Part shown: positions 1 through 64,000 of the stretch, piece after piece | Numbering within the stretch: position 1 is the stretch's first letter | How the letters are laid out: each line of letters opens with the position of its first letter | IMG/VR virus record: IMGVR_UViG_3300030514_000006 | From: an uncultured virus (IMG/VR IMGVR_UViG_3300030514_000006) | Lineage: Duplodnaviria; Heunggongvirae; Uroviricota; Caudoviricetes; Herelleviridae | Reading direction: 5' to 3' (one strand) | Length of the DNA stretch: 64,000 nt | The notes under the pieces: model-generated | What the model was told of the DNA's origin: nothing | Seen by the model: the letters and a program-made list of their open reading frames with translations, nothing else | Database searches by the model: none | Position numbers and translations under genes: made by a program

Positions 1-12
1 CCACCACTTATG

Positions 13-86
13 TCCTAGATGAAGCTCAGGTTTGGTAGAGCACCGGAATAGCCCGGTAAATCGCTGGTTCGAATCCAGCCTAGGAG
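13..86 (+). pseudogene. Degenerate tRNA-like element (pseudo-tRNA)
   Basis: D arm (GCTC..GGTA..GAGC) and T arm (GCTGG-TTCGAAT-CCAGC) are intact. The anticodon arm ACCGG/CCGGT closes only a 6-nt loop (AATAGC). The acceptor stem pairs only out of register (TCCTAG 13-18 with CTAGGA 80-85). Confidence 0.55.
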
Positions 87-97
87 ACCCTGTTACT

Positions 98-180
98 GCC
101 GAGATGATGGAATTGGTAGACTTGCCTGACTTAGAATCAGGTGCCCTAGCGGTGTGGGAGTTCGAGTCTCCCTCTCGGCA
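98..180 (+). tRNA. tRNA-Leu (anticodon TAG)
   Basis: Acceptor GCCGAGA/TCTCGGC, anticodon arm CCTGA-CTTAGAA-TCAGG, long variable arm, TTCGAGT T-loop, discriminator A. CCA is not encoded. Confidence 0.93.
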
Positions 181-182
181 TA

Positions 183-250
183 GTCCGTGCCTGACAGTTT
201 CCTTAATATCTGATTAAAAACCAGTGGAGAGCGTCAGGGTCTGGACACCA
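183..250 (+). ncRNA. Candidate structured ncRNA: long hairpin ending in ACCA inside the tRNA cluster
   Basis: GTCCG(183-187)/TGGAC(242-246) is followed by ACCA. Further helices are CCTGAC/GTCAGG and TTTCC/GGAGA. No D or T arm. Confidence 0.45.
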
Positions 251-255
251 TTAAT

Positions 256-341
256 GCATCTGTACCGAAGCGGCTAAACGGAGTAGGTTGCAACCCTACT
301 GGCTTATGCCTACGCAGGTTCAAATCCTGTCAGATGCTCCA
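256..341 (+). tRNA. tRNA-Cys (anticodon GCA) with long variable arm
   Basis: Acceptor GCATCTG/CAGATGC, U73, encoded CCA. Anticodon arm GTAGG-TTGCAAC-CCTAC. The 14-nt variable region contains a GGC-TTAT-GCC stem. Confidence 0.88.
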
Positions 342-351
342 ATAATATTAC

Positions 352-425
352 GCCCGGATAGCACAATTGGCTAGTGCGCCTGACTTGTAATCAGGAGGCT
401 GCAGGTTCGAGTCCTGCTCTGGGCA
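352..425 (+). tRNA. tRNA-Thr (anticodon TGT)
   Basis: Acceptor GCCCGGA/TCTGGGC, anticodon arm CCTGA-CTTGTAA-TCAGG, T arm GCAGG-TTCGAGT-CCTGC. Confidence 0.93.
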
Positions 426-455
426 TTTCCCCCTTTGTTTTATTTTTACTTTCTA

Positions 456-490
456 GGTCTGCAGGCTCCTGTCCCTGCGGGCTTTTTTTT
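456..490 (+). terminator. Intrinsic terminator closing the tRNA cluster
   Basis: Stem GTCTGCAGG/CCTGCGGGC followed by T8. Confidence 0.75.
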
Positions 491-604
491 ATGCTTTGTT
501 CTATATTATAGGGTAGACGTGCGATACAGCTTCCTTACAGTGCTAGTATGGTATAATTATAGTAGAAAACATTTTGTATATTATACATAAGTGAGGAGGC
601 AGCT

Positions 605-934
605 ATGACATCTTACAGTAAAGATAGAAAATGGTTAGAAGCAAAAAGAGCTGTAGGACATCTGAACTGGCTAGAAGTCATCTCCTACTACCGATCTATC
701 GGAGGAAACAGTGTATTTGTGTATTCCATCGTAGAAGGGGACAAGCGCCTTATCGTGGACATACTAGCCGATGAAAGTATCCTATTGATTAATAGAGAAG
801 GTCTGCCAGTAACAGACAGTTACGATAATGTGTTAAAGAGTCGCAAGGCTTTTAACTATTCAGATTCTTCAGAATTAAGAACGTACACAATAGGAAAAGA
901 GAGTTATCAGATCGCAATAGAGAAATTAGAATAG
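605..934 (+). CDS. Hypothetical protein upstream of the portal gene
   Basis: 109-aa ORF with a GAGGAGG RBS and an upstream TGGTATAAT; no recognisable motif. Confidence 0.8.
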   Translation: MTSYSKDRKWLEAKRAVGHLNWLEVISYYRSIGGNSVFVYSIVEGDKRLIVDILADESILLINREGLPVTDSYDNVLKSRKAFNYSDSSELRTYTIGKESYQIAIEKLE

Positions 935-948
935 AATGGATGTGATAG

Positions 949-2616
949 GTGATGGGCGTACTAGACTGGGTACCATTTGGAAAACAACAACAAAAACAAG
1001 ATACCATTATGCCAATCGATGAACGTGTTTCTGTGGCAATCCGTCAACTAGAAGATGAAGCAATCCAAAAGAGTAGGAAGCGCAGTAGTCCGGGAAGAGC
1101 TAAAGCATACGAAGAACCTCTTATCGGTTCCTTTTCAGTTAATCCCGACTTTAAGGAAGCTCCTTCAGTATCTGGGACAAATAACTTGCTCAACACGTTA
1201 AAGATTTGGGCTCGTAAAAACATTATTTTAAACGCAATTATTAATACCCGTATTAACCAAGTATCTATGTTCTGCTCCCCAGCTCGTTATAGTGAAAAAG
1301 GAGTAGGGTACGAAGTTAGATTAAAAGATTCATTACAAGAGTTAAGCAGTCATGATAAAGCTAACATTAGCCGTATTGAGAGTTTCCTAGAGAATACAGG
1401 AAAAGACAAAGATGACTACACAAAGGATAACTTTACTTCTTTTGTTAAGAAGCTTGTACGTGACCGATTAACATATGACAAGATCAACTTTGAATTAATT
1501 TATGACTCTAACGGAGAGCTAAACCGATTCAAGGCTGTAGATGCTTCTACAATATATGTAGCTGTAGATGAAAAGGGTCATGAGCCTAAAGGTAAGAACG
1601 CAGATCGTTACGTACAGATTATTGACCAGCAAAAGGTAGCCTCGTTCAAAGCTAAAGAGATGGCATGGGAGTGTCACAACCCTAGAACGGATATCACTGT
1701 AGGTCGATATGGATACCCAGAGTTAGAGATTGCGTTGAATCATTTACAGTATCATGAAAATACAGAAGTATTTAACGCTCGTTTCTTTGCTCAAGGTGGG
1801 ACGACTCGTGGATTACTTCATATTAAAACAGGACAAGAACAATCGAACCAAGCTCTTTCTGCATTCAGACGTGAGTGGACGAGTATGTTCAGTGGTTTAT
1901 CCGGTGCATGGAAAATTCCAGTTATCACAGCTGAAGACGTTAAGTTCGTAAATATGACACAAAGCTCTAAGGATATGGAGTTTGAAAAGTGGTTGAACTA
2001 CTTAATCAACGTAATCTGTTCGATCTTCTCTATTGACCCCGCAGAGATTAACTTCCCTAACCGCGGAGGAGCTACAGGTAACTCAGGGAACACACTGAAT
2101 GAAAGTAGCTCAACAGAGAAGTATCGTAACTCTAAGGACAAAGGGTTAGAGCCTCTATTGAAGTTTATTGAAGATGCTATTAACAAATACATTATTTCCC
2201 AATTTGGAGATAAGTACGTATTTAACTTTGTTGGTGGAGACAGCAAGACAGAACTTGAGATTATTAACATTCTTAAAGCTAAAGCTGAAATCTCTCACAC
2301 AATTAATGATATCCGTGCTGAGTTAGGTAAGCCTCCGGTAGAAGGTGGAGACGTTATCCTATCAGGTGTCCACGTACAGCGTCTTGGTCAGTTAATGCAA
2401 GAAGAGCAGATGAAGATACAGCAACAAATGGACATGCACCAATTCGTAGCCCAGCAGACAGGCTATAACGGGGACTTGGATAATGTAAACGGTAAGGGTA
2501 CTCATAACAAGCAAGTAGGTAAGGATGGTCAGCTGAAAGGTAGTAACAACACTAACTCTACTCCTCAAGGCGGAAAGAAAGATGATGGGGGTGCAGTAAA
2601 CGACTGGGAGGTTTAA
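949..2616 (+). CDS. Portal protein
   Basis: 555 aa. Portal-type segments (FFAQGGTTRGLL, KDMEFEKWLNYLINVICSIFSIDPAEINF, TINDIRAELG). First gene of the head module. Confidence 0.93.
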   Translation: MMGVLDWVPFGKQQQKQDTIMPIDERVSVAIRQLEDEAIQKSRKRSSPGRAKAYEEPLIGSFSVNPDFKEAPSVSGTNNLLNTLKIWARKNIILNAIINTRINQVSMFCSPARYSEKGVGYEVRLKDSLQELSSHDKANISRIESFLENTGKDKDDYTKDNFTSFVKKLVRDRLTYDKINFELIYDSNGELNRFKAVDASTIYVAVDEKGHEPKGKNADRYVQIIDQQKVASFKAKEMAWECHNPRTDITVGRYGYPELEIALNHLQYHENTEVFNARFFAQGGTTRGLLHIKTGQEQSNQALSAFRREWTSMFSGLSGAWKIPVITAEDVKFVNMTQSSKDMEFEKWLNYLINVICSIFSIDPAEINFPNRGGATGNSGNTLNESSSTEKYRNSKDKGLEPLLKFIEDAINKYIISQFGDKYVFNFVGGDSKTELEIINILKAKAEISHTINDIRAELGKPPVEGGDVILSGVHVQRLGQLMQEEQMKIQQQMDMHQFVAQQTGYNGDLDNVNGKGTHNKQVGKDGQLKGSNNTNSTPQGGKKDDGGAVNDWEV

Positions 2617-2651
2617 TCTCTCGGTTCGTTTACCCTACTAAGTAGTGCTTC

Positions 2652-2661
2652 TGTTATATTA
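2652..2661 (+). promoter_or_regulatory. Late promoter motif TGTTATATTA
   Basis: Matches the Twort/K-like late promoter core. Variants of NN(C/T)TATATTA recur upstream of structural genes at about 499, 4506, 11589, 12410, 13398, 17122, 28478, 32330, 39808, 48646 and 52903. Confidence 0.7.
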
Positions 2662-2731
2662 TAGGAAGCAATAGGACTATAAACAATGGTGTATCACAGA
2701 AGCATGATATAATAGAAGGGAGGGAGACACC

Positions 2732-3541
2732 CTGAGTACTTTAGATGGCAAGATCGATGTATTTGTCCCTATTAACATAGAGGAGTCTATTCAGAAGAGT
2801 AATGAGAATAGCTCAGAAAAATCTTGGTACCTGCGTGGGTATGCTACTACACCTGACTTAGATTTACAGGAAGATATTGTAGACCCTAGTGGTATCGATA
2901 TCTCTCACTTTATCGAACACGGCTACCTAAATTATGAGCATAAACAAGGAAACGAGTTTATCATTGGTGCCCCTACAAAAGAGAGTTATGTTGACCCTAA
3001 TGTAGGATTGTTCGTAGAGGCTAAGTTATACAAGAGCAACCCTTATGCAAAGATCATGTGGGACTTGGCTAATAACATTGCAAAGTCTGGCGTAGATCGC
3101 AAACTAGGATTCTCTATCGAAGGTTATGCTAAGGCACGAGATAAAGCAGACCCTCGAATTATCAAAAGAACCTACATCACAAATGTAGCTGTAACAACTA
3201 ATCCAGCTAACCCTAATGCGACATGGGAATCTTTCATGAAAAGTTTCCTAACTGGTCATGGAATTTCTCCAGATACTCAGGTAGATGCAGGAGCGTTGCG
3301 TACAGAGTCTTTTGCGCGTAGCTTACACAATCTATCTTATGCATATAAACATATCGGAAATCCTGATAATTTTGAAAATGTTTGGAAAGAAGTAGGCAGT
3401 TACCTAGACACAATGGAAAAAACATCCCCAGAGAGCATGGTAATGTTCCTACAGCTATCAAAAGGATATTCAAGAGATGAAGCTGTCGCTAGAATCGACA
3501 AGTGGATTAATTCTATCAAAAATGGGAAGGAGCAAGATTAA
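2732..3541 (+). CDS. Prohead (capsid maturation) protease, probable CTG start
   Basis: The frame of ORF 3008..3541 is open back to 2708 and encodes WYLRGYATTPDLDLQEDIVDPSGIDISHF..GYLNYEH, then GFSIEG and VAVTTNPAN (HK97-like protease motifs). A GGGAGGG RBS lies just upstream of CTG at 2732. Confidence 0.88.
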   Translation: MSTLDGKIDVFVPINIEESIQKSNENSSEKSWYLRGYATTPDLDLQEDIVDPSGIDISHFIEHGYLNYEHKQGNEFIIGAPTKESYVDPNVGLFVEAKLYKSNPYAKIMWDLANNIAKSGVDRKLGFSIEGYAKARDKADPRIIKRTYITNVAVTTNPANPNATWESFMKSFLTGHGISPDTQVDAGALRTESFARSLHNLSYAYKHIGNPDNFENVWKEVGSYLDTMEKTSPESMVMFLQLSKGYSRDEAVARIDKWINSIKNGKEQD

Positions 3542-4497
3542 TGGGAAACAAACTTTCATTTCAAAAATTAACTGAAGATATCGAAAAGTTAAACAAAGAA
3601 GAAGAGCTTGAAAAGTCAGAGGCATTACAAGGTGCTGAGTTTATCGAACCTGCTAAAGAGGAGCCTGAAAAGGAACCTGAGAAGAAGGAGGAAGCTGAGC
3701 CAGAAGTAAAGCCTGAAGAAGAAACAGAAGCAGAAGGAGAGAAAGAGCCTGAAGCTAAGAAAGAAGAAGAGCCAGAAGCAGCTGAGTCTGAAGAAGAACC
3801 TGAGGAAGTTGAAAAGTCTAAAGGTGACGAAGACAAAGATGCTGACGAAGGTAAAAATGATAAAGACAAAAAATCAGCTAAGAAGAAAGACAAGAAAAAA
3901 GAGGATGACGAGAAAGTAGAGAAGTCAGAAGATTCTGACGATATCTCACCTGATCTAATTGTTAAAGCCTTCGAAGAGCTAACAAAATCTAATCAATCAG
4001 TTAATGGTCGCTTAGATGCTCTTGAAAAGTCTTTCTCAGCTTTCTTAGAAGCTTTCCAACAAGAAAAGTTAGCTAAGTCTGAAGAGGAAGCTAAAGAGGA
4101 TAAGGAAGAGAAAGAAGAAGACAAGGAAGAAAAGGACGAGCAGAAATCTCCAGATGAGCCTTTAGTCGCTGAAGACATTGAAAAGAGTGTAAAAGTAGAG
4201 GAAGAAGCTCCTGAAGGTAAAGCTGTTGAGTACGTTCAGAAATCTGCAGACGGTGTAGCTGTTCCAGAAGAAACTCCTGAAAAAGAGGAAGAGCCGGAAC
4301 AACCTGAGAAAGAGCCTGAATTTAACCCTCGTGACCATGTTAGCACAGTAGTAGATTACTACACTCAGAATGCTAGCAACATTAACCGCGGGCAGCAAAA
4401 TGAGTTCAAATATGCTGTACAACGTGTTAAACGTAATGCGGCTACAGAGGCAGATGTAAAATTATTTAAAGAAATCGTAGAATCTTCTAAAAAATAA
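3541..4497 (+). CDS. Acidic scaffold-like head assembly protein
   Basis: E/K-rich low-complexity 318-aa ORF between the protease and the capsid gene; contains many xxKS motifs. Confidence 0.7.
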   Translation: MGNKLSFQKLTEDIEKLNKEEELEKSEALQGAEFIEPAKEEPEKEPEKKEEAEPEVKPEEETEAEGEKEPEAKKEEEPEAAESEEEPEEVEKSKGDEDKDADEGKNDKDKKSAKKKDKKKEDDEKVEKSEDSDDISPDLIVKAFEELTKSNQSVNGRLDALEKSFSAFLEAFQQEKLAKSEEEAKEDKEEKEEDKEEKDEQKSPDEPLVAEDIEKSVKVEEEAPEGKAVEYVQKSADGVAVPEETPEKEEEPEQPEKEPEFNPRDHVSTVVDYYTQNASNINRGQQNEFKYAVQRVKRNAATEADVKLFKEIVESSKK

Positions 4498-4505
4498 GTA
4501 CCAAG

Positions 4506-4515
4506 TGCTATATTA
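4506..4515 (+). promoter_or_regulatory. Late promoter of the major capsid gene (TGCTATATTA)
   Basis: Recurrent late motif about 120 nt upstream of the capsid ATG. Confidence 0.72.
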
Positions 4516-4636
4516 GTGTCATGGAGCTCAGCAATGAGCATTACAGAGGGGTTCCTTCCTCCTAATCCCTCTGTAACTATGACTATGGCATTAACTTAAT
4601 TTAATAATAAACCTAATAAGAAGGGAAGATATAAAA

Positions 4637-6067
4637 ATGGGAGAACAACAAAAAGTAGAACGTCAACTTCCTAATAAAGCGGAAGATGCTTTAAATGAAG
4701 TAATCTCGAAAACATTCACAACTGGATTTGGTATTACACCAGAAACACAAACTGATGCAGCCGCTTTAAGACGAGAGTTCCTAGATGACGAAGTTAAAAT
4801 GTTAGCTTTCGATAATAGTGACTTCTCTATCTATCCAGCGATCGCTAAGCAACAAGTAAATAGCACAGTAGTTAAATACGCTGTATTCAACCAACATGGT
4901 CGTACAGGTCACAGCCGTTTCGTACGTGAGGTAGGGGTAGCTTCTATCAATGACCCTAACATCCGTCAAAAGACTGTATCTATGAAATTCTTAAGTGATA
5001 CAAAGCAACAATCTATCGCTTCAGGTCTTGTAAACAACATCGCTGACCCTATGTCTATCTTGACAGAAGACGCAATCTCTGTAATTGCTAAATCTATCGA
5101 GTGGGCAATTTTCTACGGAGATGCAGGTTTATCAGCAGATGCAGACGGTCAAGCTGGTATCGAATTTGATGGTTTACACAAATTAATTGACCAAAAGACA
5201 AATGTTATGGATTTACGCGGACGTACACTTACAGAAGCTGATCTTAACAAAGCTGCAGTAGTAGTTGGTAAAGGTTACGGAAAAGCAACGGATGCATTTA
5301 TGCCTATCGGTGTACAAGCTGATTTCACTAATAGCTTACTAGACCGTCAACGTATTATCCAACCATCTAGCCAAGGCGGATTCTCTACCGGTTTCGCTAT
5401 CAACCAATTCTTGTCAGCTCGTGGTCCTATCAACCTACACGGTTCAACGATCATGGAAAATGATAACGTATTAGTTGAAGGTATGTTACCACAACAAAAT
5501 GCTCCATTACCAGTGCAAGGTGTTACAGCAGCAGTTAAGACTTCAGCTAAAGGACAATTCCGTCCAGAAGATTTAACTACTCAATCTTACAAAGTTGTAG
5601 TTTATAGTGATGAAGCTGAGTCTGTACCTTCTGATGCAGTTACAGCAGTAGTTGCTAACGCTACAGACGCTGTAGAGTTGACTATCCAATTACAACCAAT
5701 GTATCAAGCACAACCACAATTCGTGTCTGTATACCGTCTAGGTCAAGAAACAGGGCATTACTTCTTAATTGCTCGTATCCCAGTTTCTCAAGCTAACGAC
5801 AGCCGACAAATTGTGTTCACTGATACAAATGCAGTCATCCCTGAGACTACTGACGTATTCGTAGGTGAATTAACTCCACAAGTAATCTCGTTACTTGAGT
5901 TACTTCCAATGATGCGTTTACCACTTGCTCAAATGAATGCGACTGTAACATTCACTGTATTATGGTATGGTGCTCTAGCGCTATACGCTCCTAAGAAATG
6001 GGTTCGTATCAAGAACGTTAAGTACATCCCAGCTCTAGCAGCAGATGTTACAATCACTAATCAGTAA
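4637..6067 (+). CDS. Major capsid protein
   Basis: 476 aa. SKTFTTGFGITPETQTDAAALRREFLDD, AKSIEWAIFYGD and VLWYGALALYAPKKWVRIKNV are typical of Herelleviridae capsid proteins. Confidence 0.96.
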   Translation: MGEQQKVERQLPNKAEDALNEVISKTFTTGFGITPETQTDAAALRREFLDDEVKMLAFDNSDFSIYPAIAKQQVNSTVVKYAVFNQHGRTGHSRFVREVGVASINDPNIRQKTVSMKFLSDTKQQSIASGLVNNIADPMSILTEDAISVIAKSIEWAIFYGDAGLSADADGQAGIEFDGLHKLIDQKTNVMDLRGRTLTEADLNKAAVVVGKGYGKATDAFMPIGVQADFTNSLLDRQRIIQPSSQGGFSTGFAINQFLSARGPINLHGSTIMENDNVLVEGMLPQQNAPLPVQGVTAAVKTSAKGQFRPEDLTTQSYKVVVYSDEAESVPSDAVTAVVANATDAVELTIQLQPMYQAQPQFVSVYRLGQETGHYFLIARIPVSQANDSRQIVFTDTNAVIPETTDVFVGELTPQVISLLELLPMMRLPLAQMNATVTFTVLWYGALALYAPKKWVRIKNVKYIPALAADVTITNQ

Positions 6068-6106
6068 TTGATACAAGTGATCTAAATAATTGAATAACAA
6101 GTAAAT

Positions 6107-6138
6107 AGGGAGCAGGAGTATATTCTGCTCCCTTTTTA
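6107..6138 (+). terminator. Intrinsic terminator after the capsid gene
   Basis: AGGGAGCAGGA/TTCTGCTCCCT stem followed by a T tract. Confidence 0.8.
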
Positions 6139-6176
6139 TTTAACTTTACTAAAATACGAAAAGAGGAGAGATTTAC

Positions 6177-6413
6177 ATGTTAATCAATGAAAGTTTAGCC
6201 GGTCAAAAGGTAGCTACAGAGTTTGGTGATATTACGTTTAATGAGCAAGGTGAGTCTAAAGATTTAAAGGCTGACCAAGAGCAGAAGTTGGCAAAGCTTC
6301 CGGGATTCTCAATTAAAGAGGAAAAAGCAGCTCCTAAGAAAGAAGCAGTAAAAGAAGAACAGAAAGCAGAAAAGAAAGCGCCTGCTAAAAAGTCTAGCAC
6401 TGCTAAAAAATAA
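6177..6413 (+). CDS. Small virion-associated hypothetical protein
   Basis: 78 aa with an AGAGGAG RBS and a K/A/E-rich tail; lies directly after the capsid gene. Confidence 0.75.
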   Translation: MLINESLAGQKVATEFGDITFNEQGESKDLKADQEQKLAKLPGFSIKEEKAAPKKEAVKEEQKAEKKAPAKKSSTAKK

Positions 6414-6432
6414 GGGAAGGTAGGGATAATCC

Positions 6433-7299
6433 ATGTCAAACAGTTTCGGTAGCCCTTACAGCCACAATAACCCACAGGCGCTAGATTTAGCAGATGTGAA
6501 TAATTTTAGACTGGAAGATTTCGGGTTCACCATTGACGCTGTAAAAAGCAATCACTTTGGTATCCCTGTTACTGACCCGCGCACAGGAGAACATCTTCCA
6601 GATTCATTTTATCAAGCAAAGATCGAAGCAGCTGTTGCTCAGGCAGAGAAAATGCTAGACATTGTTATCTTGCCTAGGGTACTTCAGGAGCACCACGACT
6701 TCTATTCAGGAGACTTTAGTAACTTTGCATTCATTCATGCGTTCCATAAGCCAATCCTTCAGGTAGAGTCTGTACGCATTGAGTATGGTGGTAATTCCTT
6801 GTACGCTTACCCAAGTAGCTGGTGGAAGGTATACAACCTCCCGGGGCACATTCAAATGCTCCCTAGTACAATGCTTACTGGTGGAAGTAACGGAATGTCT
6901 CTAGCTCAGGTGTACCCATCTCTACCAATGATGACAGGCATTAACAGCACTGTAGGGAATAACTTTGCTCCACAAATGATGCACATAGAGTATGTAGCTG
7001 GAATGCTTCCACCGAAGCGTAGAGGGGTTACAATGCCTAATGAAATGCATCCAGACTTATGGCAGCTTATTATTAAAATGGCACTTAAAGAAGTCTTCGA
7101 ACAGTGGGGACGCTTAATCATCGGTGCCGGGATTGCTAACATGTCTATGTCTATTGACGGTGTATCTCAAAGTATCGATACAACTCAATCTGCTATGTAT
7201 GGTGGAGCCAGTGCGGATATTGTACAGCTCAACGAAGATATTGCAGGATTATACAAAGGACTAAAATCTTACTACGGAACAAACGTAGGACTTATCTAA
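6433..7299 (+). CDS. Head-tail adaptor/neck protein (putative)
   Basis: 288 aa; position between capsid and sheath genes; WGRLIIGAGIA..SIDGVSQSIDTTQSAMYGGASA segment typical of this group. Confidence 0.7.
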   Translation: MSNSFGSPYSHNNPQALDLADVNNFRLEDFGFTIDAVKSNHFGIPVTDPRTGEHLPDSFYQAKIEAAVAQAEKMLDIVILPRVLQEHHDFYSGDFSNFAFIHAFHKPILQVESVRIEYGGNSLYAYPSSWWKVYNLPGHIQMLPSTMLTGGSNGMSLAQVYPSLPMMTGINSTVGNNFAPQMMHIEYVAGMLPPKRRGVTMPNEMHPDLWQLIIKMALKEVFEQWGRLIIGAGIANMSMSIDGVSQSIDTTQSAMYGGASADIVQLNEDIAGLYKGLKSYYGTNVGLI

Positions 7300-7312
7300 G
7301 GAGGGGTAACTC

Positions 7313-8104
7313 ATGGCAGACAAACCGTCCATACTCAATACTATTTCTACTGCAGGTTTACGTACGGATATGCTCGATGTAATGACGGACTCTATGGGTA
7401 TTGTTACCCTTTGGGAGAAGTCCTATCTATGTCCATGCAGAAGTAAAGAGACTAAGCAACCTAACCAATCATGCCCTAGATGTCATGGTCGAGGGGTTGC
7501 TTATCTCCCTGCTCAATCTAAAAAGATTATCGTTCAGTCTCAGGATAAAGGAACGTTTAATGGTGATCTTGGTTTAATGGATGCAGGTACCGCTATTGGT
7601 ACTCCTGCGGACAGAGAGCTCCGTGTAGCCTTCCGAGATCGTATTACGATTCCTTCAGCCCTAGTTTCTCAATCCTTCATTTTTGATGTATCTGACAGAC
7701 GTATTCAAAATGGGTTCCATATGATTTATGACGTACACGCAATTGAATACGCTACCTCTGTAGACTCAGAGTTAACTGAAGGTGTGGACTATACTGTAGA
7801 CTTAAAAAATAACCTGTTTTTCCCTAAGCCATCCTTGAAGGGGAAAATGGTCTCTATAAACATTCTGACAACGCTACGTTATATGGTTGCCGACTTACTC
7901 AAAGAACATCGATATGCACCTAACTCAGCTAACCAACTAGTGAGAACTCCTCAAAAACTTTTACTAAAACGTGAAGACCTCTTTATCGACAAGGAGGCGT
8001 TCGAAATAGGGGTTAACAATGCAGAGCTAGGGGAAATGGTAGACGCTAAGAGAAAACCTTCCACAGACGGTCTTAACGGCTTCTTTAGAGGTGGCAGTAA
8101 CTAA
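7313..8104 (+). CDS. Neck/head-closure protein (putative)
   Basis: 263 aa with a CPC..CPRCHGRG zinc motif; synteny. Confidence 0.65.
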   Translation: MADKPSILNTISTAGLRTDMLDVMTDSMGIVTLWEKSYLCPCRSKETKQPNQSCPRCHGRGVAYLPAQSKKIIVQSQDKGTFNGDLGLMDAGTAIGTPADRELRVAFRDRITIPSALVSQSFIFDVSDRRIQNGFHMIYDVHAIEYATSVDSELTEGVDYTVDLKNNLFFPKPSLKGKMVSINILTTLRYMVADLLKEHRYAPNSANQLVRTPQKLLLKREDLFIDKEAFEIGVNNAELGEMVDAKRKPSTDGLNGFFRGGSN

Positions 8105-8742
8105 TGGGTAGAAGAAGAAAATCAAAACGCCCTAAGCTATTCAAGAGTAAGCAAGGCACAAAACAAGCAATGCAGAATGTCGGAGATGCTTTAGTTCAGG
8201 GTACGCTGGACGAAGGTATGAAAGCGATTAAGCAACAGAATCCCAAGGATACACAGGTAAAAAGAAAACCTAAGTATTTAGAGGTAACGCAAGAACGACT
8301 AAATAAACTAGGCGTTATTGATTTAAAACCATTCTTCTCCAAGAGCTCTCATAAGATACCTAAAAAAGGTGGAGGATGGTACTTGCGTGTACCTATTCCA
8401 CGTAAAACAAAGAGTATGTCTCGAAGAATGTACGAGCAGCTACGGTCTATTGATATAAACCCAGATACAAAGCGTACGGTTATCTCCGATTATTTATACG
8501 ACCGGAGACGAGAGGCAGATGCTAGTCTGCTTAACTATGAGCCTCTATCACATAATATCAGTAAAGAGAAGACAGGTAAACGTAAGCATACGTATATTGC
8601 TTACCGTACAGTGTCTAACACATCACCTGCTAGTAGCTGGATAATTAATAGAGATAAAGTAAACGAGGATGATACATCGAAAACGTTTGTTAAAAACGTA
8701 GACAGACTTATGAAATGGAAGATGAAGAACGGCTGGGATTAA
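8104..8742 (+). CDS. Basic neck-region protein
   Basis: 212 aa, K/R-rich, translationally coupled to the upstream gene (TAATG). Confidence 0.7.
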   Translation: MGRRRKSKRPKLFKSKQGTKQAMQNVGDALVQGTLDEGMKAIKQQNPKDTQVKRKPKYLEVTQERLNKLGVIDLKPFFSKSSHKIPKKGGGWYLRVPIPRKTKSMSRRMYEQLRSIDINPDTKRTVISDYLYDRRREADASLLNYEPLSHNISKEKTGKRKHTYIAYRTVSNTSPASSWIINRDKVNEDDTSKTFVKNVDRLMKWKMKNGWD

Positions 8743-8763
8743 CAGCGTTAGGAGGGGATTTTC

Positions 8764-9624
8764 TTGTTACCAAGTATCGACACATATCTTTATGAACAAA
8801 TTGAATCGAAGTTAGAAATTATTTTAACGAACCGCTATATTATAGAGGAAATACTGAAAGGCATACAACCTACAATCGCAGAGAACTTTATTCGAGCGTA
8901 TACAGGGACAAATGCTAGGGAAATTCCAATCACCTACACGATGCCTCAGGACAAGGAAGATCAAAAAGGAGCCATCTACATAGGTCTACGAGAAGGAGCA
9001 GAATCTAAAACCAGCCTAGGAAACCTAGAAGGGACATACGAGAATAAACAACTTGGGATGATTAAAGAGTCTGTAACCATTCAGGCAGACGAAAAGAAGG
9101 AGCGATGCTTCTTCCAAGTAGAACAGCCAATCGCGGAACTTAACAATGTAGAAGGAATCTCTTTCTCAATTGATGATAATGTCCACATCGATAAGAATAG
9201 AATCTACTTCACTTATGACCCGCTTTTTGTAGGGGAGACGCACAACGTTAACTACATTGCTTCTGCAGGAGATGAAGTCGGATTAAAGCATGGGTTCACG
9301 ACAACAGAGCATTACTCCGTTTTAGTTGTTTCGACAAACATGGATACAGTTAGGTGCCTAGACTTAATTGTCAAAGCTATTCTTATCCTAATGAGAAGCA
9401 ACCCGGAAGAGCTAACGAGCTTCTTACTACAGAAATTACAGTTTGGTCAGATAGAGGAAATTCCAGTAGGGACGGACAGTGTACCTGAAATTCTATATGG
9501 TAGGGAGTCGATTGTAACATATACAACTTCTTACAGCCTTGATGCCCCTATCAGTGACGCAATTTTAGAAAAAATTATGCTAACAATCAAGTATAAAGAT
9601 CAAGGAGGGGAGATCATTGGCTGA
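8764..9624 (+). CDS. Tail terminator/completion protein (putative)
   Basis: 286 aa, TTG start with an AGGAGGGG RBS; two genes upstream of the sheath. Confidence 0.6.
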   Translation: MLPSIDTYLYEQIESKLEIILTNRYIIEEILKGIQPTIAENFIRAYTGTNAREIPITYTMPQDKEDQKGAIYIGLREGAESKTSLGNLEGTYENKQLGMIKESVTIQADEKKERCFFQVEQPIAELNNVEGISFSIDDNVHIDKNRIYFTYDPLFVGETHNVNYIASAGDEVGLKHGFTTTEHYSVLVVSTNMDTVRCLDLIVKAILILMRSNPEELTSFLLQKLQFGQIEEIPVGTDSVPEILYGRESIVTYTTSYSLDAPISDAILEKIMLTIKYKDQGGEIIG

Positions 9625-9841
9625 GCAAAAGAAAACAGTAAAGGCTAAGGAAGAAAAGAAGCAGTACAAGCCTAAGCCTTATGTGCATATCGACACTTTC
9701 TTGCAAACAGCAGTTCAGTTGTATGGTTTAACAAGTGTTGAGGCAGCTGGATTTAAGGCTAAGATGCAAGGTAGTCACTACCAAACAGATGAAAAAGTAT
9801 TCTTAGAAGCACTGAAACAACATTTAAACATTAGCCGATAA
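9617..9841 (+). CDS. Hypothetical protein
   Basis: 74 aa with a GGAGGGGG RBS; directly precedes the sheath gene. Confidence 0.75.
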   Translation: MAEQKKTVKAKEEKKQYKPKPYVHIDTFLQTAVQLYGLTSVEAAGFKAKMQGSHYQTDEKVFLEALKQHLNISR

Positions 9842-9877
9842 GCTAAAATTTAGTTAATAGAAGGGAAGAGACAGACT

Positions 9878-11587
9878 ATGGCAACATCTTACGGTTACGA
9901 TCGTCAGCGTCCAAGAACAGAAATCTTTTTAGATGCTAGTTCACTAGGGTCTGCAAATACGCGTTCTGAAAAACCACTTGTACTTTTAGGTTCCGCTACT
10001 GGGGGACAGCCTAACGTACCACACACAATTAGTAACTTTGCTCAAGCTCGTGAAATTTTCCGTGGCGGAGAGTTACTTGACGCAATTGAAATGGCATGGA
10101 ACCCATCACCTAACGTAACTGGTGCTGGTAAGATCATCGCTATTCGTACAGACGCAGCTACACAAGCAACATTAACTCAAGGAGCATTAAAATTTACTTC
10201 TAAGTTATATGGTGTAGATGCTAATGGAATCCAGATCGAATTATCAGACAATGCAGTAACAGACTCTAAACGTTTAGGAGTTTACTTCACTAAAGAACGT
10301 TATGAGCGTGTGTATGATAACATCGGTAATATCTTCACTGTACAATATACAGGTACAGAAGCAGCAGCTACTGTTGAAGTAAAGGTAGACAGCACTTCCA
10401 AATTAGCTACACAGCTAGTATTAAGCGTTGGTGCTGATACAGGAAGCATGGCAGCTGTTCGTACGTACGAACTAGGTGTAGGTTTATATCAAGACGTTCA
10501 CCTACTAGTAAACGATATTAATAACTTACCAGATTTTAAAGCACAAATGATCTCTCTAGGTGGTAACAAAAACATTGAGACTGAGTTCTTAGATGTTCTA
10601 GCTGCTACTGATATCAAGGCTGCTCCTAAGACTGTAACAGCTGTTGGTGCCGACCTACAGGACGTAATCGCTAGTGATACGTATGTATCGGTGGAGGTTG
10701 ACCGTAAACAAGCACTACCTGAAACAGTAGCACTTACAAGTTTAGCAGGCGCTAAAACAGAACCAGCTCCTCCAAGTTGGGCTAGCTTATTCAGCTTAAT
10801 CACTGACTTGAATGCATACTACGTTGTGCCTCTAACAAGTGATGCTGCAATCCACGGTGAACTTTCTCAGTTCTTACGTGACAGCTCTAACAACGGAATG
10901 CACTTACGTGGTCTAGTTGGTGGAGGAATCGGTGAAACGCTTGACGAAATGCGCTCTCGTCAGATGAACTTACGTAACGCTCGTATGGGTGTAGTAGGGA
11001 ACTCTGGTACTCGTAGAATGGCAGACGGTCGTGTTTACAACTTCCCGGCGTTTATGTATGCAGCATTAGTTGCAGGGGTAGCTAGTGGACTAGAAATCGG
11101 TGAACCTATCACTTACAAAAAAGTGAATATCGAGTCTCTTGACCAGAAGTTTACAGGAGACCAGTTAGATCAATTGAACAATGCAGGGGTAATCATGACA
11201 GAGTTTGTGCGTACTCGTACGTCATCTCACTTCCGTCTTGTATCTGACCCTACAACGTACAATGTCTCTACTGAGCCTGTACAAAACCGTATCTCTCTTG
11301 GAGAGGTTTCTGACTTCTTAACAACAGAGCTACGTGAGGTACTAGATAACGAGTTCATCGGTACTCGTATCCGCAGCACATCTGCTTCTATCATCAAGAA
11401 CCGTGTTGAGTCTTTCCTAGACCAACAAAAGAAAGTAAACGGCTTGATCGTAGACTACAACCCAGATGACGTACAAGTTGTTATCTCTGGTAACACAGCT
11501 CGTATCAACTTGACTGTACAACCTAGCCAAGGACTTGACTTCATTAACGTGTACATCACTTATGAAGACAATGAGTTAGTGGCTTAA
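9878..11587 (+). CDS. Tail sheath protein
   Basis: 569 aa. AREIFRGGELLDAIEMAWNP and a C-terminal sheath domain (GEVSDFLTTELREVLDNEFIG). Confidence 0.94.
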   Translation: MATSYGYDRQRPRTEIFLDASSLGSANTRSEKPLVLLGSATGGQPNVPHTISNFAQAREIFRGGELLDAIEMAWNPSPNVTGAGKIIAIRTDAATQATLTQGALKFTSKLYGVDANGIQIELSDNAVTDSKRLGVYFTKERYERVYDNIGNIFTVQYTGTEAAATVEVKVDSTSKLATQLVLSVGADTGSMAAVRTYELGVGLYQDVHLLVNDINNLPDFKAQMISLGGNKNIETEFLDVLAATDIKAAPKTVTAVGADLQDVIASDTYVSVEVDRKQALPETVALTSLAGAKTEPAPPSWASLFSLITDLNAYYVVPLTSDAAIHGELSQFLRDSSNNGMHLRGLVGGGIGETLDEMRSRQMNLRNARMGVVGNSGTRRMADGRVYNFPAFMYAALVAGVASGLEIGEPITYKKVNIESLDQKFTGDQLDQLNNAGVIMTEFVRTRTSSHFRLVSDPTTYNVSTEPVQNRISLGEVSDFLTTELREVLDNEFIGTRIRSTSASIIKNRVESFLDQQKKVNGLIVDYNPDDVQVVISGNTARINLTVQPSQGLDFINVYITYEDNELVA

Positions 11588-11651
11588 GAGCTATATTAAT
11601 AGGAGAGGCTAGACCTCTCCTAATTTACTAAATGAATGGGAGTGAAAGTAG

Positions 11652-12346
11652 ATGGCATCTGTAACTAACCAAACAGTACAGTCCGCTAATACGGTGTACT
11701 TTATGATTAAGAACGTACCTATCGCTCGTGCTCAGTCTATCTCAGCAGAACGTAGCTTCGGTACTACAGGGGTCTACCAGATCGGTTCTATCATGCCGCA
11801 AGAGCACGTTTACTTGCGTTATGAGGGTTCTGTAACTGTAGAACGATTCCGTATGAAGAAAGAGAACTTAGCGTCTCTAGGCTTTGCCGCTTTAGGTGAA
11901 GAAGTATTACAAATGGATATCATGGACATTGTACTGTATGACAACTATACTCAAGAAGTTATCGTTGCATACCGTGGATAAAATAAACTGTTCACGTTAA
12001 ACAACTCTAACTGCTGGAAACCCCTTAGAGCCAACTCAGCTACAACGTAAGGATGAAACAAGCCTAAGCGTGAATGCTTGAAAATGAATTGGATTGGGCA
12101 ATCAGCAGCCAAGTCTCGAATAGAGAAAGGTTCAACGACTATCCCGCGAGGGAGTACACCATAAAAGGTGGAAATGGGTTGCCTCTAGTAATAGAGTGAA
12201 GATATAGTCTAGTCCCTATCAAATATGTCGAAAGACAGGGTATAAACGGTTCAATCGATACTTACTCAGAATCAACTTCTGTAGGTGAAATTAGCTCAGA
12301 AAGTGCTAGATTCTACTTCTTAACTTCAGCTAATGTAAGAGGTTAA
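11652..12346 (+). CDS. Tail tube protein, spliced (exon 1 11652-11979, exon 2 12249-12346; 141 aa)
   Basis: Exon 1 ends ...AYRG plus T. Joining to 12249 restores TGT and reads CSIDTYSESTSVGEISSESARFYFLTSANVRG*. The total of 426 nt matches the roughly 142-aa tube protein of Twort/K-like phages. Confidence 0.92.
11980..12248 (+). mobile_element. Group I intron (269 nt, no internal ORF)
   Basis: The 5' exon ends in U and the intron ends in G. P1 GTGGAT/GTTCAC has the U-G wobble. Core elements: P AACTGCTGGAAA (12009), Q AATCAGCAG (12100), R GGTTCAACGACTA (12129), S AAGATATAGTCT (12199). P7 GACTA/TAGTC; P3 CAACTC/GGGTTG. Confidence 0.93.
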
Positions 12347-12350
12347 TGTC

Positions 12351-12388
12351 AAAAAAGAGCTCTGTATTATACAGGGTTCTTTTTTTTT
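12351..12388 (+). terminator. Intrinsic terminator after the tail tube gene (possibly bidirectional)
   Basis: A6-GAGCTCTGTA/TACAGGGTTC-T9. Confidence 0.8.
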
Positions 12389-12442
12389 ATTGCAAATTTT
12401 ATGAAGTTGTGCTATATTATAAACATGAAAGGAGTGGTACTT

Positions 12443-13363
12443 ATGCCTAAAAGACTAACATACGGAGAAGTTAAAGAATATATAGAGGGGAAAGGGTACA
12501 GCCTAATAAGTGAGGAGTATACAAACGCAAGTACATCCTTAGTAGTTAAATGTGATAAGGGGCATGACCCATACGAGGTTAGGTTTGGAAATTTTAAAAC
12601 AGGAAAGAGATGTCCAGCCTGCGCCATCATTAAACGTAACGAGTCTAAAAGGATTGACCCGAAAGTAGTAAAAGCAGAAGTAGAGAAGGCAGGATACATT
12701 CTACTAGAAATCAAAGAAGGCTCTAAGTGTAAGCATAAGAGAATGATCGTTAAGTGTGATAAGCTACATGACCCCTATGAAGTTAGTTATCAGAATTTTA
12801 AAAAAGGCAGAAGATGCCCCTACTGTAAGACTGAAAAGAAAAGAACACCAATAGAAGAGGTTATAGCTACGGTCAATGCAGAGGGGTTCGATGTAGTTAG
12901 TGGAGAATTTATCTCAAGGAAAAGTCGAATGATATTTAGATGTCCAGAGGGGCATGATTACCCGGCTACATATGATCTATTTTTAGCAGGTAAGCGCTGC
13001 CCTAAATGTAACAAAAGTAAAGGTGAGGTACTAGTATCTCGTATCCTAGCAGAACTAATCCCTGATATCAGAGTAGAAGAGCAATACCTCGTACGAATAG
13101 AAAATAAAAACTATCGATACGATTTCTGCATTCACTCAGATAAGCTTTTGTTCATTGAGTATGATGGGCACCAACACTACATGCCTATCGAAGCTTTTGG
13201 AGGGCAGGAAGGCTTTGAAAAGCAAAAGATAAGCGATAGTATAAAAGATCGATATGTAGCTGATACAGAAGGGACAGAGCTTCTAAGGATACCTTATTTC
13301 TACGGAGAAGATAAAGTACGAGACAGCATCGCTCAGTTTCTATCAAAACATAGAATTATATAG
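12443..13363 (+). CDS. Free-standing putative homing endonuclease (Zn-ribbon repeats plus Vsr/DUF559-like PD-(D/E)XK domain)
   Basis: Three CxxxH..RCPxC repeats, then SKGE..YRYDF..FIEYDGHQHY..KDRY..LLRIPY. AAAGGAG RBS before ATG 12443. Has its own promoter and terminator. Confidence 0.8.
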   Translation: MPKRLTYGEVKEYIEGKGYSLISEEYTNASTSLVVKCDKGHDPYEVRFGNFKTGKRCPACAIIKRNESKRIDPKVVKAEVEKAGYILLEIKEGSKCKHKRMIVKCDKLHDPYEVSYQNFKKGRRCPYCKTEKKRTPIEEVIATVNAEGFDVVSGEFISRKSRMIFRCPEGHDYPATYDLFLAGKRCPKCNKSKGEVLVSRILAELIPDIRVEEQYLVRIENKNYRYDFCIHSDKLLFIEYDGHQHYMPIEAFGGQEGFEKQKISDSIKDRYVADTEGTELLRIPYFYGEDKVRDSIAQFLSKHRII

Positions 13364-13385
13364 GCACCTAAAAGGGTGTCTTTTT
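13361..13385 (+). terminator. Intrinsic terminator (AGRCACC family)
   Basis: AGGCACCT-AAA-AGGGTGTCT followed by a T tract. Confidence 0.7.
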
Positions 13386-13441
13386 AGTGTATACAAATGC
13401 TATATTATACAGGAACTACACAATAGATTGGAGGTAATTAA

Positions 13442-14959
13442 ATGTCAAACGTTTTTCGAGACAATATGTATCAAAACTTCCCTGACCCCAACAAAAAGAT
13501 TGAAGAGTTAGGGGAACAAGTAGAAGGTTACGATAACACGATCAATACTCTTTCCAAAGTTACGGTTAGTATTGCTAATTTCCCAAAGCTACCCCCTGAA
13601 ACGGACGATACTAGTAGAATAAAAAGGGCACTTACTTATATTGAATCCCTTGGAGGCGGAACACTAGTATTCCCCTCTGGTAATTACTATGTTACAGCAA
13701 CTTCCTCCTCTCCTAATGTTATCTCGGTTAAAAGTAATTGTTCATTAGAGGGGCGAGGTAATGTTGTTATCCAACTAAACTCAACTAGCCTAACGAACTA
13801 TGCGATTGTAGACATCCGTAGTGTAGCCAACGTAACCGTTAGAAACATTAAGATTATAGGAGATAGAGACACACATGTAGGTACTACAGGTGAATGGGGA
13901 ATGGGAGTAAACATCATTGAGTCAAGCAATGTTATCCTAGATAAGGTAGTTGTGGAGAAAACTTGGGGTGACGGTATTTATATTGGTTGCCTAACATTTA
14001 CCCCAGTAGCTCATAATGTTAATATCAAAGCAACAAATTGCGAGTTTCAGGGAAGACGAAACGGGATGAGTATTATTGATCTCACAAATGGGGTGTTTAA
14101 CAGCTGCGTGTTTCGAGATACAACCGGGACATTACCTAAAGCAGGCGTGGACTTCGAACCAAACTCGGTGAACCAGTTAGTTGAGAACGTTAGATTTAAA
14201 GATTGCACATTTAAAGACAACACTAATGCATTTGTTACAGCTAATATAAATGGAAATGTTAAAAATTTACGTGTAATTGACTGTGATTTTAAGAACGGAG
14301 ATACCCACATCAGTCTCGGTGGTACTACTTCACCTCTGTACGATGTAAAAGTTAAAGGGTGTACTTTCGAGAATTTCATGGTCGCGGGTAATAAAAACAA
14401 TGCGGAGCCTGCTGGTGGTTTACGTGGGGTCGAGAATGCTATGTTAGATGGAAACACTTTTAAAAACTGCGGTAAGTTCACCATTAGAACAAGTAGTAGT
14501 GGCGTTCTATCAAAAAGAATTAAAATATACAGGTCAGAGTTAACAGACTCGGCTGGCTTCGAGGTAAGATCAGGTGATGGTATTAAGATTAAAGATGCGG
14601 AGATTAGCAGTTTTACTAACTTCGGTGTATTCATCAATAAAATAGACACGTCACAGACTCAAAACATCTTTGTTGACTCTATTGAAATTAATGGAAGTGC
14701 CGGAGGAAGCTCTATTGCTTCGGGAGTACGTATTGACGCAGGTGATGATGTTTCTGTACAGAATGTTACCTGTAGAAAAGACTCTGGAGACTTGATGAAG
14801 CGAGGTATTTACGTTGCTTCTACTGCCGGGTATGTGAAACTGATTAACAATGACTGTAAAAACGGGGGAGCGGACAATGGTATATTAAATAACGTAGCTG
14901 GTACTTATTTGAGAAATAACCGAATGAAGGATGGAACCTTTACAGACACCCCGAACTAG
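13442..14959 (+). CDS. Right-handed beta-helix (pectate lyase-like) spike/depolymerase
   Basis: DDTSRIKRAL..GGGTLVFPSGNY start of a pectate_lyase_3-type domain; WGDGIYIG, RRNGMSI and GVDFEPN repeats; late promoter at 13398. Confidence 0.82.
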   Translation: MSNVFRDNMYQNFPDPNKKIEELGEQVEGYDNTINTLSKVTVSIANFPKLPPETDDTSRIKRALTYIESLGGGTLVFPSGNYYVTATSSSPNVISVKSNCSLEGRGNVVIQLNSTSLTNYAIVDIRSVANVTVRNIKIIGDRDTHVGTTGEWGMGVNIIESSNVILDKVVVEKTWGDGIYIGCLTFTPVAHNVNIKATNCEFQGRRNGMSIIDLTNGVFNSCVFRDTTGTLPKAGVDFEPNSVNQLVENVRFKDCTFKDNTNAFVTANINGNVKNLRVIDCDFKNGDTHISLGGTTSPLYDVKVKGCTFENFMVAGNKNNAEPAGGLRGVENAMLDGNTFKNCGKFTIRTSSSGVLSKRIKIYRSELTDSAGFEVRSGDGIKIKDAEISSFTNFGVFINKIDTSQTQNIFVDSIEINGSAGGSSIASGVRIDAGDDVSVQNVTCRKDSGDLMKRGIYVASTAGYVKLINNDCKNGGADNGILNNVAGTYLRNNRMKDGTFTDTPN

Positions 14960-14966
14960 TCTAACT

Positions 14967-14992
14967 AAGACACCCGAAAGGGTGTCTTTTTT
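14967..14992 (+). terminator. Intrinsic terminator
   Basis: AAGACACCC-GAAA-GGGTGTCTT followed by a T tract. Confidence 0.85.
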
Positions 14993-15004
14993 ACTAGTCT
15001 GTAT

Positions 15005-15021
15005 GTTACAGTTTCTTTACA
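15005..15021 (-). promoter_or_regulatory. WalR (YycF) box
   Basis: The minus strand reads TGTAAA-GAAAC-TGTAAC, an exact match to TGTWAH-N5-TGTWAH. Extra half-sites at 15026 and 15056. Lies upstream of a YocH-like gene. Confidence 0.6.
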
Positions 15022-15115
15022 ATACTGTAACAATCCACCTATTTAGGGTATAGTGTGTTACATTAGTCTAGTACAATTAAGAAGTACATACTAAAACCGG
15101 AGAGGGGAAACAACT

Positions 15116-15730
15116 ATGAAATTGAAAGCCACATTAGTAGCAGTAGCCGCTTCAGCGGGATTATTGTTTGCTGGACAAACTGCTTCAGCAGCAGAAAACA
15201 ACAGTATTGTAGACTATCTTTATAACCGAGGAGAGGATTACAGTTTCTCTCACCGAGCAAACTTAGCAGCAAATCATGGCATTCAAGGCTACAAAGGTTC
15301 AGCTTATCAGAACATTGCGCTACTAGGTAAATTACAAGGCGCACCAGTTAGTACGCCAGTACAAGCTCAGGTTCAACCTGAACCGAAGCAAGAGACAGAA
15401 GTTCAAAGTGAACCAGCGTCTACACCTAGTCAGTCTAGTGGAAAGAAAATGACAGTTACAGCTACCGCTTACACAGCTTTCTGTAGTGGGTGCAGTGGAG
15501 TTACCGCTACAGGTATTAACTTACGATCTAACCCTAGCCAGAAAGTAATTGCAGTAGACCCTCGTGTTATTCCATTAGGCTCTAAAGTATATGTAGAAGG
15601 ATATGGAACAGCAATCGCAGGGGATACAGGAGGCTCAATAAAGGGACAACGTATCGACTTGTTCATGGCTAGTAACTCTGATGCAATGGCATTTGGAAGA
15701 AAAACAGTAGAAGTTACTGTGTTAAACTAA
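15116..15730 (+). CDS. Secreted 3D-domain cell-wall protein (YocH-like) with a DUF3597-like N-domain
   Basis: Signal peptide ending ASA-A; SIVDYL..SFSHRANLA..GYKGSAYQNIALL; 3D domain TATAY..IAVDPRVIPLGSKVYVEGYG.AIAGDTGGSIKGQRIDLF. Confidence 0.88.
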   Translation: MKLKATLVAVAASAGLLFAGQTASAAENNSIVDYLYNRGEDYSFSHRANLAANHGIQGYKGSAYQNIALLGKLQGAPVSTPVQAQVQPEPKQETEVQSEPASTPSQSSGKKMTVTATAYTAFCSGCSGVTATGINLRSNPSQKVIAVDPRVIPLGSKVYVEGYGTAIAGDTGGSIKGQRIDLFMASNSDAMAFGRKTVEVTVLN

Positions 15731-15739
15731 TTACTATAT

Positions 15740-15768
15740 AAGACAACCTTGCTGGTTGTCTTTTTTTT
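15740..15768 (+). terminator. Intrinsic terminator
   Basis: AAGACAACC-TTGCT-GGTTGTCTT followed by a T tract. Confidence 0.85.
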
Positions 15769-15837
15769 ATGTTTTGATAGCTGTATCAGTGGCTATAATA
15801 ATAGTATAACCTATAGTATAGTCTAGGAGGATACAAT

Positions 15838-16374
15838 ATGAGAAACATAGAAAAATACAAAAAGTTTTGTGAAGCGGTTAAAGAAGGCTATTTTTTCTAT
15901 AAAGAAGGTAGAGTTTATAGAGGTAAGCAATGGGATAACAAGAAAAAAGAATACGTGGATTTAGAGAGTTCAGTTATAGCTAGTCGTCCAACAAAGAGAG
16001 GGTATAGGAGAATAATCTTTAAAGGGGATACGCTATACGAGCACTCGTGTATATTCGCAATGTTCTACGGAATAGAAGAGTTAGCAAAACACCAGTGTGT
16101 AGATCATAAGGACGGAATAAAGGATAATAACTTAATTAGTAATCTTGAAGGAGTAACAATCAAAGAGAATACATATAGAGCAGAGGAAAAAGGTCTATTT
16201 AAACGAACATATGGAGAAATAAACGGACAGGCAAAGCTTACAAGGAACCAAGTAGACACCATTAAGCAATTATATAAGGAGAAGAAACACAACCAATATG
16301 AGTTAGCAGAAATGTTTAATATCTCTCAGCCACACGTCAGTGACTTAATTAATAACAAAAGGTGGGCGCATTAA
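15838..16374 (+). CDS. HNH homing endonuclease with a C-terminal HTH
   Basis: VDHKDGIKDNNLISNLEGVTIKEN (HNH_3 type); GEINGQAKLT..QYELAEMFNISQPHVSDLINNKRW. Confidence 0.88.
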   Translation: MRNIEKYKKFCEAVKEGYFFYKEGRVYRGKQWDNKKKEYVDLESSVIASRPTKRGYRRIIFKGDTLYEHSCIFAMFYGIEELAKHQCVDHKDGIKDNNLISNLEGVTIKENTYRAEEKGLFKRTYGEINGQAKLTRNQVDTIKQLYKEKKHNQYELAEMFNISQPHVSDLINNKRWAH

Positions 16375-16443
16375 AGAGTTATTACAAGTTAATATTACCA
16401 TCTTAAATTAAAGGTGCTTAGGCATCTTTTTTTTATTTTATTG

Positions 16444-16472
16444 TTGACTTTTAGAATCTACCAAACTATACT
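16444..16472 (+). promoter_or_regulatory. SigA-type (early) promoter
   Basis: TTGACT-17 nt-TATACT, just after a terminator (16411-16434). Confidence 0.75.
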
Positions 16473-16509
16473 AAAGTTGTACTAAAAAGCAAAGGGAGAG
16501 AAAAATAGA

Positions 16510-17079
16510 ATGACAGTTATTACTTTTAACGAGAGAAAAGCATTGCAGGACAAGATTGACTATTTAAAGCAGGAGAGAGCTCGTGCTGTTGAAATGTATC
16601 GTGAAGCAATGGACTTCTATATGAAAGAGTATAAAGAAGCTATTGCCCGCATTAGACAGTTAGACGAGATCGAAGCAACTGCAGCTACACCTGTTCAACC
16701 AGAACCACAAGTACAGGTTCAACCTATTATACAGGAAGTAAGCGCAGAAACTTTAGAAGAAATGATTGCTAAACGCAAGGAAGAAAAGGAAAAACCTACT
16801 TTTATTTATAATAGAGAAAAGCAGTTAATAAAAGATTTTGAGTATCGTGAACGTGTAGCAAAATCAGGTAGACGAGCTCCAAGGCAGGACATCAAAGCGA
16901 TGGCTGAAGAAGTTAAGGAGTTTATGAAAGACAAAGGACGACCTGTGAAAACAAAAGAAATTTTAAATTTCTTACGAGAAAACAGTTACAATGTAAGTTA
17001 TCCTACAATTCAAAAGATAAGAGAGTATGCTCCACAAATTCAATCTCTAACTCATGGCTATTACCAATACAAATGGTGA
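16510..17079 (+). CDS. Rok-like nucleoid/silencer protein (coiled-coil N-domain plus winged helix)
   Basis: 189 aa. FNERKALQ...IARIRQLD resembles the N-terminus of B. subtilis Rok (FNEREALR...YAKLRELD, recalled from memory). C-terminal winged-helix pattern ends PQIQSLTHGYY. Confidence 0.65.
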   Translation: MTVITFNERKALQDKIDYLKQERARAVEMYREAMDFYMKEYKEAIARIRQLDEIEATAATPVQPEPQVQVQPIIQEVSAETLEEMIAKRKEEKEKPTFIYNREKQLIKDFEYRERVAKSGRRAPRQDIKAMAEEVKEFMKDKGRPVKTKEILNFLRENSYNVSYPTIQKIREYAPQIQSLTHGYYQYKW

Positions 17080-17163
17080 TAGCCATTTGTATGTTATAAT
17101 ATAATTAGAGACAACCTCTACTGTTATATTACTAGTAGAGACTACGAATTAGGAGGATTGAAT

Positions 17164-17586
17164 ATGTCTGAAAATTTAGAACAGGAAGTCGTTGGTATGG
17201 AAGTAGAGGAATCGGCAGAAGCTAGAGAAACTAGAAAAAGACTTGAAGAAAAGAAAGTAATTGACCGGGTTATTCGTGGAGTTAATGATACGTTTGAAAA
17301 GGATTATAACATCCCGGAGCTGGGAATTAAAATGAAAATTAAAGCTAAGGCACCTAATGCTATGCAGATCGGTAAAATTCAAGCTCGTCTAAGTATGTAC
17401 TTAGGAGGGATGAATAACTATGCACCGGAATACATTTTAATTGCTTACCAGATGCTAGCAACGTTACGTGAGACAGGAATTGACGTACCTAAGGAACTAG
17501 AAAAGGATGAAGATATTTTTAACTTAGACATCCTGTATCATATTGGGGTTGATTTCAAGCGTTGGCTTGATACCTTTCGACTTTGA
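17164..17586 (+). CDS. Tail assembly chaperone (gpG-like)
   Basis: AGGAGG RBS, ATG at 17164; two genes before the tape measure gene. Confidence 0.75.
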   Translation: MSENLEQEVVGMEVEESAEARETRKRLEEKKVIDRVIRGVNDTFEKDYNIPELGIKMKIKAKAPNAMQIGKIQARLSMYLGGMNNYAPEYILIAYQMLATLRETGIDVPKELEKDEDIFNLDILYHIGVDFKRWLDTFRL

Positions 17587-18235
17587 GTTAAAGAAAGTCG
17601 GAGGACTAAAAGCGCTAGCTAGAACACCGTATATGCGGAACCTGTGGGGTGTTATGAAGACATTCAATACAATGCCTACTAACCCTGACTTCCGAGCACT
17701 TACAGACGACCAGATAGACTTAATGATTCTATCGTTAAACGAAGATCATCGTGAGATGGAACTTGCTAGAAAAGGTCTTACAGTGGACTCTGAGCACTAT
17801 GATAGCACGTTCGAAGACGAAGTATGGAACCGTGAAGTTGGTGACTGGGAAGTTCTTAAAGATGGTCATGACCCGGATGATATCGCACGTCAAGTGGAAG
17901 CTCTTACTCGTGCTGAAGATTTGGACAACTTAGCTATGAAATTTGATAGCCTAGAAGAGTATAATGACTACCTAGCTGCAGGAGGTAAGACAACTCGTGA
18001 GACAGAGGTAGAACAGTATATTAATAAACAAATCGCTGAAGCAGAAGAGAAAGCTAGACGTATAGAGGCAGCTAGAGGCAAAAAGCAAGGTAAACTTGTA
18101 GATGACCGTGACGTAGCAGAGCCTATTAGAACGACTAGTGACCACTTACCGGATATTGACAAGGCAGCAATTGACAAAGCTATTGCCGCGTTTAATGCAG
18201 CTGATGATGAAGACGATGACTTTAGTGTGTTATAA
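17543..18235 (+). CDS. Tail assembly chaperone extension (gpT-like), probably made by +1 frameshift
   Basis: Overlaps the upstream ORF in the +1 frame, has no well-placed RBS/start pair, and the junction reads ACC TTT CGA CTT TGA. Confidence 0.7.
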   Translation: MGLISSVGLIPFDFELKKVGGLKALARTPYMRNLWGVMKTFNTMPTNPDFRALTDDQIDLMILSLNEDHREMELARKGLTVDSEHYDSTFEDEVWNREVGDWEVLKDGHDPDDIARQVEALTRAEDLDNLAMKFDSLEEYNDYLAAGGKTTRETEVEQYINKQIAEAEEKARRIEAARGKKQGKLVDDRDVAEPIRTTSDHLPDIDKAAIDKAIAAFNAADDEDDDFSVL

Positions 18236-18294
18236 AAGGGTAAGGGCTAACACCCTTACCTTATTTTATATTAATGAAGGGAGAGTGATTTAGA

Positions 18295-21200
18295 ATGGCT
18301 AACAACGAACGTTATATTTTTGATGTCGATGCTGAAACCGGAAAAGCCGTCCAGAAGCTACAGCAGATAGCACAGTTAATGGACAAGATTGATGGCATTC
18401 ATGGAAAAGCTAAGGACAACTATTCTGTAACCAATCAGAAAGACATGGATAAGAACATGAGAGCTATGACTCAGCTGACTAAACTTTATAAAGAGGTTGA
18501 CCGAGACTTAGCTAATATTCAGCGTAAAATGCGGGATATGAACGACAGTACTATTATCCCTGAGGGAGCTACAGAAGAACAGCGTAAAGGAATTGAAGAA
18601 GTTAAACAAGCAATGGCAGATCAAGCTCGTTCTGCTATTAAACAGCAGAAAGCTATCCGGGAAGAATACACAAAAACATTAAAGCAGTTCCGTGATTTTT
18701 CCAACTTCCGTCAAAACTATTCTAAAGGCTTTGAAAGTCCCTTCAACTCTAAAGACAGGTTTAATCTTCCTGCAGGTGCTGAACAGGCAAAGAGCTTACT
18801 TAAAAACCTTGTAGATGAGTCGGACGCAGTTAGTAAAAAATTAAATGAAGTAAAAGATAAAATTCAAGAAGTAAATAAGTTAGATAGACGTTCTGAAAGT
18901 TTATCTCGTAGAGCAGAAGCTTCAAAGTATATGTCTTTCCAGCAGGCTAAAAGTTTCTCTAAAGACTACAGAACAGCTTCTCAAGGTTACACAACGGAAA
19001 AAGAGACAAACTTAGAGCAGCTACAGAAGCTAGGGCAAGAGCGTGGTGACCTTACAAGAAAGGTACGAGATATTCAAGGTAACCCTTCAGCTACTCCAGC
19101 AGATGTAGACCGTAAGATCGCATATCAAGAGTCGATTAGAGCCATTGATGCTGAGATGGAACAACGTATGGAACTTAACCGTGTGCTTAACCGCACAATC
19201 TCTAACATGGAGGCTTACAATAGAAAGCTTACAGAAGAGAATAAAATTCAGGTTAAGCCCGAACGTGGAACATTCCGTGGAATGATGTACGAACGTGCGC
19301 CTGCAATCGGTTTAGCTTTTGGTGGAGCCGCTGCAGCTACAGTAGGTTCTCTATACAATCGTGGAGCTTCTATCAACCAATCAATGCGCGATGACATTAT
19401 TTCAATGGGGCAGCACTCTGGAACTGAAGGAGCCAACTGGCGTACTAGTATCCGGGACAATGCACTAGAGATGGGTTTATCTGATCGATTAGGTTTCACT
19501 GGTCAAGATATGCTCAACTTCCAACAAGGGTATATGTCTAATAACGGATATGAAGGTATGGACGATCTTAACTCTGCGGCTAAGAACCAAGCAGTATTCA
19601 GTCGTTCAGTCGGTGTAGACGCAGCCACAACATCTGATTTCTTTAACTCTACTTTCCAAACGGGTGCTGTAAACGGTTCCCAAGTACGAGACATCCGAGA
19701 TGCATTCGTAGGGGCTATTAAACAGTCTGGTATGGAAGGTCGAGAAAAAGAACAGTTAAAGACTTTACAGGGACTACTAGGTAGTGTATCTCGCGGTAGA
19801 TCGATGACCAATGACGAAGTAATGAACGTTATGGGTATGCAGTCTGTACTCGCTCAGTCTGGTGAACGTTCTCTACAAGGAGAACAAGGTGGAGCCTTAA
19901 TGCAAGGACTAAACGAGGGAATCCGCCAAGGCTTCGAAGACCCTATGGTTCGTCTTGTTTTTGGACAAGGAACAAAGTACCAAGGTATCGAAGGTCGTCA
20001 CGAACTACGTGCTCAGATGGACAAAGGTATTGCTGACCCGGAAAACCTACAAACCATTTCAAAGTATGCAATGAGTAAATCTAACTCTGAAGCAGGACAA
20101 AATGAGTACTTCGCTAGTTTTGTTCAATCAAAGTTAGGAGTAGACATTACAGCAGAACAATCGGACGCATTAATGAAGCTAGCTCGTAACGGAGATTTTA
20201 GCCAAAAGAGTATCGATAAAGTTCTTGGTGAAGACAAGAAAAAAGGTGGAGAAGAGGGAGATAAGAAATTAAAAGAATACCAGAACTCCCATGAATCCAT
20301 CGATAACCAAAGTGAAGCTACTACAGATAAGCAAGCCACTCAGATTTATGACTTTGGTGAAGCTATTCGTAAAGCCAATAGTTCTCTAGGAGGAATCCCT
20401 CCAGCAGCCTACGCAGCCGTAGTTGCACTTGGTGCCCTAGCTGTAGCTGCAGCAGGTGCCGCAGCGTCCTTCGGTATGTCCGCGCTATTCCGTAAGGGTA
20501 TGGCAAAGTCCTTCGGGAGCAAAGGAAAAGGCGGTAAAGGCGGAGGTGGAGGCGGTGGCTGGTTTGGTAGAAACAAGAACAAGCCAGACGGAACTAAACC
20601 ACCTACAGGAGAAAAACAAGGATTCTTCAGCCGTACTAAAGATACAGTAGGAGGATGGTTTGGCGGAAATAAAGATAAGCCAGACGTACCTAAACCGAAG
20701 TCTTCTAGCCCATCTGAGCCTAAAGGTAATTGGTTTAATAAAGCTTCCGAAAAAGCTAAAGGATGGGGAGCTGCTGGATGGGAAAAATCTAAAGGAGTTT
20801 TCGGTTCCGTCAAAGATAAATTTAAAGGTGGAGGCGGTGGTACCTCAGGTATTGTTGAATCCGCAGGAGGATGGAAAGGTGCCCTCGGTAAAGCTGGAGG
20901 TGTCCTTGGTAAGGTTGCCCTTCCTCTATCAATCTTATCTGGTGTCGGTTCTATCCTAGCCGCAGACCCTGATAAGAAAGGTGAAGCTACTGGTGCCGCT
21001 GCAGGAGGTATTGTCGGTGGTATGGGTGGTGGATTCTTAGCAGGTGCTACTCTAGGTTCTGTTGTTCCCGGTATAGGTACAGCTATCGGAGGTATTGGTG
21101 GCTCTATCGTTGGTGGTATTGCGGGTAGTGGTATCGGAGGCTGGATTGGTAGTAAATTCGATGGTGGAGAGAAACAACTTAAAACACCAGAAGAAGTTGC

Positions 21201-22122
21201 TGCAGCTAAAGAAACTCTACACAAGGCATTTACCATTGGTGAAGACAAGCAAGGAAAAGAAGGAGGCAAGGAAGTTAAGAACCAAATTGATAGAGAGAAC
21301 ACAAATACTCGTCATCGTGCGGAAAACAAACGAGGAGATAACATCTCCCAAGAACGGGAACTACTTAAGTACTACGAGAACCTGCTTAACCGCGCTCAGC
21401 AGCTACTAGATCAATCCCGTATGCAAAATGGAATCTTTGGTAGTCAGACGACTGGTGGAGGCACTATGGATGGCGGTGGAGGTGGAGCTGCTACACCTGT
21501 AACAGGAAACTCTAACTCTGAAAAGGCGTGGAACTTCTTCGCAGGTAAGGGAATGAGCGCTGGAGCTATCGCAGGTATCATGGGTAACCTACAGCAAGAG
21601 TCTCAGATAGACCCTACTGCATCTAACGGAGGACTTGCTCAGTGGTTAGGACCTCGTAGAAAAGACCTTAACAACTACGCTAAACAAACTGGTGGAGATG
21701 TTAACTCGATGGAAACTCAGCTTAACTTCCTATGGAAAGAGCTAGAATCAGGTCAGTACGGTAGCATTGATGAGTTAAACAAGCTTAATCCTACAGAGGC
21801 TGCTAAGTACTTCGAGAAACACTATGAGAAGGCTGGTAAGCCTATGATGGAAAAACGTATAGGCTATGCTAATCAGTGGTATAACCAATATGGCTCTAAC
21901 GGAACTCCACAGATGAAGACTAACGCAGGTACATCTAGCTCATCAAATACGAATACAAACAATGTTAAGGTTAACTCTAACATTAATGTCAAAGTAACTG
22001 GTGACGAGAGTGTATCCAAGAAGGTCAAAGACAGTAAGGAGCTTAATGGTATTGCGGAAGCATTCCATAACAAGATTTACGGTGCGATGCAATATTTCTC
22101 AAAAGACACTCAGAGAGCCTAA
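18295..22122 (+). CDS. Tape measure protein with a C-terminal phage tail lysozyme domain
   Basis: 1275 aa; coiled-coil N-half, Gly-rich hydrophobic segments, and AIAGIMGNLQQES..GLAQWLGPRR..TQLNFLWKEL..FEKHYEK. Confidence 0.9.
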   Translation: MANNERYIFDVDAETGKAVQKLQQIAQLMDKIDGIHGKAKDNYSVTNQKDMDKNMRAMTQLTKLYKEVDRDLANIQRKMRDMNDSTIIPEGATEEQRKGIEEVKQAMADQARSAIKQQKAIREEYTKTLKQFRDFSNFRQNYSKGFESPFNSKDRFNLPAGAEQAKSLLKNLVDESDAVSKKLNEVKDKIQEVNKLDRRSESLSRRAEASKYMSFQQAKSFSKDYRTASQGYTTEKETNLEQLQKLGQERGDLTRKVRDIQGNPSATPADVDRKIAYQESIRAIDAEMEQRMELNRVLNRTISNMEAYNRKLTEENKIQVKPERGTFRGMMYERAPAIGLAFGGAAAATVGSLYNRGASINQSMRDDIISMGQHSGTEGANWRTSIRDNALEMGLSDRLGFTGQDMLNFQQGYMSNNGYEGMDDLNSAAKNQAVFSRSVGVDAATTSDFFNSTFQTGAVNGSQVRDIRDAFVGAIKQSGMEGREKEQLKTLQGLLGSVSRGRSMTNDEVMNVMGMQSVLAQSGERSLQGEQGGALMQGLNEGIRQGFEDPMVRLVFGQGTKYQGIEGRHELRAQMDKGIADPENLQTISKYAMSKSNSEAGQNEYFASFVQSKLGVDITAEQSDALMKLARNGDFSQKSIDKVLGEDKKKGGEEGDKKLKEYQNSHESIDNQSEATTDKQATQIYDFGEAIRKANSSLGGIPPAAYAAVVALGALAVAAAGAAASFGMSALFRKGMAKSFGSKGKGGKGGGGGGGWFGRNKNKPDGTKPPTGEKQGFFSRTKDTVGGWFGGNKDKPDVPKPKSSSPSEPKGNWFNKASEKAKGWGAAGWEKSKGVFGSVKDKFKGGGGGTSGIVESAGGWKGALGKAGGVLGKVALPLSILSGVGSILAADPDKKGEATGAAAGGIVGGMGGGFLAGATLGSVVPGIGTAIGGIGGSIVGGIAGSGIGGWIGSKFDGGEKQLKTPEEVAAAKETLHKAFTIGEDKQGKEGGKEVKNQIDRENTNTRHRAENKRGDNISQERELLKYYENLLNRAQQLLDQSRMQNGIFGSQTTGGGTMDGGGGGAATPVTGNSNSEKAWNFFAGKGMSAGAIAGIMGNLQQESQIDPTASNGGLAQWLGPRRKDLNNYAKQTGGDVNSMETQLNFLWKELESGQYGSIDELNKLNPTEAAKYFEKHYEKAGKPMMEKRIGYANQWYNQYGSNGTPQMKTNAGTSSSSNTNTNNVKVNSNINVKVTGDESVSKKVKDSKELNGIAEAFHNKIYGAMQYFSKDTQRA

Positions 22123-22174
22123 AAGCTCTCTTTTTGTCTATGTGCTATAATAGTATATGAAGGGGGTTTTATCC

Positions 22175-24463
22175 TTGACGACAATTATTAAACGCCATCC
22201 AACCTTTGAAATAGAACTCATTACAGAAGATACTTCTTATCTTATAAAATATGATACAGCCAAACAACTAAAACAAGCAGACCTAGAGGAGGCACTTATT
22301 TCATTCAGTGTAAAAAATTCAATGATGGATGACAGCCCTGTATTCTCTCTAGTTATCCTAGCTAAAGAAGAGTGGGACAAAGTTATAGACTCCAACGATC
22401 TTATTCGTATTAAAGTTATCCCGGATACAAATAAGGGAGAACCGGATAACCCGTATATCATGGTAGGACTAGTTTCTGATATACATAGGGATGGAGAGTA
22501 TTCAGACGGTACCTTGTTTTTCCGTATCACAGGTCGAGCTATGACAAAAGCTCTTATTGATTTTGAAGTAGGGGTTATTCAAGAAGTAGCTACCCTTATC
22601 CCGGATATAGGCTGGTTACCTGACGATGCTGAAAAAGGATTAAAGTTTTCAGGCAATACTGCAGCAGGGATTGCAGAAGAACTAATGGAGCGTTTTGTAT
22701 ATAAATACGCAGAGTATTCATTTGCAGGTGGGAAGAAGCTAGAGGACTTTTTAACCCATAGCTTTAGTAGTTGGAAAGAGGACGAGGCTTTATCTGACGT
22801 AACTCCTTTCATCAATTATGAGGGCAGTATTCGTCAGTTCCTAGAAGATGTTGCAGCTAAACCATTCAACGAGTTATTTTTCGAATATACAAATGATGGG
22901 ACTTGTACAGCCCTAATGAGACCCACACCATTTGACCAAGATAAGTGGAAGTATTTAAACACGTATACGTTCACTTCAGACGTAGTTATTGAGGAGTCTA
23001 CAGGTAAGTCAGATGCAGAAATGTACTCTGTATACGTAGTACAGGCTCCAGACGTACAGGAGCTCACGAGCATGGATTTAGGTGTATTTCCTAAGTATCA
23101 CCCTGACCTAGTTAAAAAGTACGGATACAAGCGTTTAGACGCTCAGAACCGCTACTTACTATCTCCGGGTATTGGAGGTACAGCAAACGGAGATACAGTC
23201 AATGCAGATGGTACAGCTACAGATGCTGCTGGTGGTAACGGTACAGATACAGGAACAGGTGAAAACCAAGACCAGAATCAGAACCAAGGAATTACTACGC
23301 AAACAGTACAGCCTGAGCCTACAACACCAACAACACCTGAAGTTCCGCAACCTACATTCGAAGAGCTTCTTCCAGTCATTACACAAAACAATTATACAGA
23401 CCCAGAGAACCTTCGTAAAAATGGGGATAAAATTGCTTCTGAATTAGTCGCAAAATTCCCAAATTTACAACAGACTACTGCAGCAGCTATTGTGGATGCA
23501 TTGAAGGACGGTAAATTTGACCGGGAGAAATACGCTGATCTTCTTAGGACTACAGGTAATGCAAAAGTAGATAAGAAACTACAGAAGGAGAAAGATGCTT
23601 CTGCTGATAAGTTAGAGAAATATACAGACAAGCTATTTAATTGGTACTGTGAAAATGCCAACTTCTATTCTGGAGATATTCGTATCTTAGGAGACCCAGC
23701 TTACCGTTTAGGTTGCCGTGTTATGTATGAGGACTATGAGCGTAAGGATACATGGGAATACTACCTTGAATCCGTTCAGCACGAGTTCAGCTTTACCAAT
23801 GGGTACACAACAGTACTAGGGGTTACTCGTGGTCTTCCTGAAAAAGGGGCTAGACGATTTAACAATCTGTGGGGTAAGGCAGAGGAGTTTAAAGGCGGAT
23901 TACTTGGAGAGGACTCTCTAGAGGATTTACTTTCTCAAGCGCAAGCAGCTCAGGCTACCTCAGGAAATACAGGCGGAGGAACAGCTTCAGGTAACTGGGG
24001 TAACATGCAGGGTAGTGGGGGAGCTATGGGAGCTCTATCTACGGCTATGCAGATGACCCAGCGTAAATCCGTTTATATCTTCGGAGGAGGAAGAAGTGGA
24101 ACAAACATTTTCCTTAGTGACCCAATTAAAGGAGACTGTTCATCTTTCGTATGGTGGTGCTATCAGTTAAACGGTGTAACGCTAAAAGGCGGCTCTACAG
24201 GCATGAATACTGATACAATAAAGATAGACCCTCAATTAAAAGTAATCAGTCAAAGAGGTAGTTCTAAGACAGCTGCTCAGGGACTGATGCAGGTCGGAGA
24301 TATTGTTTACTTCGACACATACAAGTCAGACGGTCATATTGGTATCTATTCAGGAAACGGTAAGTTTATAGGATTCCAGAAAAGTACAGGTATCGCAGAG
24401 GCTAATATGGCAAGCGGATACTTCTGGGATAAATTTAATGGACATGTACTAAGATTACAGTAA
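22175..24463 (+). CDS. Tail-associated lysin / baseplate hub with an NlpC/P60 peptidase domain
   Basis: C-terminal GDCSSFVWWCY...GDIVYF..GHIGIYSGNG. Probable start is the TTG at 22175 after GAAGGGGG (alternative ATG at 22157). Confidence 0.82.
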   Translation: MTTIIKRHPTFEIELITEDTSYLIKYDTAKQLKQADLEEALISFSVKNSMMDDSPVFSLVILAKEEWDKVIDSNDLIRIKVIPDTNKGEPDNPYIMVGLVSDIHRDGEYSDGTLFFRITGRAMTKALIDFEVGVIQEVATLIPDIGWLPDDAEKGLKFSGNTAAGIAEELMERFVYKYAEYSFAGGKKLEDFLTHSFSSWKEDEALSDVTPFINYEGSIRQFLEDVAAKPFNELFFEYTNDGTCTALMRPTPFDQDKWKYLNTYTFTSDVVIEESTGKSDAEMYSVYVVQAPDVQELTSMDLGVFPKYHPDLVKKYGYKRLDAQNRYLLSPGIGGTANGDTVNADGTATDAAGGNGTDTGTGENQDQNQNQGITTQTVQPEPTTPTTPEVPQPTFEELLPVITQNNYTDPENLRKNGDKIASELVAKFPNLQQTTAAAIVDALKDGKFDREKYADLLRTTGNAKVDKKLQKEKDASADKLEKYTDKLFNWYCENANFYSGDIRILGDPAYRLGCRVMYEDYERKDTWEYYLESVQHEFSFTNGYTTVLGVTRGLPEKGARRFNNLWGKAEEFKGGLLGEDSLEDLLSQAQAAQATSGNTGGGTASGNWGNMQGSGGAMGALSTAMQMTQRKSVYIFGGGRSGTNIFLSDPIKGDCSSFVWWCYQLNGVTLKGGSTGMNTDTIKIDPQLKVISQRGSSKTAAQGLMQVGDIVYFDTYKSDGHIGIYSGNGKFIGFQKSTGIAEANMASGYFWDKFNGHVLRLQ

Positions 24464-24469
24464 AGGTAG

Positions 24470-27400
24470 GTGGGCAAATTGGAAAGAGGACAATTCGATC
24501 AGTTTATTACTCCGCTCTCTTCAATGCGATTACAGGCTCAGTTAGGTAAGGAAGTTGTAAGAAGAAATAAAGAGGGACGAAATATAGTAAAGCTGTCAAT
24601 GGCTCGTGTAATTAAAGTAAACTATAAATACAACACAGTGGACGTTGTCACAACTTTATACAAAAATTCCACAGCTAAAGACCCAGCAAGTAACGGAAAG
24701 TTCTCTGCTCGTTTGCCTGTCTCTTTTGGTGGTACAACTCCTGAAGGGAAACCCTATGGAACTAATACATTAGTGACTGTAGGCTCCCTTGTATTGATTG
24801 GATTTTTAGAAGGTAATAAAGAGCACCCTATTGTACTGAACATTTACGGTGAGGCTGATAACCAATCTAAGTTGACACGTACAACATTCTCTAGTGCAGA
24901 TGAATCTGATGAAGAGTTACAGAGAGAGCTTTGGCAACTGTTTACTCTTTATCCATCGATGACATTTAAAAATATAGATGGTAACGGTAACCAAGAGGTA
25001 ACGTTCTCAGGTAAATCATTTATGTTCATTACGGATACAGACCCGGACAATGACTATGTAAATGATTCAGAGTTTGACTACGATCTCCTACCTAGTGCGC
25101 GTTATGCAGACGGAACGCTAATTGAACCTAAGTCTCCAGACTCCCCTACAGTACTTTATGTACACCAAGGGATTTACAGTAAGCACCGTGTAACATTCTT
25201 CATTAAATCGGATGGTACGGTTCGTTTAGGGAGCCGACATACAAATGGAGAAGGTATCACATTTATGGAAATGGGTACAGATGGTTCATTCAATGTATTC
25301 CGAAAAGAAGGTACAACAAACCCTGAAGCAGAATCGGAGAAGTTCTCTAAGTTCGGTATTGAGTCTGATGGGACTGTAGCGTTAGAGTCTCCAAACAATC
25401 GGTTAGAAGTAAATCAAGAAGGTATCTATGTAAATGGAAAGTCTCTTGCTTCCTTTGTTATCGGAGGTAGTGGAGATGGTGATGGGGACGGAGACGGAGG
25501 AACAATTTCCTTTGAGGAGCTAATTGAGAATCTTGAAGTAGTTAAAGAGATTAAAACAGAGCTATCTGTAGTAAGTGGGCAGGTTAAGTCTAAAGTAGAG
25601 TCAGCTACATATAGTAAAGACTTTGCCGATGTAAACCAAAAGGTAGCGCAAGTAGAGCAAGGTGTGGCAAATACTAATGATCGTATTGACGGTATCGCTA
25701 CAAAAGTAACGTACTCAGCTAAGATCGTAAGTACAAACGGGACTACCTTTAAGAACGGTGAAATTGATACCACGTTATTCTGTCGTGTGTCTGAAGGCAG
25801 TAATGACATTACAGACCAAGTAGACGTAGCAGCATTCAAATGGACTCGTGTATCAGATGATGCAGCAGCAGACGCAGCTTGGAATGCAGCTCACGCAACA
25901 CCAGCTAAATCTATTCACATTACTTCAGCAGACTTTGTCGGTAGAGCTTCATTTGACTGTGATGTAGTTTACGATACTGTAGATGTAACCGGGCAAGTAT
26001 CTCTAGTAGACCTTTCAGATAACACAGACCTAGATGACCCTACTAAACTAACTCGCTATGAACGTAGCTTAGTTCGTGCAGATATTGCTGAGATCGTGGG
26101 TAGATTCCTAGACAACACGGAGTCTATGCCAACAATTACAGATATCGATGCTAGCGGAATCGGTCAAGTGTACGCAATTCGTAAATCTGCTAGAGACGTA
26201 GGGATGGCTACTACAGGAGCTATTTACACTAATTTTGAGAACTCATACAACTCTCTTAAGACTTACTTGTCTGCTATGAACCCTAAAGCGTGGGATATTG
26301 TTTCTACAGCAGTGAACACGATTGACCCTGTTGTATGGGGGAACAACTGGAATGAGTACAAGCTCCGTTACACGTTAATGAATGCAGAAATCCAAAAGAG
26401 ACAAGTAGAGTATGCAGACGCGGTAGGAGAGGGCTCTGTAACAAAAGCCATTCAAGCAGTAAGTAACTCAGATCAGTACGAAAAGGAACCAATCACTAAC
26501 CCTATGGAAGTTGTTTCTCCTATTGCTAGTGTAGGTCTCCCAGAGTTCCAAGGTAGACACACGACTTTTCCTATGTGGTCTCCTGCTCCTGAGTCTGCTT
26601 TTCTGGGTAACCGTATTCGTCCTGTCACAAGCCCTAGCTTCTCTTCTGGGGGCGTATTGACTCTATACACAAGCTTTTACGGTGACGGAACATCTAACGA
26701 TGAGTTTAAGTGGGACACGCTAGGTCGAGCTATTAAGACGAAGAGATGGGAAGATGATTTACTAGATGGGAGCCTAAGCTGGACATTCGACTCTGACAAA
26801 ACAGGATTTAAAATTGTTAAGGTTCCTGCCTATGTAACTTCCGTAGTAGACTATGCAGTCCAAGCAGCCGGAATGACTGGAACTGACCTATCTACAATTG
26901 GAGCTATTTCTGCAACTAACCAGATTCGATTACAGTCTGATGACCGTACATTGTACATTTCAGTCAGTGACTCGGAGACAGGATGGGGAGAAACATATAC
27001 ACCTTCTGACGATGAAATTAAAGCATTCTTTAACGGCTGGAAGATGTGTAACGGAACCTTTGGAACTCCGTACAATGGGACAGGGAATAAAGTCTGGCAC
27101 CCTATTGGAGACACAAACCTTAACCGTTCTACGATTGCTTCAGATGGAACATTTAACCCGGTACCTACAACAGTGTCTGCTGCCTATGCAGAACAAACAA
27201 TCAACTACTACCAAGTAGTTTACAGATTAGCAGACGCAGTGCAGGAGATTGTTACATTCGATGGTATCCTCCCGTTAATTGCAGGTAGCAATACGATCAC
27301 GTTGACTTACCCTGTTAATACACCAGAGATACTTGTAGGGGATGTACGATATGCTATAAACCTAGCTACTGTAACGGATACGCTGAAGTACATTATCCCG

Positions 27401-28420
27401 GTATTGCAAACACGTCTGTCAAAGGCTGAAGAGGTTATTACAGAGGACTCCATTGTAAACACGGTAATGAACTCTGTTTCTTATCAGTATGCTATGAAGG
27501 ACAAAGCAGATGCCTCAGCGCTAGGTCAGTATGCAACAGGTTCTGATGTAGACGAAAAGATTAAGAACGGGCTGGATTCAATAGACTTTTCTCCTTATGT
27601 AACTCAGTCTCAGTTAAGCCAAACAGCAACAGATATCACGGCTAAGTTCTCCGCTACAGGCGGTATGAATATTATCAACAACAGTATCGGTTACGCAGGG
27701 CTAGACTTTTGGGAAAGCTACTCACCTACAGGTACTGTTGAAACACTGAGTAATAATGAATTAGATACACTAGGATTTGGTAGTGGGTTCCAGTTTAACC
27801 CGGATGGGAATGACAAAGGAGTTATGCAGCTTGTTAACGTAATCCCTAACCAACCCTACACACTATCTTGGTACCTGAACAAGCGTACTGGTGGAGCTAC
27901 AGCAGACTACCGATTCTACATTCAGATTCGAGATAAAGATAGAGCAATAATTCAGCAGATCGCAGACAACAGTGCAGACATCACGGTAGGGTATTTAGCT
28001 AACCACTTTACCTTTACTCCGACAGACGATGCTGTGTACGTATACTTCGTGGCATATGGGGCAGTAGATGCAACATTAACAGGAACTATGCTAACTATCG
28101 GAGACGTGCCTCTACAATGGTCATTAGCTACAGGGGAACTGTACAATACAAACATTCGAATGGACATTCGAGGTATCCGCGTTTCCCAGCTAGACGCGAA
28201 CCGTAAAGAGGTTGGGTATACCCAAATTAGTCCAGACGAGTTTGCAGGGTACCACGCAGATTCCAATGGAGTATTTAGAAAAGTGTTCTACCTTAACGGA
28301 GATGAAACTGTATCTACGAAAATCCGAGCTGAGGAAGAGATTACGATGGGTAGCATTAAAATTGTAAACGTTGATTCAGATAGCTGGGAAGGGTGGGCGT
28401 TCATCGCTAACCAAGAATAA
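24470..28420 (+). CDS. Large tail/baseplate central spike-fibre protein
   Basis: 1316 aa. OB-fold-like N-terminus (ARVIKVNY..VGSLVLIGFLEG), coiled-coil linkers and a carbohydrate-binding-like C-terminal region. Confidence 0.7.
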   Translation: MGKLERGQFDQFITPLSSMRLQAQLGKEVVRRNKEGRNIVKLSMARVIKVNYKYNTVDVVTTLYKNSTAKDPASNGKFSARLPVSFGGTTPEGKPYGTNTLVTVGSLVLIGFLEGNKEHPIVLNIYGEADNQSKLTRTTFSSADESDEELQRELWQLFTLYPSMTFKNIDGNGNQEVTFSGKSFMFITDTDPDNDYVNDSEFDYDLLPSARYADGTLIEPKSPDSPTVLYVHQGIYSKHRVTFFIKSDGTVRLGSRHTNGEGITFMEMGTDGSFNVFRKEGTTNPEAESEKFSKFGIESDGTVALESPNNRLEVNQEGIYVNGKSLASFVIGGSGDGDGDGDGGTISFEELIENLEVVKEIKTELSVVSGQVKSKVESATYSKDFADVNQKVAQVEQGVANTNDRIDGIATKVTYSAKIVSTNGTTFKNGEIDTTLFCRVSEGSNDITDQVDVAAFKWTRVSDDAAADAAWNAAHATPAKSIHITSADFVGRASFDCDVVYDTVDVTGQVSLVDLSDNTDLDDPTKLTRYERSLVRADIAEIVGRFLDNTESMPTITDIDASGIGQVYAIRKSARDVGMATTGAIYTNFENSYNSLKTYLSAMNPKAWDIVSTAVNTIDPVVWGNNWNEYKLRYTLMNAEIQKRQVEYADAVGEGSVTKAIQAVSNSDQYEKEPITNPMEVVSPIASVGLPEFQGRHTTFPMWSPAPESAFLGNRIRPVTSPSFSSGGVLTLYTSFYGDGTSNDEFKWDTLGRAIKTKRWEDDLLDGSLSWTFDSDKTGFKIVKVPAYVTSVVDYAVQAAGMTGTDLSTIGAISATNQIRLQSDDRTLYISVSDSETGWGETYTPSDDEIKAFFNGWKMCNGTFGTPYNGTGNKVWHPIGDTNLNRSTIASDGTFNPVPTTVSAAYAEQTINYYQVVYRLADAVQEIVTFDGILPLIAGSNTITLTYPVNTPEILVGDVRYAINLATVTDTLKYIIPVLQTRLSKAEEVITEDSIVNTVMNSVSYQYAMKDKADASALGQYATGSDVDEKIKNGLDSIDFSPYVTQSQLSQTATDITAKFSATGGMNIINNSIGYAGLDFWESYSPTGTVETLSNNELDTLGFGSGFQFNPDGNDKGVMQLVNVIPNQPYTLSWYLNKRTGGATADYRFYIQIRDKDRAIIQQIADNSADITVGYLANHFTFTPTDDAVYVYFVAYGAVDATLTGTMLTIGDVPLQWSLATGELYNTNIRMDIRGIRVSQLDANRKEVGYTQISPDEFAGYHADSNGVFRKVFYLNGDETVSTKIRAEEEITMGSIKIVNVDSDSWEGWAFIANQE

Positions 28421-28427
28421 GGTCTCT

Positions 28428-28480
28428 AGCACCTACTGTATGTATGGTATAATAAAAGTACATACAGTAGGTGCTTTTTC
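28428..28480 (+). terminator. 17-bp perfect hairpin terminator with an extended -10 element in its loop
   Basis: AGCACCTACTGTATGTA / TACATACAGTAGGTGCT followed by Ts; loop TGGTATAATAAAAG. Confidence 0.7.
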
Positions 28481-28517
28481 TATATTATAAATAAAAGCAC
28501 AATTAGGAGGGATATAC

Positions 28518-31142
28518 ATGGCGCTTAATGGCACTTTGTACACCGATGTTGCCTCTAACTACAGGCTATCGATTGAATGGTCAGCAACGCAGAGTACAAC
28601 AGGAAACTACAGTACCGTTACAGCTAAGATGTATTGGGAAGCTGACGGGTATGGATATGTAAACTCGGGTAACACAAAAGACGGAGCCATCGTCATTGAC
28701 GGTACAACGTACACGTTTAGCGGGGCAGGTTTAGCGGACTTAAACCCAAACCAAAAGAAATTAATCGCAACAAAATCTAAAACAGTTTATCACAATAGCG
28801 ATGGGTCGAAGTCATTTTCAATTAGTGGGTACTTTGACGCAGAGGTAACCCTTAGTAATAAGTACTATGGGAGAATCAACATTAGTTCTAAGAGCTACAC
28901 ACTTAATGACATTCCTCGTAAATCTACTTTATCGTCTAGTCCAAGCTTTACGTCAACAGAAAACTACAATCTGACTGTATCTCGTGCATCAAGTTCATTT
29001 AGTCACATCGCCTACATTGATGTACAGAACAGAGACGGAAGCTGGCAGTATATTAAGTCTATTGAGTTCTCAACTTCTGAGACTACTAAGTCTTCATCAT
29101 GGAACACTACAGATAACACTCGTGTGTTTACTGCACTAGATGGTCGTTCATCGGCTCCAATGCGTATTAACCTGAATACATACAACGGCTCTACTAACTT
29201 AGGGTACAACACGTACACAGGTACTGTGACAGCTTCTACAGCTTCTATCGGTTACCCTGTATACGGTGAAGCTGGGGCAGACAGCTACATGTATGTAGAT
29301 CAGACTATTGGTATTAGTATTGCTCGTGATAATCCAACATTTACGCATAAGACAGAGATTACACTAGGTTCTTATACGAAGACGTTAACAGATATTACAA
29401 CAGGGACTACGTGGACTCCAAGTGGTACGGAACAAACTTCATTGTACAACGCTATTGGTACAACTAGCTCAAGCTTAAAAGGTAGAGCAAGAACATATAC
29501 TTATTACAATGGGGTACAAGTTCGTTCGTACACTGACCGCGATATTACATTCTTTGTTCGGTCTAGCACAAATGCACCTACGTTTTCCGGTACTGGACTT
29601 ACTTACTCAGATGTGAATGCAGTTACTGCAGCTGTAACAGGAAATCCACTTTACATTATTCAGAATAAGTCATCGTTACGAGTTACGATTCCAAGCGGTT
29701 CAAAAGCTACAGGAAAAAACGGAGCTACAATTAAACAGTATTCTGTGACAATTAATGGTGTTGCCAAGACAGTATCAGACGCTTCAGGAAACTTAAATAT
29801 CGATTATGGTCTGGTTAACTCATCGAACAATGTTACAGCTTCAGTTCGAGCTATAGACAGTCGAGGGCTATCCACAACGGTTACACTTGTAGTTAAAATG
29901 ATACCTTACTCGGCTCCTGTAATGAACTACACTGTTAAACGTAGGAGCGGGTTTGAAGATACGATAGATTTAACCCTAACAGGAACGATCTCTCCAGTGA
30001 TTATTAACAGCAGTCAGATGAACGGGTTACAAGCAATTAGTGGTACCTCTTCAGCTCTACAGTATAGATACAGGGAGAATGTCTCTGGAGCTAGTTTTGT
30101 AAACTGGAAAGATTTTACGTTCTCTCCATCCGGGGCAGCTTACACAGCTACACCTACAACAGAAGTGCTGGACAATACAAAAGCGTATGTGTTCGAACTT
30201 CGTGTATCTGACAAGATCAGTACAGTTACGATTACAAAGAACGTTGCCTCAGGTAAACCGATTATGTTCATCGATGCAAATATGAAAACTGTGTCCGTGA
30301 ATAAGTTCCCGTCTAAACCTAATGGTTTTGAAACAGAAGGGGACATTAGAGCTACAGCTGGTTTAGAGTTATATAACAAACCTTATGTAACAGAGATTAC
30401 GTCAAGTCTACCTGCAACTCCGGGCTGGTATCGCATTGCTGCATCGGCTGTAGGTATAAACAATAATAACGCAGTGTTCGAAGTATTTGCGCCTGTATCC
30501 ACTTGCCATACCTTTGCAAGATTTGAAGCAGGAATTATGTGGGGACAAACAGCTGGAATTAGCTTATCTCAAACAAGTTACTCTAGTTTCGGAAGTCTAC
30601 CCGCTATCAGTAAAGCAAGGATTGTGTATCATACGTCTTATGGAGGTAACTACGCTTATCTAGAGGTGTATAATACACAGTCAAAAGCTGTAGCTATTAC
30701 AGTTAGAATGATTGGGGGAACAGGGTGGGGCTTAATTTCCCCCGTAGCAAGTAGTATCCCTTCAGGGTACACCACTAGTTCCGAGCTCGTTTTTAAGCCC
30801 GGGTTCAGCTATATTGGTCAAGACTTAATTTACCCTTCCCTTAGTAAGGGTACTAACTACGATACTAGTCCGGGAGGGTACGAGCGGGCATGTTATCAGA
30901 AAGACCCAACAACCCAAATCGTTACCCTCTATGGACTAGTAAAAGACCTAGCGTACACCGATGTTATTTTTCAACTTCCAGTAGGGTATCGTCCAGCAGA
31001 CCGACTTGTTTTCGATACTATTAACTCCGACTATACAAGGTCTGGTCGTATTGACATCTGGAATGGAGGCAACGTTACTGTAGAGGCTATCTCAGGTACA
31101 TGGATTAGTCTCTCAGGAATTTCATTCTATGCAGTAAAATAG
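28518..31142 (+). CDS. Tail fibre / receptor-binding protein (DUF859-like N-terminus)
   Basis: WSATQSTTGNYSTVT..IPRKS N-terminus as in siphovirus minor tail proteins; C-terminal IFQLPVGYRP..GRIDI..WISLSGISF head domain. Confidence 0.72.
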   Translation: MALNGTLYTDVASNYRLSIEWSATQSTTGNYSTVTAKMYWEADGYGYVNSGNTKDGAIVIDGTTYTFSGAGLADLNPNQKKLIATKSKTVYHNSDGSKSFSISGYFDAEVTLSNKYYGRINISSKSYTLNDIPRKSTLSSSPSFTSTENYNLTVSRASSSFSHIAYIDVQNRDGSWQYIKSIEFSTSETTKSSSWNTTDNTRVFTALDGRSSAPMRINLNTYNGSTNLGYNTYTGTVTASTASIGYPVYGEAGADSYMYVDQTIGISIARDNPTFTHKTEITLGSYTKTLTDITTGTTWTPSGTEQTSLYNAIGTTSSSLKGRARTYTYYNGVQVRSYTDRDITFFVRSSTNAPTFSGTGLTYSDVNAVTAAVTGNPLYIIQNKSSLRVTIPSGSKATGKNGATIKQYSVTINGVAKTVSDASGNLNIDYGLVNSSNNVTASVRAIDSRGLSTTVTLVVKMIPYSAPVMNYTVKRRSGFEDTIDLTLTGTISPVIINSSQMNGLQAISGTSSALQYRYRENVSGASFVNWKDFTFSPSGAAYTATPTTEVLDNTKAYVFELRVSDKISTVTITKNVASGKPIMFIDANMKTVSVNKFPSKPNGFETEGDIRATAGLELYNKPYVTEITSSLPATPGWYRIAASAVGINNNNAVFEVFAPVSTCHTFARFEAGIMWGQTAGISLSQTSYSSFGSLPAISKARIVYHTSYGGNYAYLEVYNTQSKAVAITVRMIGGTGWGLISPVASSIPSGYTTSSELVFKPGFSYIGQDLIYPSLSKGTNYDTSPGGYERACYQKDPTTQIVTLYGLVKDLAYTDVIFQLPVGYRPADRLVFDTINSDYTRSGRIDIWNGGNVTVEAISGTWISLSGISFYAVK

Positions 31143-31156
31143 AAAGGGGGGTTACC

Positions 31157-31759
31157 ATGTTAAAACAGTATTACCATGTAGACGATGATGGCTACATTAT
31201 AGAGACCTATGTTTGTGACGATGCTGATGTCCCACCTATGTACTTCGAGGGGTGGGAAGGAGCTATTGAAAAACCTAGATGGAACTTTGAGACCGGTCAG
31301 TGGGAAGAATCTAGACCACTTGAGGAGCGTCTTCAGGAGGCTAAGAAAAGAAAGTTCGCAGAACTAGACACAGCCTGTTCAGCAGCTATTCTAGGGTACT
31401 TTACAGCTCCTGTAAACGGAGTAGATTACGAGTTTAGTTTTGACTACGAAGCCCAGTCTAACTTTATTGGTACTATGACCTTGTTTACTCAAGGGCTAAT
31501 TAGTGAAATCGAATGGACTGCATGGAAAGACGGTAAGCCTAACCGAATAAAAATCAGTAAAGAGGACTTTTTAAACGTTGCTATGCTAGGTTACAGACAT
31601 AAAGACGATAAAGTAACAAAGCTTAGAAATGTTTTAGAAGCTCAAATAAACGCATGCCAGACAGTCGAAGAACTTAAAAATATACGTTGGGAGGAATCTG
31701 AAGTAGTCTCACCAGTAGAGCCTCCCGAGTCTACAGAACCTCCAATGGAGACTGAATAA
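31157..31759 (+). CDS. Tail fibre assembly-type protein (DUF4376-like)
   Basis: PRWNFETGQWEE, AKKRKFAEL..AILGYF and INACQTVEELKNIRW. Confidence 0.65.
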   Translation: MLKQYYHVDDDGYIIETYVCDDADVPPMYFEGWEGAIEKPRWNFETGQWEESRPLEERLQEAKKRKFAELDTACSAAILGYFTAPVNGVDYEFSFDYEAQSNFIGTMTLFTQGLISEIEWTAWKDGKPNRIKISKEDFLNVAMLGYRHKDDKVTKLRNVLEAQINACQTVEELKNIRWEESEVVSPVEPPESTEPPMETE

Positions 31760-31826
31760 TCGCTAGGCGGGGGAATCGGAGGAACCTGTGAACAGCTAAC
31801 ACACTAACGGGAAGGGAGAGGACAGT

Positions 31827-32306
31827 GTGATAAATATTGAACCGGGAGATATTATTTTCTACAGACCTACTAATTTAATTGGATGGACAATTAGTAAACT
31901 GACTAGGTCAGAATACAGTCATGTAGCATTAGCAATCGATGCTTACAATATAGTAGAGGCGGACAAGTTCATTAAGTCCAGAGTATCAAACCTCTACTAT
32001 GTTGATAAGATTAACAGCGTATATAGGTTAAATGGAGTCACAGAAGACCAAAGACATATGATCGTAAACAACGCTCTTACAATGGTGGGTATGCGTTATG
32101 ATTATAAACAGATACTAGGGTTGTTTTTGAGACTATCTTTCCATAAAGAATTATCTACTTTCAACACAGCTAACAAATATATCTGTTCTGAAATTGTGGA
32201 CAACTCTTTTGTGATGTCGGATGTCCCTAGAAAGGACATGAGGAACCTAGGAGACATTTCTCCTCAGGAACTGTTTGAAAAATACGATCTAATACGAGTT
32301 TACTAG
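31827..32306 (+). CDS. Permuted papain-like amidase (YiiX/YaeF-type NlpC/P60)
   Basis: PGDIIF..SHVAL..YDY..YICSEIV; His precedes Cys, the permuted order. Confidence 0.8.
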   Translation: MINIEPGDIIFYRPTNLIGWTISKLTRSEYSHVALAIDAYNIVEADKFIKSRVSNLYYVDKINSVYRLNGVTEDQRHMIVNNALTMVGMRYDYKQILGLFLRLSFHKELSTFNTANKYICSEIVDNSFVMSDVPRKDMRNLGDISPQELFEKYDLIRVY

Positions 32307-32361
32307 GCGGGGCAGTGAACCCCGCCTTTTCCTATATTATAACAGAGGAGAGTGATACGAT

Positions 32362-33135
32362 ATGCCAATGGCAGACGGAGTTAATTCATTACAAAAAATT
32401 GCATTCCAAGTAGGTGGTAAACTGTTCCGCTTTGCAATTAACCCAGATAGTATGCAACAGTCCCGTCCTCACCGATCTACGGTTATTAAAACAAAGAGCC
32501 GTGTAGTTATAGAAGACTTCGGAGCAGACGTACCAACTGTTACAATTAGTGGAACAACAGGTTACAATCCTACAGGTGCTGCAGCAGACCGAGGAGTCCG
32601 AAAGATTGCAGAGCTAAAACAGTTTCTAAAAGATTATGAGGATGCAGGAGGAAACGGGGATAAATCTAAAGAAGACTTTTATTTCCATGACTTCACTAAC
32701 AGTGAGTACTTTGTAGTTCATCTATCGTCTGAAGGGGTTACCTATAGTCAGGATGTTAACTCACCTTTAACTCACCGATATGAAATTAAATTTGTTATCC
32801 TCCGTAATGCAGGAGACCCGCCAGATGACGAAGTAGTTTCTCCAGAGATCGGAAATAGATTTCCTACACTACCTAACGGTTCTGGCGGCTTAGGTGGAAT
32901 AGGCGGAATAGGTTCTGGAAACAGTGGAGTAGGTTCCGGTGTCAAGGACAGCACAGGTAAAAAAGATGACGATAAACCTTATGACCCTTCTTCAGGAAAC
33001 GATAATATTTACAATAAAGGAACAACAGACCAAGGTTACGACATGACACCAATCAACCCACAGTCCCCTTCTCCTTCATCCTACTCATATGGAACGACAG
33101 GATTAGGTTATGCAATTGGTTATTACGGTCGATGA
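32362..33135 (+). CDS. Baseplate hub / tail tube initiator-type protein
   Basis: 257 aa; FRFAINP..TISGTTG; late promoter at 32330; synteny. Confidence 0.65.
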   Translation: MPMADGVNSLQKIAFQVGGKLFRFAINPDSMQQSRPHRSTVIKTKSRVVIEDFGADVPTVTISGTTGYNPTGAAADRGVRKIAELKQFLKDYEDAGGNGDKSKEDFYFHDFTNSEYFVVHLSSEGVTYSQDVNSPLTHRYEIKFVILRNAGDPPDDEVVSPEIGNRFPTLPNGSGGLGGIGGIGSGNSGVGSGVKDSTGKKDDDKPYDPSSGNDNIYNKGTTDQGYDMTPINPQSPSPSSYSYGTTGLGYAIGYYGR

Positions 33136-33149
33136 AAGGAGAATCTATA

Positions 33150-33668
33150 ATGGCTTACTCAGCAGAATTAGTTCGATTCGTCTCAAGCATTCCTATTTTA
33201 AATGATGGGACAATCCCTACGAACTCTATTGATAGCGGAAGTACTTTTGTTTCTACACTATACGACCCTACGTACTCTCTATCAGTAGTAGCTCGATTAA
33301 CTCAGGACTTAATAAAAAATGATAAAATAGAGTTAGTGAGTACAGAAACGGATTCTACAACAATTGTTCACCGAGCTCTAAACAGTGATCTATCATCTTA
33401 TACACCTACAATCTATTTGCTTCTTAAGTCGGTTGTTTTGGAGTCCTTCTCTATATTATATATGATGGACAATGCGCCTGTAAATCTTCAGTATGTATCT
33501 GCAAAAGATATCAGACGGATTAGACAGAACGTTAACTTTATCGCAGACTACTTTAGCTCTGAGCCAAAGTACTACCATATGATTGAAAACATGAGAGATA
33601 TAAACATCTCCTTCGGTTATATCGAAAACCAGATTGATGTTATTATGAAAGAAAGGGGAGTCCGTTAA
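33150..33668 (+). CDS. Baseplate-associated protein
   Basis: AAAGGAG RBS before ATG 33150; synteny. Confidence 0.6.
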   Translation: MAYSAELVRFVSSIPILNDGTIPTNSIDSGSTFVSTLYDPTYSLSVVARLTQDLIKNDKIELVSTETDSTTIVHRALNSDLSSYTPTIYLLLKSVVLESFSILYMMDNAPVNLQYVSAKDIRRIRQNVNFIADYFSSEPKYYHMIENMRDINISFGYIENQIDVIMKERGVR

Positions 33669-34409
33669 ATGAGTAGATTCGTTCAGCACATTGTCAAAGA
33701 TGGAGATACGTTACAGGGTATCGCTCAGCAGCGCTTAGGGGACATGACACAGTGGGTAGCTCTAGCTGAATTTAACGGGCTACGCTACCCTTATATTGTT
33801 GATACAGTGGAAGAGAAGATGGAGAACCCAGACCACCTTGCAACAATAGGGGACACGATCTTAATTAAAGTAGCTAACGATACAGAATCAAACCTCATTC
33901 AGGAATTAAAACGTGCTACAGAGTATGACCAAGAAGAGCTATATGCTCTAGCCTTAGGTAAGGACTTAGACATTCTTCCTTTACCTGTAGGTATGGGAGA
34001 CCCGGGAAGAGACGCTGAAATTTTTGAAATGAAAGGGAGTAAACGAGGAGAGTTAGCTACAGTACGTGGACTGGAAAACTTAAAGCAATCTTTATACATT
34101 CGACTAATCACACCAAAAGGGAGTTATGTGGGGCACCCTCTATATGGGTCTAACTTACATAGATACCTAGGAATGAAAAATACAGAAGAGAATGCAGCAC
34201 TTATCGATCTAGAGATTGAGCGTACACTTAAGACAGATAGCCGCGTAACCTTCTGTGAAATGACTTCTCGTAAGCTTTCAGGGAACACATATACAGCAGC
34301 TTTCAGTGTTTCTACGATTACCCTTGAGCAAGCATTTGAATTTGTTATTTCTGCTCGACAAGACGGTTTAGTTGTACTAGAAAATAATTTTAATGACGCA
34401 AGAGTCTGA
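33669..34409 (+). CDS. Baseplate wedge protein (LysM plus gp25-like)
   Basis: HIVKDGDTLQGIAQ LysM motif; GLENLKQSLYIRLITPKGSYVGHPLYGS gp25-like motif. Confidence 0.82.
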   Translation: MSRFVQHIVKDGDTLQGIAQQRLGDMTQWVALAEFNGLRYPYIVDTVEEKMENPDHLATIGDTILIKVANDTESNLIQELKRATEYDQEELYALALGKDLDILPLPVGMGDPGRDAEIFEMKGSKRGELATVRGLENLKQSLYIRLITPKGSYVGHPLYGSNLHRYLGMKNTEENAALIDLEIERTLKTDSRVTFCEMTSRKLSGNTYTAAFSVSTITLEQAFEFVISARQDGLVVLENNFNDARV

Positions 34410-34422
34410 GAGGAGGTACACC

Positions 34423-35469
34423 ATGCGATTTAAACGTATGTCTGAAATTTATTCACGATTAGTAGACTACACAATTACGAATACAAATGAGGTAAATGAT
34501 TTCTCTGTAGGTAGTGCCATGAGAGCAATCTACGAAGCTATCTCTATGGAGCTAGAACAGTTTTATGTACTAACCCGTGAGAATATGGTAGAAGCTATCG
34601 AACAGGGTGTCTACTCTTCATTTAACTTTACTAGAAAGCAATCTGTCAAAGCCTATGGAGTCGTGCAAATTGCTTTCCATAGTCCAACACAAAATGACAT
34701 CATTCTGTCCCGGGGCTCTCGTTTCACTTCTAGCTTACCAGACTACGCTCTCTTCTATGAGACACGAGTAGACTACAGAATCCCTAAAGGGTCTATCCTA
34801 GCTGAATTTGAAGTATACTGTTTGGCTCCCGGAAGTGTAGGAAACCTTCCTGCCAATGTTATTGATATTATGCAGTCACCGATTGCTAATACTCGTTCAG
34901 TGACAAACCCGGCTGCTTTTCAAACTGGACAAGACCAAGAGCCCTTAGAGGAACAGAGAGCTCGATTTAGCTCGTATATTAAGTCCCTAAGCAAAGCTAC
35001 TAAAGATGCAATAGAATACGGTACACGAACTGTAGACGAGGTTGCAGGGGTACATGTGGAAGAGGAAACAGGACGAGTAAATGTTTACGCCCATGACCGT
35101 AATGGGAACCTACCAGATTCTGTTAAAACAAAGATCGAGCTAGCTTTAGAGGACTACCGAGCAGCAGGAATCCCTGTACGAGTATTCCCGGTTACAAGAC
35201 GAGCAGTAGATGTAACAGTTACAGTAACGCTTAAAAATAAGGCAGCTATCACAGAGGTGTTCAGAAAGCGTATCGAGAATGAGATTACTCGTTACCTAAA
35301 CAATATGCAAACTTCTCAAAGCCTTATCTTAGTGGAGCTTATCAGTATCATTAAATATATTGACAGACAGCTAATCTATGACGTTAGCTTTTCAAACCTA
35401 AGCAGTAACATTGAGCTCCAAGGCTCCGAAGTTATTCGAGCAGGTACTGTACAGGTTACCCTAAACTAG
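34423..35469 (+). CDS. Baseplate J-like protein
   Basis: DFSVGSAMRAIYEA, GSVGNLPAN, VTNPAAFQTGQDQE..RARF and YRAAGI. Confidence 0.88.
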   Translation: MRFKRMSEIYSRLVDYTITNTNEVNDFSVGSAMRAIYEAISMELEQFYVLTRENMVEAIEQGVYSSFNFTRKQSVKAYGVVQIAFHSPTQNDIILSRGSRFTSSLPDYALFYETRVDYRIPKGSILAEFEVYCLAPGSVGNLPANVIDIMQSPIANTRSVTNPAAFQTGQDQEPLEEQRARFSSYIKSLSKATKDAIEYGTRTVDEVAGVHVEEETGRVNVYAHDRNGNLPDSVKTKIELALEDYRAAGIPVRVFPVTRRAVDVTVTVTLKNKAAITEVFRKRIENEITRYLNNMQTSQSLILVELISIIKYIDRQLIYDVSFSNLSSNIELQGSEVIRAGTVQVTLN

Positions 35470-35485
35470 AAAGGAGGTATACCTT

Positions 35486-37123
35486 ATGTCATTTTTAAAA
35501 CATCTACTCCCTGCATGGAAGCGCGGGATAGAGGACAAACGGAGAGCCAATGCAGCTATCCTTGCAGCACTAGACAGAGAACTTAAGGATAGTGAAACAG
35601 AAGCTATTAAGGGGAAGTTGCTCCTTGCCCTAGATACTTCTTCTGGGGAATGGCTAGACCAATATGGCAGAATATTTGGACTACTTCGTAGAGACAGTGA
35701 AGAAGATGACGCTTACAGAAGCCGTATTGTTAGCTATGTTAAGCTACGAAGAGGAACTATCCCAGCGATTAAGGCAGCCATTCAGGACTTCTTGCAGGAC
35801 TATGATAGCTACATTGAAATCTACGAGCCTTACAAAAATGTATTTACACTAAACAAGTCTAAGCTTAATGGGGCTGACCACTTACTAGGTAAATACTACA
35901 CAGTGGCTGTAATTGATATTAGAATCTCTCGACCTTTCCCTATAGGTTTGGTGGATGTTATTAATGAGTTTAAACCTGCAGGGGTATCTTTTCGACTAAC
36001 CTACCGTCCAAGTTCTCATAATCCTAATGCAGAGATCGTAGAGTTACCTCCAGCCAATAGCGAGATTATGCCATCTATCACTCACTTAACTATCTCAAAT
36101 GGTATGAGCGATCGTATTAGAGGACACATAAACCTAACAGCGTCATCTCGTACAGATGACTCTAGCGGATTGTTTAAACTAAACAGTAGTAAATTGAACT
36201 CCTCAGAACGGTTAGCCGGGTCGTTATCTGCTGCACAGTCTACGTATAATCTAGCTACCTTTTCTACACAAGACCTACTGTTTTCGGAGGATACAAAGAT
36301 AGAAGACGTGTTAACTAATAGTGAGCCTATGTCTTCTGACTTTTACACAAAGACAGGTAGAGTGGATTCCCAGTATGCTGTACAGACGTTATACACAGGA
36401 GCTAACAGCTTCTTGTATTTTACGATGGACGTTGCAACTTACTTTAATCTTAAATACAGTAAGTACCTTCGTCAAGTAGCTCCTAGCGGCTTGTACACAA
36501 AAGAGACTTATGCAGAGTTAATGGATGGCTCCTATGTTCAGTATAAGCTAAATGCAGTACTTTCATCTGAGGTAAACTGTGTACTACAAGCCTTTGACTT
36601 AGAGCAAGGAGAATGGGTGGATTTACATAGCGACTCGGTAGGTATCCGTTATATTAATAATATCGTATCTATTGATAGTGTTGTAAACTACTTGTCAGAT
36701 AACGGGCTTATGTTCATCCGATTTAAGTTCCCTAATTCAGACCAAGATGCAGAACAGATCACGTACCAAGCTTCCGAGTTTACTAGTGAAGATTATGAGC
36801 TTGTACTAAGTGGTGGGAACTTTACAGACGCAGAGAGTGAAGAAGTTATTAGCGGAAACTACGAAAATGTAGGGGAAGCATTCGATATTCGATTAGACTT
36901 CTTTGAACTAGGGTTCTCTAAAACTGTGGCTCGTGACTTTGCAGCAGGAGACTACATTACATCGATAACAGGTGTAAGCACTATTATAGATAGATCAGTA
37001 ACGTATACAACGTACAGCGGTGTTGAGTCCTCTGGTGAAGCCTACGAGTTCGTATTAGACGGGGGTACACCTGAAGATCATACGTATACAGAAGTAATTG
37101 ACGGAAACTATAAGGAGTTCTAA
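35486..37123 (+). CDS. Baseplate wedge (P2 gpI-like N-domain) with an acidic C-terminal extension
   Basis: SGEWLDQYGRIFGLLRRDSEEDDAYRSRI..RGTIPAI and INEFKPAGV. Confidence 0.75.
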   Translation: MSFLKHLLPAWKRGIEDKRRANAAILAALDRELKDSETEAIKGKLLLALDTSSGEWLDQYGRIFGLLRRDSEEDDAYRSRIVSYVKLRRGTIPAIKAAIQDFLQDYDSYIEIYEPYKNVFTLNKSKLNGADHLLGKYYTVAVIDIRISRPFPIGLVDVINEFKPAGVSFRLTYRPSSHNPNAEIVELPPANSEIMPSITHLTISNGMSDRIRGHINLTASSRTDDSSGLFKLNSSKLNSSERLAGSLSAAQSTYNLATFSTQDLLFSEDTKIEDVLTNSEPMSSDFYTKTGRVDSQYAVQTLYTGANSFLYFTMDVATYFNLKYSKYLRQVAPSGLYTKETYAELMDGSYVQYKLNAVLSSEVNCVLQAFDLEQGEWVDLHSDSVGIRYINNIVSIDSVVNYLSDNGLMFIRFKFPNSDQDAEQITYQASEFTSEDYELVLSGGNFTDAESEEVISGNYENVGEAFDIRLDFFELGFSKTVARDFAAGDYITSITGVSTIIDRSVTYTTYSGVESSGEAYEFVLDGGTPEDHTYTEVIDGNYKEF

Positions 37124-37157
37124 TGAGCTCCTTCCTATATGAATGGGGGTAGACTAA

Positions 37158-39731
37158 ATGGCGAGTATTACAAAGTATGTAAAGATGCTCATGAGGAAAG
37201 GACTTAAAAAAGATATTGCAACACTTGATGAGGCTGAGATAGGTCTAGCTACCGATACTAAAGAAGTCTTTGTAGGGACTAGCGCAGGAAATACTCAGTT
37301 AGCTACACAAACTTCTTTGGATAGTCTGCAAACAAATGTTAACAATACGCAAACTAACTTAGGGGTCTTATCAGAGTTACCAACTATCGAGAAAGGTAGT
37401 ATCGTAGGTGCGTTTAAGGAAGAGACAAGTCGAAGAAAAAACTTAGGAGTTAACATTAAGGACTTCAACGCAAGTGGCTCTACACAAACAACTACAGGAA
37501 GCATAACAGCAGGAAGCACAATTTTAAACCTAGCCTCGGCTATCGACTTTGCAAACAATCAAGGTATATCTATACACCACGCAGGCGCAGTACCAACTAT
37601 CACTACACCCGCAGCTCCTACAGCTTCAGTAACAGGTGTTACAGGCTCAACTACGTACGCGTACAAAGTCGCTGCGGTTAACAAAAATGGAGGAGTGTCT
37701 ATCGCTAGTAGTGCAGGTAGCATATCGACAGGTAACGCAAACCTATCCGATACACTGAGTGACCCATCTGCACTTAGTGTAACTAAATCTGGAACAGGCT
37801 CTGCACTTGTGACATCGACATACTACGTAGGTTATACCCTTAGTAACGCTGTAGGCTCTACAACTAAAAATAGCTCACAGATAAGTACATCGGTTACCGC
37901 TGGTCAAAACATTGTTACAGCTTTTGACTTCCCAACAGGAGCTATATCCGCAGACATTTACGTAGGTACGACAAGTTCTCCAAAACGTTTAGCTACAGTT
38001 ACTAAGAATGGTACAATTACCTATGACGGTGGTATATCCTCTGGGCTAGCTGTGACAGTTACGGGAGACCGTGTATCTCTTACTATTTCTGCCGCTGCTT
38101 CAGATACTGGAGCTGTTGCCCCTTCGTCAAATACAACAAAGAGTTATAATAAACTAACGTGGTCAAGTGTGACGGGTGCAGTAAGGTATGCAGTATATCG
38201 GAGTATTAACGCAGGTACTTATTCCCTAGTAGCTATTATTACAGGGGATACTAAGTGGGATGATAAAGGGGCAACAAACATTAGCGGCTCTTACAGCTCT
38301 CTGTGGAATACTCCTCCAGCTAGTCCTTTGGCAGAAACATTAAATACAACGATTATAAGCGGTGGAGGCACTAAAACGTTAACCTTAGCTACAAGTGCAA
38401 CTACAACAGCAACATCACAAACGGTTAGACATGATGACACAGACGCTTTACAAGCCTTCTTCGCTTCTGGTTCTCGGTTTATACTAACATATGGTACGTA
38501 CCCAACACGTAAACAGATTATTTTAAATAATAATCAAATACTTGAGGGCATTGGGGGAGAGAACAACCAGACGATTGTCGCTCACGAATGCTTTGACATT
38601 GATGCTTACGACTCAGTTATCAAAATGACGGGAGATAATCCGGGAATTATTAAGGTAAATGTTAGTTGTAAAATGAACAGCGTTGTTGACTGTATTAGAC
38701 TAGATTCCACAAATGGGGATGCTGCAAAACCCTTTCAAGCTTACTGTAGTCGAATGAAAACAACAGGGGGGAGAAACGGTTTTAACATTCGTTCAGGTAT
38801 TGAAGCCAGAATGGAATACTGTCTCGCTACTTATGCGTCATACGCAGGGTTTAACGTTATTGTCCCTGATACACATTTGATTGATTGTTCATCTGAGAAC
38901 AGCTACTACGGTCTTAAAACAGGAACAGGGTGCGGAACAATTACAGCTCATCATTTCCACTCAATCTTAAGTACTACGTATGGGTACTACTTAGATAATG
39001 CGACATATGGGCAATTTGTGAACTGTCAAGCCGATACGTCTGGACAATCCGGTGTCTTTATGGTTAACACAACAAACTGCCAATTTACGAATTTCTGGTC
39101 GTTTAAATCTTCATCTATTGATAACAACCAGTACCATGATTGGCATATTAACAGTTCTTGTTCTAACAACTCGTTTACTAACTGTGTAAGTCTAGCATTC
39201 TACTACACACTCAACAGTTTTTATTTCTCCGCTGGAACGAAAAACAATAGCTTTGTAAACTGCTCAGGTAACGGGTCATTGCAACACGGTGACGGTGTAG
39301 ACGCTCTACGAAACGCAAATCAATTCACTAGTTGTATGGGTTCGTTAGCTAAGTATAACCGAAAAGCTAAGACATCAAGTCATGCATTCTCATTAGCAAC
39401 AGGAGCTAGTACAACTATTGGGCATTACCTTGGTTATACGCCTAGTTTTTCTAACGATGTTTACTTGTTTAAATTAACGTATAACAACCGAGCACAAACA
39501 GCACCTTCACCTATGGCTGCTGGACACTTATACCTTACTGTGGCTAATGGGACAACTAATGGAGGGATTTCTGCAAAGACAGCATATTTTACTTCTCCTG
39601 ACCCAGAGAATTTTACAATTTCCGCAGTGTTGAACGGGGATAAGATAGATATTACTGTGACGAACAACGCAGGACAAACAGTGGACTACGGATTTGATAT
39701 TGAAAGACATATGAATCCGAAAGGGTTATAG
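37158..39731 (+). CDS. Tailspike/fibre: Mtd-N-like anchor, S/T-rich beta domains and a beta-helix
   Basis: MLMRKGLKKDIATLDEAEIGLATDTKEVFVGT; NIKDF..DDTDALQ; C-terminal parallel beta-helix repeats (FVNC, FTNC). Confidence 0.75.
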   Translation: MASITKYVKMLMRKGLKKDIATLDEAEIGLATDTKEVFVGTSAGNTQLATQTSLDSLQTNVNNTQTNLGVLSELPTIEKGSIVGAFKEETSRRKNLGVNIKDFNASGSTQTTTGSITAGSTILNLASAIDFANNQGISIHHAGAVPTITTPAAPTASVTGVTGSTTYAYKVAAVNKNGGVSIASSAGSISTGNANLSDTLSDPSALSVTKSGTGSALVTSTYYVGYTLSNAVGSTTKNSSQISTSVTAGQNIVTAFDFPTGAISADIYVGTTSSPKRLATVTKNGTITYDGGISSGLAVTVTGDRVSLTISAAASDTGAVAPSSNTTKSYNKLTWSSVTGAVRYAVYRSINAGTYSLVAIITGDTKWDDKGATNISGSYSSLWNTPPASPLAETLNTTIISGGGTKTLTLATSATTTATSQTVRHDDTDALQAFFASGSRFILTYGTYPTRKQIILNNNQILEGIGGENNQTIVAHECFDIDAYDSVIKMTGDNPGIIKVNVSCKMNSVVDCIRLDSTNGDAAKPFQAYCSRMKTTGGRNGFNIRSGIEARMEYCLATYASYAGFNVIVPDTHLIDCSSENSYYGLKTGTGCGTITAHHFHSILSTTYGYYLDNATYGQFVNCQADTSGQSGVFMVNTTNCQFTNFWSFKSSSIDNNQYHDWHINSSCSNNSFTNCVSLAFYYTLNSFYFSAGTKNNSFVNCSGNGSLQHGDGVDALRNANQFTSCMGSLAKYNRKAKTSSHAFSLATGASTTIGHYLGYTPSFSNDVYLFKLTYNNRAQTAPSPMAAGHLYLTVANGTTNGGISAKTAYFTSPDPENFTISAVLNGDKIDITVTNNAGQTVDYGFDIERHMNPKGL

Positions 39732-39854
39732 TAAACTAGGTCACTAACCTCCCTTAAAATAGGGGAGGTTTTCTTTCATGATATAATTAAGTTACACCAA
39801 AACATAGTGCTATATTATACATAGCAAAGCTCTATAAAGGAGGTAATGAAGATT

Positions 39855-42800
39855 ATGGCAGATGATATCAAAAAAGTCAAGATACAAGTCAGACGTGAAG
39901 TAGAATCAGCATTAACTGATCTATCTATCGGTGAGCCAGCTCTATCTTCCGATACACAGAAAGTCTATATCGGTACAGGTAATGGAAACAAAGCTCAGCT
40001 AGCTAAACAAAGCCAAGTAGATACAATCCAAACTGACGTTACAAATGCCAAAACAAACATCACTAGTCTTCAAACAGATAATACAAAAAATAAAAGTGAT
40101 ATTAGCCAATTAAAAACAGATACTACAGGTATTCGTAGTGATCTAAATGCAGCTGTCGAGACTGTAGGTGACTTAGGTACAGAGGTAGAAACAAATACGA
40201 ATGATATTTCTTCCCTTAAGAACACTAAGGCAGAAGTAGAGACTGCTAGAAACGGAGCAGCTAGCCTAGATGAACGTTTAAAAGGAATGGAGAAAGCAGA
40301 CAACAGACAGAGCTGGAAAGTAACTGCAGCTACTCAGACACGATTCACGTTAACTAGCGGTTCTTATACAGTAGGCTCCAATTCTTTTGCAGTATATATT
40401 GAGGGTGTCCTACAACCTACAGATGCTTATGTACAGGTAGATTCTAAGAACTTTGATATGGTTGACCCTGTACCAAAAGATTTAACAGTTACGGCTATCT
40501 GGAAAGAGGGGAAAGCTCCTATCCAGTTTGGGCATAACACTACTCACTATGAGGGTGGTCAAGACCCTATCGATATCACAAAGCTACCGAACTATTACAC
40601 ATTAATTGCAAACAAGTTTACCTCTATCGAGAACAGACTTGGGTGGGTTAGTGTTAAAAACTATGGAGCTAAGGGTGATGGAGTAACAGATGATACTGCC
40701 AGTGTACAAGCCGCTGTAGACGCAGTTATGCAAAGTGGTGGAGGTACTGTATTCTTCCCTCCGGGTAACTACCTTATTAACGGGACGATCTACACGCAAC
40801 GTGACTCTTACTCAGCTAACGATATTCTTAGTCCGTTAGAGTTCCGTGGAGCTACACCTGTATTTGCAGACTTGTTTAACACGACTCGTAATGTTTCTCG
40901 TCTAATCAAGAAAACTGCAGGAGCTATGATTACAACAAACTACACAGAAACAGGAGTAGTTCGTGTAGGTGGAGTATGGAGAAACTTTACAGTCCGTAAC
41001 TTTGCCTTTGCTGGTCTAGGTACCTACGATACAAAGTACACAAGTATCTTTGCTTCTACGTATGATACAGATGCGATTGTTATGCGTAACACAAGTATCA
41101 ATCTAGAAGACTGCTACTTTAGCACTTTAAAACGTGCAGTGTATCAGCCAGACTTAGCAAATGGTGCAGACAACTACTGTGACCAGAGTATGTACAAGCG
41201 TCTATCTTTCCGAAACATGGGAGAAGGCTGGCTGTATTTAATGCGCCCAGACGCTACTACATTCGTAAACCTAAACGGGTACGACATGGCTAAGACAGCT
41301 GCTTATGGAGTATACGTGAAGAAAGGTGAATCTTTCAGTATCCGTGAAATCCTATGTGCAGGTAAAGGGATGCATCTATGCCAGAACTTTAAGATGGTTG
41401 ATCTATACGCGGTTAAAGGTGTAACTGTCGATAAGATGTACGCAGAACGTGTTGAAGGCTTACTTGTAAACGTTGACGGTGAGTCTAAGAACATCACTGT
41501 AGACGGAATCGATGTACGCCAATACGGTAAGACAATGATTAAAGCTCGTAATACTCACGGTATTAAAATCGACAACCTATACCAACACATCGAAGAAAAG
41601 AAAGTCCTTTCAGCTTCTGATACAGGAGACTTCTCTACTTACGACACTCTAGGTTCTTTACCTTTAGATGTTGACTTAGACTCTAGCTGTTCAAATGTAC
41701 AGATCGGAGAGAACACTGTTTTCCGTGGAGGAGTGCATGTAGGGGGCAGCGGAAACTTACCAGAGTCAGGCTCTGATACATTCCGATATATTCCTAATAT
41801 GAACCCGGGCTTTATCTACAAACTGAATGTAAGACGTTTTGGGGCTAGAGGTAATAACATCACAGATGATACAGCAGCTATCCAGAAAGCTATCGATACA
41901 GCTAAGCTTCACGGGGCGGAGGTTTACTTCCCACGAGGAACGTATATCGTTACTTCATTAGCTATTGACTACTCTTCAGATACAGTAGATACTACAACAT
42001 ACGGTTTCCGTGCATTCAGCTTAAAAGGAGATTCTAAACGTCAAACGATCATTAAACAGGTAGCTACAACAACTAACTCAATCGTTAAGGTTATTGGTCA
42101 GTCCTACAACCGTTCTCATAGCGGTAAAGTAACTGGTCTAATTATCGAAGGGTTAGAAATTGTAGGTAATGATAACGGTGGTTCTGGTATCTACCTACGT
42201 TCATTCAATGATCTAACTCTACGTGACTTACACATTCGTGCATGTGGTGGGGACGGAATCAAGTTAGATCGTCAAACGTTCATTAACCAACCTGACGCTA
42301 GTGGAGGTAAAGATGAGTATGCTTACGGTCTGAAGATTGAAAACTCTAAAATCTTCTTAAACAAAGGCTGGGGTATTAACTCAGTAGCACAGTACGCTGT
42401 AGGTTCTGCTGTATTCGACAACCTTGATATCCACGGTAACACTCTTGGGGGAGTTAACATTAACCCAACAAACATTACATTTATCGGAGGTAACATTATC
42501 GGTAATGGAGGTAACGGATTAAAGGTTATTCAAAACCCGGGTTACCCTGCTTCAGTGACATTCAGTATGAACATGTACGGTACTCGTTTCGAAGGTAACT
42601 CAGGTTATGAAATCAAAATTGACGGTTCTTGGGCTCCTTTACTAAGTGGTGTTACTATCCTAGCAACAGCAGGGGCACACTGTATCGGTATCGGTCTTGT
42701 TACAACAACAGGTAACGAAATTCGTCAACCTAACATTGTTGGAGGCTACTACGCAGGGGATAAAGTCACAGTAGGTCAGAAGTTCTTAGACATTGGAACT

Positions 42801-43304
42801 AACTGTTTTGCTCTAGTAGTGAACAACCCTCGGGTCGATCTAGTAGAGTTTGCAGACGGAGCTAGCGGTAACGTGATGAACATTATCCGAGACAACGGTA
42901 ATGAATCTAGTATCATTACTTACGGTCGAACAGAACGTACTGAGAAAATCTATCTTCGCGCCTTGTACACAGACAAGACTATGCAAACTAAGGTTTACGG
43001 TGATACTCAAAGCCGTTTGACTGTACGTGCAGATGGTTACCTATCTTGGGGAGACGGGGCTACAGCTGCGGATACGAACCTATACCGTTCAGCCGCTAAC
43101 AAGTTAAAAACAGACGATGAGTTTCATGCTAACGTTATTTCTCCACAGAGTACAGATGCTAAGATTTATTCTGGTACAGGAGACCCTAACGGAGTAGTAA
43201 CAGCAGCTAGCGGCTCTATCTACCTTCGTACAGACGGTGGAGCAGGAACTTCATTCTATATCAAGGAAAGCGATACTGGTTCTAGTAACTGGACAGCTAA
43301 ATAA
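39855..43304 (+). CDS. Tailspike with an Mtd-N-like anchor, a coiled coil and two tandem beta-helix domains
   Basis: [38 protein letters not shown] and [16 protein letters not shown]-terminus [23 protein letters not shown]. Alternative ATG at 39846. Confidence 0.8.
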
Positions 43305-43316
43305 GGAGGTAACTAA

Positions 43317-45287
43317 ATGGCTAGATCAGATATTACTAAATACCCCGGAGTTGCTGAGAAGTTTGCACAACTCGAAAAAGCAAAACGAAGACAAGTCCTT
43401 ACAGCAACAGTAGAAGGACAAACAGTGTTTACCATTACCAACGGCTCTTATGTCGTTGGTTCTGATACACTAGACGTTATGGTTAAGGGAACTTGGCAAC
43501 CACCTACAGCCTATACAGAAACAAGCTCTACGAGCATTACATTATCCGAAGGGGTACCTATTGGCACCACAGTTATGCTGTCTTGGCTCGAAGGAAAGTT
43601 ACCTGTAGCGTTTGGTCACAACACAAGCCATTACGCAGACGGGCAAGACCCTGTTGACGCTACTAAACTCCAAAATGGAGATATCTTAACTGCTACTGTA
43701 GGTGTAGGTTTACTAGGGGAACGCTACCCCCGATTAAACGGAGAGACGGATGATGCTCCTCGTTTTAACCGTATTATTGCAGACGCAGTAGCACAAAAAA
43801 TTGGTAAAGTTAAACTTGGAGCTAGAGACTATTACATTACTTCTCAAACAGTAGATATGTCCGCGGCATCTGGTTTAGCTTGGGAAGGTGTAGCTTTCGA
43901 CAATAAGTCAACAGGGGCTGTTATTCAAGGAACACAGATTATCCGTGGAGCAAACATTGTCGCTATTAAAGCTATTGGTTCCTCTGTTTCTACTGGAGGG
44001 ACAAATATTCGAGGATTTAGATTTTCAAAAATCCGCTTTAAGGGTGGGGACTTTGTAGAAGACTTTATGCAGCTTAAAGCTTGCGCTGTTACTTACCTTG
44101 ACGATGTTATGTTTACGGGTATGATGGGGCGACAAATTTATATGCAGGAAGTTATGGACAGTAGAATCACTAACTGTGTGTTTGAGTGGGGAGGTTCTAC
44201 TGACGGTACTCTACCTATGATCGAGTTAGTCTCTGGTAGCGGATACGAATATACGAACCAGCTCCACCTAGTAGGTAACCGATTCGAAACATACAGAGGT
44301 ACTGCACTTAAAACAACGGGCTCTAATACTAATGAAATATACATGACAAATAACAAGATGGAGTCACTAATTTCTAACCAGCCTGCCCTCGTTCTACAAG
44401 GTGCAAACACTGTAAATTTAGGTACACTCAACATCTGTTCAAAAGGTACGGTAGGTCAGACTTTATCAAGTCAGGTAGTAATCGATAGCTCTTCTGGGGT
44501 ACAAGGTTTACTATGGCTAGAGCACACAGGGGTTGTCGATACAAGTGCCTCTAAAATTGATAAGTTCGTAGATATTACAGGCACTAGTACCGATATTGAC
44601 TTACTAGTATACGTTTACCAGAACGGAGGAAACACGGTTCAGTCTAACCCCGTTATGGTTACGGCATCAAACGCAGATACAATAAACGTAAATGGTTCGA
44701 TTCGTGGTTCCTTACAAGCTGTTTGTAATATCCATGCTAGGCTGAGAAATATTCAGATCAAAAATACAACCCCGTCAATTCGACTTAACTACTCTACTGT
44801 TACTGCTTGGTCAGAGTACTGGGAGACACGGGTTACAGGAGATGGGACAGGAAGTAAATATACACTATCTCATAATAAAGATGGTACCTTGACTGACGTA
44901 CTCACTGTTTTAAACAGCGGTGACACACACTTTTACAAAAATGTATATTTCGATAACTTTGCTACACACCCCGCTCAGATCGCTACGGCTCCTTACGGTA
45001 GAGAAGGTAGCGTATACGTGGATACTTCAGTTACACCAAACATGACTCGAACCTACTCTAACGGTGGGTGGAAACGTGTAGGGTACTTCGCTTACACGGG
45101 TTCTGCTAGCCTTGCTAACCTTTCAGGTTCGTATAACAGTAATGACATTTATATCAATACTGATAATACAGAGTACGGTACAGCAGGTAGTAAGTACGTT
45201 ATCTACGGAATTAAACGTATCTCTCCCGGAACAGGGAACGTACTTAATACAGATTGGCGCGAGATGCGTATGTTGACTGGAAACTAA
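43317..45287 (+). CDS. Tailspike / beta-helix receptor-binding protein
   Basis: N-module shared with the preceding spike; ETDDAPRFNR followed by beta-helix-like repeats. Confidence 0.75.
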   Translation: MARSDITKYPGVAEKFAQLEKAKRRQVLTATVEGQTVFTITNGSYVVGSDTLDVMVKGTWQPPTAYTETSSTSITLSEGVPIGTTVMLSWLEGKLPVAFGHNTSHYADGQDPVDATKLQNGDILTATVGVGLLGERYPRLNGETDDAPRFNRIIADAVAQKIGKVKLGARDYYITSQTVDMSAASGLAWEGVAFDNKSTGAVIQGTQIIRGANIVAIKAIGSSVSTGGTNIRGFRFSKIRFKGGDFVEDFMQLKACAVTYLDDVMFTGMMGRQIYMQEVMDSRITNCVFEWGGSTDGTLPMIELVSGSGYEYTNQLHLVGNRFETYRGTALKTTGSNTNEIYMTNNKMESLISNQPALVLQGANTVNLGTLNICSKGTVGQTLSSQVVIDSSSGVQGLLWLEHTGVVDTSASKIDKFVDITGTSTDIDLLVYVYQNGGNTVQSNPVMVTASNADTINVNGSIRGSLQAVCNIHARLRNIQIKNTTPSIRLNYSTVTAWSEYWETRVTGDGTGSKYTLSHNKDGTLTDVLTVLNSGDTHFYKNVYFDNFATHPAQIATAPYGREGSVYVDTSVTPNMTRTYSNGGWKRVGYFAYTGSASLANLSGSYNSNDIYINTDNTEYGTAGSKYVIYGIKRISPGTGNVLNTDWREMRMLTGN

Positions 45288-45299
45288 GGAGAGGATTAA

Positions 45300-46862
45300 A
45301 TGTTAGAGAGACCAAATGCATTTATGCTAGATTCAGATATAAAATATGTTGGAGAGGATACGGGAGCCTTCTGGGTTCCCCCTGTCCAGCCTGCTATGCC
45401 TTGGGGAGCTAATGGAGTTCCCTCGTCTACTAGTAGAAGTCCTGAAGAGTTTGTAAACGGCTTATACGAGCCTCTACGAGCTGCTAACCCGGACTACATT
45501 ACTCGTACAAATCTAGGTCAGTCAGAGGCAGGTAGTGATGGAGTAACATGGAGTATTTGGGAGTACCAACTAACTCCTAAGAACTATACAAAAACAGTAG
45601 TTGTCAGTGCTGGAACGCACGGGAACGAGTATACTGCATCTTTTGCACTAGCTCGAATTATCTACCATATTGTTAATGATTGGAAAACAAACTCACTTCT
45701 TACTTACGTTAGAAAGAATGTTCGTTTGATTGTTAAGCCCATTAATAACCCTTGGAGCTTTAAGAACAACAAGAGGCAGAATGCTAGAGGAGTAGATTTA
45801 AACCGTAACATGGAATACTTATGGGATTATATTACAGGTACAGATTATCAAGTAGGCGGAACGTACTATAAGGGTACAGCGCCATTTTCGGAGAAAGAAA
45901 GCCAGTATTTCCGGGACAGTATGGCAAACTATAGTGATGCTCTAGCCTATATCGATTACCATACGATCAATACTATTGAGGCAGAACACATTGTCTTCAC
46001 ACCGAGATACCTCCCCCAGTATAGACAGATTTTCAACGATGTTATCTCAAGGTTATACAAACCGGGTAACCGTATTGTTAATGGAACAACTGCGATGCCT
46101 ACTCTAGCTTGTCATGCTGCTTATAACTATAACATGACTACTGCAAACCCAGAGTGGTATAACCAGTTATACGGAGGTAACCGAGATAGTCTAGAAATGA
46201 CAAAAGCTGTAGAGTGGTTTGGTAACGTACTCCTTAGAGCTTGCGGATTAACACAAAAGACAACAGCTCTAGAAGAGTCTACTAATTATAAGAATATCTT
46301 AATGTATGAAAGAGGGGTTACAACTTCTCCGATTACTGTGAACACATCTAGTTATGGTAACGTGAGCCACGGTTACGCAGAGATGTTACTTAAACGACAT
46401 GGTATCGTTTCTGCAGACGGGTGGGTTAAGGTTTCTGTAGCAGCAGATACAACAGTGTATGTGAATCCGATTATCTACCAAGTAAACCACCCAGAACGAG
46501 GGTATTCAAATGTTAGGGATGAAATAACAAACGAAGTGTCCATGCCATTAAAAGCAGGGCAAATGTACATCTTCCCTATTATGGCGGTTCTAGGTAACTT
46601 CCCTCATAACTATAACAGCGGGACAACTGCTAGACCTGAACTGGTTAAATTCCGATTACGAATGAGAACATCGGCAGGGGCTAGTGGTGTAGTTACAATC
46701 GAAAGCTGGCGCATAAAGTTTAGCTACGAACACTCAGAACATGGTAAAGGGTATCAGGTTCTTGACCAGACAGGTAAGGAAGCAGCAACAGAGGGCAGTG
46801 ACTTTATTGTTACATACCCTGACCAAACTAAGTACGGTGGAGACACAAGTACAGACGAGTAA
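45300..46862 (+). CDS. M14 zinc carboxypeptidase-family protein in the tailspike cluster
   Basis: HGNE (HxxE), NP, KRQNARGVDLNRN, PFSEKES and IDYHT motifs. Confidence 0.82.
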   Translation: MLERPNAFMLDSDIKYVGEDTGAFWVPPVQPAMPWGANGVPSSTSRSPEEFVNGLYEPLRAANPDYITRTNLGQSEAGSDGVTWSIWEYQLTPKNYTKTVVVSAGTHGNEYTASFALARIIYHIVNDWKTNSLLTYVRKNVRLIVKPINNPWSFKNNKRQNARGVDLNRNMEYLWDYITGTDYQVGGTYYKGTAPFSEKESQYFRDSMANYSDALAYIDYHTINTIEAEHIVFTPRYLPQYRQIFNDVISRLYKPGNRIVNGTTAMPTLACHAAYNYNMTTANPEWYNQLYGGNRDSLEMTKAVEWFGNVLLRACGLTQKTTALEESTNYKNILMYERGVTTSPITVNTSSYGNVSHGYAEMLLKRHGIVSADGWVKVSVAADTTVYVNPIIYQVNHPERGYSNVRDEITNEVSMPLKAGQMYIFPIMAVLGNFPHNYNSGTTARPELVKFRLRMRTSAGASGVVTIESWRIKFSYEHSEHGKGYQVLDQTGKEAATEGSDFIVTYPDQTKYGGDTSTDE

Positions 46863-46878
46863 AGCTAGGAGGGATTAA

Positions 46879-48567
46879 ATGTTAGAGAGACCAGATAAGT
46901 TCATAACGTCCGGTTTACAACAAAACATTATTGTCAGTGTTACAGAGGCACCATATAAAGCTACAGGAGATGGGACAACAGACGATCAATCAGCCTTAGC
47001 AGCTGCTGTAGACTACGCCTACCAAAATAACAAAACACTATATTTTCCAGACGGTACATACGTATCGTCTGCTAATATACCAAACTTCCATGCAGTACGT
47101 AAGATAGGGACAGGCGTTATTAAACGAGGAACTGACTTGTTTTACATTACACCTAAACCAGACCAAACAAACAAAGTCTATATTGCTCCTGCTAGTAGCT
47201 CGAACACATTTGATGGTATCACTTCTACCACTGCTATCCGAGACCTACAAGTAGCTGTCAATATTTTAACTAACTACGCAAGCCCGTCTTTAGCTGGTAA
47301 CTGGCAGTTCATGATGGCAACGGGTACGCACTTGAAAAAAGCTATCGTTCCTGCTGGTATAGGGCAGAGAGATATGCAGATTCAGATTATTGGGGCAGAT
47401 GTAGGAGGGCACCCTAATGTACCTACAACTATCATTCGTCAAGGAGCGGGAGCAGCTGCTGTAGGGTTGTTAGCCACAGATGGTACTAAAGTATATATAA
47501 AAGACATTATGTTCCAAGACTTTAACGGTAGCAGCTCTAGTGCAGCCATTAGCGTACAGTTCTACGCAAAAATAACAACTAGCAATGTTCACGCTTTAAA
47601 CTGCTTCTACGGGGTTAGTGGGATTAAACACTCTACCATTATTGTACCTGACGGAGTATTTGATAACTGTGGGCGTATGCCAGACGGGTCAGGTACAGGG
47701 GCAGCTTTCCGTTCGTTACAGCAAAATAATCATGCTATCGGTATCCAAGATAGTGGTGACCGTACTAAGACAGTTGTTATAAAGAACTGTCGCTATGGTT
47801 TGTGGGCGCAGGAGAGTAGTACAGGACATTGTGACTGGGCAAACATTATGGACTGTGAGGATGGTGTCGTAGCTCGTGTAAACTCGCGGGTTAACATGTC
47901 CGGTACAGAGTTTAAAAGAAACAAACGAGCTATACGTACTGATAGTCTGGCTCACGTTTATATTCCTTCCTCTGTTGTATTTGCAGTAGGCACGATTGAC
48001 CCTGTAACTGGACGAGGAGCAGATGAGAATGAAAACACCATCGTCACGCAATCAAACTCAGATGTTACAAGTGCGGACATAATCGTAGGACAGGAAGTAA
48101 GTGCATCTATTAATGAGCGTTGGTTTGGTATCGATATCATTCAGACGGATTATGCTTCTACTACTTCAACAAAATTTAAAACTGTTACACTTAAAACTCC
48201 TATGTGGCGTTACACTCCGAACACAGTTTCTCCGGGGAAGAAGTTAGTTGCCCGGGTTAAAGGAACAATAACAGGAACTACAGATGGTAAGAAGATCAAC
48301 GTGCGACTAGGTACCTCTGTTACTAGTGTAACATTTGGGACAAGTGAATCTGGCTCCTTTTACGTAGAAGCAGAGATAGAGTTCACCAAGTTCAACCAAC
48401 AGTTACTATTTGTAAAAGGAAACACTCATCTAGGACAGAATCGTATAGGTATGGCTTATGCCTCCAACGATATGCTGACTGACGTGGACTTATCCTTAGA
48501 AGCTCAGGTATTAAACGTAGCAGATAAAATCAGAATTGAAACGTGTCAGATTGGTTGGGCAGGCTAA
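46879..48567 (+). CDS. Tailspike / pectin-lyase-like beta-helix protein
   Basis: PYKATGDGTTDDQSALAAAVD..LYFPDGTY. Confidence 0.78.
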   Translation: MLERPDKFITSGLQQNIIVSVTEAPYKATGDGTTDDQSALAAAVDYAYQNNKTLYFPDGTYVSSANIPNFHAVRKIGTGVIKRGTDLFYITPKPDQTNKVYIAPASSSNTFDGITSTTAIRDLQVAVNILTNYASPSLAGNWQFMMATGTHLKKAIVPAGIGQRDMQIQIIGADVGGHPNVPTTIIRQGAGAAAVGLLATDGTKVYIKDIMFQDFNGSSSSAAISVQFYAKITTSNVHALNCFYGVSGIKHSTIIVPDGVFDNCGRMPDGSGTGAAFRSLQQNNHAIGIQDSGDRTKTVVIKNCRYGLWAQESSTGHCDWANIMDCEDGVVARVNSRVNMSGTEFKRNKRAIRTDSLAHVYIPSSVVFAVGTIDPVTGRGADENENTIVTQSNSDVTSADIIVGQEVSASINERWFGIDIIQTDYASTTSTKFKTVTLKTPMWRYTPNTVSPGKKLVARVKGTITGTTDGKKINVRLGTSVTSVTFGTSESGSFYVEAEIEFTKFNQQLLFVKGNTHLGQNRIGMAYASNDMLTDVDLSLEAQVLNVADKIRIETCQIGWAG

Positions 48568-48590
48568 GACATCCGAAAGGGTGTCTTTCC
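48566..48590 (+). terminator. Intrinsic terminator
   Basis: AAGACATCC-GAAA-GGGTGTCTT. Confidence 0.75.
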
Positions 48591-48698
48591 TTTATTTACA
48601 GAGCCTAAATCTATATATGCTATAATAAATATATAAACTAAAATCTGCTATATTATTAATAGAAGAATGGTTAAAAGATAACGAGAGGGTGTGAATAA

Positions 48699-49220
48699 AT
48701 GCCTACTTCTACTTTAATTTCTCATATTGAAGCTGCGGTTGCCCTACAACAAAGGAGCGCAGGAGCTTACATGGCTATCGGAAAAACATCTGCGTGGGAT
48801 AATGACGCAAATCCTCCTGAAGAGGATTCAAACACAGAAGCTCTTACAGAGATTATCGGTTATAAAAAAGTAAGTCAATTTTCACTAGCTAGACCATTGA
48901 ATACAGGTGAAACGACATCTTATCCGGTTGTTACATACGGAGGGCAACAATGGGTGCTTATCCCTGCAGACAAGGCTTTTGAAGAGAAGGCTCGATGGGT
49001 TTACGTATCCGCTAAGATTGACCCACTAGACTTACCTTCTGGATTTTTCAGACAAATAGGCGTGTACTTAGACCTTGTACCTAAGAGCGGTGTAACGAAG
49101 CAAAACTTACTACCCTCTGAAGTAGAGTCTGCAGGACGACTACAATTCTTTGAAAATAGAGAACCGCAAAACAGAACGTCCAGTGTATACGTGGAAGAGC
49201 AATTTGTTATTACAGTTTAA
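48699..49220 (+). CDS. Baseplate protein
   Basis: YMAIGKTSAW..PP..EIIGYKK..FRQIG motif; late promoter at 48646. Confidence 0.72.
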   Translation: MPTSTLISHIEAAVALQQRSAGAYMAIGKTSAWDNDANPPEEDSNTEALTEIIGYKKVSQFSLARPLNTGETTSYPVVTYGGQQWVLIPADKAFEEKARWVYVSAKIDPLDLPSGFFRQIGVYLDLVPKSGVTKQNLLPSEVESAGRLQFFENREPQNRTSSVYVEEQFVITV

Positions 49221-49235
49221 AAGGAGTGAATTACT

Positions 49236-52200
49236 TTGACAGAAATCAATCTTAACCAAGCACCTTATAATGACCGATTTGACCCGGAAAAGAATCGTAA
49301 CAAAGTTCTGTTTAATGCAGACCGTCCTCTACAACAATCGGAGCTAAACGAGATTCAGTCTATTGCTGAGTACAACAATCGCCAATTAGGAGACAGTATC
49401 TTTGCAGATGGAGATATTCAAACAGGTATGTCTTTTTCTGTTTCGAATGGAAGCATTACAGTAGAAGACGGACTAGTTTATCTTGCTGGACGAGTTCGTA
49501 AATTCAAGAAACAAACAATTCCTTTCTCAGGTACAGGTACAGAAGAAATCGGTATCGTAGTAGACCAAAAGATTGTCACAGCTAACGATGACCCTACATT
49601 ACTTGACCAAACACAAGGAGTAGATAGTTTCCTTTCCGCAGGTGCAGATCGTTTAGAAGAAACAGTTAAACTTACAAATAATGATGAAAGCGCACCAACA
49701 ATCTACAAGTTTGTTGATGGGGGCTTATTTGTACAGCCAGATCGTCCAGAATTTTCTATGATTAACGATGTGCTAGCACAACGTACGTATGAAGAATCTG
49801 GTTCGTACCAAGTAAGTGGGTTTAAAATGTGGACGGAGAAAAGCCAAGACAACACAAAACTTGACTTGGTTATTGACCGAGGGACTGCTTATGTATTAGG
49901 CTACCGTATTAACAAACCTACGTCAAGCCGTATTCCTCTTCGTAAGTCTCAAGACTTTAAGACAGTAGCTCAGGAGACTCACACGTACGATACAGCGGTT
50001 CGAAAGAACACAGTAGGCAGCGTGTCTGTTAAGGCTATTAATCAGGTTATCGCTCGTGTACAATCTCCAGCAGGCGGTATCACTGTCTCTAAGGGGACAG
50101 CAGACGGACGAGATGCTTTACCAGCTCAATACACTAGCTTAGACCCTAGCACAGTAGTTGTATGGACTACAAGCCCAGAGAAGTATTTTGAGTATAATAA
50201 AGACTACAAGATCATCGAAGATAGTGGTGTTCAATACGTAGACTGGAATACAGGGCTTAACGGTACAGAACCTACTACAGGTACTTCATACAAGATGTCA
50301 TTCGAGTATGACCGTGTAATGCAGCCTAACGTGGACTACAAAGTTGTTACTACTCCTGAAGAAGATACACCTTTCTGGTCAACGGATATCGACTTTAACG
50401 GTATGACAGGACTTAAGCCAAAGGATAAAGGGATTATTCGTATCGCGTACGATTACTACTTAGCTCGTGCAGATGTTATTACACTTAACAGCAATGGTGA
50501 GTTTACAGTAATCGAAGGACAACCTGACCGTACGAATGCTGCCCAGCCCCCTCTTCATGAAGACCCGTTAACACTTAAAGTCGGTGAGGTATTCATTTAT
50601 CCTAATGCAGACGAAGGACTAGCAGTTAACAACGGTATTGTACGTTTAACAATGACACAGCTAGTTAACATAAAAGAGCGTCTAGAAAACGTAGAGTATA
50701 ACCAAGCGATTGAAGCTTTAGAAAATAAAGCAATCGTTTCGGATGACCCATTAAATCTACGTGGAGTATTTGCAGACGGATTTGTAGACTTCTCTCGTAT
50801 GGACTTAAACACTTCTTCAGTGGCTATGTCTTTTGATGATGCAAGTATCACATTACAGGTTAACGCTCCTGCAGATCAAATGCGTTCACCATCTCTATCA
50901 GTAAGTGACTCAGTAGCTCATAGCTGGGGACGATTAGTAACAGCCCCTTATACAGAGATTAAAGAGATTTCACAGCCGCTTGCTTCTGAAGCAATGAACG
51001 TGAACCCCTACTCTGTGTATAACAAACTAGGTGCTCTAGCATTAACACCGGGAGCAGATAACTGGATTGAGCAAGCAAAGATCACAGTTAACAAAGAGAC
51101 TACTCAAACAGTTCGTATGGATAGATGGTGGGCTCACGGAAGACAAACATCTGTTACAAAGAGCTTACAGAATCTTGTAAAGAATTTAGACCTTGACGGT
51201 AACCAGAGCTGGGATATGGGGCTAGGCTACCAATACGATCTTAAGAATGGACGTTCCGGTACTCTAACAGATGTTGCTACAACAGTACGTAACACAGCTA
51301 TTGAGTTTATCCGAGTACGAGAAATTTCATTCTCAGCGTCTAACTTGCAGCCTATGTCAAACAACTTGTACCTGACATTTGATGGAATCCGAGTAGCGGT
51401 TACACCTACAGGCTCTACAGTTAAAGGTACTGAAGCAGGAACAATCATGTCGGATGCATCTGGTAAAGTTTCAGGTAAGTTCACAATTCCAGCTGGTGTT
51501 CGTACAGGTACTCGTGAAGTTGTTTTACAGAACGCTACAAACATGGCTATTGCTACGTATACAGCACAAGGTACACTGAAGACAACAGAGGAAGTTATTA
51601 CTAAGACTCGTGTAACAGTGAACCTGTATGACCCATTAGCGCAGTCATTTGTATTCCCACAAGATCGTGTTGTAACTTCATTTGACGCTTACTTTGCTTC
51701 TAAGTCTAGCACAGATAACGTCATTGTACAAGTACGTGGGCTATCTGAAGGTGGGTTCCCGAACCAGACTGTATACGCAGAACGCGTACTGACTCCAGCG
51801 CAGATCAAGACATCTTCTAATGCTTCTGTAGCAACGAAGATCGCACTGGATGACCCGTTAATGTGTAAAGCTGGTCAGTCATATTGCTTAGTGTTCATCA
51901 CAGATAGTAACCAGTACACAATGTGGGTTGCTACTCTAGGGCAGAATCGAATTGATGCACCTTCTCAAAAGGTAGTTTCTCAGCCTTATACAAACGGTGT
52001 ATTATTCAGTTCATCAAATGCTCGTACATGGACTGTACACCAAGAATCAGATTTAAAATTCAGTGTGTACACAGCTCAGTTCCAAGAGAATGCTATTGTA
52101 GAATTTAACCCTATGGCAGACCTAAACTCTGATATGCTTCTACTTATGGCTACGTACTTAACACCAGATAACACAGGGTGTACGTGGGAGATTAAGACAG

Positions 52201-52715
52201 TAGCTCAGTCAGACGTAGGTTCTGTATCTATCGATAGTGTACCTTGGCAGCCGCTGTCAAACTATATTGAGCAGACAGCAGCAGGTTCTGTAATCGGATT
52301 AGTTAAGCTTCGTGCAACATTTAAAGCTAACCGTTACATTTCTCCAATGCTGACACTAGAGGATTTAATGTTTGTTAACTTTATCTCTGAAACAGCTGGA
52401 GATTATGTGTCATTAAACATTGACTCTACAGATGCACCGTTTAACACGCTTACACTGTCATATGACTCTACAGAGCCAACAGGTACGAAGATCACACCTA
52501 AGTACTCTTTAGATGGTGGAACAACGTGGAAGACGTTTACAGCAACGGATGTAGTGACAAAACAATCTGCAGAGTATAGCCGACACACATTCACTGAAAA
52601 AGTCTCTACTGGATTAAGCACTCAGCTGAAAGTGAAGTTAGAGCTACGAGCAGATAACCGTTTTGTACGACCTCGTGCTAGACGATTAACAGCAGTATTC
52701 AAAAACGAAGTATAA
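49236..52715 (+). CDS. Large baseplate/adsorption protein (DUF4815-like)
   Basis: PYNDRFDP..VLFNADRPLQQSELNEIQS, LAQRTYEESGSY and DPLAQSF; TTG start with an AAGGAG RBS. Confidence 0.82.
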   Translation: MTEINLNQAPYNDRFDPEKNRNKVLFNADRPLQQSELNEIQSIAEYNNRQLGDSIFADGDIQTGMSFSVSNGSITVEDGLVYLAGRVRKFKKQTIPFSGTGTEEIGIVVDQKIVTANDDPTLLDQTQGVDSFLSAGADRLEETVKLTNNDESAPTIYKFVDGGLFVQPDRPEFSMINDVLAQRTYEESGSYQVSGFKMWTEKSQDNTKLDLVIDRGTAYVLGYRINKPTSSRIPLRKSQDFKTVAQETHTYDTAVRKNTVGSVSVKAINQVIARVQSPAGGITVSKGTADGRDALPAQYTSLDPSTVVVWTTSPEKYFEYNKDYKIIEDSGVQYVDWNTGLNGTEPTTGTSYKMSFEYDRVMQPNVDYKVVTTPEEDTPFWSTDIDFNGMTGLKPKDKGIIRIAYDYYLARADVITLNSNGEFTVIEGQPDRTNAAQPPLHEDPLTLKVGEVFIYPNADEGLAVNNGIVRLTMTQLVNIKERLENVEYNQAIEALENKAIVSDDPLNLRGVFADGFVDFSRMDLNTSSVAMSFDDASITLQVNAPADQMRSPSLSVSDSVAHSWGRLVTAPYTEIKEISQPLASEAMNVNPYSVYNKLGALALTPGADNWIEQAKITVNKETTQTVRMDRWWAHGRQTSVTKSLQNLVKNLDLDGNQSWDMGLGYQYDLKNGRSGTLTDVATTVRNTAIEFIRVREISFSASNLQPMSNNLYLTFDGIRVAVTPTGSTVKGTEAGTIMSDASGKVSGKFTIPAGVRTGTREVVLQNATNMAIATYTAQGTLKTTEEVITKTRVTVNLYDPLAQSFVFPQDRVVTSFDAYFASKSSTDNVIVQVRGLSEGGFPNQTVYAERVLTPAQIKTSSNASVATKIALDDPLMCKAGQSYCLVFITDSNQYTMWVATLGQNRIDAPSQKVVSQPYTNGVLFSSSNARTWTVHQESDLKFSVYTAQFQENAIVEFNPMADLNSDMLLLMATYLTPDNTGCTWEIKTVAQSDVGSVSIDSVPWQPLSNYIEQTAAGSVIGLVKLRATFKANRYISPMLTLEDLMFVNFISETAGDYVSLNIDSTDAPFNTLTLSYDSTEPTGTKITPKYSLDGGTTWKTFTATDVVTKQSAEYSRHTFTEKVSTGLSTQLKVKLELRADNRFVRPRARRLTAVFKNEV

Positions 52716-52727
52716 GGAGTGAGATAG

Positions 52728-52895
52728 ATGCCATTAGAGCAACGTGACCCGCACTCTAAGGCTCGACTCTTTATCCCTACTAACCGTGAGCGCTCTCTGG
52801 TAGAGACTCAGAGAAAGCTCCAAGAGGGGTTAAATGACGTTGAGAAGCTGAAGAACGAACTGAAAGAAATGTTAAATAAAGCTAAGGATAGCTAA
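52728..52895 (+). CDS. Small coiled-coil protein (55 aa, not in the ORF track)
   Basis: AAGGAG RBS; MPLEQRDPHSKARLFIPTNRERSLVETQRKLQEGLNDVEKLKNELKEMLNKAKDS. Confidence 0.75.
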   Translation: MPLEQRDPHSKARLFIPTNRERSLVETQRKLQEGLNDVEKLKNELKEMLNKAKDS

Positions 52896-52964
52896 TTAGT
52901 TTAGCTATATTATAAGGGGAGAGAAATCTCCCTTATTTTTATATAAAAGATTGGAGGAAAGATA

Positions 52965-54638
52965 ATGGAAAACAGACCCTTAGATCGGGATAACATGTAT
53001 GCTAACCTAGTAGACCCTACAGGGAAAATTATAGAATCATTAGTAGATATAACTACTAGACTACCAATTATTGAGGGCATATTAGAGGCGCTTAAAGGAG
53101 GAGCTGTCGAGCAGTCGATTGATGATTTTCCGAGGGTTACACCAGAGAGCGATGATACAGGTAGGCTAAAAAGAGCAATTAAGTCTATCGTAGACTCAGG
53201 AGTACGTGGAGTTCTCAACCTTAAAGGAAAAAAGTTAGTCATCTCTTCTAGGGTGGATATTGACGTATCCTATGTCAGTCTTAATGGGGGTGGAGCTATC
53301 ATTAGTGCTGCAGCCTTAACTAGCGGAACAGCATTGTACATTACTGGAACTAAGCTAGAAAATAACATTCCAGCATTAGCTCAGGCTACAGGTTTCTTAG
53401 CTAACTTCTCATTAGAGGGTGACACAACAGCGTCACGAGGTAAAGTAGGTACAGTAGGTATCGAGATGAACAGTGCTACAGGGGCAGGTCCTTCTAATAT
53501 TAAATTCTACAATATGGGCGCTCACCATTTTGAGACAGACATCACATTCAAGAACCATGCGTACATTATTGATTTCTTTGGTTGTAACTTTTCAAAAGCT
53601 AAAGTAGGTATTCATACTCCTTCAGGATTTACAGACTACGGTGAACGTATGACTTTTGTAGGCTGTACTATCGCTAACTGTGATACATTGGTCAAAGGAG
53701 AAAACCCAGACGGAAGTTTACACTTCACAGGTTGTTCATTTGATTACCCTACAGGTAAGTTTTTCGAGATCAATGGAACACAGGCATTTTTACACGGTTG
53801 TCACATTGAAGGTGCGGGGGATAAAGTAGGCGCAGCCCCTATTACACTGTCCGGTAACGGTGCAACATTTATCATGAACGGTGGTAAGTTTATGTTTAAC
53901 TCGACAACACCGGGTTATGCTAATGTGTTTAACATCCAAGCTAGTACTTCTGAAGAAAAAGGTGGAGGAGTATACCTAGACGGGGTGTTCCTGTTCAACC
54001 TCAACCCTACGACAGGATTCTTAGCTACAGGTAGCGGACATATCTCTGTTAAAAACTGGTTCAGCTACGATACTTCACAAAACTATGCATTTCTATCTGC
54101 TGCTCGAAATAACTTAATTGACGGTGGATTCGAAATGGCGAGTATTGTAGATAACTGGTTTATCTTCCAAGATGCTGCTGCAGTTACAGATAAGTTCACA
54201 GGAACTAACATAGCTTTATCATTAGCAACAGACCAGTTTAAAGCAGGAACTAAATCGTTAAAGGTTGCTAAGACTGCTGTAGGAGGTAGTCCCGCTCAGT
54301 TTGCTCTAGCGGTACCGGTAAGTGGTGCTAATCGATACGGTGCTTCTATTAACTACAAGAAAGTAGGGACGGGGACGGGAAACATCTACGCTGACATGAG
54401 ATGGGCTGTCGTGGAGAATAATGCTAGTGGTTTACCTACGATTAAGTACAACTCAGCAAGTATATCCGCTAAGACAATTACATTTGCTTCTGCAGATGTA
54501 AACTGGACGAACACGATCTGGTCTCCTAAACTTAGAAAACCAGCGTGGGCTACACATATGATTATCACGTTTAATATCTCTAATCTGTCAAATGGAACCA
54601 CGTTCTATATTGACGATTGTTTAGTAAACGAGATGTAA
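52965..54638 (+). CDS. Beta-helix spike/depolymerase with a C-terminal carbohydrate-binding-like domain
   Basis: ESDDTGRLKRAI; FFGC/FVGC/FTGC repeats; NNLIDGGFE..GTKSLKV..FYIDD CBM-like end; late promoter at 52903. Confidence 0.78.
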   Translation: MENRPLDRDNMYANLVDPTGKIIESLVDITTRLPIIEGILEALKGGAVEQSIDDFPRVTPESDDTGRLKRAIKSIVDSGVRGVLNLKGKKLVISSRVDIDVSYVSLNGGGAIISAAALTSGTALYITGTKLENNIPALAQATGFLANFSLEGDTTASRGKVGTVGIEMNSATGAGPSNIKFYNMGAHHFETDITFKNHAYIIDFFGCNFSKAKVGIHTPSGFTDYGERMTFVGCTIANCDTLVKGENPDGSLHFTGCSFDYPTGKFFEINGTQAFLHGCHIEGAGDKVGAAPITLSGNGATFIMNGGKFMFNSTTPGYANVFNIQASTSEEKGGGVYLDGVFLFNLNPTTGFLATGSGHISVKNWFSYDTSQNYAFLSAARNNLIDGGFEMASIVDNWFIFQDAAAVTDKFTGTNIALSLATDQFKAGTKSLKVAKTAVGGSPAQFALAVPVSGANRYGASINYKKVGTGTGNIYADMRWAVVENNASGLPTIKYNSASISAKTITFASADVNWTNTIWSPKLRKPAWATHMIITFNISNLSNGTTFYIDDCLVNEM

Positions 54639-54665
54639 GACATCCTTAGGGATGTCTTTTTTTTT
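54637..54665 (+). terminator. Intrinsic terminator ending the structural module
   Basis: AAGACATCC-TTAG-GGATGTCTT followed by a long T tract. Confidence 0.85.
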
Positions 54666-54913
54666 GTCCTATTTTGAACCCTTGATACACATATGTTTCT
54701 GACCATTTACATAACTATTTTGTCCTATTTTATTATGGCTGCTCTGTATTATATTTTATATTTATTAATTAAATATTATTATATATAGCTATAGATATTA
54801 ATTAAATATTATATATAAATTATAATACAGCAGATGTAAAATTTTAATAGGCACAAATAGTCAACTAAGTAGTGATAAATATAAGCCAGTCAACGGATTA
54901 AAATAAGACATAT
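54662..54913. repeat. AT-rich palindromic repeat region, candidate replication origin
   Basis: TTTTGTCCTATTTT occurs twice, with degenerate inverted copies on the other side; CTGTATTATA/TATAATACAG inverted repeat; TATTAATTAAATATTAT twice; about 80 nt with only 3 G/C. Confidence 0.55.
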
Positions 54914-54986
54914 TGTTCGATTTATCTGTATGATTATGGTATAATAGAGGGGTACATACAGGATAAAGAGGAGGAAAAACGAACAT

Positions 54987-56762
54987 ATGATAATTAACGT
55001 TGGTACCATGTATACAACTGTCGATTTTGGAAATGACGTACTTCTCAAAGAGAAAGTACAAGAGATGGCACATAACCTACTAGGAATCAAAGAAGAAGGT
55101 GCGTTCTATTCACGAGCATTCAAATCAGGATTCTGGGATGGCATTACAGATTTTTACAACATGAAAGAGGACAAGTTCCATACAGGTCTACTTGACCAAT
55201 TTCTAGAAGGTATGCGTACACTAGTCGAACATAACCCTAATATCAAGTACGAGGTAGTAGATGATCGCCCGCCTGCTTTAGTTAGCCCTAATGCGATTGA
55301 CGAAGAGATTGTATTAGGCAATGGTGATGAAGACCCTATTACACTACGAGATTATCAATACAACTCTGTCAAAAGTGTTTTCCACGAACAAGTAGGAATT
55401 ATCAACGTAGCCACGAATGGAGGGAAAACAGAAATTGCCTCTGGTGTTATTCAGCAGGTACTTCCTTACCTAAAGCGCGGTCAGCGTGTAGCGTTCTTTA
55501 CTCACTCAAGAGAAATCTTTGGTCAGTCTGCAGAACGTATTGCAAAGCGTGTAGGGCTAAAAGTCCGGGATGTTGGGTTTATTGGTGACGGAAAGTTTGA
55601 TATTAAAAATAAAAAGATTGTATTTGTCATGGTACCTACACTAGTATCTGCATTAAAAGACCCAAAGAAAGGAATCAAGTTTACACCAAAGGAACGTGTA
55701 ATCAAAATGATTGCAGAGGAGATTGTTCCGAAGTTTAAGAATACTCAAAATACTAGACAACTAATCCGTAACTATATCAAAAACTGTAACCTGACTACAG
55801 CTGTCTGGTTAGACGTGGAGCAACACTTATCTTACGTGGCTTATGATAAAAAGTTCACAGACAAGTCCGCGCAGATGCATCTGAACAAATATGTGATAGA
55901 ATTTAACAAGATCATGGAGAAGAAGAATAAAAAGAAATTCCAAAAGTACAACGAAACAAAAGAATTTTTAGAATCCGTTACAGTCATGATTGCCGATGAG
56001 GTACATCACTCAAAAGCAGATACGTGGTACACGTCTCTATCACTCTGTGAAAATGCCATTTACCGTGTAGGTTTAACCGGGACTGTAGACAAGAAAGATA
56101 AAATGGGTTGGCAAAGACTGCAAGCACTATTCAGTCAAGTTGTAGTACGGGTATCGAATGAGTACTTGATTGATAAAGGTATCTCTTCAAAACCAACCAT
56201 TCGATTACTGCCTATTACTGAGCCCCGCAATATTGAACTGGCTAGTAACTTCTTGGAAGCGTACAAGCTAGGCATTGTGGAAAATGAATACCGCAATAAG
56301 ATTATTGCAGACCTAGTTGAGTCTTACCATAAACGCAAGCCGGGAGGTATTCTAGTAAGCGTAAAAGAGATTGCACATGGGGACTATATCTTAGAAAATC
56401 TTCGGAACAGGGGATTAGAAGTTGAGTTTATTCATGGTGGGTCAGATGCAGACCACCGAGCTACACAGCTAAGCAGATTCTCTAAAGGGGAACTAAAGAT
56501 TCTCATTGCAAGTACGATCATCGATGAAGGGGTCGATATGAAATCAATTGGCTGTATGGTGCTAGCTGCGGGAGGTAAATCCATGAGACAACAGCTACAG
56601 CGTATCGGTCGTGGACTCCGACTAAATGGCATTGATGGGAATAGCGTTATGGTATTCGACTTCATGGACTCTACCAATAAGTTTCTCAAGGCGCATTCCA
56701 AAGAACGGATTAAACTATTTACCGAAGAAAAATTCGATGTAAAAGTTTTAGGAGGTAACTAG
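54987..56762 (+). CDS. SF2 DNA helicase (DEXH)
   Basis: LRDYQ, ATNGGKT, DEVH, TGT, IIDEGVD and QRIGRGLR. Confidence 0.93.
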   Translation: MIINVGTMYTTVDFGNDVLLKEKVQEMAHNLLGIKEEGAFYSRAFKSGFWDGITDFYNMKEDKFHTGLLDQFLEGMRTLVEHNPNIKYEVVDDRPPALVSPNAIDEEIVLGNGDEDPITLRDYQYNSVKSVFHEQVGIINVATNGGKTEIASGVIQQVLPYLKRGQRVAFFTHSREIFGQSAERIAKRVGLKVRDVGFIGDGKFDIKNKKIVFVMVPTLVSALKDPKKGIKFTPKERVIKMIAEEIVPKFKNTQNTRQLIRNYIKNCNLTTAVWLDVEQHLSYVAYDKKFTDKSAQMHLNKYVIEFNKIMEKKNKKKFQKYNETKEFLESVTVMIADEVHHSKADTWYTSLSLCENAIYRVGLTGTVDKKDKMGWQRLQALFSQVVVRVSNEYLIDKGISSKPTIRLLPITEPRNIELASNFLEAYKLGIVENEYRNKIIADLVESYHKRKPGGILVSVKEIAHGDYILENLRNRGLEVEFIHGGSDADHRATQLSRFSKGELKILIASTIIDEGVDMKSIGCMVLAAGGKSMRQQLQRIGRGLRLNGIDGNSVMVFDFMDSTNKFLKAHSKERIKLFTEEKFDVKVLGGN

Positions 56763-57692
56763 ATGGCTAGAAATAATACTAAGTGGACTCTAGAATCGGT
56801 CAAGGCTTACTACGCTGAGCATGGTTGCACTTTCGTGTCCACAGAATATAAAACTATGTTGGATTCATACACTTTTATTTGCCATTGTGGTAACAAGCAT
56901 ACCAGCCGCTTTGAGAGTTTTTATAAACATCGGAAAAGATGCAAGAAGTGTGCGGGTAAAGAGGCGGCTGAGCGCAGAAGACTAAGTAAAACGGCTATTG
57001 TTCATACGTTAGAGTCTAAGGGGTTTACCTACCTGAACCACTACTGGGCTAAAAAAGAAGGAGTAAAGACAGATCGGAATTACCTAATGATTGACTACGT
57101 TTGTAAAAACGGGCATGTTCACGCAGGCAAGTACTACCACTCTGTATCAACGTCTGAGTATGGTTGTATGCACTGCCTGTGGGATTTACTTAAGGAGCTT
57201 GAACGGTTACCAATCTCTAAAGTTAAATCGGTCGTAGAATTTTTTGGTATGCGGCTTTTATCTAACGATTACACAAACAATCATACACCAATTCTGGTAG
57301 AGTGCGCTTGTGGTAAACCCTATAAAACTACGCTAATGAGTATAACAAAAGGGCATAGATGTGGGTGTCAGCGAGGAGGGGAGAACCACTACAAGTATAA
57401 CCCTAACCTTACTGACGAAGAGCGACAGGACAAACGAGCTTACCCGGAGTATGCTCAGTGGGTTCGTAGTGTTTACGAGCGGGATAACTACACCTGTAAG
57501 AAGTGTGGTAAGCGCGGAGGTGAACTCCACGCACACCATATTTACTCTTACGCAAAATTTAAAGAGAAGCGGACAGAGTTAGCCAATGGAGTTACGCTGT
57601 GCGTGGATGACCATAAGGCATTTCACCAGTTGTACGGTCTACACGATTTTACTCCTGAAAACTTTTACAAGTTCATGGGGTATAACCACTAG
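56763..57692 (+). CDS. HNH homing endonuclease with N-terminal Zn-ribbon repeats
   Basis: ERDNYTCKKCG..LHAHHI..NGVTLCVDDHKAFH; repeated CxCG..C units. Confidence 0.85.
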   Translation: MARNNTKWTLESVKAYYAEHGCTFVSTEYKTMLDSYTFICHCGNKHTSRFESFYKHRKRCKKCAGKEAAERRRLSKTAIVHTLESKGFTYLNHYWAKKEGVKTDRNYLMIDYVCKNGHVHAGKYYHSVSTSEYGCMHCLWDLLKELERLPISKVKSVVEFFGMRLLSNDYTNNHTPILVECACGKPYKTTLMSITKGHRCGCQRGGENHYKYNPNLTDEERQDKRAYPEYAQWVRSVYERDNYTCKKCGKRGGELHAHHIYSYAKFKEKRTELANGVTLCVDDHKAFHQLYGLHDFTPENFYKFMGYNH

Positions 57693-57802
57693 GTAGCTAA
57701 CGGGGACAGTAATGTCCCTATATTTTTATTTTAGCTATTGAATATTTTACAGAATGTGTTATAATGAAATCAAACCTGTATCAGGATAGGAGGAGCAGAT
57801 GG

Positions 57803-59473
57803 ATGGAATATGGTGTGTATTTAGAGACATCTGTTGTCAACCTGAAGCCTAATGTATTAGCTTTTTTAACAAAAATGGTGGACAAAGCCAAAGAAGTAAA
57901 AGATTTTGCCATTGCTTTTAAGAAAAAAGAGTTAGCAGAGTTAGGCGGAAAAGACAGCAGAACAGTATCTCGTTATTTAAAAGTGTTAGAGGAAAAAGAA
58001 ATCATTCAAACAAAAGGTGTACGAGGACGAGCAGGTGGTACAGTGGTTATGTTTAACACTGACCTTATCCGATTCGACACTTCTGATAAAGCACTCATTA
58101 ACGAAGAAGGGGTGAGCATTGACGATATCGCAAAGCGTAAGCTCCCTAAGAAAGAAAAGGAACCTAAAAAGAGTTCACGAAACAGACGAACAAAACAACA
58201 GATGCTACAAGACAAGTTACTTCGTGGAGAAAAACAAGCCAAGCTAGATGAAATGCATAGTAAACTGCATGATCTTGGTGGTGTCCCGAACTGGGAATGG
58301 TTTAAAGAAACAGATAACCCCGTAGGAAACTACCGCACATATTTATTATCCCGTTTATACAATCGTTATGCAGTACTATTTACAGACAGACATAATGCAG
58401 AAGTAAACGTGTATGGGGAAGGCTCACCAATCAAGCCGTTAACAAATGACTACGATTGCCTTCCAGCGGATTTCTATTGTTCTTCTAGATGGGTACAATT
58501 TGAAAAATTCCGCTTATTCTGTGAAGAGCAGAAGATAGAACCTGCTACATACTTATCAGCACAGTTTAATCGCTCTATCTTTACAGCTAATGGGAAGTCA
58601 CAACAAAAAGCATTACCATTTATCAACGCACTTATGTCTGACGGAAGCTATGAAGCGTATAGACAATACTGTGATTACCAAAAACAAGTAAGTTATGCTT
58701 ATGCTGCTTATGGTGAAATTCCGATTAAGTTCGGAGATGATGTAGTCGTACGAGCACTTGTTGAAGCGTATGATACAGCAGATGCTGGAGTAGGTTTATT
58801 ACAGTACAAGCATGCAATCCAAGATTTCTTAACAGGAACTGGCTCAGGTGAAAAAGAAGTAGCATTAGTAAACTTCTACCGCATGACAGAAGACAACCTA
58901 TTAAACAAAAATGTTTCATTTAAGACACGCAACACAATTAAGAAATTCCTTTTGACACAGTCAATGATTCTTACAGGCGGTATCTCTTCACTACCGGGTT
59001 ACTACATCTTCGGTTCCGAGCATACTCAAGTTGTTTTAGGGTCAATCAAAAAGCTAGCTAATTCAGCTTACGAACAAACAACATTAGAGAAACGCGCATT
59101 AGGTTTACTCGCACTTCCTACAGCAGATGAAGATAAGCAAATGGAAGTAGGGGCTAGTTACCGCTACCAACTAGACGTGCTGGATGAAACACGCCAAGTG
59201 TTAAACCTAATCATGGACAGAAAAGGATTGTACATCTCTCTAGCAGATTTACAAGAAGCATTCAAGGAGTATGGAAAAGAAATGATTCCGCTTGATGACT
59301 ACTCGGTGCTAGATACAGATAAGATCGTTAAGTTCATTAACAGCCAAGATGAACAAGCTCAACCTGAAGAATACAATTACGATGAGATTGTAACAAAGCG
59401 TACGTACAAGGTTTACGGAGGAAATTCTGGAGCGGATTTAGAGAATACACTGCAGGACTTCATGAGGGCGTAA
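57803..59473 (+). CDS. HTH-containing Rep/replication-associated protein
   Basis: KKELAELGGKDSRTVSRYLKVLEEKEII..GRAGGT winged HTH; AGGAGGAG RBS before ATG 57803; lies between the two helicases as in Twort/K-like phages. Confidence 0.7.
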   Translation: MEYGVYLETSVVNLKPNVLAFLTKMVDKAKEVKDFAIAFKKKELAELGGKDSRTVSRYLKVLEEKEIIQTKGVRGRAGGTVVMFNTDLIRFDTSDKALINEEGVSIDDIAKRKLPKKEKEPKKSSRNRRTKQQMLQDKLLRGEKQAKLDEMHSKLHDLGGVPNWEWFKETDNPVGNYRTYLLSRLYNRYAVLFTDRHNAEVNVYGEGSPIKPLTNDYDCLPADFYCSSRWVQFEKFRLFCEEQKIEPATYLSAQFNRSIFTANGKSQQKALPFINALMSDGSYEAYRQYCDYQKQVSYAYAAYGEIPIKFGDDVVVRALVEAYDTADAGVGLLQYKHAIQDFLTGTGSGEKEVALVNFYRMTEDNLLNKNVSFKTRNTIKKFLLTQSMILTGGISSLPGYYIFGSEHTQVVLGSIKKLANSAYEQTTLEKRALGLLALPTADEDKQMEVGASYRYQLDVLDETRQVLNLIMDRKGLYISLADLQEAFKEYGKEMIPLDDYSVLDTDKIVKFINSQDEQAQPEEYNYDEIVTKRTYKVYGGNSGADLENTLQDFMRA

Positions 59474-59496
59474 CATATGATTATGTTACAGACCTC

Positions 59497-59525
59497 TTTA
59501 CAATCTTGGAAAGACATGCTATAAT
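59497..59525 (+). promoter_or_regulatory. SigA-type promoter
   Basis: TTTACA-17 nt-TATAAT with a TG extension. Confidence 0.75.
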
Positions 59526-59557
59526 AGCCACTGTACACAAGGAGGAGGAACAGAAAC

Positions 59558-61027
59558 ATGTCAGTAAATCCGTTACAGCAACAGATTTTAAGAAAAGCTA
59601 TAGAGTCCTCTATCTTCTCTAAAGAAATCCTTCCTAAGACTCCATCGTCCGTATTTGATGGTAATAAGGTATATGAGGAGCTAGCAGGAATCCTTAAACG
59701 GTATTATCAAACAAGCAACACAGTTATTACAGAAGAAGCTTTTTTAACTTTAACACAAGATAAACTAGATCGTATGAACAAGGACGCAGCTACGCAACAG
59801 GAATACTTTTCAGCAATCAGTGATCTTTACATAGTGCGTAACAGCGGTAATGACGATCTTATAGATGAAAAAATTGAGAAACATTTGAAGAAACACATGC
59901 AACTAGACTTATTGAAAAAAGCTGCAATGAACTTGGACAAGGATGAAGTCATGGAAAAGATGGCTGATGACTGGCGGGATATCATGATGCTAGATGTCAG
60001 TGGTAGGAATCAAGAGATTATCAATGTCCTAGACGATACTGAGTATAAGCGCAAAGCTTTATCTACTCTATATGAAAATACGATTCCAACAGGATTCCCG
60101 GCTGTAGATGCCTTGAACAGTGGAGGCTTAGCTAAAGGGGAGCTGGGAATTATCGTAGCCGCTTCTGGTACAGGTAAAACACTAGTACTGACGAACTTAG
60201 CCACTAACTATGTAAAGCTGAAGTACAATGTACTATTTATCGCACTTGAGGAATTAGAGAACAGAATGATTCTTAAGTTTGAGCAGTCGATGCTTCGTGT
60301 ATCTCGTAGTCAGATTCTGACAGGTGCCCGTTTGAACGAAGAGAACTTTAACATGTACCAAACAGTTTACAAGAAAAATAGAGACAAGTTGGGTAACCTA
60401 TTCTTTGCACGTTATTCTCCGAACACGATTACTCCTGCTAAAGTAGAGCAGCTTATCTCAGATGTAAAAATTAGACAAGGTATCGATATTGACGTTGTGT
60501 TAATTGACTACCCGGACTTACTTCGTAACCCAAAAGCTACAGGGAATGAAGCAGAAGATGGGGGCAGACTATTCGAAGAAATGCGAAGAATCGCACAAGA
60601 CTTTAGTGTAGTTATGTGGACAGCTTCTCAGATGAACCGTACAGCTTACAATGCTTTAATCAGAACTGCGGAGCACATGGAGGGGGCACACCGTAAGAAG
60701 AATGCGGCAGAACTTGTATTAGCAGTTAACCAGTTGCCCGAAGAGTATAACGCGGGATACATGCGACTATACGCGGATAAAGTCCGAAATCCACCTGAAG
60801 GACCTTATGATAGAATGATTGGTTTAAAGGTTGTGGGTAGTGCCCAGACTGTACGAGAGTATTCAAGTGAAGAAGAGAAGAGACAGCATATTGCTCTCCT
60901 AGAGGAAGCAGACAGTAGAGCGGAGCAATCATTCAAGGGAAAAAAGCGTGAAAAGAAAGGTGCTGCTCCTGATTACGGTGCAGAGATTAATAGCGCAATC
61001 AATAGAATGAGAGGAGAGGGTCAATAA
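59558..61027 (+). CDS. DnaB-like replicative helicase
   Basis: IPTGF..GGLAKGEL..AASGTGKT, IALEE, IDYPDLL, TASQMNR and KVRN. Confidence 0.92.
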   Translation: MSVNPLQQQILRKAIESSIFSKEILPKTPSSVFDGNKVYEELAGILKRYYQTSNTVITEEAFLTLTQDKLDRMNKDAATQQEYFSAISDLYIVRNSGNDDLIDEKIEKHLKKHMQLDLLKKAAMNLDKDEVMEKMADDWRDIMMLDVSGRNQEIINVLDDTEYKRKALSTLYENTIPTGFPAVDALNSGGLAKGELGIIVAASGTGKTLVLTNLATNYVKLKYNVLFIALEELENRMILKFEQSMLRVSRSQILTGARLNEENFNMYQTVYKKNRDKLGNLFFARYSPNTITPAKVEQLISDVKIRQGIDIDVVLIDYPDLLRNPKATGNEAEDGGRLFEEMRRIAQDFSVVMWTASQMNRTAYNALIRTAEHMEGAHRKKNAAELVLAVNQLPEEYNAGYMRLYADKVRNPPEGPYDRMIGLKVVGSAQTVREYSSEEEKRQHIALLEEADSRAEQSFKGKKREKKGAAPDYGAEINSAINRMRGEGQ

Positions 61028-61329
61028 TGGATAAAGATATTTTTGATCTTATTGAGAAAACTTATGGATACCCTAAACAAACTGAAGTACAGAAACATGT
61101 AGAGCGCTATGTACAAGACTTTTCAGAAAAGCATTTCCAAGAGCATGGTGAACTACCTGAGTACGTGGCTGTATCCCCGGAGGAGTACTCAGCCGCTCAA
61201 GACTTTGTAGATGAATTAACTATGCGTAAGCTTAACCCGGTACACCCTAACTTTAGCCATACTATTCTAGGGGTGCAGACTGCTAGAGGATTTGTAGAGA
61301 TAAGAGTAGAGGAGGAAAGCAATGACTAA
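61027..61329 (+). CDS. Hypothetical protein
   Basis: 100 aa, coupled to both neighbouring genes, GGAGAGG RBS. Confidence 0.7.
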   Translation: MDKDIFDLIEKTYGYPKQTEVQKHVERYVQDFSEKHFQEHGELPEYVAVSPEEYSAAQDFVDELTMRKLNPVHPNFSHTILGVQTARGFVEIRVEEESND

Positions 61330-62377
61330 ACTAGTTTCATTCACTGACTTCCATGCACATATATTCGAGGACTATGCTAACCCGGATGATGAATTTGTAA
61401 ATGACCGATTCCGGGCACAGATGGAAACATTACAAAAAGTATTTGATATAGCAAGAGAACACAACGCTCCTCTCTTATTCTGCGGGGACTTATTTCATAA
61501 ACGAGCTAAGTTAGATGACGTAGTGTTTACTGCTGTATTTGATATATTTGCAAGTAATGAAGATGTGCGAGTTTACATGATTCGAGGCAACCATGATTCC
61601 CGTACAAATGCTACAGTAACGCACCATTGGTTAAAACCGTTTAGCCATCTCAAGCATGTTACTGTGATTGATACACCTCGGAAGGTGTTCGTCCCCCATG
61701 ATGACGGAGACTTCTTTATTTATGGTATTCCCTACTCAGATGATACAGCTTATCTAAAGCAGAAGATTAACGAGTTTGCAGACTATGCCAGTACAGAAGA
61801 AGACCCGGGGGTGCTAGCTGCTCATGTTGGAGTAGACGGAAGTGAAACAGGTAAGTACAGTCACCGCTTAGAGGGAGCGTTCAAAATAGGGGATTTACGT
61901 CCAGACGTGTTTACCTATGTAGCCCTAGGTCATTACCATAAACGACAGTTCTTAGGCGGGTTGTACAATACTTTTTACATCGGGAACACAATTCAAACCA
62001 GTTTCTCAGATGAGGGGCAAGACAAAGGTGTAATGCTAATCGATCTTGAAAACATCGGAAGACCTGAGTTCATTCCTATTGAGAACAAAAAGTTTATTAC
62101 TGTCACAGAGATTACAGAAGACGTACAGCAGATTATCAACAACAACTATGTACGATTCATTCTACCAAAAGAACAGGCGCAAGAAGTAGAGATATTCAAA
62201 GAGTCTTCTGATAACATCCGTGTAGAAATACAGAGAGAGTATAAAACAGAGACACGTATTGCTATAGATCGTACTTCTTCTGAGGTAGAAGCTGTTGAAG
62301 CATACACGAAAGAGTTTTACCCTGAGTCAGCGGCAATAGCTGTAGACATTATTACAGAGGCGTTAAACAATAGATAA
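61322..62377 (+). CDS. SbcD/Mre11-like metallophosphoesterase nuclease
   Basis: DFH, GDLF, GNHD and LGHYH motifs. Confidence 0.92.
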   Translation: MTKLVSFTDFHAHIFEDYANPDDEFVNDRFRAQMETLQKVFDIAREHNAPLLFCGDLFHKRAKLDDVVFTAVFDIFASNEDVRVYMIRGNHDSRTNATVTHHWLKPFSHLKHVTVIDTPRKVFVPHDDGDFFIYGIPYSDDTAYLKQKINEFADYASTEEDPGVLAAHVGVDGSETGKYSHRLEGAFKIGDLRPDVFTYVALGHYHKRQFLGGLYNTFYIGNTIQTSFSDEGQDKGVMLIDLENIGRPEFIPIENKKFITVTEITEDVQQIINNNYVRFILPKEQAQEVEIFKESSDNIRVEIQREYKTETRIAIDRTSSEVEAVEAYTKEFYPESAAIAVDIITEALNNR

Positions 62378-62416
62378 ACCAGAGGGTTATTCTTTATAGG
62401 ATAGCCCTATTTGTTA

Positions 62417-62445
62417 TTGACAAATTATACAGTCTTTGCTATAAT
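62417..62445 (+). promoter_or_regulatory. Consensus SigA promoter
   Basis: TTGACA-17 nt-TATAAT with a TG extension. Confidence 0.85.
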
Positions 62446-62480
62446 CTAGTTACAGACATAAGTTTAAGGAGGATACAGTA

Positions 62481-64000
62481 ATGAAGATGGAATGGACAGA
62501 GCTAATAGCTGAAAACTTTCTCTCATTCGAAAGAGTGGTGTTGAAGCTAGGGAACAGAGGGATTGTTCTTGTAGAAGGTGATAACCTAACCAGTAACAAG
62601 TTTAAAAGTAACGGTTCAGGTAAGAGTTCTTTAATAGAACCAATGGTATACGCTATCTACGATACAACGTCTAAAGGAATTAAATCGGACGAGGTCATTA
62701 ATAATAAAGTAGGGAAGAACACAGCGGTTATCCTGAAGGGTAAGCAGGGTAAAGATGAATACCGTATTGAACGGTACCGAAAGCATAAGAAACATAAAAA
62801 CAAGGTGCTTCTATTTTTGAACGACAAAGAGATTACAGCTAAATCTACAGCAGACACAAATAAAATGATACAAGCTATTGTAGGAATCGATTACAATACA
62901 TTTGTAAACAGCATTATGTTTTCACAAGGTTCCGGTGCAGGTCGTTTTGCTATCGCAACAGATAAAGAAAAGAAAGAAATTTTAGAAAACCTTGTTAACT
63001 TACAGGTATACGCAGATGCACAAGACATTGCAAAAAATAGAGTAAGAGATAAGGTGGCAGAGATTGCTACTAAAGATCGTGAAGAAGAACGTCTTCAGTG
63101 GGAACTTTCTCAGGTGGACAACCTAGAACAACAAGACAGACAGCGATACGAAAGCACAAAAGCCTCTATCGAAAGAGAAGAACAGGAGTTTGAAAGAGTT
63201 AAAGAGGAAATGAACAATTATATCAATACGGCTGGGCAACAGATTCCTGACTTGATTAACCGCGCTGAGAAGCTTAAAGAAGACCGGGAGCTAATGAAGT
63301 CTAACGTAACTAACCCTCATGCACAAGCTGTAACTGAGGCAATGAACGCATTAAACGAAATAAGAAGTCAGCAGCGTCAGCTGGAGTATGAGAAGTCACA
63401 GCAGATTGAGGATTACAAAAAGTTAATGACCAATACGAACTGCCCTGTATGTGGCTCTGAACTTGATACTAGTCACAGAGACCAAGAGGTAGCTAGAATA
63501 AAAGGTAGCCTAAACCAGATTCTTAATAAGATGCAGCCCCTATCAGGTCAATTGAACCACTGGCAAGCCGTTCATGACGAAGCATATGCTAAGTACATGC
63601 AGGTAAAAGAAGAACAAGATAACATTGTAAACAACTACAGAGAGCTCTCCAATCAAATTGCTTTACTTGAAAGAGAGCAGCAAACATACAGCAACTACCT
63701 TAATAGCTACAAGGCAAAGTTAAATACAATTACCGTTACACTTTCTAAGCTCCGAGAAGTTCCTGAGCCAGCTCCTAGGGACGAAGAAAGGAAAGCTATC
63801 CAAGAGAAGATAAAAGCCGTGAGAGACGCTAAGCTGAGCTTACATAAGGAGAAGAACCAGCTTGAAGATACAGTTAAAGTATTTTCAAACTCAGGAGTAA
63901 AATCACACGTACTTGATCTTATTACTCCATTCCTAAATGAACGAGCTAATAAATATCTTGGGATGCTATCCGGGTCAGACATGGAACTAAGTTTCTCTAC
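62481..64000 (+). CDS. SbcC/Rad50-like ATPase, truncated by the window end (not in the ORF track)
   Basis: AAGGAGG RBS; ENFLSF, Walker A SNGSGKSS, Q-loop FSQG, coiled coil and CPVCG zinc hook. Confidence 0.92.
   Translation, partial: MKMEWTELIAENFLSFERVVLKLGNRGIVLVEGDNLTSNKFKSNGSGKSSLIEPMVYAIYDTTSKGIKSDEVINNKVGKNTAVILKGKQGKDEYRIERYRKHKKHKNKVLLFLNDKEITAKSTADTNKMIQAIVGIDYNTFVNSIMFSQGSGAGRFAIATDKEKKEILENLVNLQVYADAQDIAKNRVRDKVAEIATKDREEERLQWELSQVDNLEQQDRQRYESTKASIEREEQEFERVKEEMNNYINTAGQQIPDLINRAEKLKEDRELMKSNVTNPHAQAVTEAMNALNEIRSQQRQLEYEKSQQIEDYKKLMTNTNCPVCGSELDTSHRDQEVARIKGSLNQILNKMQPLSGQLNHWQAVHDEAYAKYMQVKEEQDNIVNNYRELSNQIALLEREQQTYSNYLNSYKAKLNTITVTLSKLREVPEPAPRDEERKAIQEKIKAVRDAKLSLHKEKNQLEDTVKVFSNSGVKSHVLDLITPFLNERANKYLGMLSGSDMELSFS

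Follow-up and report, generated by a model that had tools for sequence, protein, structure and literature searches.

The tail-tube gene of this uncultured phage is split by a small group I intron that encodes no endonuclease, and the gene behind it encodes a putative free-standing homing endonuclease. This enzyme probably cleaves tube alleles that lack the intron at the point of intron insertion, here called site C, and carries the intron, the second tube exon and its own gene across. A preliminary description had proposed a collaborative pair of this kind, and much of that proposal stands: the predicted homing-endonuclease fold, the co-occurrence of the two elements among relatives and the divergence tracts that start at the intron site all speak for it. 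What does not sit well with it is that the wider nuclease family is often found beside intron-less tube genes.

The interrupted tail-tube gene and its neighbour

The stretch of DNA analysed (the window) comprises bases 1-64000 of a 73.8-kb virus record and presents capsid, sheath, tube, chaperone and tape-measure-type ORFs in that order. The tube exon shares 94-100% identity with Bastillevirinae phages and, to judge from its sequence, the source is a Bastillevirinae-like phage of Bacillus type. Exon 1 follows a 569-aa sheath gene on its 3′ side and shares 95-100% identity with proteins annotated as tail tube. Over the 1,712 nt from the tube start to the nuclease stop, two further contigs, L013 and L014, match the window exactly, and the locus is therefore no isolated artefact of assembly. 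The features of the locus are collected in Table 1.

Table 1. Features of the tail-tube and nuclease locus, in window coordinates
Feature	Position	Strand	Remarks
Tail-tube gene, exon 1	11652..11979	+	codons 1-109 and first base of Cys110; PHROG985
P1 helix	11973..11996	+	exon 11973-11979 pairs with intron 11990-11996
Group I intron without ORF (269 nt; site C, following tube nt 328)	11980..12248	+	Rfam RF00028
Tail-tube gene, exon 2	12249..12346	+	ends at stop; synonymously diverged tract
Terminator-like hairpin, end of tube transcript	12351..12385	+	consensus match only
Promoter-like element, nuclease gene	12390..12418	+	-35, 17 nt, extended -10; consensus match only
Putative homing endonuclease, free-standing, 306 aa	12443..13363	+	Pfam CapR x3, DUF4379; PHROG559
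Terminator-like hairpin 3′ of nuclease gene	13362..13381	+	consensus match only

The intervening sequence is confirmed as a small group I intron by its Rfam match (11937-12232), which scores 61.8 bits where the gathering score is 50, extends over the full model and is the sole group I intron match in the window; self-splicing is predicted. The intron is preceded by T and ends with G, and its removal in silico restores the reading frame and yields a 141-aa tube protein that matches the uninterrupted f2b1 tube at 100% in both exons. The P1 fold places a U-G wobble at the 5′ splice site, as expected for group I introns, and compensatory changes in P1 occur in the site-C introns of L119 and L026. 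In an alignment of six introns, which took in two tube introns from other sites, 3/7 pairs were changed on both sides, a count that did not beat shuffles. The longest stop-free stretches span 68 codons on the minus strand and 41 on the plus strand; the intron therefore encodes no endonuclease, as the preliminary description had it. A search for the window intron in tube genes of the named phage records available, from which near-identical ones may be missing, gave 463 matches, none of which covers 80% of the query.

The same description had placed a separate nuclease gene of Zn-ribbon/Vsr-like character about 100 nt past the tube gene, and both its place and its identity are borne out: the tube stop (12346) is followed after 96 nt by an intact ORF with CapR-type zinc fingers and with I-Bth0305I and Vsr as top structural matches. 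Translation likely starts at ATG 12443, and an alternative start at ATG 12401 was rejected because the ribosome-binding site and the starts of homologs favour the former. Three CapR-type zinc-finger repeats occupy approximately residues 1-190, and a Vsr/EDxHD-fold domain residues 190-306. The structure model (pLDDT 84) finds its best match in 3r3p, that is I-Bth0305I (Z 12.1, rmsd 2.8, 96 aligned residues, 26% identity), followed by Vsr (1cw0, Z 10.8), these two ranking 1 and 2 among 48,161 chains. Foldseek returned weak PD-(D/E)XK-type matches only, and sequence searches against solved structures gave nothing meaningful and did not reach I-Bth0305I. As modelled, the C-terminal domain has a Vsr-like nuclease fold. 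Residues E195, D227, E239, H245 and D265 are invariant in 16/16 aligned homologs; they are of the right kind and in the right order for an EDxHD motif and would presumably map onto that of I-Bth0305I. NUMOD repeats gave no match in the protein, which has CapR/DUF4379 zinc fingers instead, and on the model it is a different DNA-binding module joined to an EDxHD-type catalytic fold.

Independent transcription of the nuclease gene is plausible because a terminator-like hairpin and a promoter-like element lie between it and the tube gene. The promoter search returned 10 promoter-like sites where 5.2 were expected; comparable -10 elements stand in front of homologous nuclease genes, but equally in front of the ordinary downstream gene.

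Several other features of the window, all on the plus strand, deserve mention. Downstream of the locus, a 505-aa gene (13442-14959) with tail-spike-like PHROG matches occupies a slot that is variable among close relatives; its DNA is ~75% identical to the counterpart in L020, a lineage that also resembles the window in exon 2. A second free-standing nuclease gene (15838-16374; Pfam HNH_3 and HTH, PHROG59) sits between a 3D-domain gene and a 189-aa gene. Two ORFs overlap at 17158-18235, the first being a tail assembly chaperone, and the overlap may reflect the usual chaperone frameshift. Much further on, a 309-aa ORF (56763-57692) that combines zinc-finger-like Cys/His repeats with an HNH domain at its C terminus abuts the stop of an upstream 591-aa ORF, with no group I intron match there in Rfam; it is another candidate free-standing homing endonuclease. 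Three tRNA genes lie at the start of the window (98-425).

Introns and nucleases among related tube loci

Relatives were gathered by a tube-driven scan, from which the best 80 of 119 confirmed loci were taken, 68 of Bacillus type and 12 more distant ones that were set aside; 3 scanned loci extend too little past the tube gene to be judged. The allele table combines the scan loci, named records and one new metagenome locus (a metagenome scan gave two loci, one of them new), while scans of viral contigs with nuclease alignments gave no new tube-adjacent locus. The allele counts exclude copies of the window as well as L030, L039, L065, L074 and L075, five loci that were truncated or unparsed and in which no intron or nuclease was seen. 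Homologs P0001-P0003 and P0005-P0008 (57-91%), which come without genomic context, were left unscored.

Among the best 80 of 119 loci plus the named and metagenome loci, a Vsr-like nuclease stands behind the tube gene in 12 distinct Bacillus-type loci. Seven of them have at least one tube intron (the window, L119, L026, LBC2, L061, L023 and LY2) and five have none (SBSphiJ5, Eldridge, L077, L021 and L056). Counted from the side of the tube gene, the nuclease adjoins 7/7 interrupted Bacillus-type alleles vs 5/53 uninterrupted ones, leaving 48 distinct uninterrupted alleles without nuclease among the scanned loci. The closest homologs in named phages, those of SBSphiJ5 (57%), LBC2 (44%) and Eldridge (40%), each follow the tube gene immediately, in a position where the gene is optional. 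BvP, pSco-10 and SAP1 have their homologs away from the tube locus, and that of PG-2021_27 has no tube match nearby.

The introns occupy four sites in the tube gene: nt 222 (LBC2, LY2), 311 (L061), 328, which is site C (the window, L119, L026, LBC2), and 382 (L023). The nuclease subtype of the window was delimited by motif and identity as the five proteins most window-like in the zinc-finger region, and it was not recovered as one supported clade on either tree. Carriers of this subtype have a site-C intron in 4/5 alleles (the window, L119, L026 and LBC2) vs 0/55 other Bacillus-type alleles (Fisher p 1e-5, the alleles being related rather than independent and the carriers partly found by nuclease queries). 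The co-occurrence that the preliminary description had proposed to look for is thus present, and the subtype was not found regularly beside intron-less tube genes that keep the same site, its sole intron-less carrier, SBSphiJ5, having a recoded site. The site-C intron of LBC2 is 58% like that of the window and 78% like an intron at another site; this junction has therefore been invaded by different introns next to one and the same nuclease subtype. The L119 intron, at the same junction, is 92% identical to that of the window and its nuclease 63% (39% in the catalytic domain), so the pair is not evolving as a fixed unit. The L026 intron is more distant.

In Silviavirus, an intron at the site-C junction is common, with 85/399 matching records covering at least 80% of the query. 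The nuclease subtype of the window is absent there and the intron is mostly alone, 4/5 inspected records having no nuclease-sized neighbour gene. Tube annotations in Silviavirus end, truncated, at the first tube intron. A Vsr-like motif is found in 'hypothetical' genes behind split tube genes of Twort (L127:3161-4474), SscM-1 (L129:2852-3784), V1SA20 (L130:2865-3851) and StAP1 (L133:3438-4733), and the SapYZU04 tube gene (L128:1217-2760) has four group I introns and no adjoining nuclease gene.

Some further observations concern individual records. The L023 intron (L023:3383-3700, 318 nt, tube nt 382) is a group I intron scoring 44.2 bits in Rfam, below gathering. The tube genes of LBC2 (L002:2902-3900), split by two group I introns, and of LY2 (L004:4001-4730), split by one, are annotated as 74-aa proteins. 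ORFs related to the Vsr-like 'hypothetical' genes lie near uninterrupted tube genes of more distant phages (L081-L084). A 132-aa ORF downstream of the tube region in L060 (4742-5140) resembles an IS200/IS605 transposase.

Divergence tracts, the predicted target and competing explanations

In distant-site homing, the DNA from the cut to the endonuclease gene is always copied and diverges with the element, and the DNA beyond the cut remains that of the recipient (PMC2988022). When the window is set against the nearest relatives that have neither intron nor nuclease, the sequences are nearly identical as far as the intron and ~25% diverged beyond it. Against L011, the tube gene has 1/320 mismatches and then 24/100 (by exon, 2/328 and 23/92), and upstream identity of 98% over 3.3 kb ends at the intron; against f2b1, 4/329 mismatches are followed by 24/91. 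Exon 2 of the window departs from the nearest intron-less alleles as early as 2 and 5 nt beyond the junction, is closest to L119 (12/92 differ) and L020, and forms a tract that travels together with the intron and the nuclease gene. SBSphiJ5, which has the nuclease and no intron, shows 1/323 and then 24/97 mismatches against SBSphiJ, with first differences at nt 324, 327 and 333: divergence starts within 5 nt of the site-C junction and the site is recoded. Its nuclease gene is a clean insertion in flanking DNA that is 98-99% identical.

Carriers of other subtypes break elsewhere. L056 does so after nt 371, near the L023 intron site at nt 382. In L077, divergence begins at nt 267-282, which is upstream of the intron site of L061 at nt 311. 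Both intron-less carriers of a C-terminal-repeat subtype keep the common site-C sequence. LBC2 and LY2, with different nucleases, are identical to nt 317 and then diverge. No relative is close enough to L026, Eldridge, L061 or L021 for placing a boundary. These comparisons put the predicted target of the window's nuclease at or just around the intron junction, in codons 108-111, close to where the preliminary description had supposed it. The tract boundaries near site C fall at nt 320-329 and 323, and similar boundaries occur without the window's nuclease.

As for the target itself, the junction quoted in the preliminary description has to be replaced: it is the window's own spliced sequence, found in 1/48 distinct intron-less, nuclease-less alleles (L073), vs 12/48 for the variant of the closest relatives. 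Codon 111 reads TCA or TCG in all site-C carriers, but also in 22/48 non-carriers, and a single protective codon (Ser111 TCT to TCA/TCG) was set aside as too common in non-carriers for a call. A short palindrome just past the junction, considered as a possible centre for a dimeric enzyme, found no further support. Recoding of exon 2 may protect a carrier without help from the intron; on the other side, L073, which has neither element, shows exactly the spliced junction of the window. BSP10 (L090:2605-3030) and L046 (3001-3426) have the recoded tract of SBSphiJ5 (nt 324-383) with no nuclease gene, possibly a scar or a resistant allele.

One challenge to a partnership is that introns and nucleases may simply collect at a shared hot spot, with crossovers at the last conserved DNA before a hypervariable slot; the nuclease would then cut further along exon 2 or in another gene, and the intron would only hitch-hike. 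Breakpoints do occur in this part of the gene without a nuclease, L062 parting from L066-L070 at nt 317-341, L015 from L016 at nt 365 and the BSP10 type showing a step at nt 323, and they also occur with unrelated nucleases, near nt 317-341 in LY2 and at nt 324 between V1SA20 and StAP1. This part of the gene may thus serve for exchange in general. The slot that follows the tube varies even between close relatives, which makes some exchange here likely in any case, and the solitary site-C introns of Silviavirus and the BvP homolog at an unrelated locus fit the same view. Yet most of 38 close pairs of non-carriers show no step, site C ranks only 121st of 400 windows in conservation and so is no special crossover block, and boundaries vary with the nuclease subtype. 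Moreover, were the cut to fall within exon 2, the opening codons of that exon would not be tied to the cassette, yet these codons are diverged from nt 330 on; and a site-C intron occurs in 0/55 non-carriers. On balance, a hot spot without partnership is unlikely.

Another history, an alternative origin discussed in PMC10448857, would make the pair a relic: the intron would have lost an endonuclease of its own, the neighbouring gene would be a later arrival or inactive, and mobility would have ceased. Relatives of the nuclease family are indeed encoded inside terminase introns of Herelleviridae (PMC11878797, Table 2), and both the unequal divergence of intron and nuclease in L119 and the persistence of Silviavirus introns alone are compatible with turnover. 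This explanation is nonetheless quite improbable, given an intact ORF with all five conserved acidic and His residues and with promoter-like and terminator-like signals of its own, and given that the Bacillus-type tube introns seen (269-353 nt) hold no ORF-sized insert. The sharp boundary against a 98%-identical relative also points to recent transfer.

Homing from the neighbouring gene is the reading that we retain. In related phages whose tube gene has no intron, the nuclease would cut that gene at the junction or no more than a few bases from it, and repair off the carrier genome would copy the whole tract that runs from the cut past the end of the nuclease gene, namely intron, exon 2, terminator and promoter signals and nuclease, so that the intron would spread without an endonuclease of its own. 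Self-cutting of the carrier would be prevented by the intron, by the synonymous changes right after it, or by both. We infer cleavage and its position, splicing in vivo and expression of the nuclease from these patterns. Within this explanation, strict collaborative homing, where the intron is required for immunity, and an intron that rides on a recoded allele appear about equally probable. Intron-less homing would be the ground state, since the wider family often adjoins intron-less tube genes (5/12 Bacillus-type loci), and the intron a dispensable addition, either passenger or shield. The simpler state would be represented by recoded carriers without an intron, such as SBSphiJ5; introns that enter the cut site would thereby become mobile and may contribute to protection. 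The preliminary description had also raised harm to co-infecting relatives, which is possible as a side effect, by analogy with the PhiPA3/PhiKZ case (PMC11878797).

A broader version, rather doubtful, would see the 3′ half of the Herelleviridae tube gene as an arena for several free-standing Vsr/EDxHD-fold nucleases with shuffled zinc-finger arrays, each having one site, and the sites at nt 222, 311, 328 and 382 as entered, sometimes repeatedly, by unrelated ORF-less introns.

Known systems and significance

Collaborative homing is established for F-CphI and an ORF-less psbA intron of cyanophage S-PM2 (PMC6083498), and further instances have been noted in T3/T7-like phages and at the terminase locus of ICP1 (PMC10448857; see also PMC2988022). 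The present locus resembles the S-PM2 case in its ORF-less group I intron in a conserved gene, its adjoining free-standing nuclease and the cut predicted at the insertion site. Unlike psbA, the host gene is the structural tail-tube gene, and unlike F-CphI (Endo VII-like) and the ICP1 enzyme (T5orf172), the nuclease has a predicted Vsr/EDxHD fold with CapR zinc fingers. I-Bth0305I, an EDxHD enzyme encoded in the recA intron of Bacillus thuringiensis phage 0305phi8-36, cuts right beside its own intron insertion site (PMC3239194). It has the same general build, N-terminal DNA-binding repeats followed by a C-terminal Vsr-like domain; it differs in being intron-encoded and in using NUMOD repeats, whereas the window nuclease is free-standing and has CapR/DUF4379 zinc fingers. 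Intron-less homing is exemplified by SegG and SegF among the T4 seg endonucleases (PMC2988022), with which the locus shares an optional gene between conserved genes, a cut site in the neighbour and a co-conversion tract from the cut to the endonuclease gene. The seg model fits SBSphiJ5, Eldridge, L077, L021 and L056; the seg enzymes are GIY-YIG proteins with no intron at the target, unlike the window.

A published counterpart of the layout is that of Kayvirus 812, from the sister subfamily, where non-coding introns in the same host gene and an adjacent putative endonuclease gene (orf103/orf104, also in A3R, 676Z, Fi200W and P4W) have been described, and where introns and nuclease gene are absent together in the mutant line 812a (PMC6445280). 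The Kayvirus passages of that paper name no target site and report no cleavage assay. The Twort orf142 locus, a three-intron tube gene followed by a Vsr-like ORF, is laid out in the same way; in both 812 and Twort, intron positions and nuclease subtype differ from those of the window. Within the phage subfamily itself, a 2025 survey of Bastillevirinae reports 45 introns, which lie in genes for polymerase, terminase, thymidylate synthase and ribonucleotide reductase (PMC11878797), and the PHROG559 'VSR' nucleases that it places in terminase introns belong to the same protein family as the one studied here. The survey, in its main text, treats intron-embedded nucleases, whereas that of the window is free-standing, and the same text lists no tube-gene introns, some of which its supplement may include. 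Nothing on this locus was found in the accessible text of PMC7497331 and PMC7685451, nor any description of an intron-nuclease pairing in Bastillevirinae tube genes in the openly readable literature.

The principle of collaborative homing and the layout at the tube gene are thus already known. The locus adds that Bastillevirinae tube genes do carry introns, the L023 site at nt 382 lying outside the gene families given in the main text of the 2025 survey (PMC11878797), and that several records annotate intron-split tube genes as truncated proteins. Collaborative homing has been proposed as a step by which mobile introns arise, and few cases have been tested; here an unusually concrete target prediction comes with natural phage pairs, such as SBSphiJ5, an intron-less carrier of the nuclease with a recoded site, and SBSphiJ, which has neither element, both recorded on one laboratory host, Bacillus subtilis BEST7003. 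If the doubtful multi-site arena were true, collaborative homing would have originated repeatedly and independently at one structural gene, its pre-intron (recoded) and post-intron stages would both be present in cultured phages, and the nucleases would possibly offer a way to cut the tube gene of co-infecting relatives.
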